Positions 1 through 64,000 of a DNA stretch of 64,000 bases are shown piece by piece. The DNA is taken from positions 1,763 to 65,762 of the forward strand of contig CAWHEA010000023.1 in the NCBI GenBank assembly GCA_963828265.1. The letters run 5' to 3'. Position 1 is the stretch's first letter. Every line of letters begins with the position of its first letter. The position numbers and the translations under genes are program-made. The DNA is from an uncultured Gammaproteobacteria bacterium (lineage in GTDB: Bacteria > Pseudomonadota > Gammaproteobacteria > Steroidobacterales > Steroidobacteraceae). The notes beneath the pieces were generated by a model. It ran no database searches, was not told the DNA's origin, and was given only the letters and a program-made list of their open reading frames with translations.

Positions 1-1474
<1,474 letters not shown>

Positions 1475-1488
1475 TCCGGTAACCGACG

Positions 1489-3880
1489 ATGCGCATCAGT
1501 CTGCAATGGTTGAGTGAATGGATCGGCGGGCCGCTGCCCGCGCCGAAGGACCTCGCCGCGCGCCTCACGATGGCGGGCCTCGAGATCGAAGGCGTGGAGG
1601 CCGCCGCGCCGCCGCTGCCCGGCGTGATCGTCGGCGAGATCGTCGAGCGCGTGAAGCATCCCAACGCCGACACGCTCAGCGTCTGCCAGGTGAGCACGGG
1701 CACGGAAATCGTGCAGATCGTCTGCGGTGCGCCCAACGCGCGCGCGGGCCTGAAGGCGCCGCTCGCCACGGTCGGCGCGAAGCTGCCGGGCGGCATGGAG
1801 ATCAAGAAGGCCAAGCTGCGCGGCGTCGAGTCGTTCGGCATGCTGTGTTCGGCGCGCGAACTCGCGCTGTCCGAGGAATGCGAGCGGCCTGCTCGAGCTG
1901 CCGGCGGAGCTGCAGACGGGCGCGGCGCTGGTCGACGGCGCTGGGTCTCGACGACACCATCCTCGAGGTGAACCTCACGCCGAACCGCGGCGACTGCATG
2001 AGCGTGCTCGGCATCGCGCGCGAAGTCGCGGCGCTGACCGGGCAGTCGCTGACTGGTCCGGCCCTGGCCGCGGTGCCCGCGGCCTCCAACGAGAGCTTCC
2101 CGGTCGAACTGACCGCGGGCGCAGGCTGCGTGCGCTTCGCGTCGCGCGTGATCCGTGGCTTGAACCCGCAGGCCAAGTCGCCCGCCTGGATGCAGGAACG
2201 CCTGCGTCGCGCCGGCCTGCGTCCGATCAGCGCCGCGGTCGACGTCACCAACTACGTGATGCTCGAACTCGGCCAGCCGATGCATGCGTACGACCTGCGC
2301 GAACTCGCCGGCGGCATCGTCGTGCGTCGCGCACGGGCCGGGGAGACGCTCAAGCTGCTCGACGGTCGCGAGATCGCGATGGACGAGTCCGTGCTCGTCA
2401 TCGCCGATCACGAGAAGTCGCTCGGGCTGGCGGGCGTGATGGGCGGCGACCACTCAGGGATCGGCGACGACACCACCGACGTCCTGCTCGAAGTCGCGTT
2501 CTTCCTGCCCGACGCGATCGCGGGCCGTGGCCGTCGCTACGGCCTGGTCACCGATGCCTCGCAGCGCTTCGAGCGCGGCGTCGATCCCACGCTGCAGGAG
2601 CGCGCGATCGAGCGCGCTACGGCACTGCTGTGCGCCTGCGCGGGCGGCACGCCGGGCCCGACGCAGCTGGCCGAACTCACCGATGAACTGCCGCAGCCGA
2701 CGGTCGTCCCGCTGCGCCCGGAGCGCGCACGCCGCGTCATCGGCGCCGACATCGACGACGCGACGATCGCGTCGATGCTCACGGGGCTCGGCATGCAGCT
2801 CGACCAGGCCGACAGCGCGTGGCGCGTGACGCCGCCGACGTGGCGCTTCGACATCGCGATCGAAGAAGACCTGATCGAGGAAATCGCGCGCACGCACGGG
2901 TTCGACCGCATTCCCGAGACGGTGCAGGCAGCGCGGCAACCGATTCCCGCCGTCACCGAAACGCGCATTCGCGGCGACGCGGCGGCCGACATGCTCGTGC
3001 AGCGCGGCTATTTCGAAGCGATCACCTACAGCTTCATCGAGCCGGGCCAGCAGGAGCTGTTCGCTCCCGGCGCGCCGAGCCTGACGCTGAGCAATCCGAT
3101 CTCCGCCGAGCTCGCGACGATGCGTGCCTCGCTGTGGCCGGGCCTCGCGGCCGCTCTGGCGTCGAACCAGCGCCGGCAGCAGCCGCGCGTGCGCCTGTTC
3201 GAGGTCGGCCGCAAATTCGTCGTCGCGCGCGACGACGGCGCGCTGCACGAAGTGCCGGTCATTGCTGGCATCGCTGCGGGCTCGGCCGTGCCCGAGCAGT
3301 GGGGCGCGCCCAAGGCCGCCGTCGATTTCTTCGATGTGCGTGCCGACATCGAGGCGCTGCTGCGCGCGACCGGCGCGGCCAGCGAATTCCGTTTCGTGCC
3401 GGGCCAGCACCCGGCGTTGCATCCTGGCCAGACGGCGGAGATTCGCCGCGGCGAAGCGCACGCGGGTTGGATCGGCCGCCTGCATCCGGACGTCGAGCGC
3501 CGGCTCGAGTTGACATATTCCGGCATCGTCTTCGAACTCGAACTCGAAGTCGGCGATGGCTGCCGCAGTTGCCGCATTTCCACGAGGTTTCGCGCTTTCC
3601 CGCCGTGCGGCGCGACCTCGCGATCGTCGTCGAGGAAGCGGTGCCCGTGCAGAAATTGCTCGACTGCGTCCAGAACGCGGCGGGAACGGTGCTGCGCGAC
3701 ACGACGGTGTTCGATATTTACCGTGGCGCAGGCATCGAAACAGGTCGCAAGAGTGTCGCGATAGGCTTGAATTTACAGGACGTTTCGCGCACGCTTACTG
3801 ACGATGAGACGGATGCCATCGTGGCTCGGGTCGTCTCCGACCTGGAGCGGGAGTGCTCCGCCACGATACGAGATCGATAA
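1489..3880 (+). CDS. pheT: Phenylalanine--tRNA ligase beta subunit (frame-disrupted in this sequence)
   Basis: N-terminus [13 protein letters not shown]...AGLEIEGVE is in the frame of 1489. The middle, [29 protein letters not shown]..., is in the frame of 1518..3764. The C-terminus, [14 protein letters not shown]...[12 protein letters not shown], is in the frame of 2819..3880. Frame changes occur near 1880, 1935 and 3555. Confidence 0.9.
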
Positions 3881-3887
3881 GACAAAA

Positions 3888-4187
3888 ATGGCATTGACCA
3901 AGGCGGAAATCGCGGAAGCATTGTTCGACCAGCTCGGCCTCAACAAGCGTGAGGCCCGCGAGCTCGTCGACCTGTTCTTCGAAGAGTTGCGGATGGCCCT
4001 CGCGCATGGCGAGCAGGTCAAGCTCTCCGGTTTCGGCAACTTCGACCTGCGCAGCAAGAACCAGCGCCCGGGTCGCAACCCGAAGACCGGCGAGGAGATC
4101 CCGATCAGCGCACGGCGCGTCGTGACTTTCCGTCCTGGCCAGAAACTGAAGGCGCGCGTGGAAGCGTATGCTGGAACCCAGCAATAA
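3888..4187 (+). CDS. ihfA: Integration host factor alpha subunit
   Basis: [33 protein letters not shown]...[26 protein letters not shown] is classic IHF/HU fold sequence. The ATG at 3888 lies inside ORF 3804..4187. Confidence 0.92.
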
Positions 4188-4524
4188 CGACGAACTCCCG
4201 GCGATCCCGGGCAAGCGCTACTTCACCATCGGTGAGGTCAGCGAACTGTGCGGCGTGAAGCCGCACGTGCTGCGTTACTGGGAGCAGGAATTCCCGCAGC
4301 TCAAGCCGGTCAAGCGCCGCGGCAACCGCCGCTATTACCAGCGCCAGGACGTGCTGGTGATCCGCCAGATCCGCGCGCTGCTGTACGACCAGGGCTTCAC
4401 GATCGGCGGCGCCCGCAATCGGCTCGAGGGCGAGGAAGCCCGCGAGGACGTCACCCAGACCCACCAGCTGGCGCGGCAGCTGCGCGTCGAGCTCGAAGAA
4501 CTGATCAAAATCCTGCGGCGCTGA
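4168..4524 (+). CDS. MerR-family transcriptional regulator
   Basis: 118-aa ORF with an N-terminal HTH ([25 protein letters not shown]). It overlaps the ihfA end, as is usual downstream of ihfA. Confidence 0.8.
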
Positions 4525-4534
4525 GCAATTCGGC

Positions 4535-4540
4535 TATAAT
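4535..4540 (+). promoter_or_regulatory. Possible -10 box (TATAAT) for tRNA-Pro
   Basis: A perfect TATAAT lies 11 nt upstream of the tRNA 5' end. No convincing -35 box was seen. Confidence 0.3.
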
Positions 4541-4551
4541 CCGCGCCCGGT

Positions 4552-4628
4552 CGGAGCGTGGCGCAGTCTGGTAGCGCACTTGCATGGGGTGCAAGGGGTC
4601 GGAGGTTCGAATCCTCTCGCTCCGACCA
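4552..4628 (+). tRNA. tRNA-Pro (anticodon GGG)
   Basis: Cloverleaf read by eye. Acceptor stem CGGAGCG/CGCTCCG. Anticodon stem CTTGC/GCAAG with loop ATGGGGT (GGG). T-arm GGAGGTTCGAATCCTCT. 3' ACCA. Confidence 0.9.
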
Positions 4629-4656
4629 ATAAACTCAAGCACTTGGACGATCAGCA

Positions 4657-4678
4657 AAGGCCCTCGCAAGAGGGCCTT
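4657..4678 (+). terminator. GC-rich GNRA hairpin downstream of tRNA-Pro (no U-tract)
   Basis: AAGGCCCTC-GCAA-GAGGGCCTT. Not followed by a T-run, so terminator function is uncertain. Confidence 0.3.
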
Positions 4679-4715
4679 CGTCAGCGCAATGCGCGCAGTC
4701 CCACGAGATCCGAGG

Positions 4716-5728
4716 ATGAATCCAATTCGGATTGCAGTTGTCGGCCTGGGAAAGATCGCGCGCGATCAACACTTGCCGTCGATTCGAGCGAGCAACGAAT
4801 TTGAATTGGTGGCCGTAGCAAGTCCGCACAGCCGTCTCGACTCGTTCCCGTCATACGACAGCCTTGAGTCGCTGCTGCAGGCACATCACGACGTGCAAGC
4901 GGTGGCTCTTTGCATGCCGCCACAGGCACGGGCTGCAATCGCACGCGTTGCGCTTCGACGCGGCTGCCATGTCCTGCTCGAGAAGCCACCCGGTACATCG
5001 ATCGCTGAAGTCGAAGAGTTGTCCAGACTTGCCGACGAACGCCGCCTGACCTTGTTTGCGTCATGGCACTCCCGGCACGGCTGCGCCGTAGAGCCTGCGC
5101 GAACCTGGCTCGAGCGCAAGCGCATTCTCCGCGTCTCCATCACCTGGAAGGAGGACGTCCGCGTCTGGCATCCGGGACAGGACTGGATCTGGACCGCCGA
5201 GGGCTTCGGCGCCTTCGATCCCGGCATCAATGCGCTTTCGATCCTGACCCGTATCGCACCTGGCGCTCTCGTGCTGAAGCGGCCGAGCTTCAGTTTCCGT
5301 CAAACCGCGCTGCGCCGAGCGCGGCCCGACTCTCCATGGCGCTGGATGGCGCGCCGGTCGAAATGGACCTCGACATCCTTCACGCAGGCACTCCAACCTG
5401 GGAAATCGACGTTGCAACGGATGCGGGACGCCTGTCGCTTGGTGCGGGCGGAACCGTTCTGCACATCGATGGCTGCCCGGTGGCCATCACGCCTTTGCAG
5501 GAATACGAGGCCTTGTATGCTCATTTTGCGGCGCTGATAGGCGCCAGGAGCAGCGATGTGGACACGGTTCCACTGCGGCTGGTGATCGACGCTCTGTCTA
5601 AGGGCCACCGAATCATCCAGGCCCCATTCATGGACAACGGCGTTTGCCGATTTGCGTCCGATGCCGGTTCTGCGGCGAATAGGCCTGGTGCAGGTCGCAC
5701 CGACCCTCCCGACCATTTGATATCGTGA
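4716..5728 (+). CDS. Gfo/Idh/MocA-family NAD(P) oxidoreductase, sugar 1-dehydrogenase-like (frame-disrupted; 3' end uncertain)
   Basis: Rossmann N-terminus MNPIRIAVVGLGKIARDQHLPSI and EKPPGTSIAEVEEL. The frame changes near 5285 to the frame of 5063..5728 (DGAPVEMDLDILHAGTPTWEIDVATDAGRLSL...). Confidence 0.65.
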
Positions 5729-6725
5729 GCGACATGGACAACCAACAGACGAAATCGATACTGACGGTGGCCCTGATGGCGGCATTCGCCGACGGGCTCA
5801 AGGATGAGCGCGAGCGCGAGTCGATCCGCAAGCTGGCGGAGGCGCTCGGGGCCGAAGCCAGCATCGACCTGCCGGCCTGGTACCGCGACGTCCTGCTCGT
5901 CGCGTCCCGACCTCACCGAAGTCGTGAAGCCGCTCGATACGCAGGGACTGCGCCAGTACGCCTACGAAATGGCCGTCGGCGTCGTCAATGCCGACGGTTC
6001 GCAGAATGCGGCCGAAGCTGCCTTCCTCGCGCAATTGGCAGCGGCGCTGCAGTTGCCCACGGCTGCGGCGGAGTCCGTCGCGCAGCAGGCGAGTGCGATG
6101 GCGGATGCTGCCGTCGAGCCCACCGGTCCCGCGGCGCCTGCAGGCGCGGCGACGGCTGCTGCCGCACCGACGGCGGTGGCCGGCACCGTGCTCGGCAAGG
6201 CGAACGTGAGCGATGCCGAAATGGACAAGACCATCACTGACCGCGTCGATCACCAACGCGGCGCTCGAGTTGCTGCCGGAATCGATCGCGTCGATGGCGA
6301 TCATTCCGCTGCAGCTGCGTCTCGTGTATCGCATCGGCAAGGCGTACGGCTACGAGATGGACATGTCGCACGCGAAGGATTTCATCGCCACGCTCGGCGT
6401 CGGCCTCACGTCGCAGTACGTCGAGCAATTCGGACGCAAACTGCTGGGCGGACTGCTCGGTGGCCTCGGCGGCGGTATCGGTCGTTCGCTCGGTCGCCAG
6501 GCGGCCAGTTCGGGTCTCACGTTCGCCACGACCTACGCGATCGGTCGCGTGGCGCAGCGTTATTACGCGGGCGGCCGCACGCTCGATTCGGCGACGCTCA
6601 AGGAAACGTTCACGTCCTTGCTGGCCGAGGCGCGTGGCATGGCCCCGAAGTACCAGTCACAGATCGAGCAGGCCGCGCAGACGATCGACACGCGCAACCT
6701 CGTGTCGCTGGTGAGGCAGGGCTGA
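5725..6725 (+). CDS. TerB-like N-terminal domain fused to a DUF697/EcsC-like C-terminal domain (frame-disrupted)
   Basis: The N-terminal segments SILTVALMAAFADGLKDERERESIRKLAE and YAYEMAVGVVNADGSQNAAEAAFLAQLAAAL are TerB-like. An Ala/Pro linker follows. The C-terminal LLPESIASMAIIPLQLRLVYRIGKAYGYEMD...GGLLGGLGGGIG is DUF697-like. Frame changes occur near 5900 and 6235. Confidence 0.5.
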
Positions 6726-6786
6726 GGTGACTAGGGAACGTTCCCTCACTCGCGACCTCCCGTGACCTCCGCCTTCCGCAGCCTTC

Positions 6787-7461
6787 CTAGGAGTGCGTGA
6801 TCGCGTCGCGCGATCGGCGCGCTCCAGGTGCGGGATCGCGTTGAACGAGACCAGCCGGGCATTGCTCGAAGCCGGGCGGATCACTTCCGTCACGCTGGTG
6901 TTGCGCGTCTGCAGGTTCAGCTGGATCGCCGCGTCCGCGCCGGCCTCCAGCACCTCCGACGTGTAACGGCCGATCACGCCGCCGGACGTGACGATCAGCA
7001 CGTTGTCGTCGCGCCCGAGCCCTGCGCACGCTGCGGCAACGCCCGCACGGATGCGAGCGCCGAACTCGTTCCAGCTTTCGCCGCCGGCGACGACGTCATC
7101 GTGCTGTGACCACTTCTGCATGGCGCTGCGGATCGCCGCGAAATACTCGCGCCGGTCGCCCGATGCCCGGATGGCCTGCAGGCGGTCGCCTTCGAAGAAA
7201 CGCAGCAGCGACAGGTGGTCGTACTCGTTGAAGCGCGCGTCCTGGGCGAAGTCGCGCGGCCCGTCGAGTGCGTTCAGGACCAGTTCGCACGTCGACACCT
7301 GCCGTTGCAGCGTGCCGGCGAGCACCCGGGCGAACTGCAGGCCGCGGGCCGCGAAGTGCTCGCCGAGCCAGGTCGACTGGCGCGCGCCGAGCGTCGGTGA
7401 TCGAATCGTAATTGCCCGCGAAATCGGGCTGGCCGTGGCGTACGAGGTAAAGATAGGGCAT
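6787..7461 (-). CDS. Histidine phosphatase (phosphoglycerate mutase) family protein (frame-disrupted)
   Basis: MPYLYLVRHGQPDF carries the RHG motif at the N-terminus. Later segments are VLIVTSGGVIG and NAIPHLERADR. Frame changes occur near 7390 and 6820. Confidence 0.7.
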
Positions 7462-7490
7462 AAGCCTCCCAGTTTAGCCCGGAAGACCCC

Positions 7491-8331
7491 ATGCCCAAGG
7501 CCGCGCCATCGCTACCGTTCCAGCCGTCCGGCGTCATCACGCTGACGACGGATTTCGGCCACAAGGATCCATTCGTCGGGGTGATGAAGGGGCAGGTGCT
7601 GCGTCGCTTCCCGGCGGCCCGGCTCGTCGACCTGACGCACGAGATCCTGGTGCACTGGCCCGCCGAGGCCGGCTTCTGGCTCGGACGCTCGTTCGGGTAC
7701 TTCCCGCCAGGCACGGTGCACGTGGCCGTCGTCGATCCCGGCGTCGGCAGCTCACGGGACATCGCCGTGGTCGAGGCCGAGGGGCAGCTTTTCCTGGCGC
7801 CCGACAACGGCCTGCTGGCCGGCGTGCTGGAGCGGCTGGAAGCGGCCCCCATCCTCAGGCGGCTCGACGACGGCGTCCTGCGCGACCTGGGAATCCACCG
7901 GCCGAGCGCGACTTTCCACGGCCGCGACATCTTCGCGCCGGTGGCGGCCGAGCTGGCGGCTGGCCGGCTGCGTCCCGAGGCCCTGGGACCGGTCGTCCCG
8001 GAGCTCGTGCCGGGCTGGTTGGACGAGCCCGTCCTGGCCGGCGGGCAGCTGAGCGGCGCGGTGGTGACGGTCGACCACTTCGGCAACCTCCTGACCAACC
8101 TGGACGCCGCCGCTCGTGGCGCAGGTGGCGACGCCGGTCGTCCGGGCGGGGGGGCAGGAGATCCCGCTCCGGCGGACCTATTCCGACGTCCGGCCCGGCG
8201 AGTACGTCGCGCTGATCAATTCGTTCGGGGTGCTGGAGGTGGCCAGGGCCGAAAAGAGCGCGGCCGACGGGCTCGGCGGGTCCATCGTCGTCGCCCGCCG
8301 GGCGCCTGCCGCGATCGGCTCGGTCGGCTGA
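7491..8331 (+). CDS. SAM hydrolase / SAM-dependent halogenase family protein (DUF62; frame-disrupted)
   Basis: ITLTTDFGHKDPFVGVMKGQV, VHVAVVDPGVGSSR, FLAPDNGLL, SATFHGRDIFAPVAA and VDHFGNLLTN are hallmark DUF62 segments. The frame changes near 8110. Confidence 0.75.
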
Positions 8332-8371
8332 CGACGCGCCGACGGGGTCATTGCACCGCAAAACGAATCGG

Positions 8372-8399
8372 TTGAGATGCAATCCGATCCGTGTATAGT
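8372..8399 (+). promoter_or_regulatory. Candidate sigma70 promoter (TTGAGA-16 nt-TATAGT)
   Basis: -35 TTGAGA at 8372..8377 and -10 TATAGT at 8394..8399, in an AT-richer spacer upstream of the small acidic ORF. Confidence 0.4.
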
Positions 8400-8469
8400 T
8401 CGCAGCCTTGTGCCCATGCTGAAGTGGGCAGCACATTGATATATCAGGATTTTCTCTCGGGGCCGCGCA

Positions 8470-8679
8470 ATGGAACGAGACGAGGAACACTTCGACTTGG
8501 ACGAAGAGTTTGTAGCTGGAGCTGAGGAAGAGGATTACGACCGTTTCATCGACAGGGTGGATCGGCGTAAGCAGGCGGCTGCCGTCAAGAAGGGCAAGGC
8601 TGCCTGGAGCAAGCTCGAGGACGTGCTGGCGGAGAAACGCCTGCAGAAAGAACTCAAGGATTACTACGAAGACAAGTAG
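8470..8679 (+). CDS. Small acidic protein (69 aa), PA3496-like putative envelope-integrity family
   Basis: The N-terminus is Asp/Glu-rich and the C-terminus is LEDVLAEKRLQKELKDYYEDK. The family assignment is from memory of the PA3496-type C-terminal motif and is not verified. Confidence 0.45.
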   Translation: MERDEEHFDLDEEFVAGAEEEDYDRFIDRVDRRKQAAAVKKGKAAWSKLEDVLAEKRLQKELKDYYEDK

Positions 8680-8759
8680 TCCGTCCACGCGCTCTGACAC
8701 GGGGACCAGTCACGCCGATCGCCGACGCCAAGCTGCGCGTCGCGCCGGGGTCCGCTCGA

Positions 8760-11351
8760 ATGACCAGCCATACCGAATCGAACTGGGTCGTCCTCAAGTT
8801 TGGCGGCACCAGCGTTTCGAGCGTCAGCAACTGGAAGAACGTCGCCGGCGTCGTCAAGGCGCGGCTGGTCGAAGGTCTCCATCCCGTCATCGTGCATTCG
8901 GCGCTGTCCGGCATCACGGACCGCCTCGAGCAATTGCTCGCGAAAGCGCTGACCGGCGAGTGGGAACCGGTCATGGACCAGATCGAGCGTCGTCACCTCG
9001 ACCTCGCGCGCGATCTCGGCATTCACATCGACGCCGAACTCGATCGTCACTTCACCGATCTGCGTCGCAGCGCCGAAGGCATCCACCTGATCGGCGAGGT
9101 CAGCGATCGCCTGCGCGCGCGCGTGATGGCCAACGGCGAATTGATGGCGACGCGCATCGGCGCGGCGTTCCTGCACGCGGAAGGCATCGACGTGCAGTGG
9201 CTCGACGCGCGCACGCTGCTGCACGCCGAAGTGCGGCCCGGCGCAACCGAGCGCGCGAACTACCTTTCCGCCACGTGCAACTTCGAACCCGACACCGCGT
9301 TCCAGCAGCGGCTGGCGTCGGGCGGCAAGGTGCTGATCACGCAGGGCTTCATCGCGAGCGACGCGCACGGCGACACGGTGCTGCTCGGTCGCGGCGGCTC
9401 CGACACGTCGGGCAGTTACTTCGCGTCCAAGCTCGGCGCGCGCCGGCTCGAGATCTGGACCGACGTGCCCGGCATGTTCACGTCGAATCCCAAGTCGGTG
9501 TCGAACGCGCGCCTGCTCAAGTCGCTCGATTACGACGAGGCGCAGGAAATCGCGAGCAGCGGCGCCAAGGTCCTGCACCCGCGCTGCATCCTGCCGGTGA
9601 AGCAGTACGCGATTCCGCTGACCGTGCACGCCACGCAGCAGCCCGAGCTCGAAGGCACGGTCGTCACCGCGACGGGCGGCGACGGCGGCGCGCGCGTGAA
9701 GGCGGTCTGCATCAAGAAGGGCATCACGCTGCTCTCGCTCGAGACGCTCGGCATGTGGCACCAGGTCGGCTTCCTCGCCGATGCGTTCGCCGTCTTCAAG
9801 GAGCACGGCCTGTCGGTCGACCTCGTGTCGACGTCGGAGACCAGCGTCACCGTGTCGCTCGATCCGGCCGCGAACTCGCTCGACAGCCGCGCGCTCGAGA
9901 CGCTGGTGACCGCGCTGTCGAGGCTCTGCCGCGTCGAAGTCATCGGGCCCTGCGCCGCGGTGAGCCTCGTCGGGCGCAGCATTCGCGCCACGCTGCACCG
10001 GCTGGGCGATGCGCTCGAACTGTTCGAGGAACAGCGCATCTACCTGGTCACGCAGGCCGCGAACGACCTCAACATCACGTTCGTCGTCGACGAGGAGCAG
10101 GGCGATCGCCTGGTGCGCCGCCTGCACGACGTCATCGTCTGGAACGCGCCGTCCGATCACGTGCTCGGGCCCGACGTGGGAGCAGATCCACGGCCTCGGC
10201 CCGGTGCTGCCGGCCGGCGGGCCGCCGTGGTGGCAGGACCGCCGCGACGAACTGCAGCGCATCGCACACGAGCACGGCAGCGCCTACGTCTACAACCGCG
10301 CGTCGTCCGAGCTCGCGGCGCAGCAGTTGCTCGGCATCCGCGGCGTCGATCGCGTCTTCTACGCGATGAAGGCCAACCCGCACCCGGAGCTGCTGAAGAC
10401 CTTCGCGGGACTCGGGCTCTCGTTCGAATGCGTCTCGCGCGGCGAATGCGAGCGCGTGATGCAGGTGGTGCCGGGCATCGACCCGTCCCGCATCCTGTTC
10501 ACGCCGAATTTCGCGCCGCGCAGCGAGTACGAGTGGGCGATCGAGCAGGGCGTCAACCTGACGATCGACAACGTCTACGCGCTGCGCGAGTGGGGCGAGC
10601 TGTTCCGCAATCGCGACGTGCTGATCCGCATCGACACCGGCTTTGGCCGTGGCCACCACGATCACGTGCGCACCGCGGGCGTGCATTCGAAGTTCGGCGT
10701 GCCGCTGTTCGAGACTGGACGAAGTCGAGCGTCTGGTGCAGCAGGTGGGCGCGCGCGTCGTGGCGCTGCATGCGCACACCGGCAGCGGCGTGTTCGACGT
10801 GCGCAACTGGAAGGAAGTCGGCCACATGCTGGGCGGACTCGCGCAGCGCTTTCCGCACGCCAGGGCCATCGATCTCGGTGGCGGCCTCGGCGTGCCCGAG
10901 AAGCCGGGGCAGGTGCCGGTGGACCTCGCGGCGCTGCAGGGCGTCATCGACGACATCCGCGCCAAGTGGCCGCAGGTCGGTCTCTGGCTCGAGCCGGGCC
11001 GGTTCCTGGTGGCGCAGGGCGGCGTGCTGGTCGTCGAAGTGACGCAGCTGAAGGGCAAGGGCGCGGTGCAGTACGTCGGCGTGTCGACCGGCATGAACTC
11101 GCTGATCCGCCCGGCGCTCTACGGCGCGCACCACGACATCGTCAACCTCACGCGCTTCGGCGAGCCGGGCACCGAGGTCTACAACGTCGTCGGGTCCGAT
11201 CTGCGAATCGGCCGACTACCTCGGGCACGAGCGCCTGCTGCCGGCCACGAAGGAAGGCGACGTGCTGCTGATCGCGAACACGGGCGCCTACGGCCACGCG
11301 ATGAGTTCGAACTACAACCTGCGCGAACCCGCGTGCGAAGTGATCATCTGA
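8760..11351 (+). CDS. Bifunctional aspartate kinase / diaminopimelate decarboxylase (frame-disrupted)
   Basis: The N-terminal half is aspartokinase ([32 protein letters not shown]-like VSLVGRSI). The C-terminal half is LysA-like ([49 protein letters not shown]). Frame changes occur near 10165, 10715 and 11205. Confidence 0.85.
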
Positions 11352-11380
11352 GCGGGCCGCATGGCGGCCGGAGTGAGCCT

Positions 11381-12505
11381 GTGAAGACTGCAATCGTTGG
11401 CTGGCGCGGCATGGTGGGCTCGGTGCTCATGCAGCGCATGGCGGTCGAGCGCGACCTCGACCACGTGGACCCGGTCTTCTTCAGCACGTCGCAGGCGGGC
11501 GGTGCGGGTCCCGTGATCAATGGCCGCCCGTCCGGCGCGCTGCAGGACGCCAACGACCTGCAGGCGCTCGCGCAGTGCGACGTGGTCGTGACCTGCCAGG
11601 GCGGCGACTACACGAACGACATCCATCCGAAGCTGCGTGCGGCCGGCTGGCAGGGCTACTGGATCGACGCCGCGTCCGCGCTGCGCATGAAGGACGACGC
11701 CGTCATCATCCTCGATCCCGTGAATCGCGGCGTGATCGACGCCGCGCTCGCGGCCGGCGTGCGCGATTACGTCGGCGGCAACTGCACGGTGTCGCTGATG
11801 ATGATGGCCCTCGGCGGACTGTTCCGCGCGGACCTCATCGAGTGGATCACCTCGATGACCTACCAGGCGGCTTCGGGCGCCGGTGCGCAGAACATGCGCG
11901 AACTCGTCGAGCAGATGGGCAGCGTGCACGCGGCCGCAGCCACGCTGCTGCGCGATCCGGCGAGCGCCATCCTCGACATCGACCGTGTCGTGACCGACCA
12001 GTTGCGTTCGCCCGACCTGCCGCAGGCCAACTTCGGCGCGGCGCTCGCGGGCAGCCTGATCCCCTGGATCGACAAGGACATGGGCAACGGCGTGAGCCGC
12101 GAGGAATGGAAGGGCGGCGCCGAGACCAACAAGATTCTCGGGCGCGCGGCAGGCGCGGCGATTCCGGTCGAAGGCATCTGCGTGCGTGTCGGCGCGATGC
12201 GCTGCCACAGCCAGGCGATGACCATCAAGTTGAAGCGCGACCTGCCGCTGGCGGAAATCGAACGCCTGATTGCCGGCGGCAACGACTGGGTGCGGCTGGT
12301 GCCGAATACGCGCGAGGCGTCGATCGCGGGCCTCACGCCGGCGGCGGTCAGCGGCACGCTCGACATCCCGATCGGACGCGTGCGCAAGCTCGCGATGGGC
12401 GGCGAATACCTCACGGCCTTCACGGTCGGCGACCAGTTGCTGTGGGGCGCGGCCGAGCCGATCCGCCGCATGCTGCGCATCCTTGCCGAACGGCAGCGGG
12501 GCTGA
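11381..12505 (+). CDS. asd: Aspartate-semialdehyde dehydrogenase
   Basis: GTG start. Segments [28 protein letters not shown] and [14 protein letters not shown]. The frame is intact. Confidence 0.92.
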
Positions 12506-12515
12506 GCGACGTCGC

Positions 12516-12885
12516 ATGACCGACCAGCGCGACCAGCCCTCGCTCGACGAACTGGCCGCGCGGCTCGCGGAGTTCGCGCGCGAGCGCGACTGGGACCAGT
12601 TCCACGCGCCCAAGAACCTGGCGATGGCGCTCGCCGGTGAAGTGGGCGAACTGCTCGAGCACTTCCAGTGGCTCACGGAGCAGCAGAGCGCGAACCTGCC
12701 GGCCGACGTCAAGGACGCCGTGGCGCTCGAGATGGCCGACGTCCTGCTTTACCTGGTCCGCCTTGCCGACAAGCTCGAGATCGATCTCGGCGCGGCCGCG
12801 GTGCGCAAGATCGGCTTGAATGCGCGTCAAGTATCCGGTCGAGAAATTTCGCGGCAGCTCGCGCAAGTACGACGATCCCGCGTGA
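12516..12885 (+). CDS. MazG-like nucleotide pyrophosphohydrolase (frame-disrupted near 3' end)
   Basis: RDWDQFHAPKNLAMALAGEVGELLEHFQW and EMADVLLYLVRLADKLEIDL. The frame changes near 12830, and the shifted tail reads KYPVEKFRGSSRKYDDPA. Confidence 0.75.
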
Positions 12886-12909
12886 AGCGCGTGAAGGGAG
12901 TAGCCGCTC

Positions 12910-13616
12910 GTGAGCAGCACTGACACGATCACCGGCATCGTCAGCCTCCGCGGCAAGCGGGTGCTGGTGACCCAGGCCCGGGAATTCATGGGTCCGGTGT
13001 TGTGCTCGGTGCTGGCCGAAGCGGGTGCCGACGTCGTTGCGGACGATTCCTCGTTGATCGATCCGGACGCACCTGCGGCAATCGTCGACAGAGCGGGGCG
13101 AGTGGACGTCCTGGTGGCGAACCTGGCGCTGGCGGCTCCGTCGACACCGGCCGGTGACGTCGACGACGACGAATGGCAGACGGTCTTTCGGCACCTGGTC
13201 GACCCGCTGCCGCGGCTGGTGCGGGCGGTGCTGCCGCAGATGATCGAGCGCCGGTCGGGCAAGGTCCTGGTGATCGGCAGTGCGTCGGCGCTGCGCGGCA
13301 TGAAGCGCGCGTCGACCTACAGCGCCGCTCGCGGGGCGCAACTGGCCTACGTCCAGGCCGTCGGCGTCGAGGTGGCTCCGCACAACGTGCAGGTCAATGC
13401 GATCGCGCAGAATTTCGTCGAGAACCCGACGTATTTCCCGCCGGAAGTGCAGGCCTTGCCGACAGTTCCAGGAACGACTCAAGCGCGAGGTGCCGCTGGG
13501 CACGGCTGGTGGGCGCGCGCGAGGATGCGCTGTTCGCGGCGTACCTGTGCAGCGCGGCTGCCGACTGTTTCGTCGGGCAGGTCTTTCCGGTGTGCGGCGG
13601 CTGGGTTACGCGGTAA
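12910..13616 (+). CDS. SDR-family oxidoreductase (frame-disrupted)
   Basis: The SASALRG...YSAARGAQLAYVQAVGVE segment carries the YxxxR/K-type catalytic motif. The C-terminus is GQVFPVCGGW. Frame changes occur near 13460 and 13500. Confidence 0.65.
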
Positions 13617-13655
13617 GAGCCCTCTCCCACGATGTGCGGGAGAGGGCCGTGGAGG

Positions 13656-14073
13656 TCAGTCGTACAGTTCCGCCGGCACGTTGCCGCCGTTCTTGGCGAT
13701 CTGGCGCAGGACTTCCTTGTGCAGCCAGACGTTCATCTTGGCCGAGTCGTGCATGTACTCGGCCGGGCAGCCGAGTTCCGTCGCGAGTTCCTTGCGCTCC
13801 GTGAGGCTGCTTTCCATGCCGAGCAGCTTCATCAGGTCGACGATGGACGTGCGCCAGTTCAGCTTCTGCGGCGTCTGGGCGGCCCAGCCTTCGAGCATCG
13901 AGACCACGTCCACCATGGCCATGGGTTCGGGCTTGGGCGGCGGGGGCGGCGGCACGGGCGCAACTGCGGCAGGCGCGGGCGTCGGCTGCAGGGGCGGTCG
14001 GTGTGACGGGCGGCGGCGGGGCGGCCTTCTTCTTGAGGCCAAGCTTTTCGAGTATCGATCCAAACAGGCTCAT
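13656..14073 (-). CDS. DUF3597-family protein (frame-disrupted)
   Basis: The N-terminus MSLFGSILEKLGLKKKAAPPPP is in the frame of 14073. A Pro-rich linker is followed by a conserved C-terminus, LNWRTSIVDLMKLLGMESSLTERKELATELG. The frame changes near 13990. Confidence 0.6.
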
Positions 14074-14199
14074 GGCATGTCCTTATGGGTGATTGTGATC
14101 ATTGATGCGATGGCGTGGAGCGCGGGCGGCTCAATGCCAGGCTCGAGTTTAGCCTCGTCCGCGGTCCAGATTCTGTAGGGAATATTCAGCTGGAATCGA

Positions 14200-15430
14200 A
14201 TGCGCGAGAACCCTGACCCGCCTGCACTTCCCGGCGTGCCGATATCGTCGGCGTTGCCCCGCACGGTCGTCGTTCTCGGGTTGGTTTCGCTGCTGAACGA
14301 CGCATCGAGTGAAATGATCACACCGCTGTTGCCGATCTTCCTGACGGCAACGCTCGGTGCCGGGCCGGCGATCGTCGGGCTGGTCGAGGGCCTGGCCGAA
14401 GCGACCTCGAGCGTGCTGAAGCTCATCGCAGGCCGCCTGGCGGATCGCGGCGTGGATCCGAAGTCGCTCGTGCTCGCGGGCTACGGCCTGTCCAATGCGA
14501 CGCGCCCGCTGATCGGCCTGGCGGCGGCGTGGAGTTCGGTGCTGCTGCTGCGGTTTCTCGATCGCGTCGGCAAGGGGTTGCGCACGGCACCCAGGGATGC
14601 GCTGATCGCCGGAGCCACGCACGCAGCGGATCGCGGCCGTGCCTTCGGCTTTCACCGCTCGATGGATCACGCGGGTGCCGTCATCGGCCCGTTGATCGCG
14701 TTCGCGCTGCTGTCGATGCAGGTCGAACTCAAGCACGTGTTCCTCGCGTCGGTCGTGCCCGGCCTGCTGGTGCTGACGCTGCTCGCGTTCGGCCTGCCGC
14801 GCGGGCAACCGTTCGTGGCGCCGCCGCGCGCGTCGTTCTGCATGGCGTTCGCTGCACGGCCGGCTGCGCGCGATGATCATCGCGGCGGGCTGGCTCGCGC
14901 TCGCGAGCGTGCCGGAGGTCTTCGTCGTGCTGTGGGCGACCAGCGCCGGGCTCGCGGTGCACTGGGTGCCGCTGGTCTGGGCGGCCGCGAGCCTCGCCAA
15001 GATGGTGATCGCGATGCCGGCGGGGATCGTCTCGGACCGGCTCGGGCGCATTCCCGTCCTGCTGGGTGGCTGGACCCTGCGTGTGTTCGTGTTGCTGCTG
15101 CTCGCGGCGCTGCCTTCACCGCCGGCCTGGCAGGTGTGGCTGCTGTTCATCGCTTACGCCGCGACGCTGGCCGTGACCGAGCCGGCGGAGCGCTCGGTCA
15201 TCGGCGACCATGCCGCGGAACACGAACGCGGCACGGCCTATGGCCTGTATCACCTGGCGAGCGGCCTGCTGGTGCTGCCGGGCGCGGTGATCTTCGGCAC
15301 GATCTGGGAGCGCTTCGGTTCGAGCACGGCGTTCACGACGGCTGCGATCGTGACGGCACTCGGCGCAGCGTGGATGTCCTGGCTGGCGCGTGAGCCGAGT
15401 CGCACGCGCCGGTTAGCAGCGCGCGTCTAG
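14200..15430 (+). CDS. MFS transporter (frame-disrupted)
   Basis: Multiple hydrophobic spans plus [22 protein letters not shown] and GIVSDRLGR loops typical of MFS. The frame changes near 14850. Confidence 0.7.
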
Positions 15431-16069
15431 AGGCTGCCCGGGACGCGCGCACCATGCCGCGAGGCGAGTTCGCCGACGACCTGCTCGAGCGTGAGGTTGC
15501 GGGATTTCAGCAGCACCAGCAGGTGATACAGCAGGTCGGCGCATTCGCCGACCAGTTCGGGATCGTCGCGTGTCACCGCGGCCAGCGCCGTCTCGACACC
15601 TTCTTCGCCCACCTTCTGCGCGATGCGGCCGATGCCGCTGGCAAAGAGCCGGGCCGTGTAGCTGCCTTCCGGGCTGTCGGCGATGCGCTGCGCAATCGTC
15701 GACTGCAGCGTCGACAGGAATGCGATCGCGCGACACCTGCGGCTCGCGCGACTCGGCGAAGCACGTCGGCGTGCCGTTGTGGCAGGTCGGGCCGTCCGGA
15801 TGCGCCAGGACCAGGATCGAGTCGCGGTCGCAGTCGGCGCTCACGTGCGCGACGTGCAGGAAATGGCCGGACGTTTCGCCCTTGGTCCAGAGCTGGTTGC
15901 GGCTGCGGCTGAAGAAGGTGACGCGCCCGTCGGCCAGCGTGCGTCGCAGCGCCGCCTCGTTCATGTAACCCAGCATCAGGACGCGGCCATCGACCGCGTG
16001 CTGGACGATGGCGGGCAGCAGGCCATCGCCCTTGTCCCAGTCGAGTCGCGCCAGGTTCAGGTCGTTCAT
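15427..16069 (-). CDS. hisI: Bifunctional phosphoribosyl-AMP cyclohydrolase / phosphoribosyl-ATP pyrophosphatase (frame-disrupted)
   Basis: The HisI part is [25 protein letters not shown]...[16 protein letters not shown]...CDRDSILV. The HisE part is [14 protein letters not shown]...[13 protein letters not shown]. The frame changes near 15735. Confidence 0.88.
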
Positions 16070-16833
16070 GGACGGATCTCCACGCGTCGTTCGCGCAGGT
16101 AGGTCTTCAGGTCCGGGATGGCGATGGCGCCGCTGTGGAACACGCTCGCCGCCAGCGCACCATCGACGCCGGCATCGGCAAAGACGCTGGCGAAATGCTC
16201 CATCGTGCCGGCGCCCCCGGAGGCGATCAGCGGCACCCGGCAGATACTGCGCACGGCCTGCAGCTGGCGCAAGTCATACCCCTGGCGGACGCCGTCGCTC
16301 GCCATGCAGTTGAGGACGATTTCGCCGGCGCCGCGGTCCTGCACTTCGCGCACCCAGTCGAGCGTGCGGCGGCGCGTGCTGCGTGAGCGGTCGGGATCGC
16401 CGGTGAACTGGTAGACCTCGAAGTCGTCGCCCACGGTCTGGCTGTCGATGCCGACCACGACGCACTGCGAACCGAAGCGTCGTGCGAGCGCGTCGACGAG
16501 GCCGGGGTCGGCCAGGGCAGGGGAGTTCACCGAGATCTTCTCCGCGCCGGAATTGAGCACGTCCTCGGCATCGGCGACCGTGCGGATGCCGCCAGCCACG
16601 CAGAACGGGATGTCGAGCACCCGTGCGACGCGCGTGATCCAGCTGCGGTCCACGGAGCGGTTCTCGGGACTGGCCGTGATGTCGTAGAAGACGAGTTCGT
16701 CCGCGCCTTCCGCGCAATAGCGGGCGGCGAGCTCGAGGATGTCGCCCACGACCTTGTGATCGCGGAAGCGCACGCCCTTGACGACCTGGCCGTCGCGGAC
16801 GTCGAGGCAGGGAATTATGCGCTTGGCAAGAAT
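16066..16833 (-). CDS. hisF: Imidazole glycerol phosphate synthase cyclase subunit
   Basis: (I)[22 protein letters not shown]...[11 protein letters not shown]...GGGIRT...[11 protein letters not shown]...IASGGAG. No canonical start codon precedes [10 protein letters not shown] (the codon at 16831..16833 is ATT). Confidence 0.88.
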
Positions 16834-17562
16834 GGGGCGAGCTCCTCGGCCGGGATGCGATTCTCGAGCAGGGCACGGCCGCTGATGACGGCTGCGGCAC
16901 CGGTGGCTGCGAGCGCCACGCAGGTCGGCGCCGCAGCTGACGCCGCCCGACGCCTGCCACTGAATCGTCGGAAAGCGTCGAGCCGCCTCGGCGTACAGCG
17001 CGAGATTCGGCCCCGACGAGCGCACCGTCGCGGGCGACGTCCGTGCACAGCACGTGCAGTGCGCCGTGCGGCAGGTAGCTCGCGACCGCGTCCCACAGGC
17101 TCGCCTCGGTCTGTGCTTCCCAGCCGTGCGTCGTCAGGCGCGGCGTGCCGCCGTCGTCGAGGCGGACGTCGAACGCCAGCACGATGCGGTCGGGACCGAA
17201 CTCGCGCATCCACTGCTGGACCTCCGCGGGTTGCGTCACCGCCACGCTGCCGACGACGACGCGTTGCACGCCGAGGCCGAGCAGTTCGCCGGCCACCTCG
17301 CGCGTGCGGACGCCGCCGCCGACCTGGATGGCTGTGTCCGCGAACGCTTGCGCCAGGCCGGCGATGGCCGCCCGGTTGCCCTGCGAGCCATCGCGCGCGC
17401 CGTCGAGGTCGACGACGTGCACGTAGCGGGCGCCGAAGTCGCGGTAGCGCTGCCAGGATCAGCGCGCGGGTCGTTGCCGTAGACGGTCTCGGCGTCGAAG
17501 CGTCCCTGCAGCAGGCGCACGCACTGGCCGCCACGCAGGTCGATGGCGGGAACGAGTTGCAT
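16815..17562 (-). CDS. hisA: 1-(5-phosphoribosyl)-5-[(5-phosphoribosylamino)methylideneamino]imidazole-4-carboxamide isomerase (frame-disrupted)
   Basis: [23 protein letters not shown], then [12 protein letters not shown]...QVGGGVRT, then LCTDVARDG, then ASGGV...[11 protein letters not shown]. At least three frame changes occur, near 17450, 17030 and 16930. Confidence 0.85.
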
Positions 17563-17563
17563 G

Positions 17564-18163
17564 TCAGGTCAGCGCCAGGAAGTTCGCGAGCAGGCGCTGG
17601 CCCGCGCGGGACGAGCGCTCGGGATGGAACTGCGCGCCGTGGAAGTTCGCATGACGGACGATGGCCGAGAACTCGCCGCCGTAGTCGGTGACGGCCTCCG
17701 TCCACGGGCCGACCGGCGCGGCGTAGCTGTGCACGAAATAGACGTAGGCGTCGTCGTCCGAGACCGCGCGTCAGCGGTGAATCCGCCCGCGGCACGCACC
17801 TGGTTCCAGCCCATGTGCGGGACCGGAAAACCCTGGCGATCGGGAAACCGGGTGACCCGCGCCGGAAGAATGCCGAGGCACTCCGTGTCGCCTTCCTCGC
17901 TGCCTGCGAACAGCAGCTGCATGCCGAGGCAGATGCCGAGCACGGGCTGGGTCAGCGTCGGAATGACGGCGGCCAGGCCCAGCGAGTGCAGCCGCTCCAT
18001 GGCATCGGCCGCGGCACCCACGCCGGGCAGGATCACGCGGCGGTGCGCGACGCAACTCATCCGCGTCGGACGTCAGCTGCGACGAAACACCGAGCCGGTC
18101 GAGCGCGAAGCGCAGCGAGGCGATGTTGGCGCCGCCGTTGGCGATGATCGCGACGTCGGTCAT
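17564..18163 (-). CDS. hisH: Imidazole glycerol phosphate synthase glutamine amidotransferase subunit (frame-disrupted)
   Basis: [25 protein letters not shown], then [12 protein letters not shown]...[12 protein letters not shown]...PHMGWN, then the tail [11 protein letters not shown]...LLANFLALT. Frame changes occur near 18050 and 17760. Confidence 0.85.
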
Positions 18164-18164
18164 C

Positions 18165-19245
18165 TCAAAGGACGCCCTTGCTGCTCGGCAGTTCGGTGCC
18201 TTCGATCCGCAGCGCCTGGCGCAGCGCGCGGCCCGTGCACTTGAAGCAGGCCTCGATCATGTGATGCGTGTTGTCGCCCGTGCACCTTCACGTGCACGGC
18301 CGCCAGCAGGCTGTCGGCCAGCGAGCGGAAGAAATGCGGCACCAGTTCGGTGGGCAGGCCGCCAACGGACTCGCGACCGAACTTGCCCTCGAAGACGGCG
18401 TAGGCACGGCCGGACAGGTCGATCGCCACCTGCGCCTGGGACTCGTCCATGGGCAGCACGAAGCCAAAGCGTGCGATGCCGCGCTTGTCGCCGAGTGCCT
18501 CACGCAAGGCCTGGCCGAGCGCGAGTGCGCAGTCCTCGACCGTGTGGTGCTCGTCGATTTCCAGGTCGCCCGTGCAGGTGAGTTCCAGCGCGAAGCCGCC
18601 GTGACGCGCGACCTGCTCGAGCATGTGATCGTAGAAGCCGATGCCGGTGGCGATGGCGACGGGACCGGTGCTGTCGAGGTTGACCCGCACCCGGATGTCG
18701 GTTTCCTTCGTCTTGCGCAGGACGGTCGCGGTGCGGGCGGGGCGGCGCAACTTCTCGACGATGGCCTCCCAGGTGCAGCCGTCGCGGCCATCGGCATGGA
18801 CCTGCAGGCCCTGGATGCCGAGATTCGCCGCCAGTTGCAGGTCCGTCTCGCGATCGCCGATCACGTAGCTGTCGTGCGGGTCGATGGGGTGGTCGCGCAG
18901 GTAATCGGTCAGCAGGCCGGTCTTCGGCTTGCGGCATTCGCAGCCATCGGCGGGCCGGTGCGGGCAGAAGAACTCCGCGTCGAATTCGATGCCCTGCGAG
19001 GCGAAGAGGGTGCGGATGAAATCCTGCGGCTCGCGGAACGTGGGTTCCGGGAACGTGTCGCGTGCCGAGACCATCCTGGTTGCTCACGAGCACGAAGCGG
19101 TAGCCGGCGCGCTTGAGTTCGAGCAGCGCCGGAATCACGCCCGGCAGCAGGCGAATCTTCGCGCAGGCTGTCGACCTGCTCGTCGCCGTGGTTCTTCGAC
19201 CAGCGTGCCGTCACGATCGATGAACAGGACGCGTGCTCCGCTCAT
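18165..19245 (-). CDS. hisB: Bifunctional histidinol-phosphatase / imidazoleglycerol-phosphate dehydratase (frame-disrupted)
   Basis: The N-terminal HAD phosphatase part is [34 protein letters not shown] and YVIGDRETD. The C-terminal IGPD part is [40 protein letters not shown] and HHMIEACFK. Four or more frame changes occur, near 19195, 19145, 19075 and 18285. Confidence 0.85.
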
Positions 19246-20302
19246 GGCTGCTCCACCGCGGCCAGCAGCCGCTGGTTCTGTTCGGGCGTGCCGATCGAGA
19301 TGCGCAGGCAGTTCGCCAGCCCGGGGTACGACGAGAAGTCACGCACGATCAGTCCGGCCGCCTTGCCGGCGGCGAAGAATCGCCTGGCATCGCGGCACTC
19401 GACCAGCAGGAAGTTGGCGTCGGACGGAAAGACCCGCGCGACGTTGGCGCAGCGCTCGAGGCGCTCTTGCATGCGGCTGCGTTCGTCGAGCAGCGTGCGG
19501 ATCCGCGCGGCCGACAGCGCGCGCTGCGGAGCCTCGGTCAGGGCCAGGACTTCTTCGACCGTCGACGCCGGAATCGCATACGGCGGGATGATTCGCCGCA
19601 GCAGCCCGATGATTTCCTCGCTTGCGATCACCGTGCCGAGGCGCGCGCCGGCCAGCGCGTAGGCCTTCGACAGCGTGCGCAGAATGACGAGGTTCGGGAA
19701 CTCGGCCAGCCGGGCGGTCAGGCTCGCCCGGCCGCAGAACTCGACGTAGGCCTCGTCGACGACGACCAGTGCCTGGCCGGCGAGCTCGCGTGCAGACACG
19801 CAGCATCGCGGCTTCGTCGAGCAGGTTGCCCGTCGGGTTGTTGGGCGAGCAGAGGAACACGATCTTGGCTCGCGTGCCCGCGGCAATGACCTGCTCGGCA
19901 TCGAGCGCGAAGCCATCGCGCAGCAGCGGCACCTCGAGCACGCCTGCACCCTGGATCTTCGCCGCGACCTTGTAGAAGCCGAAAGTCGGCGGGGTGATCA
20001 CCACGTTGTCCTGTCCCGCGCGGCAGAACGCACGCACCAGCAGGTCGATGGCTTCGTCGCTGCCACGACCGACCAGCAGCTGCCGCGGCCGGCACGCCGT
20101 ACAGCTGCGCCATGCGCTCGACCAGCGCATGGGGCTGCGGCTCGGGATACCGGTTCAGGCCGGACATCGAGTTGTCGCCCGGAGCGCGCCACGGCATTTC
20201 GTTGGCGTGCATGCGCTCGAGCGACGGATCCCAGGCTGCGTGCTGGTAAGGCTGCAGCTCGCAGGATGTCGGGGCGCGCCAGTTGCAGGATCGAGTGCTC
20301 AT
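19242..20302 (-). CDS. hisC: Histidinol-phosphate aminotransferase (frame-disrupted)
   Basis: [11 protein letters not shown]...[42 protein letters not shown] and [16 protein letters not shown]. Frame changes occur near 20270, 20110 and 19790. The stop overlaps the hisB start. Confidence 0.85.
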
Positions 20303-21626
20303 GAGTGGCCTGCCTGCGCCAGCGCGTCGAGACGCACCGTGACCGCATTGGCGTGCGCGTCGAGGGATTCGAGCTGTGCCAGCGTGCGCGCCGTCGGGCC
20401 CAGGTTGCGCAAGCCGTCCGCGGTCAGTTCCTGCACCGTGATGCGCTTGACGAAATCGAGCACGCTCAGCCCGCTGTAGGCGCGGGCGTGGCCGTAGGTG
20501 GGCAGCACGTGATTGGTGCCGCTGCAGTAGTCGCCCATGGTCTCCGGCGTCCACGCGCCCAGGAAGACGGAGCCCGGCATTGCGAACCTGCGGCAGCAGG
20601 TCGCGCGGGCTCGTCACCTGCAGGATCAGGTGTTCCGGCGCGTATCGGTTGCAGACCTCCATCGCGGCCTGCATGGTCGGCACGATGATGACGCGACTCT
20701 CGGCGATCGCCTGGCTCGCGATCTCACGTCGCGGCAGTGCGGCCAGTTGCCGGGCCACTTCGGCCACGCAGGCTTCGGCCACCTTGCGCGAGATCGTGAC
20801 CAGCACGACCTGCGCGTCCACGCTGTGTTCGGCCTGCGCGAGCAGGTCGGCAGCGACGAAGGCGGGCCGCGCCGACTCGTCGGCGATGACCAGGACTTCC
20901 GACGGTCCGGCGGGCATGTCGAGCGCCGCGCCATCGGCATCCTGCGCCACGATCTGCTTGGCCGCCGTGACCCAGGAATTGCCGGGGCCGAAGATCTTGA
21001 CGACCTTGGGCACCGACGCCGTGCCGTACGCCATCGCCGCGACGGCCTGCGCGCCACCCAGCTTGAACACCTTGCGGATGCCGCACAGCCGCGCCGCCAC
21101 GAGCACGGCGGGATCGGCCGTGCCGTCGGGACGGGGCGGGGTGCACATGACCCGCACCGGACAGCCGGCGATCCTGGCGGGCACGGCCAGCATGAGCGCG
21201 GTGGAGGGCAGGGGCGCCGTGCCCGCCGGCACGTACAGCCCGACGGCCTCGAGCGGCACGGTCATGCGCTCGCAGACGACGCCCGGCGCGGTTTCGAGCC
21301 GCAGCGGCGGCAGCGTCTGCAGTTCATGGAAGCGGGTGACCGTGTCGATCGCGCGTTCGAGCGCTGCGCGTTGCACGGGCGTGAGCGCCGCTTCTGCGGC
21401 GGCGAACTCGGCTTCCGACACGCCGAACGATTCGAGCTGGACGCCGTCGAGCCTGGCCGTGTATTCGCGCAGCGCGGCGTCGCCGCGGGACGCGCACGTC
21501 ATCGACGATGCGGCGGGCCTGGTCGAGCAGGCCGGCTGCGTCGCGCTGGGCCGGACGACGCAGCACGGCATCGCGCCGCGCTTCGTCGAGCGTGCTCCAG
21601 TCGAGGATGTCGAGCGGACTCTTCAT
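20299..21626 (-). CDS. hisD: Histidinol dehydrogenase (frame-disrupted)
   Basis: [60 protein letters not shown] and [13 protein letters not shown]. Frame changes occur near 21500 and 20580. Confidence 0.88.
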
Positions 21627-22524
21627 GCGAGCATCTTCTCCACCGGCAGCACGAGCACCGCGCTGGCGCCGGCGGCCTTGAGGCTTTCGAGCGTCTCCCA
21701 GAAGACGGTTTCACGGCAGACGGCGTGCACCGCGACCTTGTCGCCGGTGCCGTCGAGCGGGATCACGGTCGGGGACTCGCTGCCGGGCAGCAGCTTCGCG
21801 ATCTGCGGCAGCGCCGAGCGCGGGGCGTGCAGCATGATGTACTTGCTCTCGCGCACCTGCTGGACGCCGTCGATCCGGACCAGCAGTCGGCGGACCCAGT
21901 CGGCCTTGACGTCGGGCAGGGCGATCGGCGTGCGCACCAGGCACACCTGGCTTTCGAGCACGACGGCCACTTCGCGCAGGTGATTGGCCGTCAGCGTCGA
22001 GCCGGTCGAGACGAGGTCGCAGATCAGGTCGGCCCGGCCGAGGCGCGGCGCGATCTCCACGGCGCCGGACAGCGTGACGATTTCGGCCGTCGATGCCGTT
22101 CTCGCGCAGGAAGCGCTCCAGCACGTGCGGATAGGTCGTGGCGATGCGCTTGCCGGCGATGCTCGGCAGGCCCTCGTAGGCGAATTCGTGCGGCACGGCG
22201 AGCGACAGGCGGCAGCGGCCGAAGTCGAGCTTCTGCAGGATTTCGATGCGCGGGGTGCGTGCCGCGGGCCAGCATCGCGAGACGCTTTTCCTCGAGCACG
22301 TTGAGCCCGACGAGGCCGAGGTCGCAGACGTCTTCCTGCACCAGGTCGGGAATGTCGTCGTCGCGCACGAACAGCACGTCGAGCGGCATGTTCTCGCCGT
22401 AGCACATCAGCTGGTCCTTGCCGCGGCTGAACTTGAGGCCGCAGCGGTGGAGCAGGTCCAGCGATTCGTCGGTCAGGCGCCCGGACTTCTGCACGGCGAT
22501 GCGCAGGCGTTGCTGGCGATCCAT
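21623..22524 (-). CDS. hisG: ATP phosphoribosyltransferase, long form (frame-disrupted)
   Basis: LRIAVQKSGRLTDESLDLLHRCGLKF, DIPDLVQEDVCDLGLVG, RIATTYPHVLERFL and ICDLVSTGSTLTANHL, plus the C-terminal regulatory domain. Frame changes occur near 22265 and 22085. Confidence 0.88.
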
Positions 22525-22832
22525 CAGCGTTCTCCGAGGCGGCGCGCCGCCAGTTCGTAGCCGCCGTTGCCGGCACCGAGGTAGCGGGCGACTCGCCCGA
22601 TGGTCGTGACGCTGACGCCGGTCTGCTTCGCGATCTCGCGGTAGGGCATGCCCGCCTGCAGCAGTCCGACGACGGTCCAGCGATCGGCCAGGGCCTGCAG
22701 CTCGGCCGGCGTGCAGAGATCGCGCAGGAAATCGCGGCACTCGTCGACGGTGCGCAGGGTCAGCAGCGCCTGGCACAGCGCGCGTTCGGCGGCTGCTTCC
22801 TGGCGGGGGGAGATTCCACGGTGGTTCTTCAC
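22524..22832 (-). CDS. YerC/YecD (TrpR-like) family DNA-binding protein, first gene of the his operon
   Basis: Intact 102-aa ORF. LCTPAELQALADRWTVVGLLQAGMPYREIAKQTGVSVTTIGRVARYLGAGNGGYE matches the YerC/TrpR-related HTH region. ATGA overlap with hisG. Confidence 0.8.
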   Translation of the reverse strand: MKNHRGISPRQEAAAERALCQALLTLRTVDECRDFLRDLCTPAELQALADRWTVVGLLQAGMPYREIAKQTGVSVTTIGRVARYLGAGNGGYELAARRLGER

Positions 22833-22854
22833 GGGTCTCGATGCAGCGGGGCGT

Positions 22855-22880
22855 GTATTAATGTGCTAGCACGTTAATAC
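22855..22880. promoter_or_regulatory. 26-bp near-perfect palindrome (candidate operator) upstream of yerC-his
   Basis: GTATTAATGTGCTAGCACGTTAATAC has a perfect GTGCTAGCAC core and one mismatched pair in the flanks. It lies 23 nt upstream of the yerC start. Confidence 0.5.
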
Positions 22881-22890
22881 ATTGGAACGA

Positions 22891-23127
22891 GCGACGCAAC
22901 CGCAAAGGGGCTGAGCGAAGCCAAAGGGCGCGAAGGCCTGCCGCGCCGACGGCGTCCCCGGTCCGGACGCGCTCCGAAAAGCCGTCCCGCCATGGACGCT
23001 CGCGGCCGGCGCCCCCATGGACGGGTTTACGGCGTTTTCGGAGCGCCTCCGGACCGGAGACGCCTGGCGGCGCTGCGCAGGCCGTCGCAGTCCTTGGCTT
23101 CGCCGCCCTTCGCCTCGGTTGCGCCGC
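22891..23127. repeat. Large imperfect inverted repeat (~105-bp arms, ~19-nt centre), MITE/REP-like
   Basis: The left arm GCGACGCAACCG...GCGAAGCCAAAGGGCGCGAAGGCCTGCCGCGCCGACGGCGTCCCCGGTCCGGACGCGCTCCGAAAAGCCGTCCCGCCATGG pairs with the right arm CCATGGACGGGTTTACGGCGTTTTCGGAGCGCCTCCGGACCGGAGACGCC...TTGGCTTCGC...CGGTTGCGCCGC. Aligned by eye, with scattered mismatches and indels. Confidence 0.7.
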
Positions 23128-23134
23128 ACGTTCC

Positions 23135-23163
23135 TTGCGCTAACGTGCTGTCACACCTAAACT
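23135..23163 (+). promoter_or_regulatory. Candidate metX promoter (TTGCGC-17 nt-TAAACT) containing a copy of the TAACGTGCT..CACA..TAA motif
   Basis: The -35 and -10 spacing is 17 nt. The predicted start is a few nt before riboswitch helix P1. The spacer TAACGTGCTGTCACACC resembles one half of the 22855..22880 palindrome. Confidence 0.4.
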
Positions 23164-23171
23164 TCGCCCCG

Positions 23172-23285
23172 CTCATCGAGACCGGCTGAGGGAATGGCCC
23201 TTTGAAGCCGGGGCAACCATCGGGCCCAACCCGCCCGAAATGGTGCCAACTCCACGGGGACCATTGCGCGTCGCCGGAAGATGAG
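23172..23285 (+). promoter_or_regulatory. SAM-I (S-box) riboswitch aptamer
   Basis: P1 CTCATC/GATGAG. P2 CCGGC-TGAGGGAATGGCCCTTTGAA-GCCGG with a kink-turn-like GA motif. Junction GCAACC. P3 TCGGGC/GCCCGA. GGTGCCAACTCC. P4 CGGGGAC/GTCGCCG. Located upstream of metX-metB. Confidence 0.85.
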
Positions 23286-23425
23286 TTGCAGCGAGGCTGC
23301 CCCGGCCAGTTTCACGACGGACGGGGGTGTTGGTCGCCGCAACCATCCCCGCGCGCGCAGAGATCTACCCACACGTGGTTGTCGTCTCGACCGGCAGGCC
23401 GGCACGGGCCTCGACATGCGTGCCC

Positions 23426-24570
23426 ATGGTTTGTCCAGATTCAGCGCGAGTTCGAGTAGCAGCCGTGTCTTCGTCCGTCACAACGAGCAACAACCCACCG
23501 GTCGTCGACGAAGACGTCGCACCGGATGGCGCCGCCGATCCGTCGTCGATGGATCCGGCAGCGGCCCTGCGCCCGGTCGTGCTGCCGGCCGGCTACTCGT
23601 GCGACGAGGGCATCCTCGTGCTCGACCGCGAACCGTTCCCGCTGCACTTCGGCGGCGAGCTGCCGCGCGTCGAGATCGCGTATCGGATCGCCGGCGCCGC
23701 AGGTGCTCCGGTCGTGGTCGTACTCGGCGGCATTTCGGCGGGTCGCAACGTCTTCAAGGTGCGTGACGGCGTGCCGGGCTGGTGGGACGAGATCGCCGGA
23801 CCCGGCAAGGCGCTCGACACCGATCGATTCCGGATTCTCGGGCATCGATTTCCTCGGCGGCAGCCACCGCACGACGGGCCCGGGCCATGGTGAAGTCTTC
23901 CCGAGCGTCAGCGCGCACGACCAGGCGGCGTGCCTGCGTGGCCGTGATGGACCACCTCGGCATCGAAGCCTGCACGGCTGCATCGGCGCGTCCTATGGCG
24001 GCATGGTCACGCTGGTGATGGGCGCGAAGCACCCCGCGCGCCTGCGGCACGGCATCGTCGTCAGCGCGGCGCACCGCACGCATCCGATGTCGACGGCGTG
24101 GCGCAGCGTGCAGCGCAATTTCGTGCGTTACGCCATCGAGCACGGCGAGGGCGAGCAGGGCCTGGCGCTGGCGCGTGCGCTGGCCATGACGACCTACCGC
24201 TCGGTGCGCGAATTCGAGGATCGCTTTCCGGGCGAGCCCACGCGCCGCGACGGACGCTTCGTGTTCCCGGTCGAGTCGTACATCGTCTCGCGCGGCGAGG
24301 CCTATTCGAAGACCTATCGGCCCGAGGCGTTCGTCTGCCTGTCGGAGTCGATCGACCTGCACCGCATCGAACCCGAGACGCATCGTCGTGCCGATGACCA
24401 TGGTCGCCGTGCTGGAGGACCAGCTGGTGCCGCCCGCCGACATGCGCACGCTGCGCGACCGCTTCGGCAGCGCCTGCCAGCTGGTCGAGATCAGCTCGAT
24501 GTACGGCCACGACGCCTTCTTCAAGGAGGCGGCAGTGCTGCGCGACGTTTTCTACCGCACACTCGAATAG
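23426..24570 (+). CDS. metX: Homoserine O-acyltransferase MetX family (frame-disrupted; start uncertain, 23426 or 23549)
   Basis: GGELPRVEIAYRIAG...VVVLGGISAG, WWDEIAGPGKALDTDRFRILG, GASYGGMV, SVQRNFV and MYGHDAFFKE. Frame changes occur near 23835, 23950-23990 and 24395. Confidence 0.8.
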
Positions 24571-24603
24571 ACCAGCGCATACGACAGACCCGAAACGGAT
24601 CCC

Positions 24604-25770
24604 ATGAGCCACCAAGACAGCATCAAGACCCGCACCGTGCGGGCGGCCCTCGAGACGGACACGCAGCACGGTGCCGTCGTGCCGCCGATTCACCTGACCT
24701 CGACGTTCGCCTTCAGCGGCTACGGCGAAAAGCGTGAATACGACTACTCGCGGTCGGGCAACCCGACGCGCGACGCACTCGGGCGGGCGCTCGCGGATCT
24801 CGAGGGCGGCGCGGGCGCGGTCGTCACGGCCTCGGGCATGGGCGCCGTCTCGCTCGTGACGCAGCTGTTCAAGCCGGACCAGGTCGCCGTCGTGCCGCAC
24901 GACTGCTACGGCGGCACGTATCGGCTCTTCAATGCACTGAACCTGCGCGGGGCCCTGCAGGTCCGGTTCGTCGACTTCCAGGACTCCGCAGGCCCTCGAC
25001 GCGGCGATCGCCGACAAGCCGGCGCTGGTCTGGATCGAGACGCCGAGCAATCCGTTGCTGCGCATCGTCGACATCGCGGCCGTTGCGGCCCGGGCCAAGG
25101 CGGCCGGTGCGCTGGTCGCGGCCGACAACACGTTCCTGTCGCCCGTGTGGCAGCAACCGCTGGCGCTGGGCGCCGACCTCGTCGTTCATTCGACGACCAA
25201 GTACCTGAACGGCCACAGCGACGTCGTCGGCGGCGCCGTGATCGCGGCCACGGCCGAACTGCACGAGCAGGTGAAGTGGTGGGGCAACTGCATCGGCGTC
25301 ACCGGCGCGCCGTTCGACAGCTTCCTGACGCTGCGCGGCCTGCGCACGCTGCACGCCCGCATGCGCGCGCACGGCGAGAACGCGCAGCGCATCGCCGAAC
25401 TGCTGGCGCGGCATCCGGCGGTCGCCCGCGTCTACTACCCGGGACTCGCCGCGCATCCCGGCCACGAGATCGCGAAGCGCCAGCAGCAGGGCTTCGGCGC
25501 GATGGTGAGCTTCGAACTCGTGGGCGGCGTCGAGAACGTCAAGGCGTTGCTCGGCAACATGGAGCTGTTCTCGCTCGCCGAGTCGCTCGGCGGCGTCGAG
25601 AGCCTCGTGGCGCATCCGGCCAGCATGACGCACGCGGCGATGGACGAAGCGGCGCGGGAGCGCGCCGGCATTTCGGCGACGCTGGTGCGGCTGTCGATCG
25701 GCATCGAGGAGGGCGACGATCTCGCTGCGCGACCTGACTGCGGGACTCGACGCGGCGCGCTGCCGACTAG
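24604..25770 (+). CDS. metB: Cystathionine gamma-synthase / O-succinylhomoserine lyase family PLP enzyme (frame-disrupted; 3' end uncertain)
   Basis: GAVVPPIHLTSTF, YSRSGNPTR, VHSTTKYLNGHSDVVGG, ESLGGVESL and SHAAM-like PASMTHAAM. Frame changes occur near 24990 and 25720. Confidence 0.8.
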
Positions 25771-25782
25771 AGCGAGTCGCAC

Positions 25783-25815
25783 AAAAAAAGAAGGCCGGCA
25801 TTGCTGCCGGCCTTC
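25783..25815 (-). terminator. Strong intrinsic terminator oriented for minus-strand transcription
   Basis: GAAGGCCGGCA-gcaa-TGCCGGCCTTC followed by seven T on the minus strand. It lies ~240 nt downstream of the leuB stop. Confidence 0.75.
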
Positions 25816-26012
25816 GCTGGGACCCGAGCTGCCTCATTCCCTGAGACAAAGACTAACCCGACTCAAGTCCACACCACTCGGAGATTCGATCGCTAAACCT
25901 GGGAGCAGGAGCCTGCGGCTGCCTGCGGACGCGCAGTATAGCTCCGAAAATCCGGTCGGAGTCCAGCTGGAATCGGGTGATTAATCGAGCGGGCTGCGGG
26001 TTCTAAACCCTA

Positions 26013-29149
<3,137 letters not shown>

Positions 29150-29169
29150 TCCGGCTCCGGTCGTTCGCT

Positions 29170-30754
<1,585 letters not shown>

Positions 30755-30782
30755 CGTGGTGGACGGGAAAGGGGAGCGGGAC

Positions 30783-31768
<986 letters not shown>

Positions 31769-31815
31769 CTTTGCAATCTCCTCGGAATCGTTTCCGTTTT
31801 GCCGTAACTAAAACT

Positions 31816-31850
31816 AAAAACCCCGCTGCCGGCTGGCTGGCCGTGCGGGG
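31816..31850 (-). terminator. Attenuator terminator in the ilvC-leu leader
   Basis: On the minus strand, CCCCGCACGGCCAGCCAGCCGGCAGCGGGG is followed by TTTTT, 45 nt upstream of the ilvC start. The upstream GTGCGGGG (end of the leader ORF) can alternatively pair with the CCCCGCAC terminator arm. Confidence 0.65.
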
Positions 31851-31880
31851 TTCCTGATGTCCAATCGCGCCTTTGCGCTC

Positions 31881-31991
31881 TCAGCCCGGAGCCCCGCACC
31901 TCCGCAGGGGAAGCAGGGTAAGGGACGCAAGCAGCAGCCCGGCCAGCAGGGTGACCGAGTTGATGAGGGAGGAGTCGAGCGACGACTGCAT
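31881..31991 (-). CDS. Putative Leu-rich leader peptide (36 aa)
   Basis: MQSSLDSSLINSVTLLAGLLLASLTLLPLRRCGAPG has 11 Leu, 1 Ile and 1 Val in 36 residues. It sits immediately upstream of the attenuator hairpin. Not in the supplied ORF track because it is short. Confidence 0.5.
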   Translation of the reverse strand: MQSSLDSSLINSVTLLAGLLLASLTLLPLRRCGAPG

Positions 31992-32031
31992 CCAGCGCCT
32001 GCGTGTTGAGAGCGGAAAAAGTAGGGTGCGG

Positions 32032-32061
32032 ATAGCAGCACAGCGTGCCGTGCATTGTCAA
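32032..32061 (-). promoter_or_regulatory. Candidate promoter for the ilvC-leu leader (TTGACA-18 nt-TGCTAT)
   Basis: A perfect -35 TTGACA on the minus strand (plus-strand TGTCAA at 32056..32061) and a weak -10 element. Confidence 0.3.
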
Positions 32062-32179
32062 CCGCAGTGCAAAAAGAGTCAGTCCAAGCCGGGCGCAATG
32101 CCCTGCCGACCGCACCTGCGGGCTGCGCTGCTAAGCTACCGAACCGCCTTCGTTCCCCCTGCAACGGAACCCGCTCACC

Positions 32180-33590
32180 GTGGATTTTCTCGTCGATCAC
32201 GCCGGCGCCCCGGGCGCTGCGACCGCGCACGAGCTTGACGCTCGTCCTCCAGTCCGACCTGGCCCGCTGGCTCGAGGCCCAGGATGCATCGGCGCGAGCC
32301 TGGGTCGCCGCGACGGGATTCAAGGCCGAGCGCCACCAGGTGGTGCTGCTGCCTGTCGCCCGACGGCGTCCCGCGCCGGGCGGCGCTGGGCCTCGGCACG
32401 CTGCCGTCGATCGACGCGCTCGAACTCTGGCACGTGGCTGGCCTGCCGGACCGCCTGCCGGCCGGCACCCATTGGCGCGTCACGAACGAGCTCACCCTCG
32501 CTGCGGCGAACGCGCTCGTCCTGGGCTGGGCCTACGGCAGCTACCGGTTCGACGCCTACAAGTCGGCCAGGCCAGCCACGGCGCGGGCACGTCTCATCGC
32601 GCCGCCTGCCGTCGATCATGGGCACGTCGTGCAGACTTGCGGGTGCAACGGCGCTCGCACGCGATCTCGTCAACACGCCGGCCTGCGACATGACGCCGGA
32701 GCGGCTGGCCGCCGAGGCGATCCGCATCGCGCGCGATCACGGCGCGTCGCCGCAGGAAATCATGGGCGATGAATTGAAGCGCGGATTCCCCGCCATCCAC
32801 GCCGTGGGGCAGGCTTCCGCGTGCGCCCCGCGTCTCGTCGATTTCGCCTGGGGCGATCCGACGCATCCGAAGGTGACGCTGGTCGGCAAGGGCGTCTGCT
32901 TCGACACGGGTGGCCTCGACATCAAGCCGTCCGCCGGCATGGCGCTGATGAAGAAGGACATGGGCGGCGCGGCGTGCACGCTGGCGCTGGCGCAGCTCGT
33001 CATGCAATCGCAACTGCCCGTGCGGCTGCGAGTGCTGATTCCAGCCGTCGAGAATGCGATCGCCGGCAATGCGTACCGCCCGGGCGACGTGATCCGCACG
33101 CGCAAGGGCGTGACCGTCGAGATCGGCAACACCGATGCCGAGGGCCGGCTGGTGCTGTGCGATGCCATCGCGCTGGCCGACGAAGAAAGCCCCGACCTGC
33201 TGATCGACCTGGCGACGCTGACCGGTGCGGCACGCGTGGCGCTCGGCCCTGAGTTGCCGGCCGTGTTCGGCACGCGACAGGAAACCGTCGACGCGCTGTT
33301 GCGGCAGGGCCGGCGCGCTGGCGGATCCGCTGTGGCAGATGCCGCTCTGGAGCGGCTACGACGACGACATCGCGAGCAAGGTCGCGGACATCAACAACGC
33401 GTCGGCCTCGGCGTTTGCCGGCGCGATCATCGGGGCGCTGTACCTGAAGCGGTTCGTGACGAACGCGCAGGACTGGGTGCACGTCGACCTCTTCGCGTGG
33501 AACCCGAAGGAGCGGCCCGGCCGTCCCGTGGGGGCGGAGGCGCATGCCGTGCGCGCGCTGCACGCCATGCTCGTCGAACGCTATGCGTAA
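32180..33590 (+). CDS. M17 leucyl aminopeptidase family protein (frame-disrupted)
   Basis: LVGKGVCFDTGGLDIKP, MKKDMGGAA and the NTDAEGRLVLCD signature. Four frame changes occur, near 32210, 32345, 32620 and 33310. Confidence 0.82.
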
Positions 33591-33620
33591 ACAGGGCGGG
33601 CTGCACCAGGCAGGTCGGTT

Positions 33621-33674
33621 CAGTGGCTCGTCCGGAGCGCGTGTCTGCCTTTCCAAGCGCAGGACGAGCCGCTG
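33621..33674 (+). repeat. Conserved-loop hairpin repeat (core GTGTCTGCCTTTCC), copy 1
   Basis: CAGTGGCTCGTCC-ggagcgc-GTGTCTGCCTTTCC-aagcgca-GGACGAGCCGCTG, in the intergenic space between the M17 peptidase and the next gene. Confidence 0.75.
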
Positions 33675-33688
33675 AAGCGACCTGCAAC

Positions 33689-34949
33689 GTGATCGACCTG
33701 AGTTACGAGCGGCGTGCCTGGACGCTGATCTACCTTTGCCTCGGACTGGTCGAGGGCGGCACCGCGGCCGTCATGGTCCGCTCGCTGTTCGGCGACCAGG
33801 CTCCCGCGCTCGCGGTGGATCTCGTCGTCGCCATCGTGAGCGCGGCACCGGCCTGGGCCAACCTGGCGAGCATGGCGTATGCGAGGCGCGCACAGGGCAA
33901 GCGCAAGGTCTCGTTCCTGTTTCCGCTGCTGCTCGCGATGACGGCGTGCGTGGGCGCCCTGGCGCTCGTGCCGAAGAGCGGGGCAGGGCTGCTGCTGTTT
34001 CTCGCGCTGTACGCGTCGGCGCGACTGCTCTGGGCCGGCGTCGAGACCGTGCGCTCGGTGCTGTGGAGCGTGAATTACCCGTCGCGGCTGCGCGCCCGCA
34101 TCACCGGACGCATCACGATCAACACCTCGATCGCGCTCGCCATCACCGGCCTCGGCATCGGCTGGCTGCTCGGGCACGAAGGTCCGTGGTGGCGCATCGC
34201 GATTGCCGTCGGTGCGGCCTGCGGCGTCGCCGGAGCGCTCGCGTTCCGCCAGTTCAAGGTCCGCCGCGAGGACGAACTGCTCGAAGCGGAGCGCGCGCGG
34301 GTGGTGGAAGGCGCGACCTTCGGCTTCGCGTGGCATGCGTGCGTTGCTCGCGCGCGACGAGGCGTTCCGGCGCTACCAGTACGCGATGTCGATGTTCGGC
34401 GCGGGCATGCTGTCGCTGACGCCGCTGATGGTGATCTGCCTCGGCGACGTGCTGCAGCTGCCGGCGTTGTGGCAGGTGCTGGTCACGACCGCGATCCCGG
34501 TCATGGTGGTGCCGTTCGCGGTCCAGCCGTGGGCACGTTATCTCGACCTGCATCGGGTGCTGGCGTTCCGTTCGGTGCATGGCAAGTTCACGGTGGTCGC
34601 GGTCGCGTTGCTCGTCGCGGCGGTACTGCTGCACATGCCGCTGCTGCTCGCGCCGGGCGCCGTGCTGCTCGGCGTCAGCATGGCGGCCGGCAGCCTCGGC
34701 TGGACGCTGGGCCACAACGACTTCGCGCCGCGCGGCGAGGAGACGCGTTACATGGCCCTGCACGTGACGCTGACCGGCATGCGCGGCCTGGTCGCGCCGC
34801 CGCTCACGATCGCGCTGTATCACGTGCTCGGCAGCCTGCACGCTGGACTCGGTCCGGCGGCGCTGCTGGTGCCGCTGCTGTTCGTCATGGGCGGCGCTTA
34901 CCGCTTTCATGTCATGCATCGCCTGCAGGTGTCCGCAAACGCCGCGTGA
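33689..34949 (+). CDS. Polytopic membrane protein, MFS-like transporter (frame-disrupted)
   Basis: About 12 hydrophobic segments, with a GTG start in the frame of ORF 32180..34984. It continues in the frame of 34203..34949. The frame changes near 34330. Confidence 0.5.
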
Positions 34950-35010
34950 CCGCGGCACCCGCAAGCCGCACAATTGCCCCGTGAATTTATTTCCGCCCGG
35001 AGCCCGTTCG

Positions 35011-36723
35011 ATGAGCCGACGCAAAGTAGATATCCGCCCGTATTCGAAGCTCGTGTTCGACGGCGTCAAGCAGACGCCCAGCCGCGCGATGCTCCGCGCA
35101 GTCGGCTACGACGACCGCGATTTCAAGAAGCCGCAGGTCGGCATCGCCTCGACCTGGAGCAACCTCACGCCCTGCAACATGCACATCGACAAGCTGGCCG
35201 ACGCGGCGGCGAAGGGCGCCAATGCGGCGGGCGGCAAGAGCACGACCTTCGGCACCATCACCGTGTCGGACGGCATCTCGATGGGCACGCCCGGCATGCG
35301 TTATTCGCTCGTGTCGCGCGAAGTGATCGCGGACTCGATCGAGACCGTCGTCGGCGCGCAGGGCTTCGACGGCGTGGTCGCGATCGGCGGCTGCGACAAG
35401 AACATGCCGGGCTGCATGATGGCGATCGCGCGGCTCGATCGTCCCGCGGTGTTCGTCTACGGCGGCACGATCAGGCCCGGGCGAGAAGAAGCGCGACGTG
35501 GTTTCGGTCTTCGAGGCCGTCGGCGCGCACGCGGCCGGCGTCATCAACGACAAGCAGCTGCAAGGAAGTCGAGCGCACGGCCATCCCGGCGCCGGGCAGC
35601 TGCGGCGGCATGTACACGGCCAACACGATGGCGTCGGCGATCGAGGCGCTCGGAATGAGTCTCGCCGAACAGCTCGGCGCAGGAAGCCGTCTCGCGCCAC
35701 AAGCGCACCGATGCGGAGCGGGCAGGGCGCGCCGTCGTCAACCTGATCAAGCACGGCATCAAGCCGTCGATGATCCTCACGCGCGAAGCGTTCGAGAACG
35801 CCATCGTCGTGACGATCGCGCTCGGCGGCTCGACCAACGCCGTGCTGCACCTGCTGGCGATCGCGCACGCGGCCGGCGTCCCGCTCGAACTCGACGACTT
35901 CACGCGCATCGGCGCGCGGGTGCCGGTGCTCGCCGACCTGCGGCCGAGCGGCAAGTACTCGATGTCGGAACTCATCCGCATCGGCGGCATCCAGCCGCTG
36001 ATGAAGTCGCTGCTCGACGCCGGCATGCTGCACGGCGACTGCCTGACGGTCACCGGCAAGACGCTGCGCCAGAACCTCGCGCGCGTGAAGCCGTATCCGA
36101 GCGGGCAGGACATGGTTCGACCGCTCGACGAACCCGATCAAGCCCGAGAGCCACCTCGTCGTGCTCTACGGCAACCTCGCGCCGGAAGGCGCGGTGGCGA
36201 AGATCAGCGGCAAGGAAGGGCTCAGCTTCACGGGACGCGCGCGCGTGTTCGACGGCGAGGAGGCGACGCTGCAGGCGATCCTCGACGGCACGGTGCACGC
36301 GGGCGACGTGCTCGTCGTGCGCTACGAAGGGCCGCGCGGCGGGCCCGGGCATGCGCGAGATGCTGAGCCCGACCGCGGCGATCATGGGCAAGGGGCTCGG
36401 CGACAAGGTCGCGCTGATCACCGACGGGCGCTTCTCCGGCGGCAGCCACGGCTTCGTCGTCGGGCACGTCTCGCCGGAGGCGGCGCTGGGCGGGCCGCTG
36501 GCGCTGGTGCACGACGGTGACTCCATCAGCATCGATGCGACGAAGCGCGAATTGACGCTGCACGTCGCAGCCGACGGAACTCGTCAAGCGTCGCGAGAGC
36601 TGGCGACCGCGCGCTCCGTATGCGACGCGCGGCGTGCTCGCGAAATACGCCGAACTCGTGAGCAGCGCATCGCTCGGTGCGGTCACGGATCGTGGTTTGA
36701 AGGTCGCGGAACCGCAGGCCTGA
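35011..36723 (+). CDS. ilvD: Dihydroxy-acid dehydratase (heavily frame-disrupted)
   Basis: [87 protein letters not shown] and SASLGAVTD are recovered from alternating frames. About seven frame changes occur. Confidence 0.88.
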
Positions 36724-37045
36724 AGAACGTATTGCATGTGCGTGGCAGTCACGCAAGTATTGTGTTGCCGTAGTCGCGTCGGTAAAGTCGCGCCCGCCGT
36801 CAGAAACGGACCGGCTGCGACCGGCACCGGAACGGGTTTGCATTGTGTTGCACCGCAGCATGAGTCGAGTAACAACGACGGTTTCGCGCAGGCACGAAAT
36901 GAATGGCTCCTCCAGGAGCCTGTGTCGGTCTTCGCGGGCAAGCGTCAGGGGTTGCGAGGGTGGTTGCGGTCTTGTAGTGTCGGCGGTCCCGGGGAGGACG
37001 CGGCCTGAGGCCGGGCATCCGCGCGCCCACAGTAGTGGAGGGGAA

Positions 37046-37704
37046 GTGGCTTACAGTTATTCGATCGACGATCCGGCCAAGAACAGCAAGCGCACGCTTG
37101 CTTTCATCCTGGTCGTCATCATCCATGTCTTTTTCTTCTGGGTCCTCGCGTCCGGTCTCGGTGCCAAGATGGTCCAGACGGTCATGGGCCCGGTCGAGAC
37201 CAAGATGATCGAGGAGCTCCCTGACGACGACAAGGAGCCGCCGCCGCCGCCGCCGGACATCGAGCAGCCGCCGCCCTACGTGCCGCCGCCGGAAGTGTCC
37301 GTCGACCTGGCGATCGACACCGGTCCCACCACGGCGATTTCGAACGTAACGACCGAGCGCCCGGTCGCGGCGCCGCCGCCGCCAGTGGCCGAAGCCGGTC
37401 GAGCGTGCGGTCGTCAAGACGCCGCCGTCCGCCACGGGCAGGGGCGCGCGCACATCGCTGCCGGAATATCCGCCGGCCTCGCGCCGTGCTGGCGAGGCGG
37501 GCACCGTGCAGCTGCGCTGCTTCGTGCAGGAAGACGGCCGCTGCAGCGAAGTCTCCGTCGTGAAGAGCAGCGGCTTCGACAAACTCGATGAAGCCGCCGT
37601 GAAGGAAGTCCAGCGCAACTGGAAGTTCGTCCCGGGCAAGGAAGACGGCAAGCCGGTGCGCCATGTGGCACACGTTCGCCGTGACCTTCAGGCTGACCGA
37701 TTGA
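37046..37704 (+). CDS. tonB: TonB-family energy transducer (frame-disrupted)
   Basis: GTG start after GGAGGGG. An N-terminal TM segment (LAFILVVIIHVFFFWVL), a Pro-rich spacer (EPPPPPPDIEQPPPYVPPPE), and a C-terminal TonB domain (YPPASRRAGEAGTVQLRCFV...VVKSSGFDKLDEAAV). Frame changes occur near 37395 and 37655. Confidence 0.8.
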
Positions 37705-37772
37705 TCCTCGAAGTTGATCCATCCCTGAACTCAACGTCGTATCAGTAGAAATAGACACAGGAACCGATTCCA

Positions 37773-38513
37773 ATGGCCACCGAAAGCGTAACCGTCGACA
37801 ACCCGTACGGAATCTGGCGCCCTCTGGGCACAGGGCGACTTCGTCGCGAAGGGCGTAATGGTCCTGCTCGTCCTGATGTCTGCCTACTCCTGGTTCATCA
37901 TCTTCACCAAGTGGTGGGAACAGCGCCGCCTGCTGTCGCAGGCGCACGAGGCCGAGAAGAACTTCTGGGCCGCCGACAACATCAAGACCGGCGTCGAACA
38001 AGCTGACCGGCAAGGGCAACATCTTCAAGGGCATGGCCGCCGAGGCGATCGACGCCGCCGAGCACCATGACGAGCGCCTGACGCAGCAGGTTCCGCTGCA
38101 CGAGTGGATCGACAACGTGCTGGCCCGCGCCACGGCCCGCATCGACAGCGCGCTGTCGACGCAGCTGCCGTTCCTCGCGACCACCGGTTCGACGGCGCCG
38201 TTCATCGGCCTGTTCGGCACGGTGTGGGGCATCTACCACGCGCTCGTCGCGATCGGCGTGGCCGGCCAGGCCTCGATCGACAAGGTGGCGGGTCCGGTCG
38301 GCGAAGCCCTCATCATGACGGCCATCGGCCTCGCGGTCGCGGTGCCGGCGGTGCTCGGCTACAACTTCCTGCTCGGCCGCAACAAGCAGATCATGGAGAC
38401 GCGTCAAGCTCTTCTCGAACGACCTCGAGCAGGTGATCGTCAGCGGTTCGCGCATCGAAGGCGCGGGCGCCAAGGTCATCTCGCGGCGGCGCGAAGAAGT
38501 AATCGAGCGCTAG
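37773..38513 (+). CDS. exbB: MotA/TolQ/ExbB proton-channel protein (frame-disrupted)
   Basis: VMVLLVLMSAYSWFIIFTKW and LATTGSTAPFIGLFGTVWGIYHAL...GEALIMTAIGLAVAVPAVLGYN. Frame changes occur near 37825, 37995 and 38402. Confidence 0.85.
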
Positions 38514-38547
38514 CCACCGCCAGCAGCCGCCGGAGACAGATCCCACC

Positions 38548-38985
38548 ATGAGCATGAACGTATCCTCGGGCGACACCGAGCGACGAGAAGCCGATGTCGG
38601 AGATCAACACCACGCCCCTCGTGGACGTGATGCTGGTCATGCTCATCATCTTCCTGATCACCATCCCGGTGATCACGCAGTCGGTGAAGGTGGACCTGCC
38701 GAAGGCGGCCAACATTCCCGACGCAGACGAAGCCGGAAAACATCAACATCGCGGTGGATGCGCGAAGGCAACGTCTACTGGAACACGGCGCTGGTGCCGA
38801 CGCAGGAAGCGCTGCTCGAGCGCCTCAAGGCGGTCGCCGTGCTGGATCCGCAGCCGGAGATCCACGTGCGCGGCGACCGTGCCACGGCCTACGAGCACGT
38901 CGGCCGGGTCATGGTGCTGTGCCAGCGCGCCGGCATCCAGAAGGTCGGTTTCATCACCGAACCCGACCGCGGCCTGGGCCGCTGA
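38548..38985 (+). CDS. exbD: ExbD/TolR family protein 1 (frame-disrupted)
   Basis: MSEINTTPLVDVMLVMLIIFLITIP and the C-terminal IHVRGDRATAYEHVGRVMVLCQRAGIQKVGF. Frame changes occur near 38580 and 38725. Confidence 0.82.
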   Translation: MSMNVSSGDTERREADVGDQHHAPRGRDAGHAHHLPDHHPGDHAVGEGGPAEGGQHSRRRRSRKTSTSRWMREGNVYWNTALVPTQEALLERLKAVAVLDPQPEIHVRGDRATAYEHVGRVMVLCQRAGIQKVGFITEPDRGLGR

Positions 38986-39006
38986 GCCGCTGCAGGAGTC
39001 TCCACG

Positions 39007-39424
39007 ATGACCATGAGCATTGGTGGCGGCGGCGAAGACGAGCCGATGATGGAAATGAACATGACGCCGTTGATCGACGTCCTGCTCGTTCTCCTGGTCA
39101 TGTTCATCATCACGATCCCGGTGATGACGCACGCGGTGAAGCTCGACATGCCGCGTCCGACCAACGCGCCGAAGCAGGCCGAGCCGGTGGTGATCCAGCT
39201 CGAGATCGACTTCGACGGCACCGTGCTGTGGAACGGTTCGCCGGTCACGGTCGACTCGCTCGACAGCGTACTTCCGCCGCGAAGCGGCCAACGATCCGCA
39301 GCCGGAGCTGCACATCCGCCCGAACAAGCGCGCGTCGTACGACGTCGTTGCGCGCGTGCTGGCGTCGGCGCAGCGCAACGGGTTGCTCAAGATCGGCTTC
39401 GTCGGCAACGAGCAGTTCATGTAA
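39007..39424 (+). CDS. exbD: ExbD/TolR family protein 2 (frame-disrupted)
   Basis: EMNMTPLIDVLLVLLVMFIITIP, with the shifted tail LHIRPNKRASYDVVARVLASAQRNGLLKIGFVGNEQFM. The frame changes near 39265. Confidence 0.82.
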
Positions 39425-39548
39425 GTAAGGGGTTGTCGTCATCGGCCTGGCGGCGGTGACGGCATCGGATCAAGAGGGGCTGCCGGGGCGAAGAGCTCCG
39501 GCGGCTTTTTCCTTGTCAGCGGGACTAAAACTCCCAGTGAGGAATTCG

Positions 39549-40768
39549 ATGAGGAAGGCGAGTTTCGTTCTCACCGGCGCGCTTGCGATGGCGGGCTGGC
39601 TCGGTGTCGCCGGCACCCTGCTGGTGGTTCCGGCCACTGCCGAGGCGCAGCAGAAGGTCAGCCAGAAGGTCGGCGTGCCGCTCAAGGCGGCGCAGGACAG
39701 CATCTCCAAGAAGAAGTGGGATGCGGCGCTCGCCAAGATCAAGGAAGCGGACGCTGCCCCGGGCAAGACGGCGTACGACCAGTACAAGATCAACGAGATG
39801 CTCTGGTACGTGTACCTGCAGCAGGGCCGCAATGCCGACGCGGCGCGCGTGCTCGAAGGCCAGATCGCTTCCGGCCAGATGCCGGCCGGCGAGAAGGTGC
39901 ACGCGCACCAAGACGCTGGCGCAGCTCTATGCCCGCGCGGGCAACTATGGCAAGGCGGCGTCGACGGCGCAGCAATACCTGAAGTCCGTTCCGGGCGACA
40001 AGGACATGCAGCTGCTGGTCGCCAACGCGTACTACCAGCAGAAGGACTACAAGGGCGCGATCGCCGCGGCGGATCGCGTCATGAAGGGCGGCGGCACGCC
40101 GAGCCAGGACCTGCTGCAGCTCGTGCTGCGCTCCAACTACGAGCTCGGTGATTCGGCCGGCACGGCCAAGGCGCTCGACCAGCTGCTCAAGTACTACCCG
40201 ACGACCGACACGTGGGAACGCGTGCTCGACGGCTACCTGAAGACGACCAAGCACGACCACGCGCTGATGGCGCTGTATCGCCTTGCCGAGGACGTCGGCG
40301 CGCTCAAGACGGCGCGACAGTTCACCGACATGACGCAGGCCCTCGATCATCGGCGGCTTCGGCCAGGAAGGCGAGCGCGTCATGCAGAAGGGCATCGCGG
40401 CGAACGTGTTCACCGGCGACGAGATGACGCGCGCCAAGCGCACGCTCGATGCCGCGAAGCGCAAGGCTGACGCGGAACGCGTGGCACTGCCGAAGGCGGC
40501 GGGCGCGCTTGCTGCGGCCAAGACCGGCGACGAGATGGAAAAGGTCGGCGAGCTGTACTTCAGCGCCGGTGACTATGCCAATGCGTCGGCGGCCCTGCAG
40601 AAGGCGGTCGCCAAGGGCGGCCTGACGGACGCGGACAGCGCCGAGATGCTGCTGGGCATCGCGCTGAAGCGCAAGGGCGACAAGGCCGGCGCGCAGAAGG
40701 CGTTCGATGCGATCAAGGATCCGAAGTTCGCGGAAATCGCGAAGCTCTGGAAGATCGCCGCGCGCTGA
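39549..40768 (+). CDS. Secreted tetratricopeptide-repeat protein, paralog 1 (frame-disrupted)
   Basis: Signal peptide MRKASFVLTGALAMAGWLGVAGTLLVVPATAEA followed by TPR-like helices. The C-terminus LYFSAGDYANASAALQKAVAKGG...IAKLWKI is shared with the 42779..44063 paralog. Frame changes occur near 39905 and 40355. Confidence 0.7.
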
Positions 40769-40810
40769 TCCTGCCGGCGCGTCAATGCGCCGCAGTGGAT
40801 CGAGAACGAG

Positions 40811-40840
40811 AGGGCACGGACGAAAGTTCGTGCCCTTTTT
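40811..40840 (+). terminator. Intrinsic terminator after TPR paralog 1
   Basis: AGGGCACG-gacgaaagtt-CGTGCCCT followed by TTTTT. Confidence 0.8.
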
Positions 40841-40902
40841 CATGGCGCCCTGACGCTGATACGAGCAAGGCCACTGAGTCGGACGCCTGGTCGAGGGCGT
40901 CC

Positions 40903-40975
40903 GTTCCGGGTCTTCTGCCGGGCGAGCGTGTCTGCCTTTCCGCTCGCTCGGAGAGGACCCGGATCGAAGGCCTGA
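40903..40975 (+). repeat. Conserved-loop hairpin repeat, copy 2 (long-stem form with flanking GGACCCGGATCGA module)
   Basis: TCCGGGTCTTCTGCCGGGCGAGC-GTGTCTGCCTTTCC-GCTCGCTCGGAGAGGACCCGGATC. The arms pair imperfectly. Confidence 0.7.
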
Positions 40976-41544
40976 TCAACCGCGCCTGTGCGAATTCTTG
41001 CCAACGCCCGAGAATTGGCACAGCGCATCTCGGTCGATCATGCCGTGTGATCATCATCGGGCACATCAATCCCTCTCATCGCATTGCATGTGCTCCTGCT
41101 GGCTTCCACTGTGCGCCTGCATCAGCTTCTGTCGCTCCTTCGGATCGGTGTCTGCGGCTCTGGTCCATCTGCCCTGCAGTGCTGTAATCTTTCCTGCATC
41201 GCTGACATCTGGGGTTCCATGTCAGCGGCGCGATCGCCAGCTTATCCGGCGACGAACGGGTCGTTGCGCCGACGCGGTGGGCGTCGACGAGGCGCAGACG
41301 ACGCTCGCGGCGATCAGGACTGGGGTCTTCGCGCAGCGCTCGATCTTCGCCTGGTCAGGCAGGTCCGGTGACTGCCGGCGGCCAGCGACACTTCGACACC
41401 GAGGTATGGCACAGCGGCGACATGGACCTTCGACCTTTATCGATGCTTCGGCAGCGACGAGAGGTCGTCGAATCGCTCGGTCGGGAAGTCCTGACTCCGC
41501 GTACCACCAGAGCAACCGGTAGACGCTCGCCATTACTCTGCAGG

Positions 41545-42066
41545 TCATTGGTGCGGCTTCTCGACGTAGGTGACCATGTCGATGCCGGGGCGACGCTCCG
41601 GCGAGTGCGCACCAGCGTCCCGTGAGCGCCGAATCGGCGTGACAGCCGACGTGGACCATCAGCATAGTCCGGCACTCGTGGTCCACGGATAGCCGACTTT
41701 CATCCTGCAGCAGGCTGAGGGCACGCCCATCGGGCGGGCCGGAATCACGCGACGGATCCGGGTACGATGAGTCGGCGACTGTCAGCTCTCGCCGTGGCGA
41801 AAAGTCGCCCAGGAGAGGTAGCTGGCCGATCCGCAGCCGCCCTTTTCGCTTGTAAGAAACGATAGCCACGCCGCCCGCCGCCTCGACCGGCGGGTCGAGC
41901 CTTGACCCATTTCCAACGGCAGCTGGGGGCGCGCTCGCGGGAGTTGCGGGGGCTCGCCGCGGAAGTCGCCGTGATTCCAGACCCGATGCTCGCCGCTGCC
42001 GCGCAGCAGCGCTGCGGATCCAGCGAGAACGGTGCGACGGGAGACAATCCGGCAGTGCGCCTTCAT
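41545..42066 (-). pseudogene. Possible RES-domain toxin gene, readable only across several frames
   Basis: The high-GC3 frame from ATG 42066 gives MKAHCRIVSRRTVLAGSAALLRGSGEHRVWNHGDF..QLPLEM, resembling the RES N-terminus (..R.....L.G.G.....GRW(N/H)..G....LE). An adjacent frame gives LGDF...ADSRRLIVPGS, which is VPS-like. The tail AHSPERRPGIDMVTYVEKPHQ-stop is back in the first frame. Pattern-based call, not verified. Confidence 0.35.
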
Positions 42067-42293
42067 GGGCTTCCATGTTGACCTCCGATCGAAGTAGTGC
42101 AGCCGAGCTGGACTGTGGCTTGGCAGTCACCGCGGACCTCGGCATCTTCGCTACGGATTCTCGCCGCCAGCAGCGGTCCGGCGTTCTCAGGTGAAACCAC
42201 TACCCGACGGCGCGAGGTTGCGCGCCGTGGCGAAAGCTCGTAGCAGCGCAGAGGCGTCCCAACCGACGTCATCGCCTCCGCAATCACGCTCAA
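42063..42293 (-). pseudogene. Possible Xre/DUF2384-type antitoxin remnant upstream of the RES-like gene
   Basis: Across frames: W-F-H/SPENAGPLLAARIRSEDAEVRGDCQATVQLG resembles the W..P......P..L......V...L..I..G C-terminal motif of RES-associated antitoxins. A GGAGG lies 5 nt before an ATG at the junction. Very tentative. Confidence 0.2.
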
Positions 42294-42314
42294 CGTGCGC
42301 AGTAGCGTACGTGC

Positions 42315-42695
42315 CTAGCAGCATGCGCAAGCGGGCTCATCGCTGCCGGCCGAGTAGAGCCACACTTCGCCGACCGCGAGCGAGCGGCCGGCCTTCATCA
42401 GCTTGCACACACCGACGATGTCCTGGCCCGACGAAGGCTTGCGCAGGAAGTTGACCGTCAGGCTCGTCGTCACGGCGAGCGGGACGATGCCGAGCCGGCC
42501 GAAGATCGCGACGTAAAGCGCGGCGTCCGCAACGGCCATCAGCACGGGTCCGGCAACGGTGCCGCCCGGACGCAATTCCTCGACCCCGATCCTGTGCCGA
42601 ACGGTGGCGGAGTCCGCGTCGACCGCTTCGATCGACACCTTGCTCTGCGGGAACGATTCCGCCATGAAGTCGCTGATCTGCTGCAAGGTCGCCAC
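42315..42695 (-). CDS. PaaI-family hotdog-fold thioesterase (3' end possibly frame-disrupted)
   Basis: GTG start. IEAVDADSATVRHRIGVEELRPGGTVAGPVLMAVADAALYVAIF...SLTVNFLRKPSSGQDIVGVCKLMKAGRSLAVGEVWLY is typical of PaaI/YdiI-type thioesterases. Confidence 0.55.
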   Translation of the reverse strand: MATLQQISDFMAESFPQSKVSIEAVDADSATVRHRIGVEELRPGGTVAGPVLMAVADAALYVAIFGRLGIVPLAVTTSLTVNFLRKPSSGQDIVGVCKLMKAGRSLAVGEVWLYSAGSDEPACACC

Positions 42696-42722
42696 GGTGG
42701 ATCGTCCGGAAGTGCTGCCAAC

Positions 42723-42756
42723 AAAAAGGCCCCGCGGGTCAGGAACCCACGGGGCC
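42723..42756 (-). terminator. Intrinsic terminator after TPR paralog 2
   Basis: On the minus strand, GGCCCCGTGGG-ttcctga-CCCGCGGGGCC followed by TTTTT. Confidence 0.75.
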
Positions 42757-42778
42757 CGGTTCACCGGCTCGAGCCGGA

Positions 42779-44063
42779 TCAGCCAGCCGCAGGAGCAGGA
42801 GCAGCGGCGGGCGCCGCCGTATCGAGCTTGAGCTTCCAGAGCCTGGCGATGTCGGTCAGTCCCGGTGCCTTGACCGCGTCGAACGCGGTGCGAGCTTCGG
42901 CCAGCTTGCCGAGGCGGGAGTTCGCGATGCCCGCAAGCATGTTCGCGTCGTCGATATCGGTCACGCCGCCTTTCGCCAGGCCCTTCTGGATCGCGTCGAC
43001 GGCGTTGGCGTAGTCGCCCGCGCTGAAGTACAGCTTGCCGATGGCGACCATCTGCGTGCCGGTCTTCGCCGCCGCCAGCTGCGCTGCCGCAGTGCCGAGG
43101 TCCTTGGCGTCCGCGGTCGCGCCGGTGCGGGCACGCTCGAGGTCCGCCTGCGCGCGCGCCTTCGAGTCGCCCTGCAAAAGGTTGCCCGCCATGCCGCGCT
43201 CGAGGACCTGCTTGGCTTCGTTCGGGTAGCCGCCGTTGACGAGCGTGCTGCCCATCTCGGCGAACTCCTCGCCCTTGTCGAGCGTGTCGGTGTCGTTCAT
43301 CAGGCGGTAGAGCGAACGCAGGCCGCGGTCGTCCTTCGTGCGGTAGAGCTGCGCGTTGAGCAGGTCTTCCCAGTACTTGGGCTGCCGGGTAGTGGCGCAC
43401 CAGGCCTTCGAGCGAACGCATGATGCCGGGTTCGTCCTTGAGTTCGTAGTTCGAGCGCAGGGCGAGCAGCAGGGCCGCTTCGGCGGGCTTCGGGCTCGAG
43501 GCGATGAGTTGCTCGGAGGCCGCCTTGGCGCCCTTGAAGTCGTTCGACAGGTAGCGGGCCTGGGCGAGTGAGAGCGCGATCTCCGCGTCGTTCGGGTTGA
43601 GCTTCAGGTACTCGGTGCCGCTCGCGATCGCCTTGTCGTACTGCTTGTTCTGCAGGTTCATCTGCGTGAGCGCACGCAGCCGCTGCGGCTTGTCGGCGTC
43701 GGGGACCATGCCCGAGGCCAGCGAGCGCTCGAGGATCTCGGCGGACTTCACGTAGTCCTTCTTCTGCAGGTAGATGTACCAGCCGAGTTCGTCGACCATG
43801 AAGGCGTCATAGGGCGTCTTGGGCTCGACTGCCTGCGCCGCCTGGATCTGGACGAGGGCTTCGTCCCAGTTCTTCGCGGTCATGGCGTTCTGCGCCGCAA
43901 CGAGCGGCTTCTGCACCGCCGGGCTCAACTTCTGCTTGGCAGCCGCCTTTTCCTTTTCGGCCGCGACGGCGACCGAAACGGGCAGCAGCGAGCCGCCGGC
44001 CACGCCGACGAGCCCGGCCGCGGCAAGGGCAGCCATCAACACTAGGTTCGCTTTCTTCATCAT
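42779..44063 (-). CDS. Secreted tetratricopeptide-repeat protein, paralog 2 (frame-disrupted)
   Basis: Signal peptide MMKKANLVLMAALAAAGLVGVAGG and TPR helices. The C-terminus LYFSAGDYANAVDAIQKGLAKGG...IARLWKL is paralogous to 39549..40768. The frame changes near 43385. Confidence 0.7.
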
Positions 44064-44738
44064 CGGCCTCTCGGGGCTGTGGGTCCTGGTGGCGCGCATT
44101 GTAGCGCCGGCAGGCCGGACAAGTAGCGTCTGACCGTCTCCAGGCTCACGACCTCGGCGTACTTGGCCTGCAGGTCGAACAGGTTGGCCTCGTGGGGCGC
44201 AGGATGCCGGTCACCGACCGCGTCGCGCACCACCCAGGGAATGAAGCCGTGCTGGCACGCGTCCAGCGCGGTGGCCCGGATGCAGCCGCTCGTGCTGACC
44301 CCTGCGATCAGCAGGGTGTCGACGCCCATGGCGGTGAGCGTGGACGACAGCGTGGTGCCGAAAAAGGCGCTGGCGTACTGCTTGGTGATCACGGTTTCGC
44401 CGGCAACCGGCTCCAGGGCCGGATCGAATCTCGGCAGCTCAGGATCGGCCCCGTCGGCAAAGCAGCCGAGGGCCGGGAGCTTGCGGAAAAAGACGCCGCC
44501 GTCGCGACCTCCCGCCTGGAAACGCACGTTGGTGTGCAGCACGGGGATGCCGGCGTCGCGCGCCGCCCGCAGCAGCACCGCGCAGGCGTCGCGGGCGGTC
44601 TCGACGCCCGGCATAGAGCGGGGAGCCCGGCTTGAGGTAAGCCATGACGAAGTCGACCACGATCAGCGCAGGCCGGTGGCCTGCCTGCAGCGCGTGGCCG
44701 AATCCGCCACCAGCGTAGTTGTCTTCGAGGCTCGCCAT
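44060..44738 (-). CDS. Isochorismatase-family cysteine hydrolase (frame-disrupted)
   Basis: PALIVVDFVMAY, ITKQYASAFFGT and LLIAGVSTSGCIRATALDA (catalytic Cys motif). The frame changes near 44610. Confidence 0.72.
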
Positions 44739-44745
44739 CGGCGCG

Positions 44746-45949
44746 TCAGATCACCTTGCGGGATTTCAGGTCTGCGTAGCGTTCGGCCGCCAGGCCGAGC
44801 AGCCTGCAGGAACACCTCGTCATTATGCTGCCCGAGGTCGGGACTGGGGGAGCGAACGCTGCCCGGCGTCTCCGACAGCTTCGGCGCGACGTTCTGCATG
44901 CGCAGGTCGCCGAAGTCCGGGTGCGGCACGGTGACGATGGCTTCGCGCGCCTTGAAGTGCGGATCTTCGAGCATCTCCGGGGCCCGGTAAATCAGGCCGG
45001 CTGGCACGCCGTGCTGGTCCATGAGGTCGAGGACGCCACGGGTGGTCAGCGTCTTGGTCCAGCGCTCGACCAGTGCGTCGAGTTCCTTCTGGTTCTCGCC
45101 GCGCGAGCTGTGCGTGGCGTAAAGGGGGTCGGTCGCGAGGCCCGGCTGTCCCATGGCCGCCGCCAGGCGCGCAAACACCGTGTCCTGGTTGGCGGCGATG
45201 AGGACCAGGCCGTCCTGCGTCTTGTAGACGTTGGACGGCGCCACGTTCGGCAGGATCGCGCCGGTGCGCTCGCGGATGAAGCCGGCCTTGTCGTATTCGG
45301 TGACCAGCGACTCCATCATGTTGAGCACGGCTTCGTAGATCGCCGAGTCGACGACCTGGCCGCGGCCGGTCATGTGCCGGTGGTGCAGCGCCGTGAGCGC
45401 GCCGATGCAGGCGAAGGTCGCGGCCAGCGAGTCGCCGATCGAGATACCCATGCGGGACGGGGGCGTGGTGGGATCGCCGACCACGTAGCGCAGGCCGCCC
45501 ATCGCTTCGCCGATGGCGCCGAAGCCGGCCTGCCGCGAATACGGGCCCGTCTGGCCGAAGCCGGACACGCGGATCATGATCAGCTTCGGGTTGATGGCCG
45601 AGAGCTCCGGCCAGCCCAGGCCCCATTTCTCCATGGTGCCGGGGCGGAAGTTCTCGAGCAGGAAGTCCGATTCCGCCACCAGCGACTTGAGGATTTCCTG
45701 GCCTTCGGGCTGGCGCAGGTCGAGCGTGATCGCTTTCTTGTTGCGGGCGACGACGGGCCACCACAGCGACTTGCCGTTCGCCTTCTCGCGACCCCAGACC
45801 CGCATCGGGTCGCCCTGGCCCGGCGGCTCCACCTTGATCACTTCGGCGCCGAAGTCGCCGAGCAGCTGGCCGCAGAAGGGACCGGCGAGCAGGGTGCCGA
45901 GTTCGATCACGCGCAGCCCGGCGAGCGGGCCGGAGGCGGGACGGGTCAT
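44746..45949 (-). CDS. CaiB/BaiF-family (class III) CoA-transferase (frame change near 3' end)
   Basis: GLRVIELGTLLAGPFCGQLLGDFGAEVIKVEPP, DFLLENFRPGTMEKWGLG and GQHNDEV. The frame changes near 44800, and the shifted tail reads LLGLAAERYADLKSRKVI. Confidence 0.82.
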
Positions 45950-46043
45950 GAAGTCACCTCGTGAGTCGCCGTGGGGATCATTGCAGGGATCGCCTTGTAT
46001 TCGCTGCGCATGGTTCTTAACCTTGGCGTGCACGTCCGGATCA

Positions 46044-46064
46044 AATGTTATATTAATATACATT
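46044..46064. promoter_or_regulatory. AT-rich near-palindrome in a divergent promoter region
   Basis: AATGTTATATTAATATACATT has a perfect 12-bp core TATATTAATATA. It lies between the divergently oriented CoA-transferase and HMG-CoA-lyase-like genes. Confidence 0.4.
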
Positions 46065-46096
46065 AGATATGTTTTAGCCGCGACCGGAAGCCCGCC

Positions 46097-47014
46097 ATGA
46101 GCACGCACGTCGACATCGTCGAAGTCGGTCCCCGCGATGGGTTGCAGAGCGAGCCGGGCGTGTTCCCGACGGCGGCCAAGATCGAGTTCATTCGTCGCGC
46201 GCTCGCGGCCGGACTGCGCCGCGTCGAGGTCACCAGCTTCGTCAATCCGAAGAAGGTGCCGCAGATGGCCGACGCCGAAGAAGTGCTGCAGGCACTCGGC
46301 GCGCCACCGTCGGGCGTGCACTTCATCGGACTCGTGCTCAACCGCAGGGGTTTCGAGCGCGCGGTGGCGGCGGGCTGCAACGAGGTCGGCATGGCGGTGG
46401 TCGCCAGCGACACGTTCAATCGTCGCAACCAGGGCGTCTCCACCGACGAATCCATCGCGGCGTGGCTCGACATCGCGCGTGCGGCGGAACAGGCCGGCAT
46501 CCGCGCCCAGGTGACCGTCTCGGCGGCATTCGGCTGTCCGTTCGAGGGCGAGATCGCGGTGGAGCGCGTCGTCGAAGTCGCGCAGCGCGTCGCCGAGGCG
46601 CGGCCGTTCGAGATCGCGCTCGCCGATACCATCGGTGTCGGCGTCCCCACGCAGGTCACGGAGATCGTGTCGCGAGTGCGCGAAGCGGTACCCGGCATCC
46701 CGCTGCGCTGCCACTTTCACAACACCCGCAACACCGGCTTCGCCAACGCGTTCGCCGCGCTGCAGGCCGGCGTGCGCACGCTCGACGCCAGCCTCGGCGG
46801 CATCGGCGGTTGTCCGTTCGCGCCGGCGGCCACGGGCAACATCGCGACCGAAGACCTGCTTTATCAGCTGCATCGCGCCGGTTACCAGACCGGCGTTTCG
46901 CTCGATGCCGCGATCGAGACCGGCAAGTGGCTGCAGGAGCAGCTCGGGCGCAACGTGCCCGGCATGCTGGTGAAGGCGGGCGGATTCCCGAGGCCGACGA
47001 TCGCGGCGGCCTGA
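46097..47014 (+). CDS. Hydroxymethylglutaryl-CoA lyase-like (HMGL family) protein
   Basis: Intact 305-aa ORF with VEVGPRDGLQSE, VTSFVNPKKVPQMAD, HFHNTRNTGFANAFAALQAG and GGIGGCPFAP. Confidence 0.85.
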   Translation: MSTHVDIVEVGPRDGLQSEPGVFPTAAKIEFIRRALAAGLRRVEVTSFVNPKKVPQMADAEEVLQALGAPPSGVHFIGLVLNRRGFERAVAAGCNEVGMAVVASDTFNRRNQGVSTDESIAAWLDIARAAEQAGIRAQVTVSAAFGCPFEGEIAVERVVEVAQRVAEARPFEIALADTIGVGVPTQVTEIVSRVREAVPGIPLRCHFHNTRNTGFANAFAALQAGVRTLDASLGGIGGCPFAPAATGNIATEDLLYQLHRAGYQTGVSLDAAIETGKWLQEQLGRNVPGMLVKAGGFPRPTIAAA

Positions 47015-47040
47015 CGACTACGAACACAACAGGTGACTGC

Positions 47041-49193
47041 ATGACTTACCGACTTGGCGTCGACGTGGGCGGGACCTTCACCGACCTGCTGCTGGTGAAC
47101 GAGAAGACGGGGCAGACGTGGAAGGCGAAGGTGTCCTCCACGCCGCACGACCAGTCGGAGGGCGTGCTGCGCGGCATCGAGCGCGTCTGCGGTCTCGCGG
47201 CCATCTCGCCCGAGGAAATCGACCACGTCATGCATGGCACCACCGTCGCGACCAACACCGTGCTCACGGGCACCGGCGCGCGCGTGGGCCTCGTCACCAC
47301 CAGGGGCTACCGGCAGGTGCTGCAGATCGCGCGCAGCTTCGTGCCGGGCGGCCTCGGCGGCTGGGTCATCTACAACAAGTCGCTGCCGATGGCGCCGCTC
47401 GCGCTGACGATCGAAGCGGACGAGCGCGTCGGCTCCAAGGGCGACGTGGTCACGGCGCTCAACGAAGCGAAGCTGCGCGACGACCTGCGCGCGCTCGGCG
47501 CGAAGAACATCGAAGCGCTCACCGTCTCGCTGATCAACGCGTTCGCCAACGACAAGCACGAGCGCCGCATCAAGGAGATCGCACAGGAAGTGCTGCCGGG
47601 CATTCCGGTGTCGCTGTCGTCCGAGGTCGTGCCCGAGATGCAGGAGTACGAGCGCACGGTCACCACCGTCGCGAACTCGTACGTGCGGCCGCGCGTGCAG
47701 AAGTACGTCAAGAACCTGCAGACCAAGCTCGAGGCCAAGGCGAAGCGCGTCAAGCTGCACATCCTGCGTTCCGACGGCGGCCTCGCCTCGGCGAAGTCGG
47801 CCGAGGATTTCCCCGTCAACCTGCTGATGTCCGGTCCTGCCGGCGGCGTGACCGGCGCGCTGTGGGGCGCGGTGCAGGCGGGCTTCCCGAACCTGCTCAC
47901 GGTGGACGTGGGCGGCACGTCGACCGACGTCGCGCTGATCATGGACGGGCAGCCGCGCCTGCGGCGCGAAACCACGGTGGGCGACGTCACCGTGCGCGCC
48001 TCGTCGGTCGACATCCGCACGGTCGGCGCGGGTGGCGGCTCGATCGCCCACGTGCCGGAGCTCACCGGCGCGCTGCGCGTGGGCCCGCAGTCGGCCGGCG
48101 CGGACCCGGGTCCCGCGGCCTATGGCAGGGGCGGCACGGAACCCACGGTGACCGACGCCAACGTCGTGCTCGGTTACCTGCCCGAGATGCAGAAGCTCGG
48201 CGGCGACATGGTGCTCGATCGCAAGCTCGCGCAGCAGTCCGTCGAAAAGGTCGGCAAGGCGCTCGGCAAGACGCCCAAGGACGCCGCGCTCGGCATCTAC
48301 AACATCGTCAACGAGAACATGGTGGGCGCGCTGCGGCTCGTCTCGGTCGAGCAGGGCCACGACCCGCGCGATTACGCGCTGATCGCGTTCGGCGGCGCCG
48401 GCCCGCTGCACGCCAATGCGCTGTCGATCCTGCTCGGCTCCTGGCCGTCGATCATTCCGCCGGGTCCCGGGCGTGCTGTGCGCATTGGGTGACGCCACGA
48501 CGGCGGTTCGCGACGAGTCTTCGCGCACCTACATCCGCAAGTTCTCCGAGACCTCGAAGGACGACATCCTCAAGCAGCTGAAGGCGCTGGCGGCCGACGC
48601 GGCCAAGGCGCTCGCCGGCGAGAAGGTTGCGGCCAAGGACATGGCGTTCGGCTACCAGGTGGACGTGCGCTACCACGGCCAGGGCCTGCGTCTCACGGTC
48701 GATGTCGACCTGCAGCGCCTCGAGAAAGAAGGCCTGGCCGCGATCTCGGGCCCGTTCGACGCAGAGCACACGCGGCTGTTCACGTTCGCGCTGCCGCTCG
48801 AGCACGAGTTCGTGGCGCTTGCGCGCCGTGGTGCAGGGCAAGGGCATCAACGTCAAGCGCCAGGTCATTGCACGCGGCGGCGCCTCGCCCGCGGCGGCAG
48901 CCGTCGGCAAGCAGAAGGCCTACATGGTCGGCAAGGACTGCGTCGCGACGGTGTACGACCGTGCGAAGCTCAAGGCCGGCAACCGCATCGCCGGTCCCGC
49001 GATCGTGATGGAGATGGACTCCACGTCCGTGATCCTGCCGAGGCACCACGGCAAGGTGGATGCCCACGGCAACATCCTGATCTACCCCGACGATTACCAG
49101 GCGCCCCGGGCGAAGGCAGGCGCAGCAAAGCCGAAGGCGGCTCCCGCGAAGGTCAAGCGCACGGTCAAGAAGACCGTCCGCAAGGCCAAGTAA
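47041..49193 (+). CDS. hyuA: Hydantoinase/oxoprolinase A-family (HyuA-like) ATP-dependent hydrolase/carboxylase subunit (frame-disrupted)
   Basis: LGVDVGGTFTDLLLV, HGTTVATNTVL, VDVGGTSTDVALI and AFGGAGPLHA. Frame changes occur near 48470 and 48825. It has an unusual Lys/Ala/Pro-rich C-terminal tail. Confidence 0.8.
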
Positions 49194-49228
49194 CCGCTAC
49201 CCGCCCAACGCATTCCGGAGATACGCAC

Positions 49229-51140
49229 ATGCCCGCCAAGATCATCCAGCGCAACAAGAAGCCGATGAAGAAGGTGAAGGTCGATTCCGTCACCATCGAC
49301 ATCATCGAGAGCGCCCTGCGCAACGCCCGTTTCGAAATGGACACGGTGCTGTTCCGCACGGCCATGTCGCCCGGCATCCGCGAGCAGCACGACGAGTTCC
49401 CGCATGATCGCCAACCTCGACGGCAAGATGGTCGTCGGCCAGTTCGGCTCGTTCATCCACGGCTTCCTGCAGGGGTACGACGGCACGGTGGAGGAGGGCG
49501 ATGTCTTCCTGACCAACGACCCGTACTCGGTCAACGGCGCGATCAGCCACCAGAACGACTGGCTCATGCTGATGCCGGTGCTTCAAGGACGGCCGCATCA
49601 TCGCCTGGTCGGCCATGTTCGGTCACATGACCGACGTCGGCGGCAAGGTGCCGGGCTCGCTGCCGACGGACGCCCGCACGATCTATGAGGAAGGCGTCTC
49701 GGTGCCGCCGATCAAGATCATCAAGGGCGGCGTGATGCAGGACGACCTGCTCAAGGTCATCCTGCACAACTGCCGGCTGCCCACCTGGAACTTCTCGGAC
49801 TTCAACGCCATCGTCGCGGCGCTGCGCACGGCGGCGATCCGCTGCATCGAGATCTCGACCCGCTTCGGCGACGACGTGTTCTATTCGGCGATGGACGCCA
49901 TGCTCGAGCGCAACAAGCGCGCGATGCGCCAGCTCATCCGCCAGACGGTGCCGGAGAAGAAGCAGTACTTCGAGGACTACATCTGCGACGACGGCCTCAA
50001 CATGGGGCCGTACAAGATCGCGTGCACGATGTGGCGCGAAGGGGACAAGTGCATCTTCGACTTCACGGGCACCGACCCGCAGTCGATCTCGTCGATCAAC
50101 TTCCTGTTGAACGAAGAGATGTTCAAGATGTTCGCGGGCGTCTACATGATCATGGTGTTCGACCCGCAGATCCTCTTCAACGACGGCTTCTACGACCTGA
50201 TGGAAGTGCGCATCCCGCCGGGCACGCTGCTCAAGCCGCTGAAGCCCGCCGCGCTGTCGTGCCGCACGCACGCGCTCGGCCGCATCTTCGACATCCTCGG
50301 CGGCCTGCTGGGCCAGGGCAATCCGGCGTTCATGTGCGCGGCGGGTTCTCGGACAGCCCGCATTTCATGTACTCGGGCTACAACAAGAACGGCGAGTGGT
50401 ACCAGCTGTACCAGATCACCTTCGGCGGCATCCCGGGCAAGCCCTTCGGCGACGGGCCGGACGGTCACTCGCTGTGGCCGTCGTTCACCAACGTGCCGAA
50501 CGAGTTCCTCGAGAGCTACTTCCCGCTGCGCATCGACATCTACGAGACGATTCCGGACACCGGCGGCGCGGGCAAGAACCGCGGCGGCAACGGCCTGCGC
50601 ATCGGCTACCGCTTCCTCGAGCAGGGCGAGATCTCGATCCACGACGATCGCTGGCTCACGTATCCGTGGGGCGTCAACGGCGGCCTGCCCGGCGCGCGCA
50701 GCAAGAAGACGCTGGTGCGCGCCGACGGCACCGAAGAACTGCTGCCGTCCAAGATCGACCGCGTGAAGGTCAACGAAGGCGACCTGCTGCTCTCCGACAC
50801 GTGGGGCGGCGGCGGTTGCGGCGATCCGTTCGAGCGCGAGATCGAGAAGGTGGTGTTCGACGTGCAGGCGGGTCTCGTGACGCCGCAGGGAGCGCGCAAC
50901 TACGGTGTCGTCATCAATACCGACCTGACGGCGGACGTGGCGGCGACGGAGAAGCTCCGTGCGAAGCTCGCGGCGGAGCGCGGGCCGGTGGCGCTGTTCG
51001 ACCGCGGCTTCACGTCGATCGAGTCGCTCAAGGCGCGCTGCAAGGCCGAGACGGGACACGAAGCGCCGCAGCAGCCGAGGTTCTCGGAGCGCGTGCTCAA
51101 GTCGGCCGGCGTCGGCAAGAAGAAGACGAAGGCTGCCTGA
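49229..51140 (+). CDS. hyuB: Hydantoinase B/oxoprolinase-family (HyuB-like) subunit (frame-disrupted)
   Basis: DSVTIDIIESALRNARFEMDTVLFRTAMSPGIREQHDEF, FLTNDPY, GHMTDVGG and PDTGGAGKNRGGNGL. Frame changes occur near 49400, 49590 and 50345. Confidence 0.8.
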
Positions 51141-51141
51141 G

Positions 51142-51781
51142 ATGACGGGCAATGCAGCCGACACGTACACCACGGTCGGCTACAGCTCGCCGAGCTTCAG
51201 CGCCGGGGTGCGCCCGGCCGTGCTCGTCGTCGATTTCCAGCTGGCCTTCACGGATCCGCGGTGGCCCCTCGGCGGGTTGCCGCTGATCCACGCCGCACGT
51301 GACCGCACGGCGCGATCTGCTCAAGCTCGCGCGCGAGAAGGACGTGCCGGTCGCGGCGTGCTACACGGCCTATGGCAGCCTGGCCGACATGCCGTTCTGG
51401 AAGGTGAAGCCGGTCCGCGACGAGTTCTTCTATGGCGATCCGTGCACGGCGATGGATCCGAAGATCCATCACGAGAAGAATTTCACGTACTGCAAGAACG
51501 CGCCGTCGATGTTCTTCCAGACGCCGCTGATCACGTTCCTGGTCAAGCAGCGGGTCGACACCGTGATCGTCACGGGCTGCACCACGAGTGGCTGCGTGCG
51601 CGCCACGATCGTCGACGCGTTCTCCTACGGCTTCCGCGTGCTCGTGCCTGACGAATGCTGTGGCGATGCGGAGGAAGGGCCGCACCAGGCGAATCTGGCC
51701 GACGTCGGTCGCCGTTATGCCGACGTGACGACCACGGCCGAGGTCGTGAAGTACATCAATGCGCTAAGCGCCGCGCGCTGA
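51142..51781 (+). CDS. Isochorismatase-family amidase (N-carbamoylsarcosine-amidase-like; frame-disrupted)
   Basis: PAVLVVDFQLAF, KNAPSMFFQTPL and VIVTGCTTSGCVRATIVDA. The frame changes near 51295. Confidence 0.72.
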
Positions 51782-51787
51782 TCAACG

Positions 51788-51905
51788 CCGCGCGCGCCGG
51801 AAAGGCAGACATGCGCGAGTTGCAGGCGCTCGACCCGGCATTGTCCTGCCGCGCTTGGAAAGGCAGACACGCGCGCGTCAGGACAAGTCGGGTCGAGCGC
51901 CTGAC
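51788..51905 (-). repeat. Two reverse-oriented copies of the conserved-loop hairpin, nested in a 15-bp outer stem
   Basis: GGAAAGGCAGACAT at 51799..51812 and GGAAAGGCAGACAC at 51857..51870. The outer stem is CAGGCGCTCGACCCG (51823..51837) paired with CGGGTCGAGCGCCTG (51889..51903). Confidence 0.7.
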
Positions 51906-51964
51906 ATCACCGTCATCTGTATCTTTTCCGAGTGCACGAACGGCTGAGGCGCTGCAAGGGGCGG

Positions 51965-52190
51965 TTGATCCGGGACCTTCCCCCGAGCGCGTGTCTGCCT
52001 TTCCAAGCTCGGGGGAAGGTCCCGGATCGACCGCCTGCAGCGAGCGCGTGTCTGCCTTTCCAAGCTCGGGGGAAGGTCCCGGATCGACCGCCTGTAGCGC
52101 GCGCGTGTCTGCCTTTCCAAGCTCGCGGGAAGGTCCCGGATCGACCGCCTGCAGCGAGCGCGTACCTGCCTTTCCTAATTGCGAAAGGAC
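51965..52190 (+). repeat. 57-bp head-to-tail tandem array (about 4 units) of the conserved-loop hairpin element
   Basis: GTGTCTGCC recurs at 51991, 52048 and 52105, and GTACCTGCC at 52162, giving a period of exactly 57. The first unit has perfect 22-bp arms: GATCCGGGACCTTCCCCCGAGC / GCTCGGGGGAAGGTCCCGGATC. Confidence 0.85.
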
Positions 52191-52194
52191 AGCT

Positions 52195-53443
52195 TCAGAC
52201 GTGCGTTGGTTCGGATTCGTCGACCAGCACCGTGACGGCGACGTCCGCCGTGACGTTGCCGATCGTGCGGAAGATGTCCGGCAGGATCTCGACTGCGACG
52301 AGAATGCCGAGCACGTCGACGGGCAGTCCCAGCGCGGCGCAGATCGGCGCGACGCTCGCGATGAAGGACACCTGGCCGGGCAGGCCCACGGAGCCGACGC
52401 TGACGGCGAATGGCGACGAAGATCGCGCCGATCATCTGCAGCACGCTCGGCTCGATGCCATACATCGCCGCAATGAAAAAGCAGACGCGCCAGGTTGCCG
52501 AGCGGGCTCGTGTAGCGAAATACGGCGACCGCCAGCGGCAGCACCAGGCTGGCGATGCGCGGCGACACGCCGCAGCCGTTCCCGCGCGCATTCGATCATC
52601 GCCGGCAGCGTTGCGAGCGAACTCTGCGTGCTGGCCGCGACCACCTGCACGGGGGCGACGGCCGATGGCGAACGCGCCGACACGCACGCGTCCCCGCAAG
52701 GCAACGACGACATAAATGAACAGCGTCGCGATCGCGATCACGGCGGCGACCGTCGTCGCGTACTGAACGAGCAGACCTGCCGCGCTGAGCCCTGCCTGGC
52801 GACCCACGCCGAGCGCCAGCGCGAACACGCCGATCGGGGCCACGAGCAGCACCCAGTGCACCATCACCACCATCGCCTCGGCCATGGCGCCGAAGAAGCC
52901 GGTCAACGCGTTGCGTTGCGGCGCGGGCAGCCTCGTGGCGGCAAAGCCGAACAGGATCGCGAACACCACGAGTGCCAGGATCGCGTTGTCTGCCGCCGCC
53001 GCAATGATGTTCGGCGGCAGCAGTTGCTGCAGCCAGTCCGTCCAGCCGATGCTCGTGACCGCGCCCGTGCCGCCCTGGCTCGCGCCGGCGATGAAGGCGT
53101 CGGCGGTTGCACGGTCCACCGGCCACAGCGCGAGCAGGCCTTGCGTCAGCAGGACCGCCAGGGTGCCCGCGACGAGCAGCAGGAAGGTGAACCAGCCGAT
53201 GGCCCGGGATGCCAGCCGTCCGGTCGCCATCGCGTCCGAGACGCTCGCGACGGCTGCGACCAGCATCGAGAACACGAGCGGTCCGACCGTCATGCGCAGT
53301 GCGTTGAGCCAGAGCGTGCCGATCGCTTCGATGCCGCTCGCGATCGAGTGCGCGAGCTCGCTGCCGGAGTGATCGATCCATGCGCCGAGACTGATGCCGA
53401 GCGCCAGCGCGCCGAGGACGATCCAGTGCTTCAGTTGAGCCAC
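52195..53443 (-). CDS. Dicarboxylate/amino acid:cation symporter (DAACS/GltP-DctA family; frame-disrupted)
   Basis: GTG start. Segments LNALRMTVGPLVFSMLV, GSVGLPGQVSFIASVAPICAALGLP and DIFRTIGNVTADV. Three to four frame changes occur between 52400 and 52720. Confidence 0.75.
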
Positions 53444-53453
53444 GGCGCGCGCG

Positions 53454-54258
53454 TCAGTTGGCCGCGAGCCAGTCGAACAGGGTCTGGGCGAAACGCACTT
53501 TCTGCTCCTTGCCGGCGACGACGTGCGCCACATCGTCCCACAGGATGCCCTTGGCGCCCGGAATTCCATGCTCGATCGGCAGCGTAGTGCGCGGCGACGT
53601 CACGACGTCCTTGCCGGCGTGGATGATCAGCGACGGGCAACGGATTGCATGCAGGCGGTCCTTCGAGTTGAACCCGACGCAGGCGTCGATCAGCCGCGAA
53701 TGCGCCTCGTAGCGGCCGTTGAGTTCCTTCCAGCCGCCGGACGGTCCGAGCAGCCGCTCCTTGTGCGCGTTGTAGTACTCCGGCGTCGAAGGAGAGCAGG
53801 GTGACCGCCTTCTGGAACGGCAGGAACCCAAGGTCACGGTGGATCCAGCGGAACATCTCGAGCTGGTCGCGCAGGAAGTCATCGACCTCGCACCAGGCGC
53901 CCATGTTGAGCATGCTGCGGGCGAGGTCCGGCCGGCGGATCGCGATTTCCTGGCAGACGCAGGCGCCCATGCCGACGAGGCCCATCAGGTGCACGTTGCG
54001 CAGGCCCAGGTGATCGAGCAGGCCGATCGCGTCGTTGGCGTGCAGCTCCATGGTCGAGGGCACGCCGAGGTCGTCACCGGACTCGCGAATGCCGCGGTAG
54101 TCGAACAGGATCACCTGGTAGCGCTCGGTCAGGCCGCGCGCCAGGTGATGGTGGTTGTCGTGGCAGAACGTGCCCCAGCCGCCCATGCACAGCACCGGAT
54201 CGCCTTCCCCCAGCACTTCGTAATACATGTCGTGGCCGTTGATGCGGGCGATGGGCAT
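53454..54258 (-). CDS. Alpha/beta hydrolase (frame-disrupted)
   Basis: MPIARINGHDMYYEVLGEGDPVLCMGGWG and the nucleophile-elbow-like LMGLVGMGACV. The C-terminus is CPSLIIHAGKDVV...AHVV. The frame changes near 53790. Confidence 0.7.
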
Positions 54259-54371
54259 TCGAGTCACTCTGGCGGGGGCGGCCCGGAATGGGGCCGCGGG
54301 GATCATTCCACAGCGCTCGCGGACTGGTAAAGTGTCGCACCATATTCCGGACAAGCCCCTGGGGGACGTCA

Positions 54372-55439
54372 GTGACTCACGCTGCCATTACAGGCTGGGG
54401 CAAGTGCCTCCCGGCCAATGTCCTGACCAACGCCGACCTGGCGACGTTCCTCGACACCAACGACGAGTGGATCACCTCGCGCACGGGCATCAAGGAACGG
54501 CGCATCTCGCACGTGTCGCTCGAGGAGATGGCGTACGTCAGCTCCATGCGGGCGCTGGCGGCGGCGGGCCTCGATCCGGCCGACGTCGAACTCATCGTCA
54601 TCGGCACCTGCAGCTTCGACGACCAGGTGCCGAACCAGGCTTCGGGCCTGCAGGTGCGGTTGGGCGCGAAACGCGCCGCTGCGTATGACGTCAACACGGC
54701 GTGCACCAGTTTCCTGTACGCGCTGAGCACCGCCAATGCGTTGATCCGCACCGGCGTCGTCAAGAATGCAGTGGTGGTCGGCGGCGAACTGATCTCGGCT
54801 TTCATGGACTGGCACAACCGCGGCGTGTGCGTGCTGTTCGGCGACGGCTGCGCCGCCGTCGTGCTCGAGGCCACGGACAAGGTCGAAGGCCTGCTCGGCG
54901 AGAAACTCGGCTGCGACAGCGATGCGCGCAACACGCTCGTCGTCGAGGGCATGGGCGGCCGCTACGTCAACCAGGGTCGGCCCTATGGCGAGACTTCGTG
55001 GATTTTCGAGGGTCCGGAAATCTTCAAGCGTGCGGTGCTCGGCATGTCCGGCGCCTGCACGGACGTGCTCGCGGCCCAGGGTTACAAGGTCGACGACGTC
55101 GACGTCGTGATTCCGCACCAGGCCAACCTGCGCATCATGGATGCGGTCGCGAAGCGCGTCGGCGCACCGGCGGATCGCATGTTCGTCAACGTGCACAAGT
55201 ACGGCAACATGTCCGCAGCGACCGTCGCGGTGGCGCTGGTCGAGGCGATCGAGGAAGGCCGCGTGAAGCCCAACAGCCTGTTGCTGCTGCCGGCGTTTGG
55301 CGCGGGTCTCACCTGGTGCGCGCACCTGATCCGCTGGGGAGATCGCACGACGCCGCTCGGTACGACGGACGTCGATCTGCCGCCGAGCGACCGCACGGCG
55401 CTCGAAATCGTGCAGGGTTACCTGACGAAGGCGGGCTGA
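54372..55439 (+). CDS. 3-oxoacyl-ACP synthase III (FabH-like KAS III) family protein with C-terminal extension
   Basis: Intact, with a GTG start. Segments SRTGIKERR, NTACTSFLYAL (active-site Cys), IPHQANLRI and GNMSAATV. About 30 extra residues follow the usual ..GAGLTWCA..RW end. Confidence 0.8.
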   Translation: MTHAAITGWGKCLPANVLTNADLATFLDTNDEWITSRTGIKERRISHVSLEEMAYVSSMRALAAAGLDPADVELIVIGTCSFDDQVPNQASGLQVRLGAKRAAAYDVNTACTSFLYALSTANALIRTGVVKNAVVVGGELISAFMDWHNRGVCVLFGDGCAAVVLEATDKVEGLLGEKLGCDSDARNTLVVEGMGGRYVNQGRPYGETSWIFEGPEIFKRAVLGMSGACTDVLAAQGYKVDDVDVVIPHQANLRIMDAVAKRVGAPADRMFVNVHKYGNMSAATVAVALVEAIEEGRVKPNSLLLLPAFGAGLTWCAHLIRWGDRTTPLGTTDVDLPPSDRTALEIVQGYLTKAG

Positions 55440-55479
55440 GGTCACGGGCGACCGGCATTGCCGGAGCCCGCCGCCAACC

Positions 55480-56349
55480 ATGCCTCCAGCCCGCAAGGCA
55501 TTGCTCCAGATTCACCTTTGCGTGGTGATCTGGGGCTTCACCGCCATCCTCGGCAAGCTGATCACGCTGCCGGCGTTCGCGCTCGTCTGGTGGCGCATGT
55601 TCCTGGTCGTGGCGGCCCTCGTATTCATTCCCGCGTTCTGGCGCGGACTGCGTCGCATGAGCCTGCGCACCATCGGCATCTTTGCCGGCATCGGCGTCGT
55701 GGTCGCGCTGCACTGGGTCAGCTTCTACGGTGCGATCAAGCTGGCGAATGCCTCGGTCGCGGCCACGTGCATGGGCGTGGCGCCGATCATCATGTCCGTC
55801 GTCGAGCCCTGGATTACGCGCAAGCGGTTCGATCCGCGCGAACTGCTGATTGGCGTCGCGGCGATTCCAGGCGTGATGCTGGTGGTCGGCGGCACGCCGC
55901 AGGGCATGCGCCTCGGCATCGCTGCGGGAGTCTTGTCAGCGTTCCTCGTGGCGGTGTTCGGGTCACTGAACAAGCGTTACGTCGAACTCGGCGAGCCCAT
56001 GGCCGTGACGGGACTCGAGCTGGCCGCGGGCACCGCATTTCTGACGCTGCTGGCGGTGATGTTCGGCGGCGATGCCACGAGCCTGCCCCTGCCGGACGCG
56101 CGCGACGCCGTGCTGCTGGTCATCCTTTCGCTGGCCTGTACGTTGTTCCCGTTCGCGCTGTCGCTGGTCGCACTGCGCAACCTGAGCGCGTTCAGTGCCC
56201 AGCTCGCCGTCAGCCTCGAGCCCGTGTACGCGGTGTTCCTGGCGATGCTGCTGCTGGGCGAGCAGCGCGAGCTCGGCCTGCAGTTCTATGCCGGACTGGC
56301 GGTCATTCTCGGCAGTGTGTTTGCGCATGCGGTGCTGAAACGCGCGTGA
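55480..56349 (+). CDS. DMT/EamA-family transporter
   Basis: Intact 289-aa ORF with about 10 hydrophobic segments in two EamA-like halves. Confidence 0.7.
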   Translation: MPPARKALLQIHLCVVIWGFTAILGKLITLPAFALVWWRMFLVVAALVFIPAFWRGLRRMSLRTIGIFAGIGVVVALHWVSFYGAIKLANASVAATCMGVAPIIMSVVEPWITRKRFDPRELLIGVAAIPGVMLVVGGTPQGMRLGIAAGVLSAFLVAVFGSLNKRYVELGEPMAVTGLELAAGTAFLTLLAVMFGGDATSLPLPDARDAVLLVILSLACTLFPFALSLVALRNLSAFSAQLAVSLEPVYAVFLAMLLLGEQRELGLQFYAGLAVILGSVFAHAVLKRA

Positions 56350-56518
56350 ATCCATTGCGTTCTGCTTCTTGCGAGCGATCGCTTTAGCTTCGACGGCGGG
56401 CGACGTGTTACGTGACAATTCATGCGAGCGTGCCGCGCTGCCGGTCGGCAGTTAAGTCCTCGGGCCTCGTGTTCTCTGTCCCGGCGCCTACCGTCAACCA
56501 AGTCCAGGAGATCAAGAC

Positions 56519-57660
56519 ATGGGTCGCTCCGGCAGGCGGGCGATCCTGCAACGCTGCGCGTTCGCGGCTGCACGGTGCCTCGGTGCTGCGGCGGCACTGG
56601 CGGCCAAGGTCCACGCCGCCCAAGGCGCCGGCAGGACACGTGCGTATTCAACGATGGCCACTTCCACCTCACCAACTACGTGCAGAAAGGCACGGACGCG
56701 GCGAAGTACGTCGACGAGATCATGGGCGACAAGGTCTGTCGCTCAACGCTCTTCGGAATTCCGTTGCAGCAGACCTGGGCACATGGGAATTCGGGCGACT
56801 TCGCTCCGACGTATTACCTGCAGACCGACGCCCCGCTCTATTACTACTCGTTCACCGACGCCTACATCGCGCGCGCGTTCCAGAAGTTGAAACCCGCACA
56901 GCAGGCGCGACTCGATCCGATGATCACCGGGTTCAACCCCGCGGACATGTACGCTGCCGATCACATCCGACGCGTCCTCGAAACATTCCCGGGTGTATTC
57001 ACGGGCATCGGGGAGTTCACGATCCACAAGGAATTCGTGTCGTCGAAAGTTGCAGGTGAAGTCGCGAGCCTGACCGACCCGGCGCTCGACCGGATCCTGG
57101 AGTTTGCGGGCGCTGCCGGACTCGTCGTCATTCTGCACAACGACATCGACATGCCGTTCGCCAAGGCCGGCGTGGAGCCCGTCTATCTGACCCAGATGAA
57201 AGACCTGCTGCGTCGTCATCCGCGCACCACGATCATCTGGGCGCATACCGGACTCGGCCGCGTCGTGCATCCGGTGCAGTCGCAGGCCGGGACCGAGGTG
57301 GCGGAGCGGAGTCCGAATCACATTGAAATCCTGCAGACGATGCTGGAGGATCCAACGCTCGCCCACGTGCACTTCGACATCTCGTGGGACGAGGTCGCCA
57401 AGTACGCTGTTTCGTCGCCGCTGGCCATCGACCGGCTGTCGCAGCTGCTGAACGCCTATCCGGATCGCTTCCTGTTCGGCACCGACAACGTCGCGCCGAA
57501 CGACCAGGCGACGCAGATGCGTGTGTACGATATGTGGAACCCGATCTGGGAGAGACTGACGCCCGAGGCCAGCCGCAAGGTCCGGCTGGGTACCTACGAG
57601 CGCCTGTTCGACGGGGCTCGGAGCAAGGTCCGCGCGTGGGAAGCGGCGAACGTCAAATGA
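56519..57660 (+). CDS. Tat-signal amidohydrolase-family (TIM-barrel metallohydrolase) protein (frame-disrupted)
   Basis: N-terminus MGRSGRRAILQRCAFAAARCLGAAAALA is twin-arginine-like. Then FNDGHFHLTNY..., VILHNDID, WAHTG and FGTDN. The frame changes near 56640. Confidence 0.6.
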
Positions 57661-59214
57661 TGAACAGGGACCAGGCACGCATGAACCAGCTCAGGATTGC
57701 AGTGGCAGCAGCGCTCGCGCTGTCACCGATGATGGCCAGCGCTGCCGACTCCTCGGTCGAGGCTCGACTCAAGGCCCTCGAGGAGCGCCAGAATCAGCTG
57801 GAGAAGCAACTGGTCGAGCGCGATGCGCGCATTCTCGAACTGGAGTCGCAGATCAAGACACCCGAGCCGGTAGCCGGCATGGCGCCAGTGGCCGCGCACC
57901 GGCGCCCGTCCAGCCCGCGACGCCTGCCGCGCCAGCGATGGTTGAGGAAAGACAGGTCGTCGATGGTCGGCATACCTTCCGCGACGGGTAGCACCCCCAC
58001 CAACGAGCAGTGGGGGCGCTACGAAGGCGGCAAGGGAATCGTGCTCGCGCGCTCGGACAATGCCGAGGTGGATTTCAGCGCTTTCACGTACGTTCGATAC
58101 CTGAATCAGCTCGACCTCGAAGACACCTACACGGATGCGTTTGGCCGTACCAAGACACTGGACCAGCGTAACGACATGCAGTTGCAGAAGGTCACGCTGA
58201 ACTTCAAGGGCTGGCTGTTCGATCCCGATTTCCGCTACCTGTTCTACACATGGACGGCAAACACGAACCAGGGCCAGTCCGCCCAGGTCGTCGTGGCGGG
58301 CAACCTCAGCTATCGCTTCAACGATGCGTTCAGCCTGGCGGGCGGTATCGGCGGCCTGCCGAGCACACGGACGACGAACTACACGTTTCCGAACTGGTTG
58401 CGCGTCGATAACCGCACGATTGCTGACGAGTTCTTCCGCGGGTCGTATACGACCGGCGTCTGGGCGTGGGGCAAGCTCTGCGACACCGTGAAGTATCGGG
58501 TGATGCTCGGCAATAACCTGAGCCAGCTCGGCGTCGATGCCGAGAGCTCGACGCCGACACTCAATACGGTATCCGGCGCGGTATGGTGGATGCCGACACG
58601 GGAGAGTACGGTCCTGCCGACGGCTTTGGCGACTTCGAGATAGCATCTGACGATCCGCGACGCTGTTCGGCGTCAACTACGACGCGCAGCCGTGAAGACG
58701 CGCCAGAGCCAGCCGGGTCTCGATGATTTCGAGAACAGCGCAGATCCGTCTCTCGGACGGCACCGTGATTTTCCAGACGGATCCGTTCGGCACGGGCACG
58801 CAGGTCAAGAAGGCCACCTACCAGATGATCGGCCGCCAACGCGGGCGTGAAGTACCACGGCTGGTCGCTGGACGGCGAGTACTACTGGCGCAGGGTCGAT
58901 GATTTCCGGGCGACGGGCCCGATGCCGTTCGACGAGATGATCGATCATGGCTTCCAGTTGCAGGGTTCGCGCGATGGTGCTGCCGCAGTCGCTGCAGGCC
59001 TACGTGTCAGGCTCGAAGATCTACGGCGAGTACGGTGACCCGTGGGACGTCGCGCGTCGGCGTGAACTGGTATCCCGATGAAGCGCCGTGAGCTGCGCGT
59101 CAATGTGCAGGGGCTGTACCTGCGAGGATTCGCCGGTCGGCTATGCGAGCGTGCCGTTCGTCGTCGGCGGCAATGGCTGGGTGTTCTACGACGGACGTGA
59201 TGCTCAACTTCTGA
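57657..59214 (+). CDS. Putative outer-membrane porin with N-terminal coiled coil (heavily frame-disrupted)
   Basis: Signal peptide, then a coiled coil ([33 protein letters not shown]). Beta-strand-like alternating segments follow. The shifted C-terminus ends ...GNGWVFYTDVMLNF with a terminal Phe. Several frame changes occur between 57900 and 59190. Confidence 0.45.
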
Positions 59215-59842
59215 GCGGGAAAGGCTGGGTGGTCGCGCGCGGTCGCTTCCACCACCGCCACGCCATCAGTGCCACGTAGGCCGCGATGTAGAGCGCCGGC
59301 TCGCGCCAGTCGGCCTTCACCAGCCACAGGAAGTGCAGGGCGCCGAGCAGGGCGGCGACGTAGACGAGTTTGTGCAGCGAATGCCACCGTCGCCCCAGTC
59401 GTCGCATCCAGCGATCCGTCGACGTGACGGCCAACGGGATCAGCAGCAGCAGTGCCGCGAAACCCACGGTGATGAACGGGCGCTTGACGATGTCCGCCGT
59501 GACGCCGTTGAGGTCGAGCCCGCGGTCGAGCACGAGCCACGTGAGGAAGTGCAGGACCAGGTAGGTGAAGGCAAACAACCCCACCATGCGTCGCAGGCGC
59601 ATCAGGCGGGGCTGGCGCAGCGTGACGGCGGCCGGCCGGACGCAGAGCGTCAACAGGAGCAGGCGCAGTCCCCAGAGACCCAACCCGTGCAGCAGAGCCT
59701 CCACCGGGTTCGGGCCGAGGGACAGGCCGGACACGCCGAATGCGCGCAGCGCCAGCCACAGCAGCGGCAGCGAGCACAGCAGGAACACGACGGGCTTGTC
59801 GGCCCGGAAGCGCTTTGCAGCCGGGCGCGCGGTGGCATTCAC
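59204..59842 (-). CDS. msrQ: Protein-methionine-sulfoxide reductase heme-binding subunit
   Basis: GTG start and a YedZ-like membrane protein: [40 protein letters not shown] and [11 protein letters not shown]. Confidence 0.8.
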
Positions 59843-59852
59843 GGTCAGCCGC

Positions 59853-60800
59853 TCAATAGAACTTGCGCAGGTCCATGCCCTTGTAGAGCGCGCGCAACCT
59901 GGTCGGCGTAGCCATTGAACGGCAGCGTCGCCTGCTTGGAGGCAAACAGGCTCGCGCCGATGCGCCGTTCCTGCGCCTGGCTCCAGCGCGGGTGGTCCAC
60001 GCTGGGATTCACGTTGGCGAAGAAGCCGTACTCCTGCGGCGCGGATATGTTCCACGACGTGGGGGGCTGCCGTTCGGTGAAGCGGATCTCGACGATCGAC
60101 TTGATGCCCTTGAAGCCGTACTTCCATGGCACGACCAGGCGCAGCGGGGCCCCGTTCTGGTTGGGGAGAGTCTGTGCCATAGAGTCCCACGGCCAGGAGC
60201 GTCAGGGGGTGCATGGCTTCGTCGATGCGCAGGCCCTCGACGTAGGGCCAGTCGAGCACCGGGAAGCGCTGGCCGGGCATCTCGCTGGGCCGCACGACGG
60301 TCTTGAACGCGACGTACCTGGCTTTCGAAGTCGGCTCGAAACGCTTCAGCAGGTCGCCGAGCGGAAAGCCGACCCAGGGGATCACCATCGACCAGGCCTC
60401 GACGCAGCGCAGGCGATAGATGCGCTCCTCGAGTGCGTGCGGCTTGAGGATGTCCTCGAGCGTGTAGGTGCCAGGTCTTGGCGCATTCGCCGCTGACGGC
60501 CACCGACCAGGGCTGTGGCTTGAACTTGCCGGAGTTCCGGGCGGGGTCCGACTTATCTGTGCCGAATTCGTAAAAGTTGTTGTAAGTCGTTATATCTTCA
60601 AAGGAATTAGGGTCTTCCTTGAGGCTGAATCGAGCATTCCTGGCGTACTTCAGCGGGGCCGCCGACGCTTCCCGAGGCAGGCCTGCGCCCACGGCACCGG
60701 CCGCCGCGAGGGCCGTGATGACCTCGCGCCGACTGAAATACCGGTCGGGCGGAGTGATCTCGGAGGGCAGGGGCTGCAGGCGGGTCTTGGTGCGTCGCAT
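59853..60800 (-). CDS. msrP: Protein-methionine-sulfoxide reductase catalytic (molybdopterin) subunit (frame-disrupted)
   Basis: Tat signal [19 protein letters not shown]. Segments [33 protein letters not shown] and [16 protein letters not shown]. The shifted tail reads [11 protein letters not shown]. Frame changes occur near 60480, 60175 and 59895. Confidence 0.85.
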
Positions 60801-60900
60801 CCGGATGAGACCTCGGAAAGTCTGCGCGGTTCGGTCGGGGAGGTTTTAACATGGCGCCCATCCTCTGGGGGGAGGATCCAACCCAGCGTCCAGGGAGCCC

Positions 60901-61890
60901 ATGTCCAATATCCGCAGCCTCGGTCCCGGCCTCGTCATCGCCGGGATGGTGGCGCTCGCTGCGTCCTGGCTGGCCGAGCACTACGCCACTCCCGTCATGC
61001 TCTTCGCGCTGCTGCTGGGCATCGCCGTCAACTTCCTGTCCAGCGACGAACGCTGCAAACCCGGCATCGACTTCGCGTCGCGCTCGATCCTGCGACTCGG
61101 CGTCGCGCTGCTCGGTGCGCGCATCACGTTCGACCAGATCCAGTCGCTCGGTGGCGGGGCGCTGGTGCTCGCTGCCAGCGCCGTGTTGCTCACGATCCTG
61201 TGCGGCATCGTGCTGGCCCGCAGCGCCGGCCTGGCGCGCGATTTCGGCGTGCTGACCGGTGGCGCCGTGGCGATCTGCGGCGCCTCGGCCGCGCTCGCCA
61301 TCGCCTCGGTGTTGCCGCGCGGTCCCGATCACGAACGCGACACGATCATGACGGTGGTTGCAGTCACGGCACTGTCGACCATCGCGATGATCCTTTACCC
61401 GGTGCTGGCCGGCGTCCTCGGCTTCGATCCGCACACCACCGGAATATTCCTGGGCGCGACGATCCACGACGTGGCGCAGGTGGTCGGCGCGGGCTACAGC
61501 GTCTCCACGGTGGCGGGCGACACGGCGACCATCGTCAAGCTGTTCCGCGTCGCGATGCTGTTGCCGGTGGTGCTCGTGATTTCATTCGTGCTGCAGCGCT
61601 CTGGTGCCGCTGTCACGCCGGGCGAAGAGCGTCCGCCGCTGCTGCCGCTGTTCCTCGTCGGCTTTGCGGGACTCGTGCTGGTGAATTCGCTCGGGTGGCT
61701 GCCGGCGCCCGTCGAGAAAGGACTGCAGGAAGCGTCGCGATGGTGCCTGGTGCTTGCCATCGCGGCCCTGGGTACCAAGACCTCGCTGGGCGACCTGGCG
61801 CGCGTCGGCTGGCGGCCGGTCGCGATCATCGTCGGTGAGACGCTGTTCGTTGGCCTGTTCGTGCTGGCGGGGCTCGCGTTCCTGGTGTGA
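60901..61890 (+). CDS. yeiH: YeiH/UPF0324-family membrane protein (putative sulfate exporter family)
   Basis: Intact 329-aa polytopic ORF with GGAVAICGASAALA and GATIHDVAQVVGAGY, characteristic of UPF0324. Confidence 0.75.
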   Translation: MSNIRSLGPGLVIAGMVALAASWLAEHYATPVMLFALLLGIAVNFLSSDERCKPGIDFASRSILRLGVALLGARITFDQIQSLGGGALVLAASAVLLTILCGIVLARSAGLARDFGVLTGGAVAICGASAALAIASVLPRGPDHERDTIMTVVAVTALSTIAMILYPVLAGVLGFDPHTTGIFLGATIHDVAQVVGAGYSVSTVAGDTATIVKLFRVAMLLPVVLVISFVLQRSGAAVTPGEERPPLLPLFLVGFAGLVLVNSLGWLPAPVEKGLQEASRWCLVLAIAALGTKTSLGDLARVGWRPVAIIVGETLFVGLFVLAGLAFLV

Positions 61891-62740
61891 TGCGGGTGCG
61901 GCTGCAGTGACGGTGTTCCGTTCCTGTTCCGGCGAGCGGAAAGGCAGACACGCTCGCCGGAACAGGAACGGAACACCGTCTCGGAGCGCAGATCGATCGC
62001 CAGAGGACCAGCTCATGCGTCGTCGGGCCGCGACCAACTGCGTCTGCGCAGCGACGCGTCAGCCGCGCTTGCAGCAGCTGCGGCAATACTTCGCCTGACG
62101 GTCCGCGCAACGAGAAATCGGCGAGCGGCGTCAGTGCGGTGGGTTCGGTGTTGATCTCGATCACTTTCGCGCCGCAACGTTGGGCGCTTTCGGCGAGCCC
62201 CGCCGCCGGGTACACGACCGACGCGGTGCCGATCGACAGGAAGACGTCGCAGTCGGCCGCGGCCGCATCCGCTGCCAGCAGCGCCTGCCGCGGGATCGCT
62301 TCGCCGAACCAGACCACGTCGGGACGCAGCAGCTCGCCGCAACGTGCGCATTCCGGGAGGCCGGTGACAGAGAGTGTCGAACGCCCGGCGAGCGTTCCTT
62401 CCGCGGAGCAGCGGTCGCGCAGGATGTTGCCGTGGTATTCGATGACGCCCGTGCTGCCCGCGCGTTGGTGCAGGCCGTCGACGTTCTGCGTGACCAGCGT
62501 CAGTCGCGGCACCCGATTGGCCAGTTGCACCAGCGCGTGGTGACCCGCGTTCGGCTCGACCCGGCGCACGAGTTCGCGGCGCCATTCGTACCATTCCCAG
62601 ATGCGCCTGGGATCGCGCGCGAAGGCTTCGGGTGTCGCCAGGTCCTCGGGGCGGAACTTCGCCCAGAGGCCGGTCTGCGCGTCGCGAAACGTGGGCACGC
62701 CACTTTCCGCCGAGATGCCCGCGCCCGTCAGCACGCACAC
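61826..62740 (-). CDS. cobB: NAD-dependent protein deacylase, Sir2/CobB family (both ends uncertain)
   Basis: VLTGAGISAESGVPTFRD, TQNVDGLHQRAG and CxxC...RPDVVWFGE. The catalytic domain covers about 62100..62740. The frame stays open upstream to 62818 (ITYPLLSAATALSAARH) with no canonical start. The 3' ~270 nt run through the hairpin repeat and are probably not coding. Confidence 0.75.
   Translation of the reverse strand: MCVLTGAGISAESGVPTFRDAQTGLWAKFRPEDLATPEAFARDPRRIWEWYEWRRELVRRVEPNAGHHALVQLANRVPRLTLVTQNVDGLHQRAGSTGVIEYHGNILRDRCSAEGTLAGRSTLSVTGLPECARCGELLRPDVVWFGEAIPRQALLAADAAAADCDVFLSIGTASVVYPAAGLAESAQRCGAKVIEINTEPTALTPLADFSLRGPSGEVLPQLLQARLTRRCADAVGRGPTTHELVLWRSICAPRRCSVPVPASVSAFPLAGTGTEHRHCSRTRITPGTRAPPARTGQRTASHRR
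61920..61989 (-). repeat. Conserved-loop hairpin repeat, perfect 28-bp-stem copy (reverse orientation)
   Basis: ACGGTGTTCCGTTCCTGTTCCGGCGAGC-GGAAAGGCAGACAC-GCTCGCCGGAACAGGAACGGAACACCGT. The stems are perfectly complementary. Confidence 0.9.
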
Positions 62741-62815
62741 GTGTCGTGCTGCGCTGAGCGCCGTCGCCGCGGAGAGAAGGGGATAGGTGATGGTTGCGCT
62801 TCCGCTTCCGACTAA

Positions 62816-62840
62816 CCCCTATCCCCTAACCCCTAACCCC
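62816..62840 (-). repeat. Heptamer repeat (GGGGTTA/GGGGATA x4), canonical G-quadruplex motif on the minus strand
   Basis: Plus strand CCCCTATCCCCTAACCCCTAACCCC, so the minus strand carries four G4 tracts with 3-nt loops. It overlaps the last codons and the TAG stop of acnA. Confidence 0.85.
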
Positions 62841-64000
62841 TGGCTCAGCGCCGCTTTGCCCTGCGCAGCCAGCTGACGGATCACGTACTGCAGGATGCCG
62901 CCGTGCTGGAAGTAGTCGCGCTCCTTCGGCGTGTCGATGCGCACGCGCGCTTCGAACTTGATCGCCGCGCCAGTGGCCGGGGTCGCCACGACGGTCACGA
63001 CCTTCGCGGCGCCGCCGTTCAGGCCGATGATCTCGTAGCTCTCCTTGCCGGTGAGTCCGAGCGACTGTGCGTTCTCGCCGTCCTTGAACTGCAGGGGCAG
63101 CACGCCCATGCCGATCAGGTTGGAGCGGTGGATGCGCTCGAAGCTCTCCGCGATCACGGCCTTGACGCCGAGCAGCATCGTGCCCTTGGCAGCCCAGTCG
63201 CGCGACGAACCCGTGCCGTATTCCTTGCCGGCGATCACGACGAGTGGCGTGCCTTCGGCCTTGTACTTCATGGCCGTGTCGTAGATCGACAGCTGCTCCC
63301 CGGTCGGCACGTGCACCGAGACGCCGCCTTCCGTGCCCGGCAACAGCAGGTTGCGCAGGCGGATGTTGGCGAACGTGCCGCGCATCATGACTTCGTGGTT
63401 GCCACGGCGCGCGCCGTACTGGTTGAAGTCGACGGGCTGCACGCCCTGCGCCATGAGGTACTTGGCGGCGGCGCTGGCCTTGGCGATGTTGCCGGCCGGC
63501 GAGATGTGGTCGGTCGTGACCGAGTCGCCGAGCAGGGCGAGCACGCGCGCGCCGCGGATGTCGGTCACCGCGCCCGGCGTCATCGTCATGCCTTCGAAGT
63601 ACGGCGGATTGCGCACGTAGGTCGAGGTCGGCTCCCACTTGTAGATCTCGCCTTCCGGAACCTTGAGCGCATTCCAGTTCTCGTCGCCGGCGAAGGCGCT
63701 CGCGTAGCCCTTCTTGAACATCGCGGAGTTGATGTTCGCCGCCATCGATTCCTGGATTTCCTGCGCGGTCGGCCAGATGTCCTTCAGGAAGACCGGCTTG
63801 CCGTCCGTGCCGGTGCCGATCGGCTCGTTGTTGAGGTCGATGTCCATCGTGCCGGCGAGCGCGTAGGCGACCACCAGCGGCGGCGACGCGAGGAAGTTCA
63901 TCTTCACTTCCGGATGCACGCGGCCTTCGAAGTTGCGGTTGCCGGAGAGCACGGAGGTGGTGACGACGTCGCCGGCCTTGATGCCTTCCGAGATCTCGGG
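62819..64000 (-). CDS. acnA: Aconitate hydratase A, 3' portion (continues beyond window)
   Basis: [57 protein letters not shown] and [12 protein letters not shown]. The frame is intact in the window. Confidence 0.92.

Follow-up and report, generated by a model that had tools for sequence, protein, structure and literature searches.

A REP-like family of intergenic hairpins with an invariant loop, compensated stems and a two-hairpin unit in Steroidobacteraceae-type bacteria

In a 64-kb stretch of DNA (the whole stretch analysed, hereafter the window) and in related genomes, we identified a family of intergenic hairpins in which the usual conservation pattern is inverted, loop and junctions being invariant and stems free to vary yet compensated, and in which two hairpins form a unit with a defined, presumably active, strand. 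The family is real, statistically solid and lineage-specific, and both its conservation logic and its two-hairpin unit are unusual. Forty years after REP-type repeats became known in bacteria, their spread and role are still debated. Tentatively, and with a confidence slightly short of even, we consider this family to comprise lineage-specific, non-coding and non-autonomous elements of a REP/BIME/REPIN-like kind, which would act as a folded single strand and be recognized through their loop.

The core motif GTGTCTGCCTTTCC, allowing up to two mismatches, occurs nine times in the 64 kb against 0.33 copies expected, and none of 100 shuffled sequences reached nine. Plus-strand copies begin at 33641, 40928, 51991, 52048, 52105 and 52162 (the last being the variant GTACCTGCCTTTCC), and minus-strand copies at 51799 (a variant starting ATGTCT), 51857 and 61938; the count of nine thus stands as first given, with one coordinate, 61948, corrected to 61938. 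All window copies are intergenic, as had also been proposed. A covariance model recognized five full hairpins in the window, each of about 90 nt, near-perfect and scoring 70-98 bits, together with partial units at 51795-51817, 52061-52156 and 52160-52177, and found no further diverged copies there. Every core lies at the center of a long inverted repeat. Moreover, the three strongest short-spacer inverted repeats of the window are the core sites at 61.9 kb (arms of 30 nt, 100% complementary), 52.0 kb (29 nt, 97%) and 33.6 kb (29 nt, 86%), so that the complementary arms reported earlier were recovered and are longer than had been claimed. Folded as single-stranded DNA, the five full copies gave -29 to -43.5 kcal/mol, with z from -4.7 to -11. 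A weak covariance-model match at 22956-23059 is a separate long palindrome outside the family. Insertion of a small core into pre-existing palindromes was considered and rejected, the window holding no family-type palindrome without a core ("empty").

Species-representative genomes scanned with GCGTGTCTGCCTTTCC yielded at least 113 loci; among the loci listed, at least about 83 came from 20 related assemblies (Steroidobacteraceae or uncultured Gammaproteobacteria/Proteobacteria), and the others were isolated chance matches in unrelated phyla. About 130 of the 190 distinct core sites in these loci and the window have a stem of 25-39 bp, and full hairpins are present in at least 21 assemblies including the window, all Steroidobacteraceae or unclassified Gammaproteobacteria MAGs. 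Several of the loci share synteny with the window, at 84-96% identity. When the covariance model, built from an alignment of 68 copies, was run on 727 kb of these loci, its matches were core-containing hairpins only. Viral contigs were rejected as carriers: their 64 exact 16-mer matches, none with complementary flanks, are chance or coding matches in unrelated phages. A literature search with the motif on both strands and with descriptive terms found no description of the family. Furthermore, Rfam 15 at gathering scores reported in the window only a SAM riboswitch and a tRNA, both elsewhere, and at a relaxed threshold (window and four loci) only generic miRNA-precursor hairpin noise far below gathering scores. 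So far, this is a REP-like intergenic repeat family without earlier description, restricted among the genomes examined to Steroidobacteraceae-type soil bacteria.

The main hairpin, P1, has a stem of 30-38 bp within a unit of about 90 nt, and its loop is invariant across the 68 non-redundant copies aligned. The loop counts 14 nt if the stem closes with GGCGAGC/GCTCGCC or GAGCGC/GCGCTC, and 18 nt (GC-core-AA) if it closes with GAGC/GCTC. The stem is semi-conserved at its top and base, whereas its middle part varies, the 5' arm there being rich in pyrimidines; the earlier statement that the stems differ completely therefore holds for the middle, and not for the base (CAGGCGnTCGATCCGG / CCGGATCGAnCGCCTG) or the GAGC/GCTC top, and a "second module" described as a separate element is merely the base of the 3' arm. 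All 28 P1 pairs of the RNAalifold consensus show double compensatory changes, which, together with the two-hairpin alignment described below, supports the proposal that a conserved loop on compensatory stems marks a selected structure recognized through that loop. One copy (L035) retains perfect arms around a decayed loop. Within a single genome nearly every copy has different arms, mostly 30-80% identical, and this counts against a REP-like reading, since REPIN populations are built around a master sequence.

A second hairpin, P2, accompanies about half of the copies, many others being P1-only. On the strand whose loop reads GTGTCTGCCTTTCC, which we call the Y strand, the P2 motif TGCGCCGT lies 5' of the loop in 66 of 120 full hairpins and on the other side in 16 of 120. 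This spacing is constant (83-89 nt, with a long variant of 117-121 nt), and P2 itself varies in length (23-32 or about 55 nt). Its consensus is TGCGCCGT-GCGA(stem)loop(stem)TCGC-TCAGGCGCG, with invariant junctions, and the complete strand-specific unit of about 170 nt reads 5'-ACGYTGCR-TGCGCCGT-(P2 hairpin)-TCAGGCGCG-(P1)-GCCTGCAAC-3', where P1 carries its 30-38-bp stem and the loop (GC)GTGTCTGCCTTTCC(AA). An alignment of 46 non-redundant P2-P1 units has the layout ACGYTGCR-TGCGCCGT-GCGA(variable stem)-loop-(stem')TCGC-TCA-GGCGCG-(about 8 nt)-P1, and conservation sets in about 8 nt before TGCGCCGT. The consensus folds into a closing helix P2a (GCGCC/GGCGC, 5 bp), a covarying P2b, and P1; P2a has independent compensatory variants (GCGGC/GCCGC, GCACC/GGTGC and GCGCG/CGCGC). 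In this alignment 96.6% of cells are paired versus 75.7% in shuffles, 35 of the 40 pairs are doubly changed, P2a included, and the covariation score is 0.571, which none of 500 shuffles (0.176) reached and which compares with at most 0.13 in slid controls.

Within the window P2 accompanies the 40.9-kb copy only, besides one degenerate P2. The 40.9-kb P1 hairpin (40889-40979, plus-strand core at 40928-40941, 70.5 bits) adjoins a P2 module at 40975-41033 on the minus strand, which reads TGCGCTGT-GCCAATTCTCGGGCGTTGGCAAGAATTCGC-ACAGGCGCGG and matches the family consensus. The unit as a whole thus lies on the minus strand, and its loop is flipped with respect both to the family rule and to the orthologous copy in L060, where the same arms hold the inverted loop. 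This copy follows a TPR-protein gene and that gene's own intrinsic terminator. The degenerate P2, at about 42203-42252 on the plus strand, is probably a P2 left without P1, as suggested by the family consensus and by L060, in which a full hairpin comes after the orthologous P2; the window lacks that hairpin, the 106-nt indel corresponding to the whole palindrome, and no target duplication is visible at this empty site.

Selection acts on the structure as a folded single strand, and the two strands are not equivalent, one mattering more. With orientation anchored by P2, the Y strand shows 58 G:T wobbles versus 17 A:C mismatches; for P1 alone over the full set, with orientation taken from the loop, the asymmetry is weaker (100 versus 68) and transversion mismatches are as frequent as wobbles. 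An excess of wobbles on one strand is also what would be expected of the main rival explanation, which we consider somewhat unlikely, namely that these are host-selected cis-acting RNA elements at gene 3' ends (a U-tract-independent terminator, an insulator, a block to 3' exonucleases or an RNase III site) with a protein-bound loop, spread long ago and now kept by selection. The architecture of invariant loops and junctions, covarying stems and a P2 of variable length is indeed like that of an RNA family. Against it, near-perfect stems of 30-38 bp in which, over the full set, transversions are as common as wobbles resemble a DNA palindrome, and no sigma-70-like promoter occurs at a fixed position on either strand. 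A terminating element had been among the original candidates; however, none of the five window hairpins is followed by the T-run that, behind a GC-rich hairpin, makes an intrinsic terminator, and no terminator is predicted in 51500-52400.

Gene context is likewise informative for an RNA role. The hairpins lie between convergent genes in 57 cases, tandem genes in 39 and divergent genes in 2, counts that are approximate, our own gene caller being noisy because of frameshifts in the assemblies; placement is therefore nearly always downstream of genes, as such a role would predict. Of 58 units oriented by P2, 45 face a convergent gene on the P1 side, with about 15-100 nt between P1 and the stop of that gene, which resembles a 3'-UTR element and speaks against the REP-like reading. 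On the other hand, the wobble-tolerant strand is antisense to that convergent gene, an arrangement that is awkward for an RNA element and fits no model cleanly. Where single copies lie between co-directional genes, both orientations are seen, which also argues against an RNA role, and two window copies are opposite in sense. The first, a P1-only hairpin at 33603-33692 on the plus strand (core 33641-33654 in the loop, 76.5 bits), fills the 98-nt gap between the stop of an M17 aminopeptidase gene at 33590 and the GTG start of a membrane-protein gene at 33689. The second, at 61900-61989 on the minus strand (core 61938-61951, perfect 30-bp arms, 82.4 bits), begins 19 nt past the stop (61890) of a PF03601-family gene. 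Three orthologs, L006, L079 and L056, retain the 33.6-kb copy nearly unchanged, although the coding DNA on either side, less well conserved than the hairpin, has diverged by up to 16%; that some copies outlast coding flanks across species suggests selection at the level of the host, and favors an RNA role over a REP-like one. GC skew, used as a proxy for the direction of replication, gave 10 positive and 19 negative site clusters, a weak bias confounded by gene orientation.

Neighboring copies in opposite orientation are arranged as (-,+) in 47 cases and as (+,-) in one, with the P2 modules facing inwards. This polarity presents the same face of the pair to each convergent gene, which again suits an RNA element, and is also what one would expect if a TIR transposon or MITE had the cores at its ends as sites bound in double-stranded form, each end holding several in the manner of Tn7-, Mu- or Tn402-like elements, and the hairpins were by-products. 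We consider the latter explanation very improbable. It is in keeping with the tandem copies, which repeat every 57-58 nt across all genomes and form direct-orientation arrays that always extend outwards from an innermost full hairpin; however, a single hairpin consists of one core within complementary arms rather than of an element end, and compensated stems in two hairpins, as well as the strand asymmetry of wobbles, would be left unaccounted for.

The 51.8-52.2-kb cluster in the window contains such a pair; an isochorismatase-family gene and an SDF-family symporter gene converge on it from either side. From left to right, it comprises an outermost partial unit on the minus strand (51795-51817, core variant ATGTCTGCCTTTCC at 51799-51812), a full minus-strand hairpin (51818-51908, core 51857-51870, 81 bits) downstream of the isochorismatase-family gene (stop 51781), a spacer (51909-51952), a full plus-strand hairpin (51953-52042, core 51991-52004, 97.7 bits) and 57-nt tandem units, each made of loop, outer arm and linker, on the plus strand (52041-52175, cores at 52048, 52105 and 52162). 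The tandem array spans 51984-52175 with a period of 57 nt and 3.4 copies, and its last core, the variant at 52162-52175, directly adjoins the stop codon that ends the minus-strand symporter gene (52175-53569).

Comparison of orthologous sites revealed that these elements change in several ways. Besides the loop flip at 40.9 kb, a second flip distinguishes L071 from L109, in which the arm feet are colinear and distinguishable and the apex alone is inverted; in total, 2 of 19 orthologous single-copy pairs are flipped. At 52 kb, L077 and L089 carry the entire hairpin-spacer-hairpin segment, the spacer included, as the reverse complement of what the window and L048 have, an inversion that must be recurrent, since the orientation states disagree with sequence relatedness. 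The 52-kb arrays differ in length in all four orthologs. At other orthologous sites the arms are 55-67% identical versus 94-96% for the flanks, a swapped apical arm variant (tcgttcttccc) recurs at unrelated sites, and L004 holds a chimeric hairpin with two arm types joined within the core. L066 and L025, of the same clade, hold a paralogous copy of the 52-kb pair with the same spacer; homology stops exactly at the outer cores, and no target duplication accompanies this copy. That flips are tolerated with the element retained, and that close relatives differ by gains, losses and swaps of copies, argues against a host RNA function. Taken as signs of mobility and of dynamics in the DNA itself, the changes listed here speak for the REP-like reading. 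The second hairpin, the strand asymmetry, the strict polarity of pairs and the flips and inversions between orthologs were all absent from the first description of the repeat.

DNA located between partners also varies. An 867-nt insert with an Rce1-like (CPBP protease) gene is present in L028 and absent in L022, a Gp49/HTH toxin-antitoxin pair separates the partners in L049, and 1.3 kb without a credible ORF separates them in the window and L060 and is absent in L080. As candidate transposases, the genes between widely spaced inverted copies were rejected on the same evidence: they encode an Rce1/CPBP protease or a Gp49/HTH toxin-antitoxin pair, and elsewhere the intervening DNA has no ORF. 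In this context, the cores could be sites of a site-specific recombinase, inverted pairs being invertible or able to accept cassettes in the manner of attC or of Xer-dependent pdif modules, an explanation that we judge quite unlikely. The recurrent inversion at 52 kb against the order of relatedness, the chimera with its junction in the core, the paralogous homology ending at the outer cores and the varying cargo would all follow from it; homologous or hairpin-stimulated recombination between repeats, however, predicts inversions and chimeras equally, and the L028 insertion lies in mid-spacer, away from unit boundaries. In addition, no recombinase gene stands beside any module, and variable arms around a conserved center are the reverse of tyrosine-recombinase (lox/dif-type) sites. 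The attC sites of integrons are conserved at the base of the stem (R''/R'), form arrays in direct orientation and have an adjacent integrase, and pdif sites are dif-like and 28 bp long. The family resembles attC in having palindromes variable in sequence and conserved in structure, and resembles pdif in carrying toxin-antitoxin cargo between inverted sites. Unlike attC and pdif, it lacks RYYYAAC/GTTRRRY boxes, a nearby integrase and 28-bp dif-like sites, and its copies are dispersed among housekeeping genes and arranged in inverted pairs.

The same observations bear on transposon ends. Cores that bound the paralogous pair, and cargo between such ends, are as expected of them; in contrast, neither the single empty site nor the paralogous pair has a target-site duplication, and no transposase was found in or near any module. 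ERIC and Correia MITEs possess conserved terminal inverted repeats, TA target duplications and copies that are similar to each other. They share with the present family imperfect palindromes of about 100-150 bp, co-transcription with neighboring genes and the possibility of long RNA hairpins, and differ from it in that its arms vary, its center is conserved and duplications are lacking at the two sites just mentioned. In two assemblies a hairpin pair is carried inside an unrelated MITE with 26-nt terminal inverted repeats, and only hairpins within that TIR-bounded MITE are near-identical and multi-copy, which also counts against the REP-like reading.

The REP/BIME-like assignment rests on how the family appears to work, and is made by analogy. 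REPs are 20-40 bp long, with stems of 8-13 bp, loops of 4-5 nt and an unpaired GTAG or CGTC tag; they lie between convergent or co-directional ORFs, downstream of genes, and form dimers with a preference for one polarity (Di Nocera et al., 2013; PMC3733652). Heterodimers also occur, spacers measure 20-100 bp and may have small stem-loops at their ends, and DNA can be inserted between partners (PMC3733652). The family is alike in all of these features of organization, as high-copy palindromic intergenic repeats (at least 113 loci) placed downstream of genes (57 convergent, 39 tandem and 2 divergent) in dimers of one polarity (47 versus 1) and heterodimers, with small stem-loops at spacer ends and DNA inserted between partners. 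RAYT enzymes, in turn, bind folded single-stranded REPs through their structure and a short conserved motif (Corneloup et al., 2021; PMC8266576). It is this match of organization with REPs (PMC3733652), joined to recognition of a folded strand by RAYT (PMC8266576), that led us to file the family as REP/BIME-like. The REP/RAYT-type candidate of the original prediction is thus plausible as regards organization, by analogy only, and membership of REPs proper fails on anatomy: stems of 30-38 bp, a conserved loop of 14-18 nt and a unit of about 90 nt exceed REP dimensions, and there is no tag, the P1 flanks GTTGCAGGCG and CGCCTGCAAC pairing with each other and CGTC occurring in some copies beyond P2. 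The missing GTAG/CGTC tag counts against the REP-like reading. Unlike in REPs and BIMEs, moreover, the loop is invariant, the stems vary among nearly all copies of a genome, and P2 is present in half of the copies.

REPINs associated with RAYT are inverted doublets that fold as a single strand, leave no target duplication and persist vertically (Bertels and Rainey, 2011; PMC3116915; PMC8266576). In such systems the two REPs build one long hairpin, copies are near-identical, and the genome encodes a RAYT (a Y1 HUH transposase), typically with cognate repeats on its flanks. Here, too, the likely unit is an inverted doublet, the folded single strand is presumed active, structure is combined with a short motif, target duplication is absent, and copies persist vertically at their sites. 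Differences are that partners with different arms do not co-fold, loops alone being complementary, that there is no master sequence with a mutational cloud, and that the candidate recognition motif lies in the loop and not 5' of the stem. Miniature elements derived from IS200/IS605 are similar in being strand-specific, with two different hairpins on the same strand (P2 on the 5' and P1 on the 3' side in our family) and without TIRs or, in our family at the one empty site, target duplication; their hairpins are subterminal at both ends and their genomes encode TnpA (Y1). In contrast to them, copies of the family are not near-identical, P1 is far longer than their end hairpins, and orientation in the window is mixed, without uniform bias relative to one direction of replication.

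Under the REP-like reading that we prefer, the unit would be active when one DNA strand, that with the loop GTGTCTGCCTTTCC, becomes unpaired and folds. The invariant apical loop and the P2 junctions might then be read by a trans-acting protein, for which a single-strand-specific nuclease or transposase of the HUH type would be the likeliest candidate, as RAYT is for REPs, and the stems would be constrained by pairing alone, hence their compensated drift. Copying, together with recombination at the loop or within the palindrome, could generate new copies, 57-nt arrays, flips, inversions, chimeras and arm replacements; copies would survive downstream of genes only, where they would fold in read-through RNA too. 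When the window and the 113 loci examined, together about 0.9 Mb and only a few percent of each genome, were searched by tblastn with E. coli RayT, nothing scored below E = 1, and the genes beside units in the same 0.9 Mb include a single recurrent family, which is unrelated, and no TnpA/TnpB, HUH, recombinase, integrase or transposase. This outcome in a few percent of each genome counts against the REP-like reading. An unlikely further explanation is that the units are the substrate of an unrecognized strand-specific system, in which a protein other than RAYT would read loop and junctions in DNA or RNA, and tail-to-tail pairs would serve as insulated "landing pads" between convergent genes for cassettes that come and go, such as the toxin-antitoxin pair, the CPBP protease gene and the 1.3 kb of non-coding DNA; if true, it would imply a new organization of intergenic space and of gene flux, based on loop recognition with free stems.

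The 14-18-nt loop and the P2 junctions offer a bait for the partner protein, and the strand asymmetry indicates which strand to test. Orthologous sites with flips, swaps, arrays and cargo changes are a natural record of the reactions involved. Finally, the long palindromes, 57-nt arrays and inversions described here can mislead the assembly of soil MAGs from this clade and the calling of their genes.

In the related assemblies CAWJXS and CAVVBC, the family hairpins were also found as the cargo of a miniature inverted-repeat element (MITE) of ~370 nt, bounded by terminal inverted repeats of 26 nt (CTAGGGAGGCTCTGCACAGGTCCGCA) and present in at least five near-identical copies per genome. Among the loci recovered from these assemblies by scanning for the loop core, copies were located at L045, L055, L057, L042 and L003 (CAWJXS), and at L097, L105 and L107 (CAVVBC). 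The cargo is a family hairpin pair whose core start positions lie 105 nt apart; the family hairpins in the MITE are hitch-hikers on a second, unrelated mobile element.

In the window, GGGCACGGACGAAAGTTCGTGCCC with a TTTTT tract behind it (40812-40840) forms a canonical intrinsic terminator immediately after the tetratricopeptide repeat (TPR) protein gene and upstream of the 40.9-kb family hairpin. Since this terminator precedes the hairpin, the TPR-protein gene has no need of the latter for its termination. Between the two units of the widely spaced pair lie 1.3 kb (40980-42315) in which neither a credible ORF nor a Pfam match was detected, and which could represent a gene that has decayed, or encode a non-coding RNA. 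This spacer is ~85% conserved in the related locus L060, where the adjacent coding DNA reaches 96%; it has no counterpart in L080. Furthermore, two inverted segments of ~70% identical DNA (40503-40756 and 42830-43090), one of them within the TPR-protein gene, enclose the hairpin region at 40.9-42.3 kb; L060, L080 and L056 share this layout.

Regarding P2, the second covarying hairpin of the repeat unit, a subset of units (L012, L076, L083, L058, L034 and L094) carried variants ~30 nt longer, with a partly conserved insert (gggatgc.gccccgccttggtc...); this partial conservation suggests an extra sub-structure. Immediately past the P2 end of the unit, CT-rich microsatellite-like runs (CTTCCTCCC...) were observed in L030 (~6540-6600) and at the orthologous site of L023, and a poly-G run at that of L046.

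A long imperfect palindrome of ~180 nt, distinct from the family hairpins, occupies 22918-23105 (inner arms 22961-22995 and 23016-23052), immediately upstream of a SAM riboswitch (23170-23287). The GTGTCTGCCTTTCC core is absent from this palindrome, which gave a weak match to the family covariance model (17 bits).

Around the 33.6-kb hairpin, apparent frameshifts were observed at ~33200-33260 and ~34200. The M17 aminopeptidase frame switches between the ORFs 32180-34984 and 33225-33590, and the membrane-protein gene downstream of it continues in another frame from ~34203 on. Both frameshifts are probably long-read assembly indel errors, or else mark pseudogenes. Lastly, a tandem heptamer (CTAACCC, 4.3 copies) was found at 62812-62841, where two ORFs meet.
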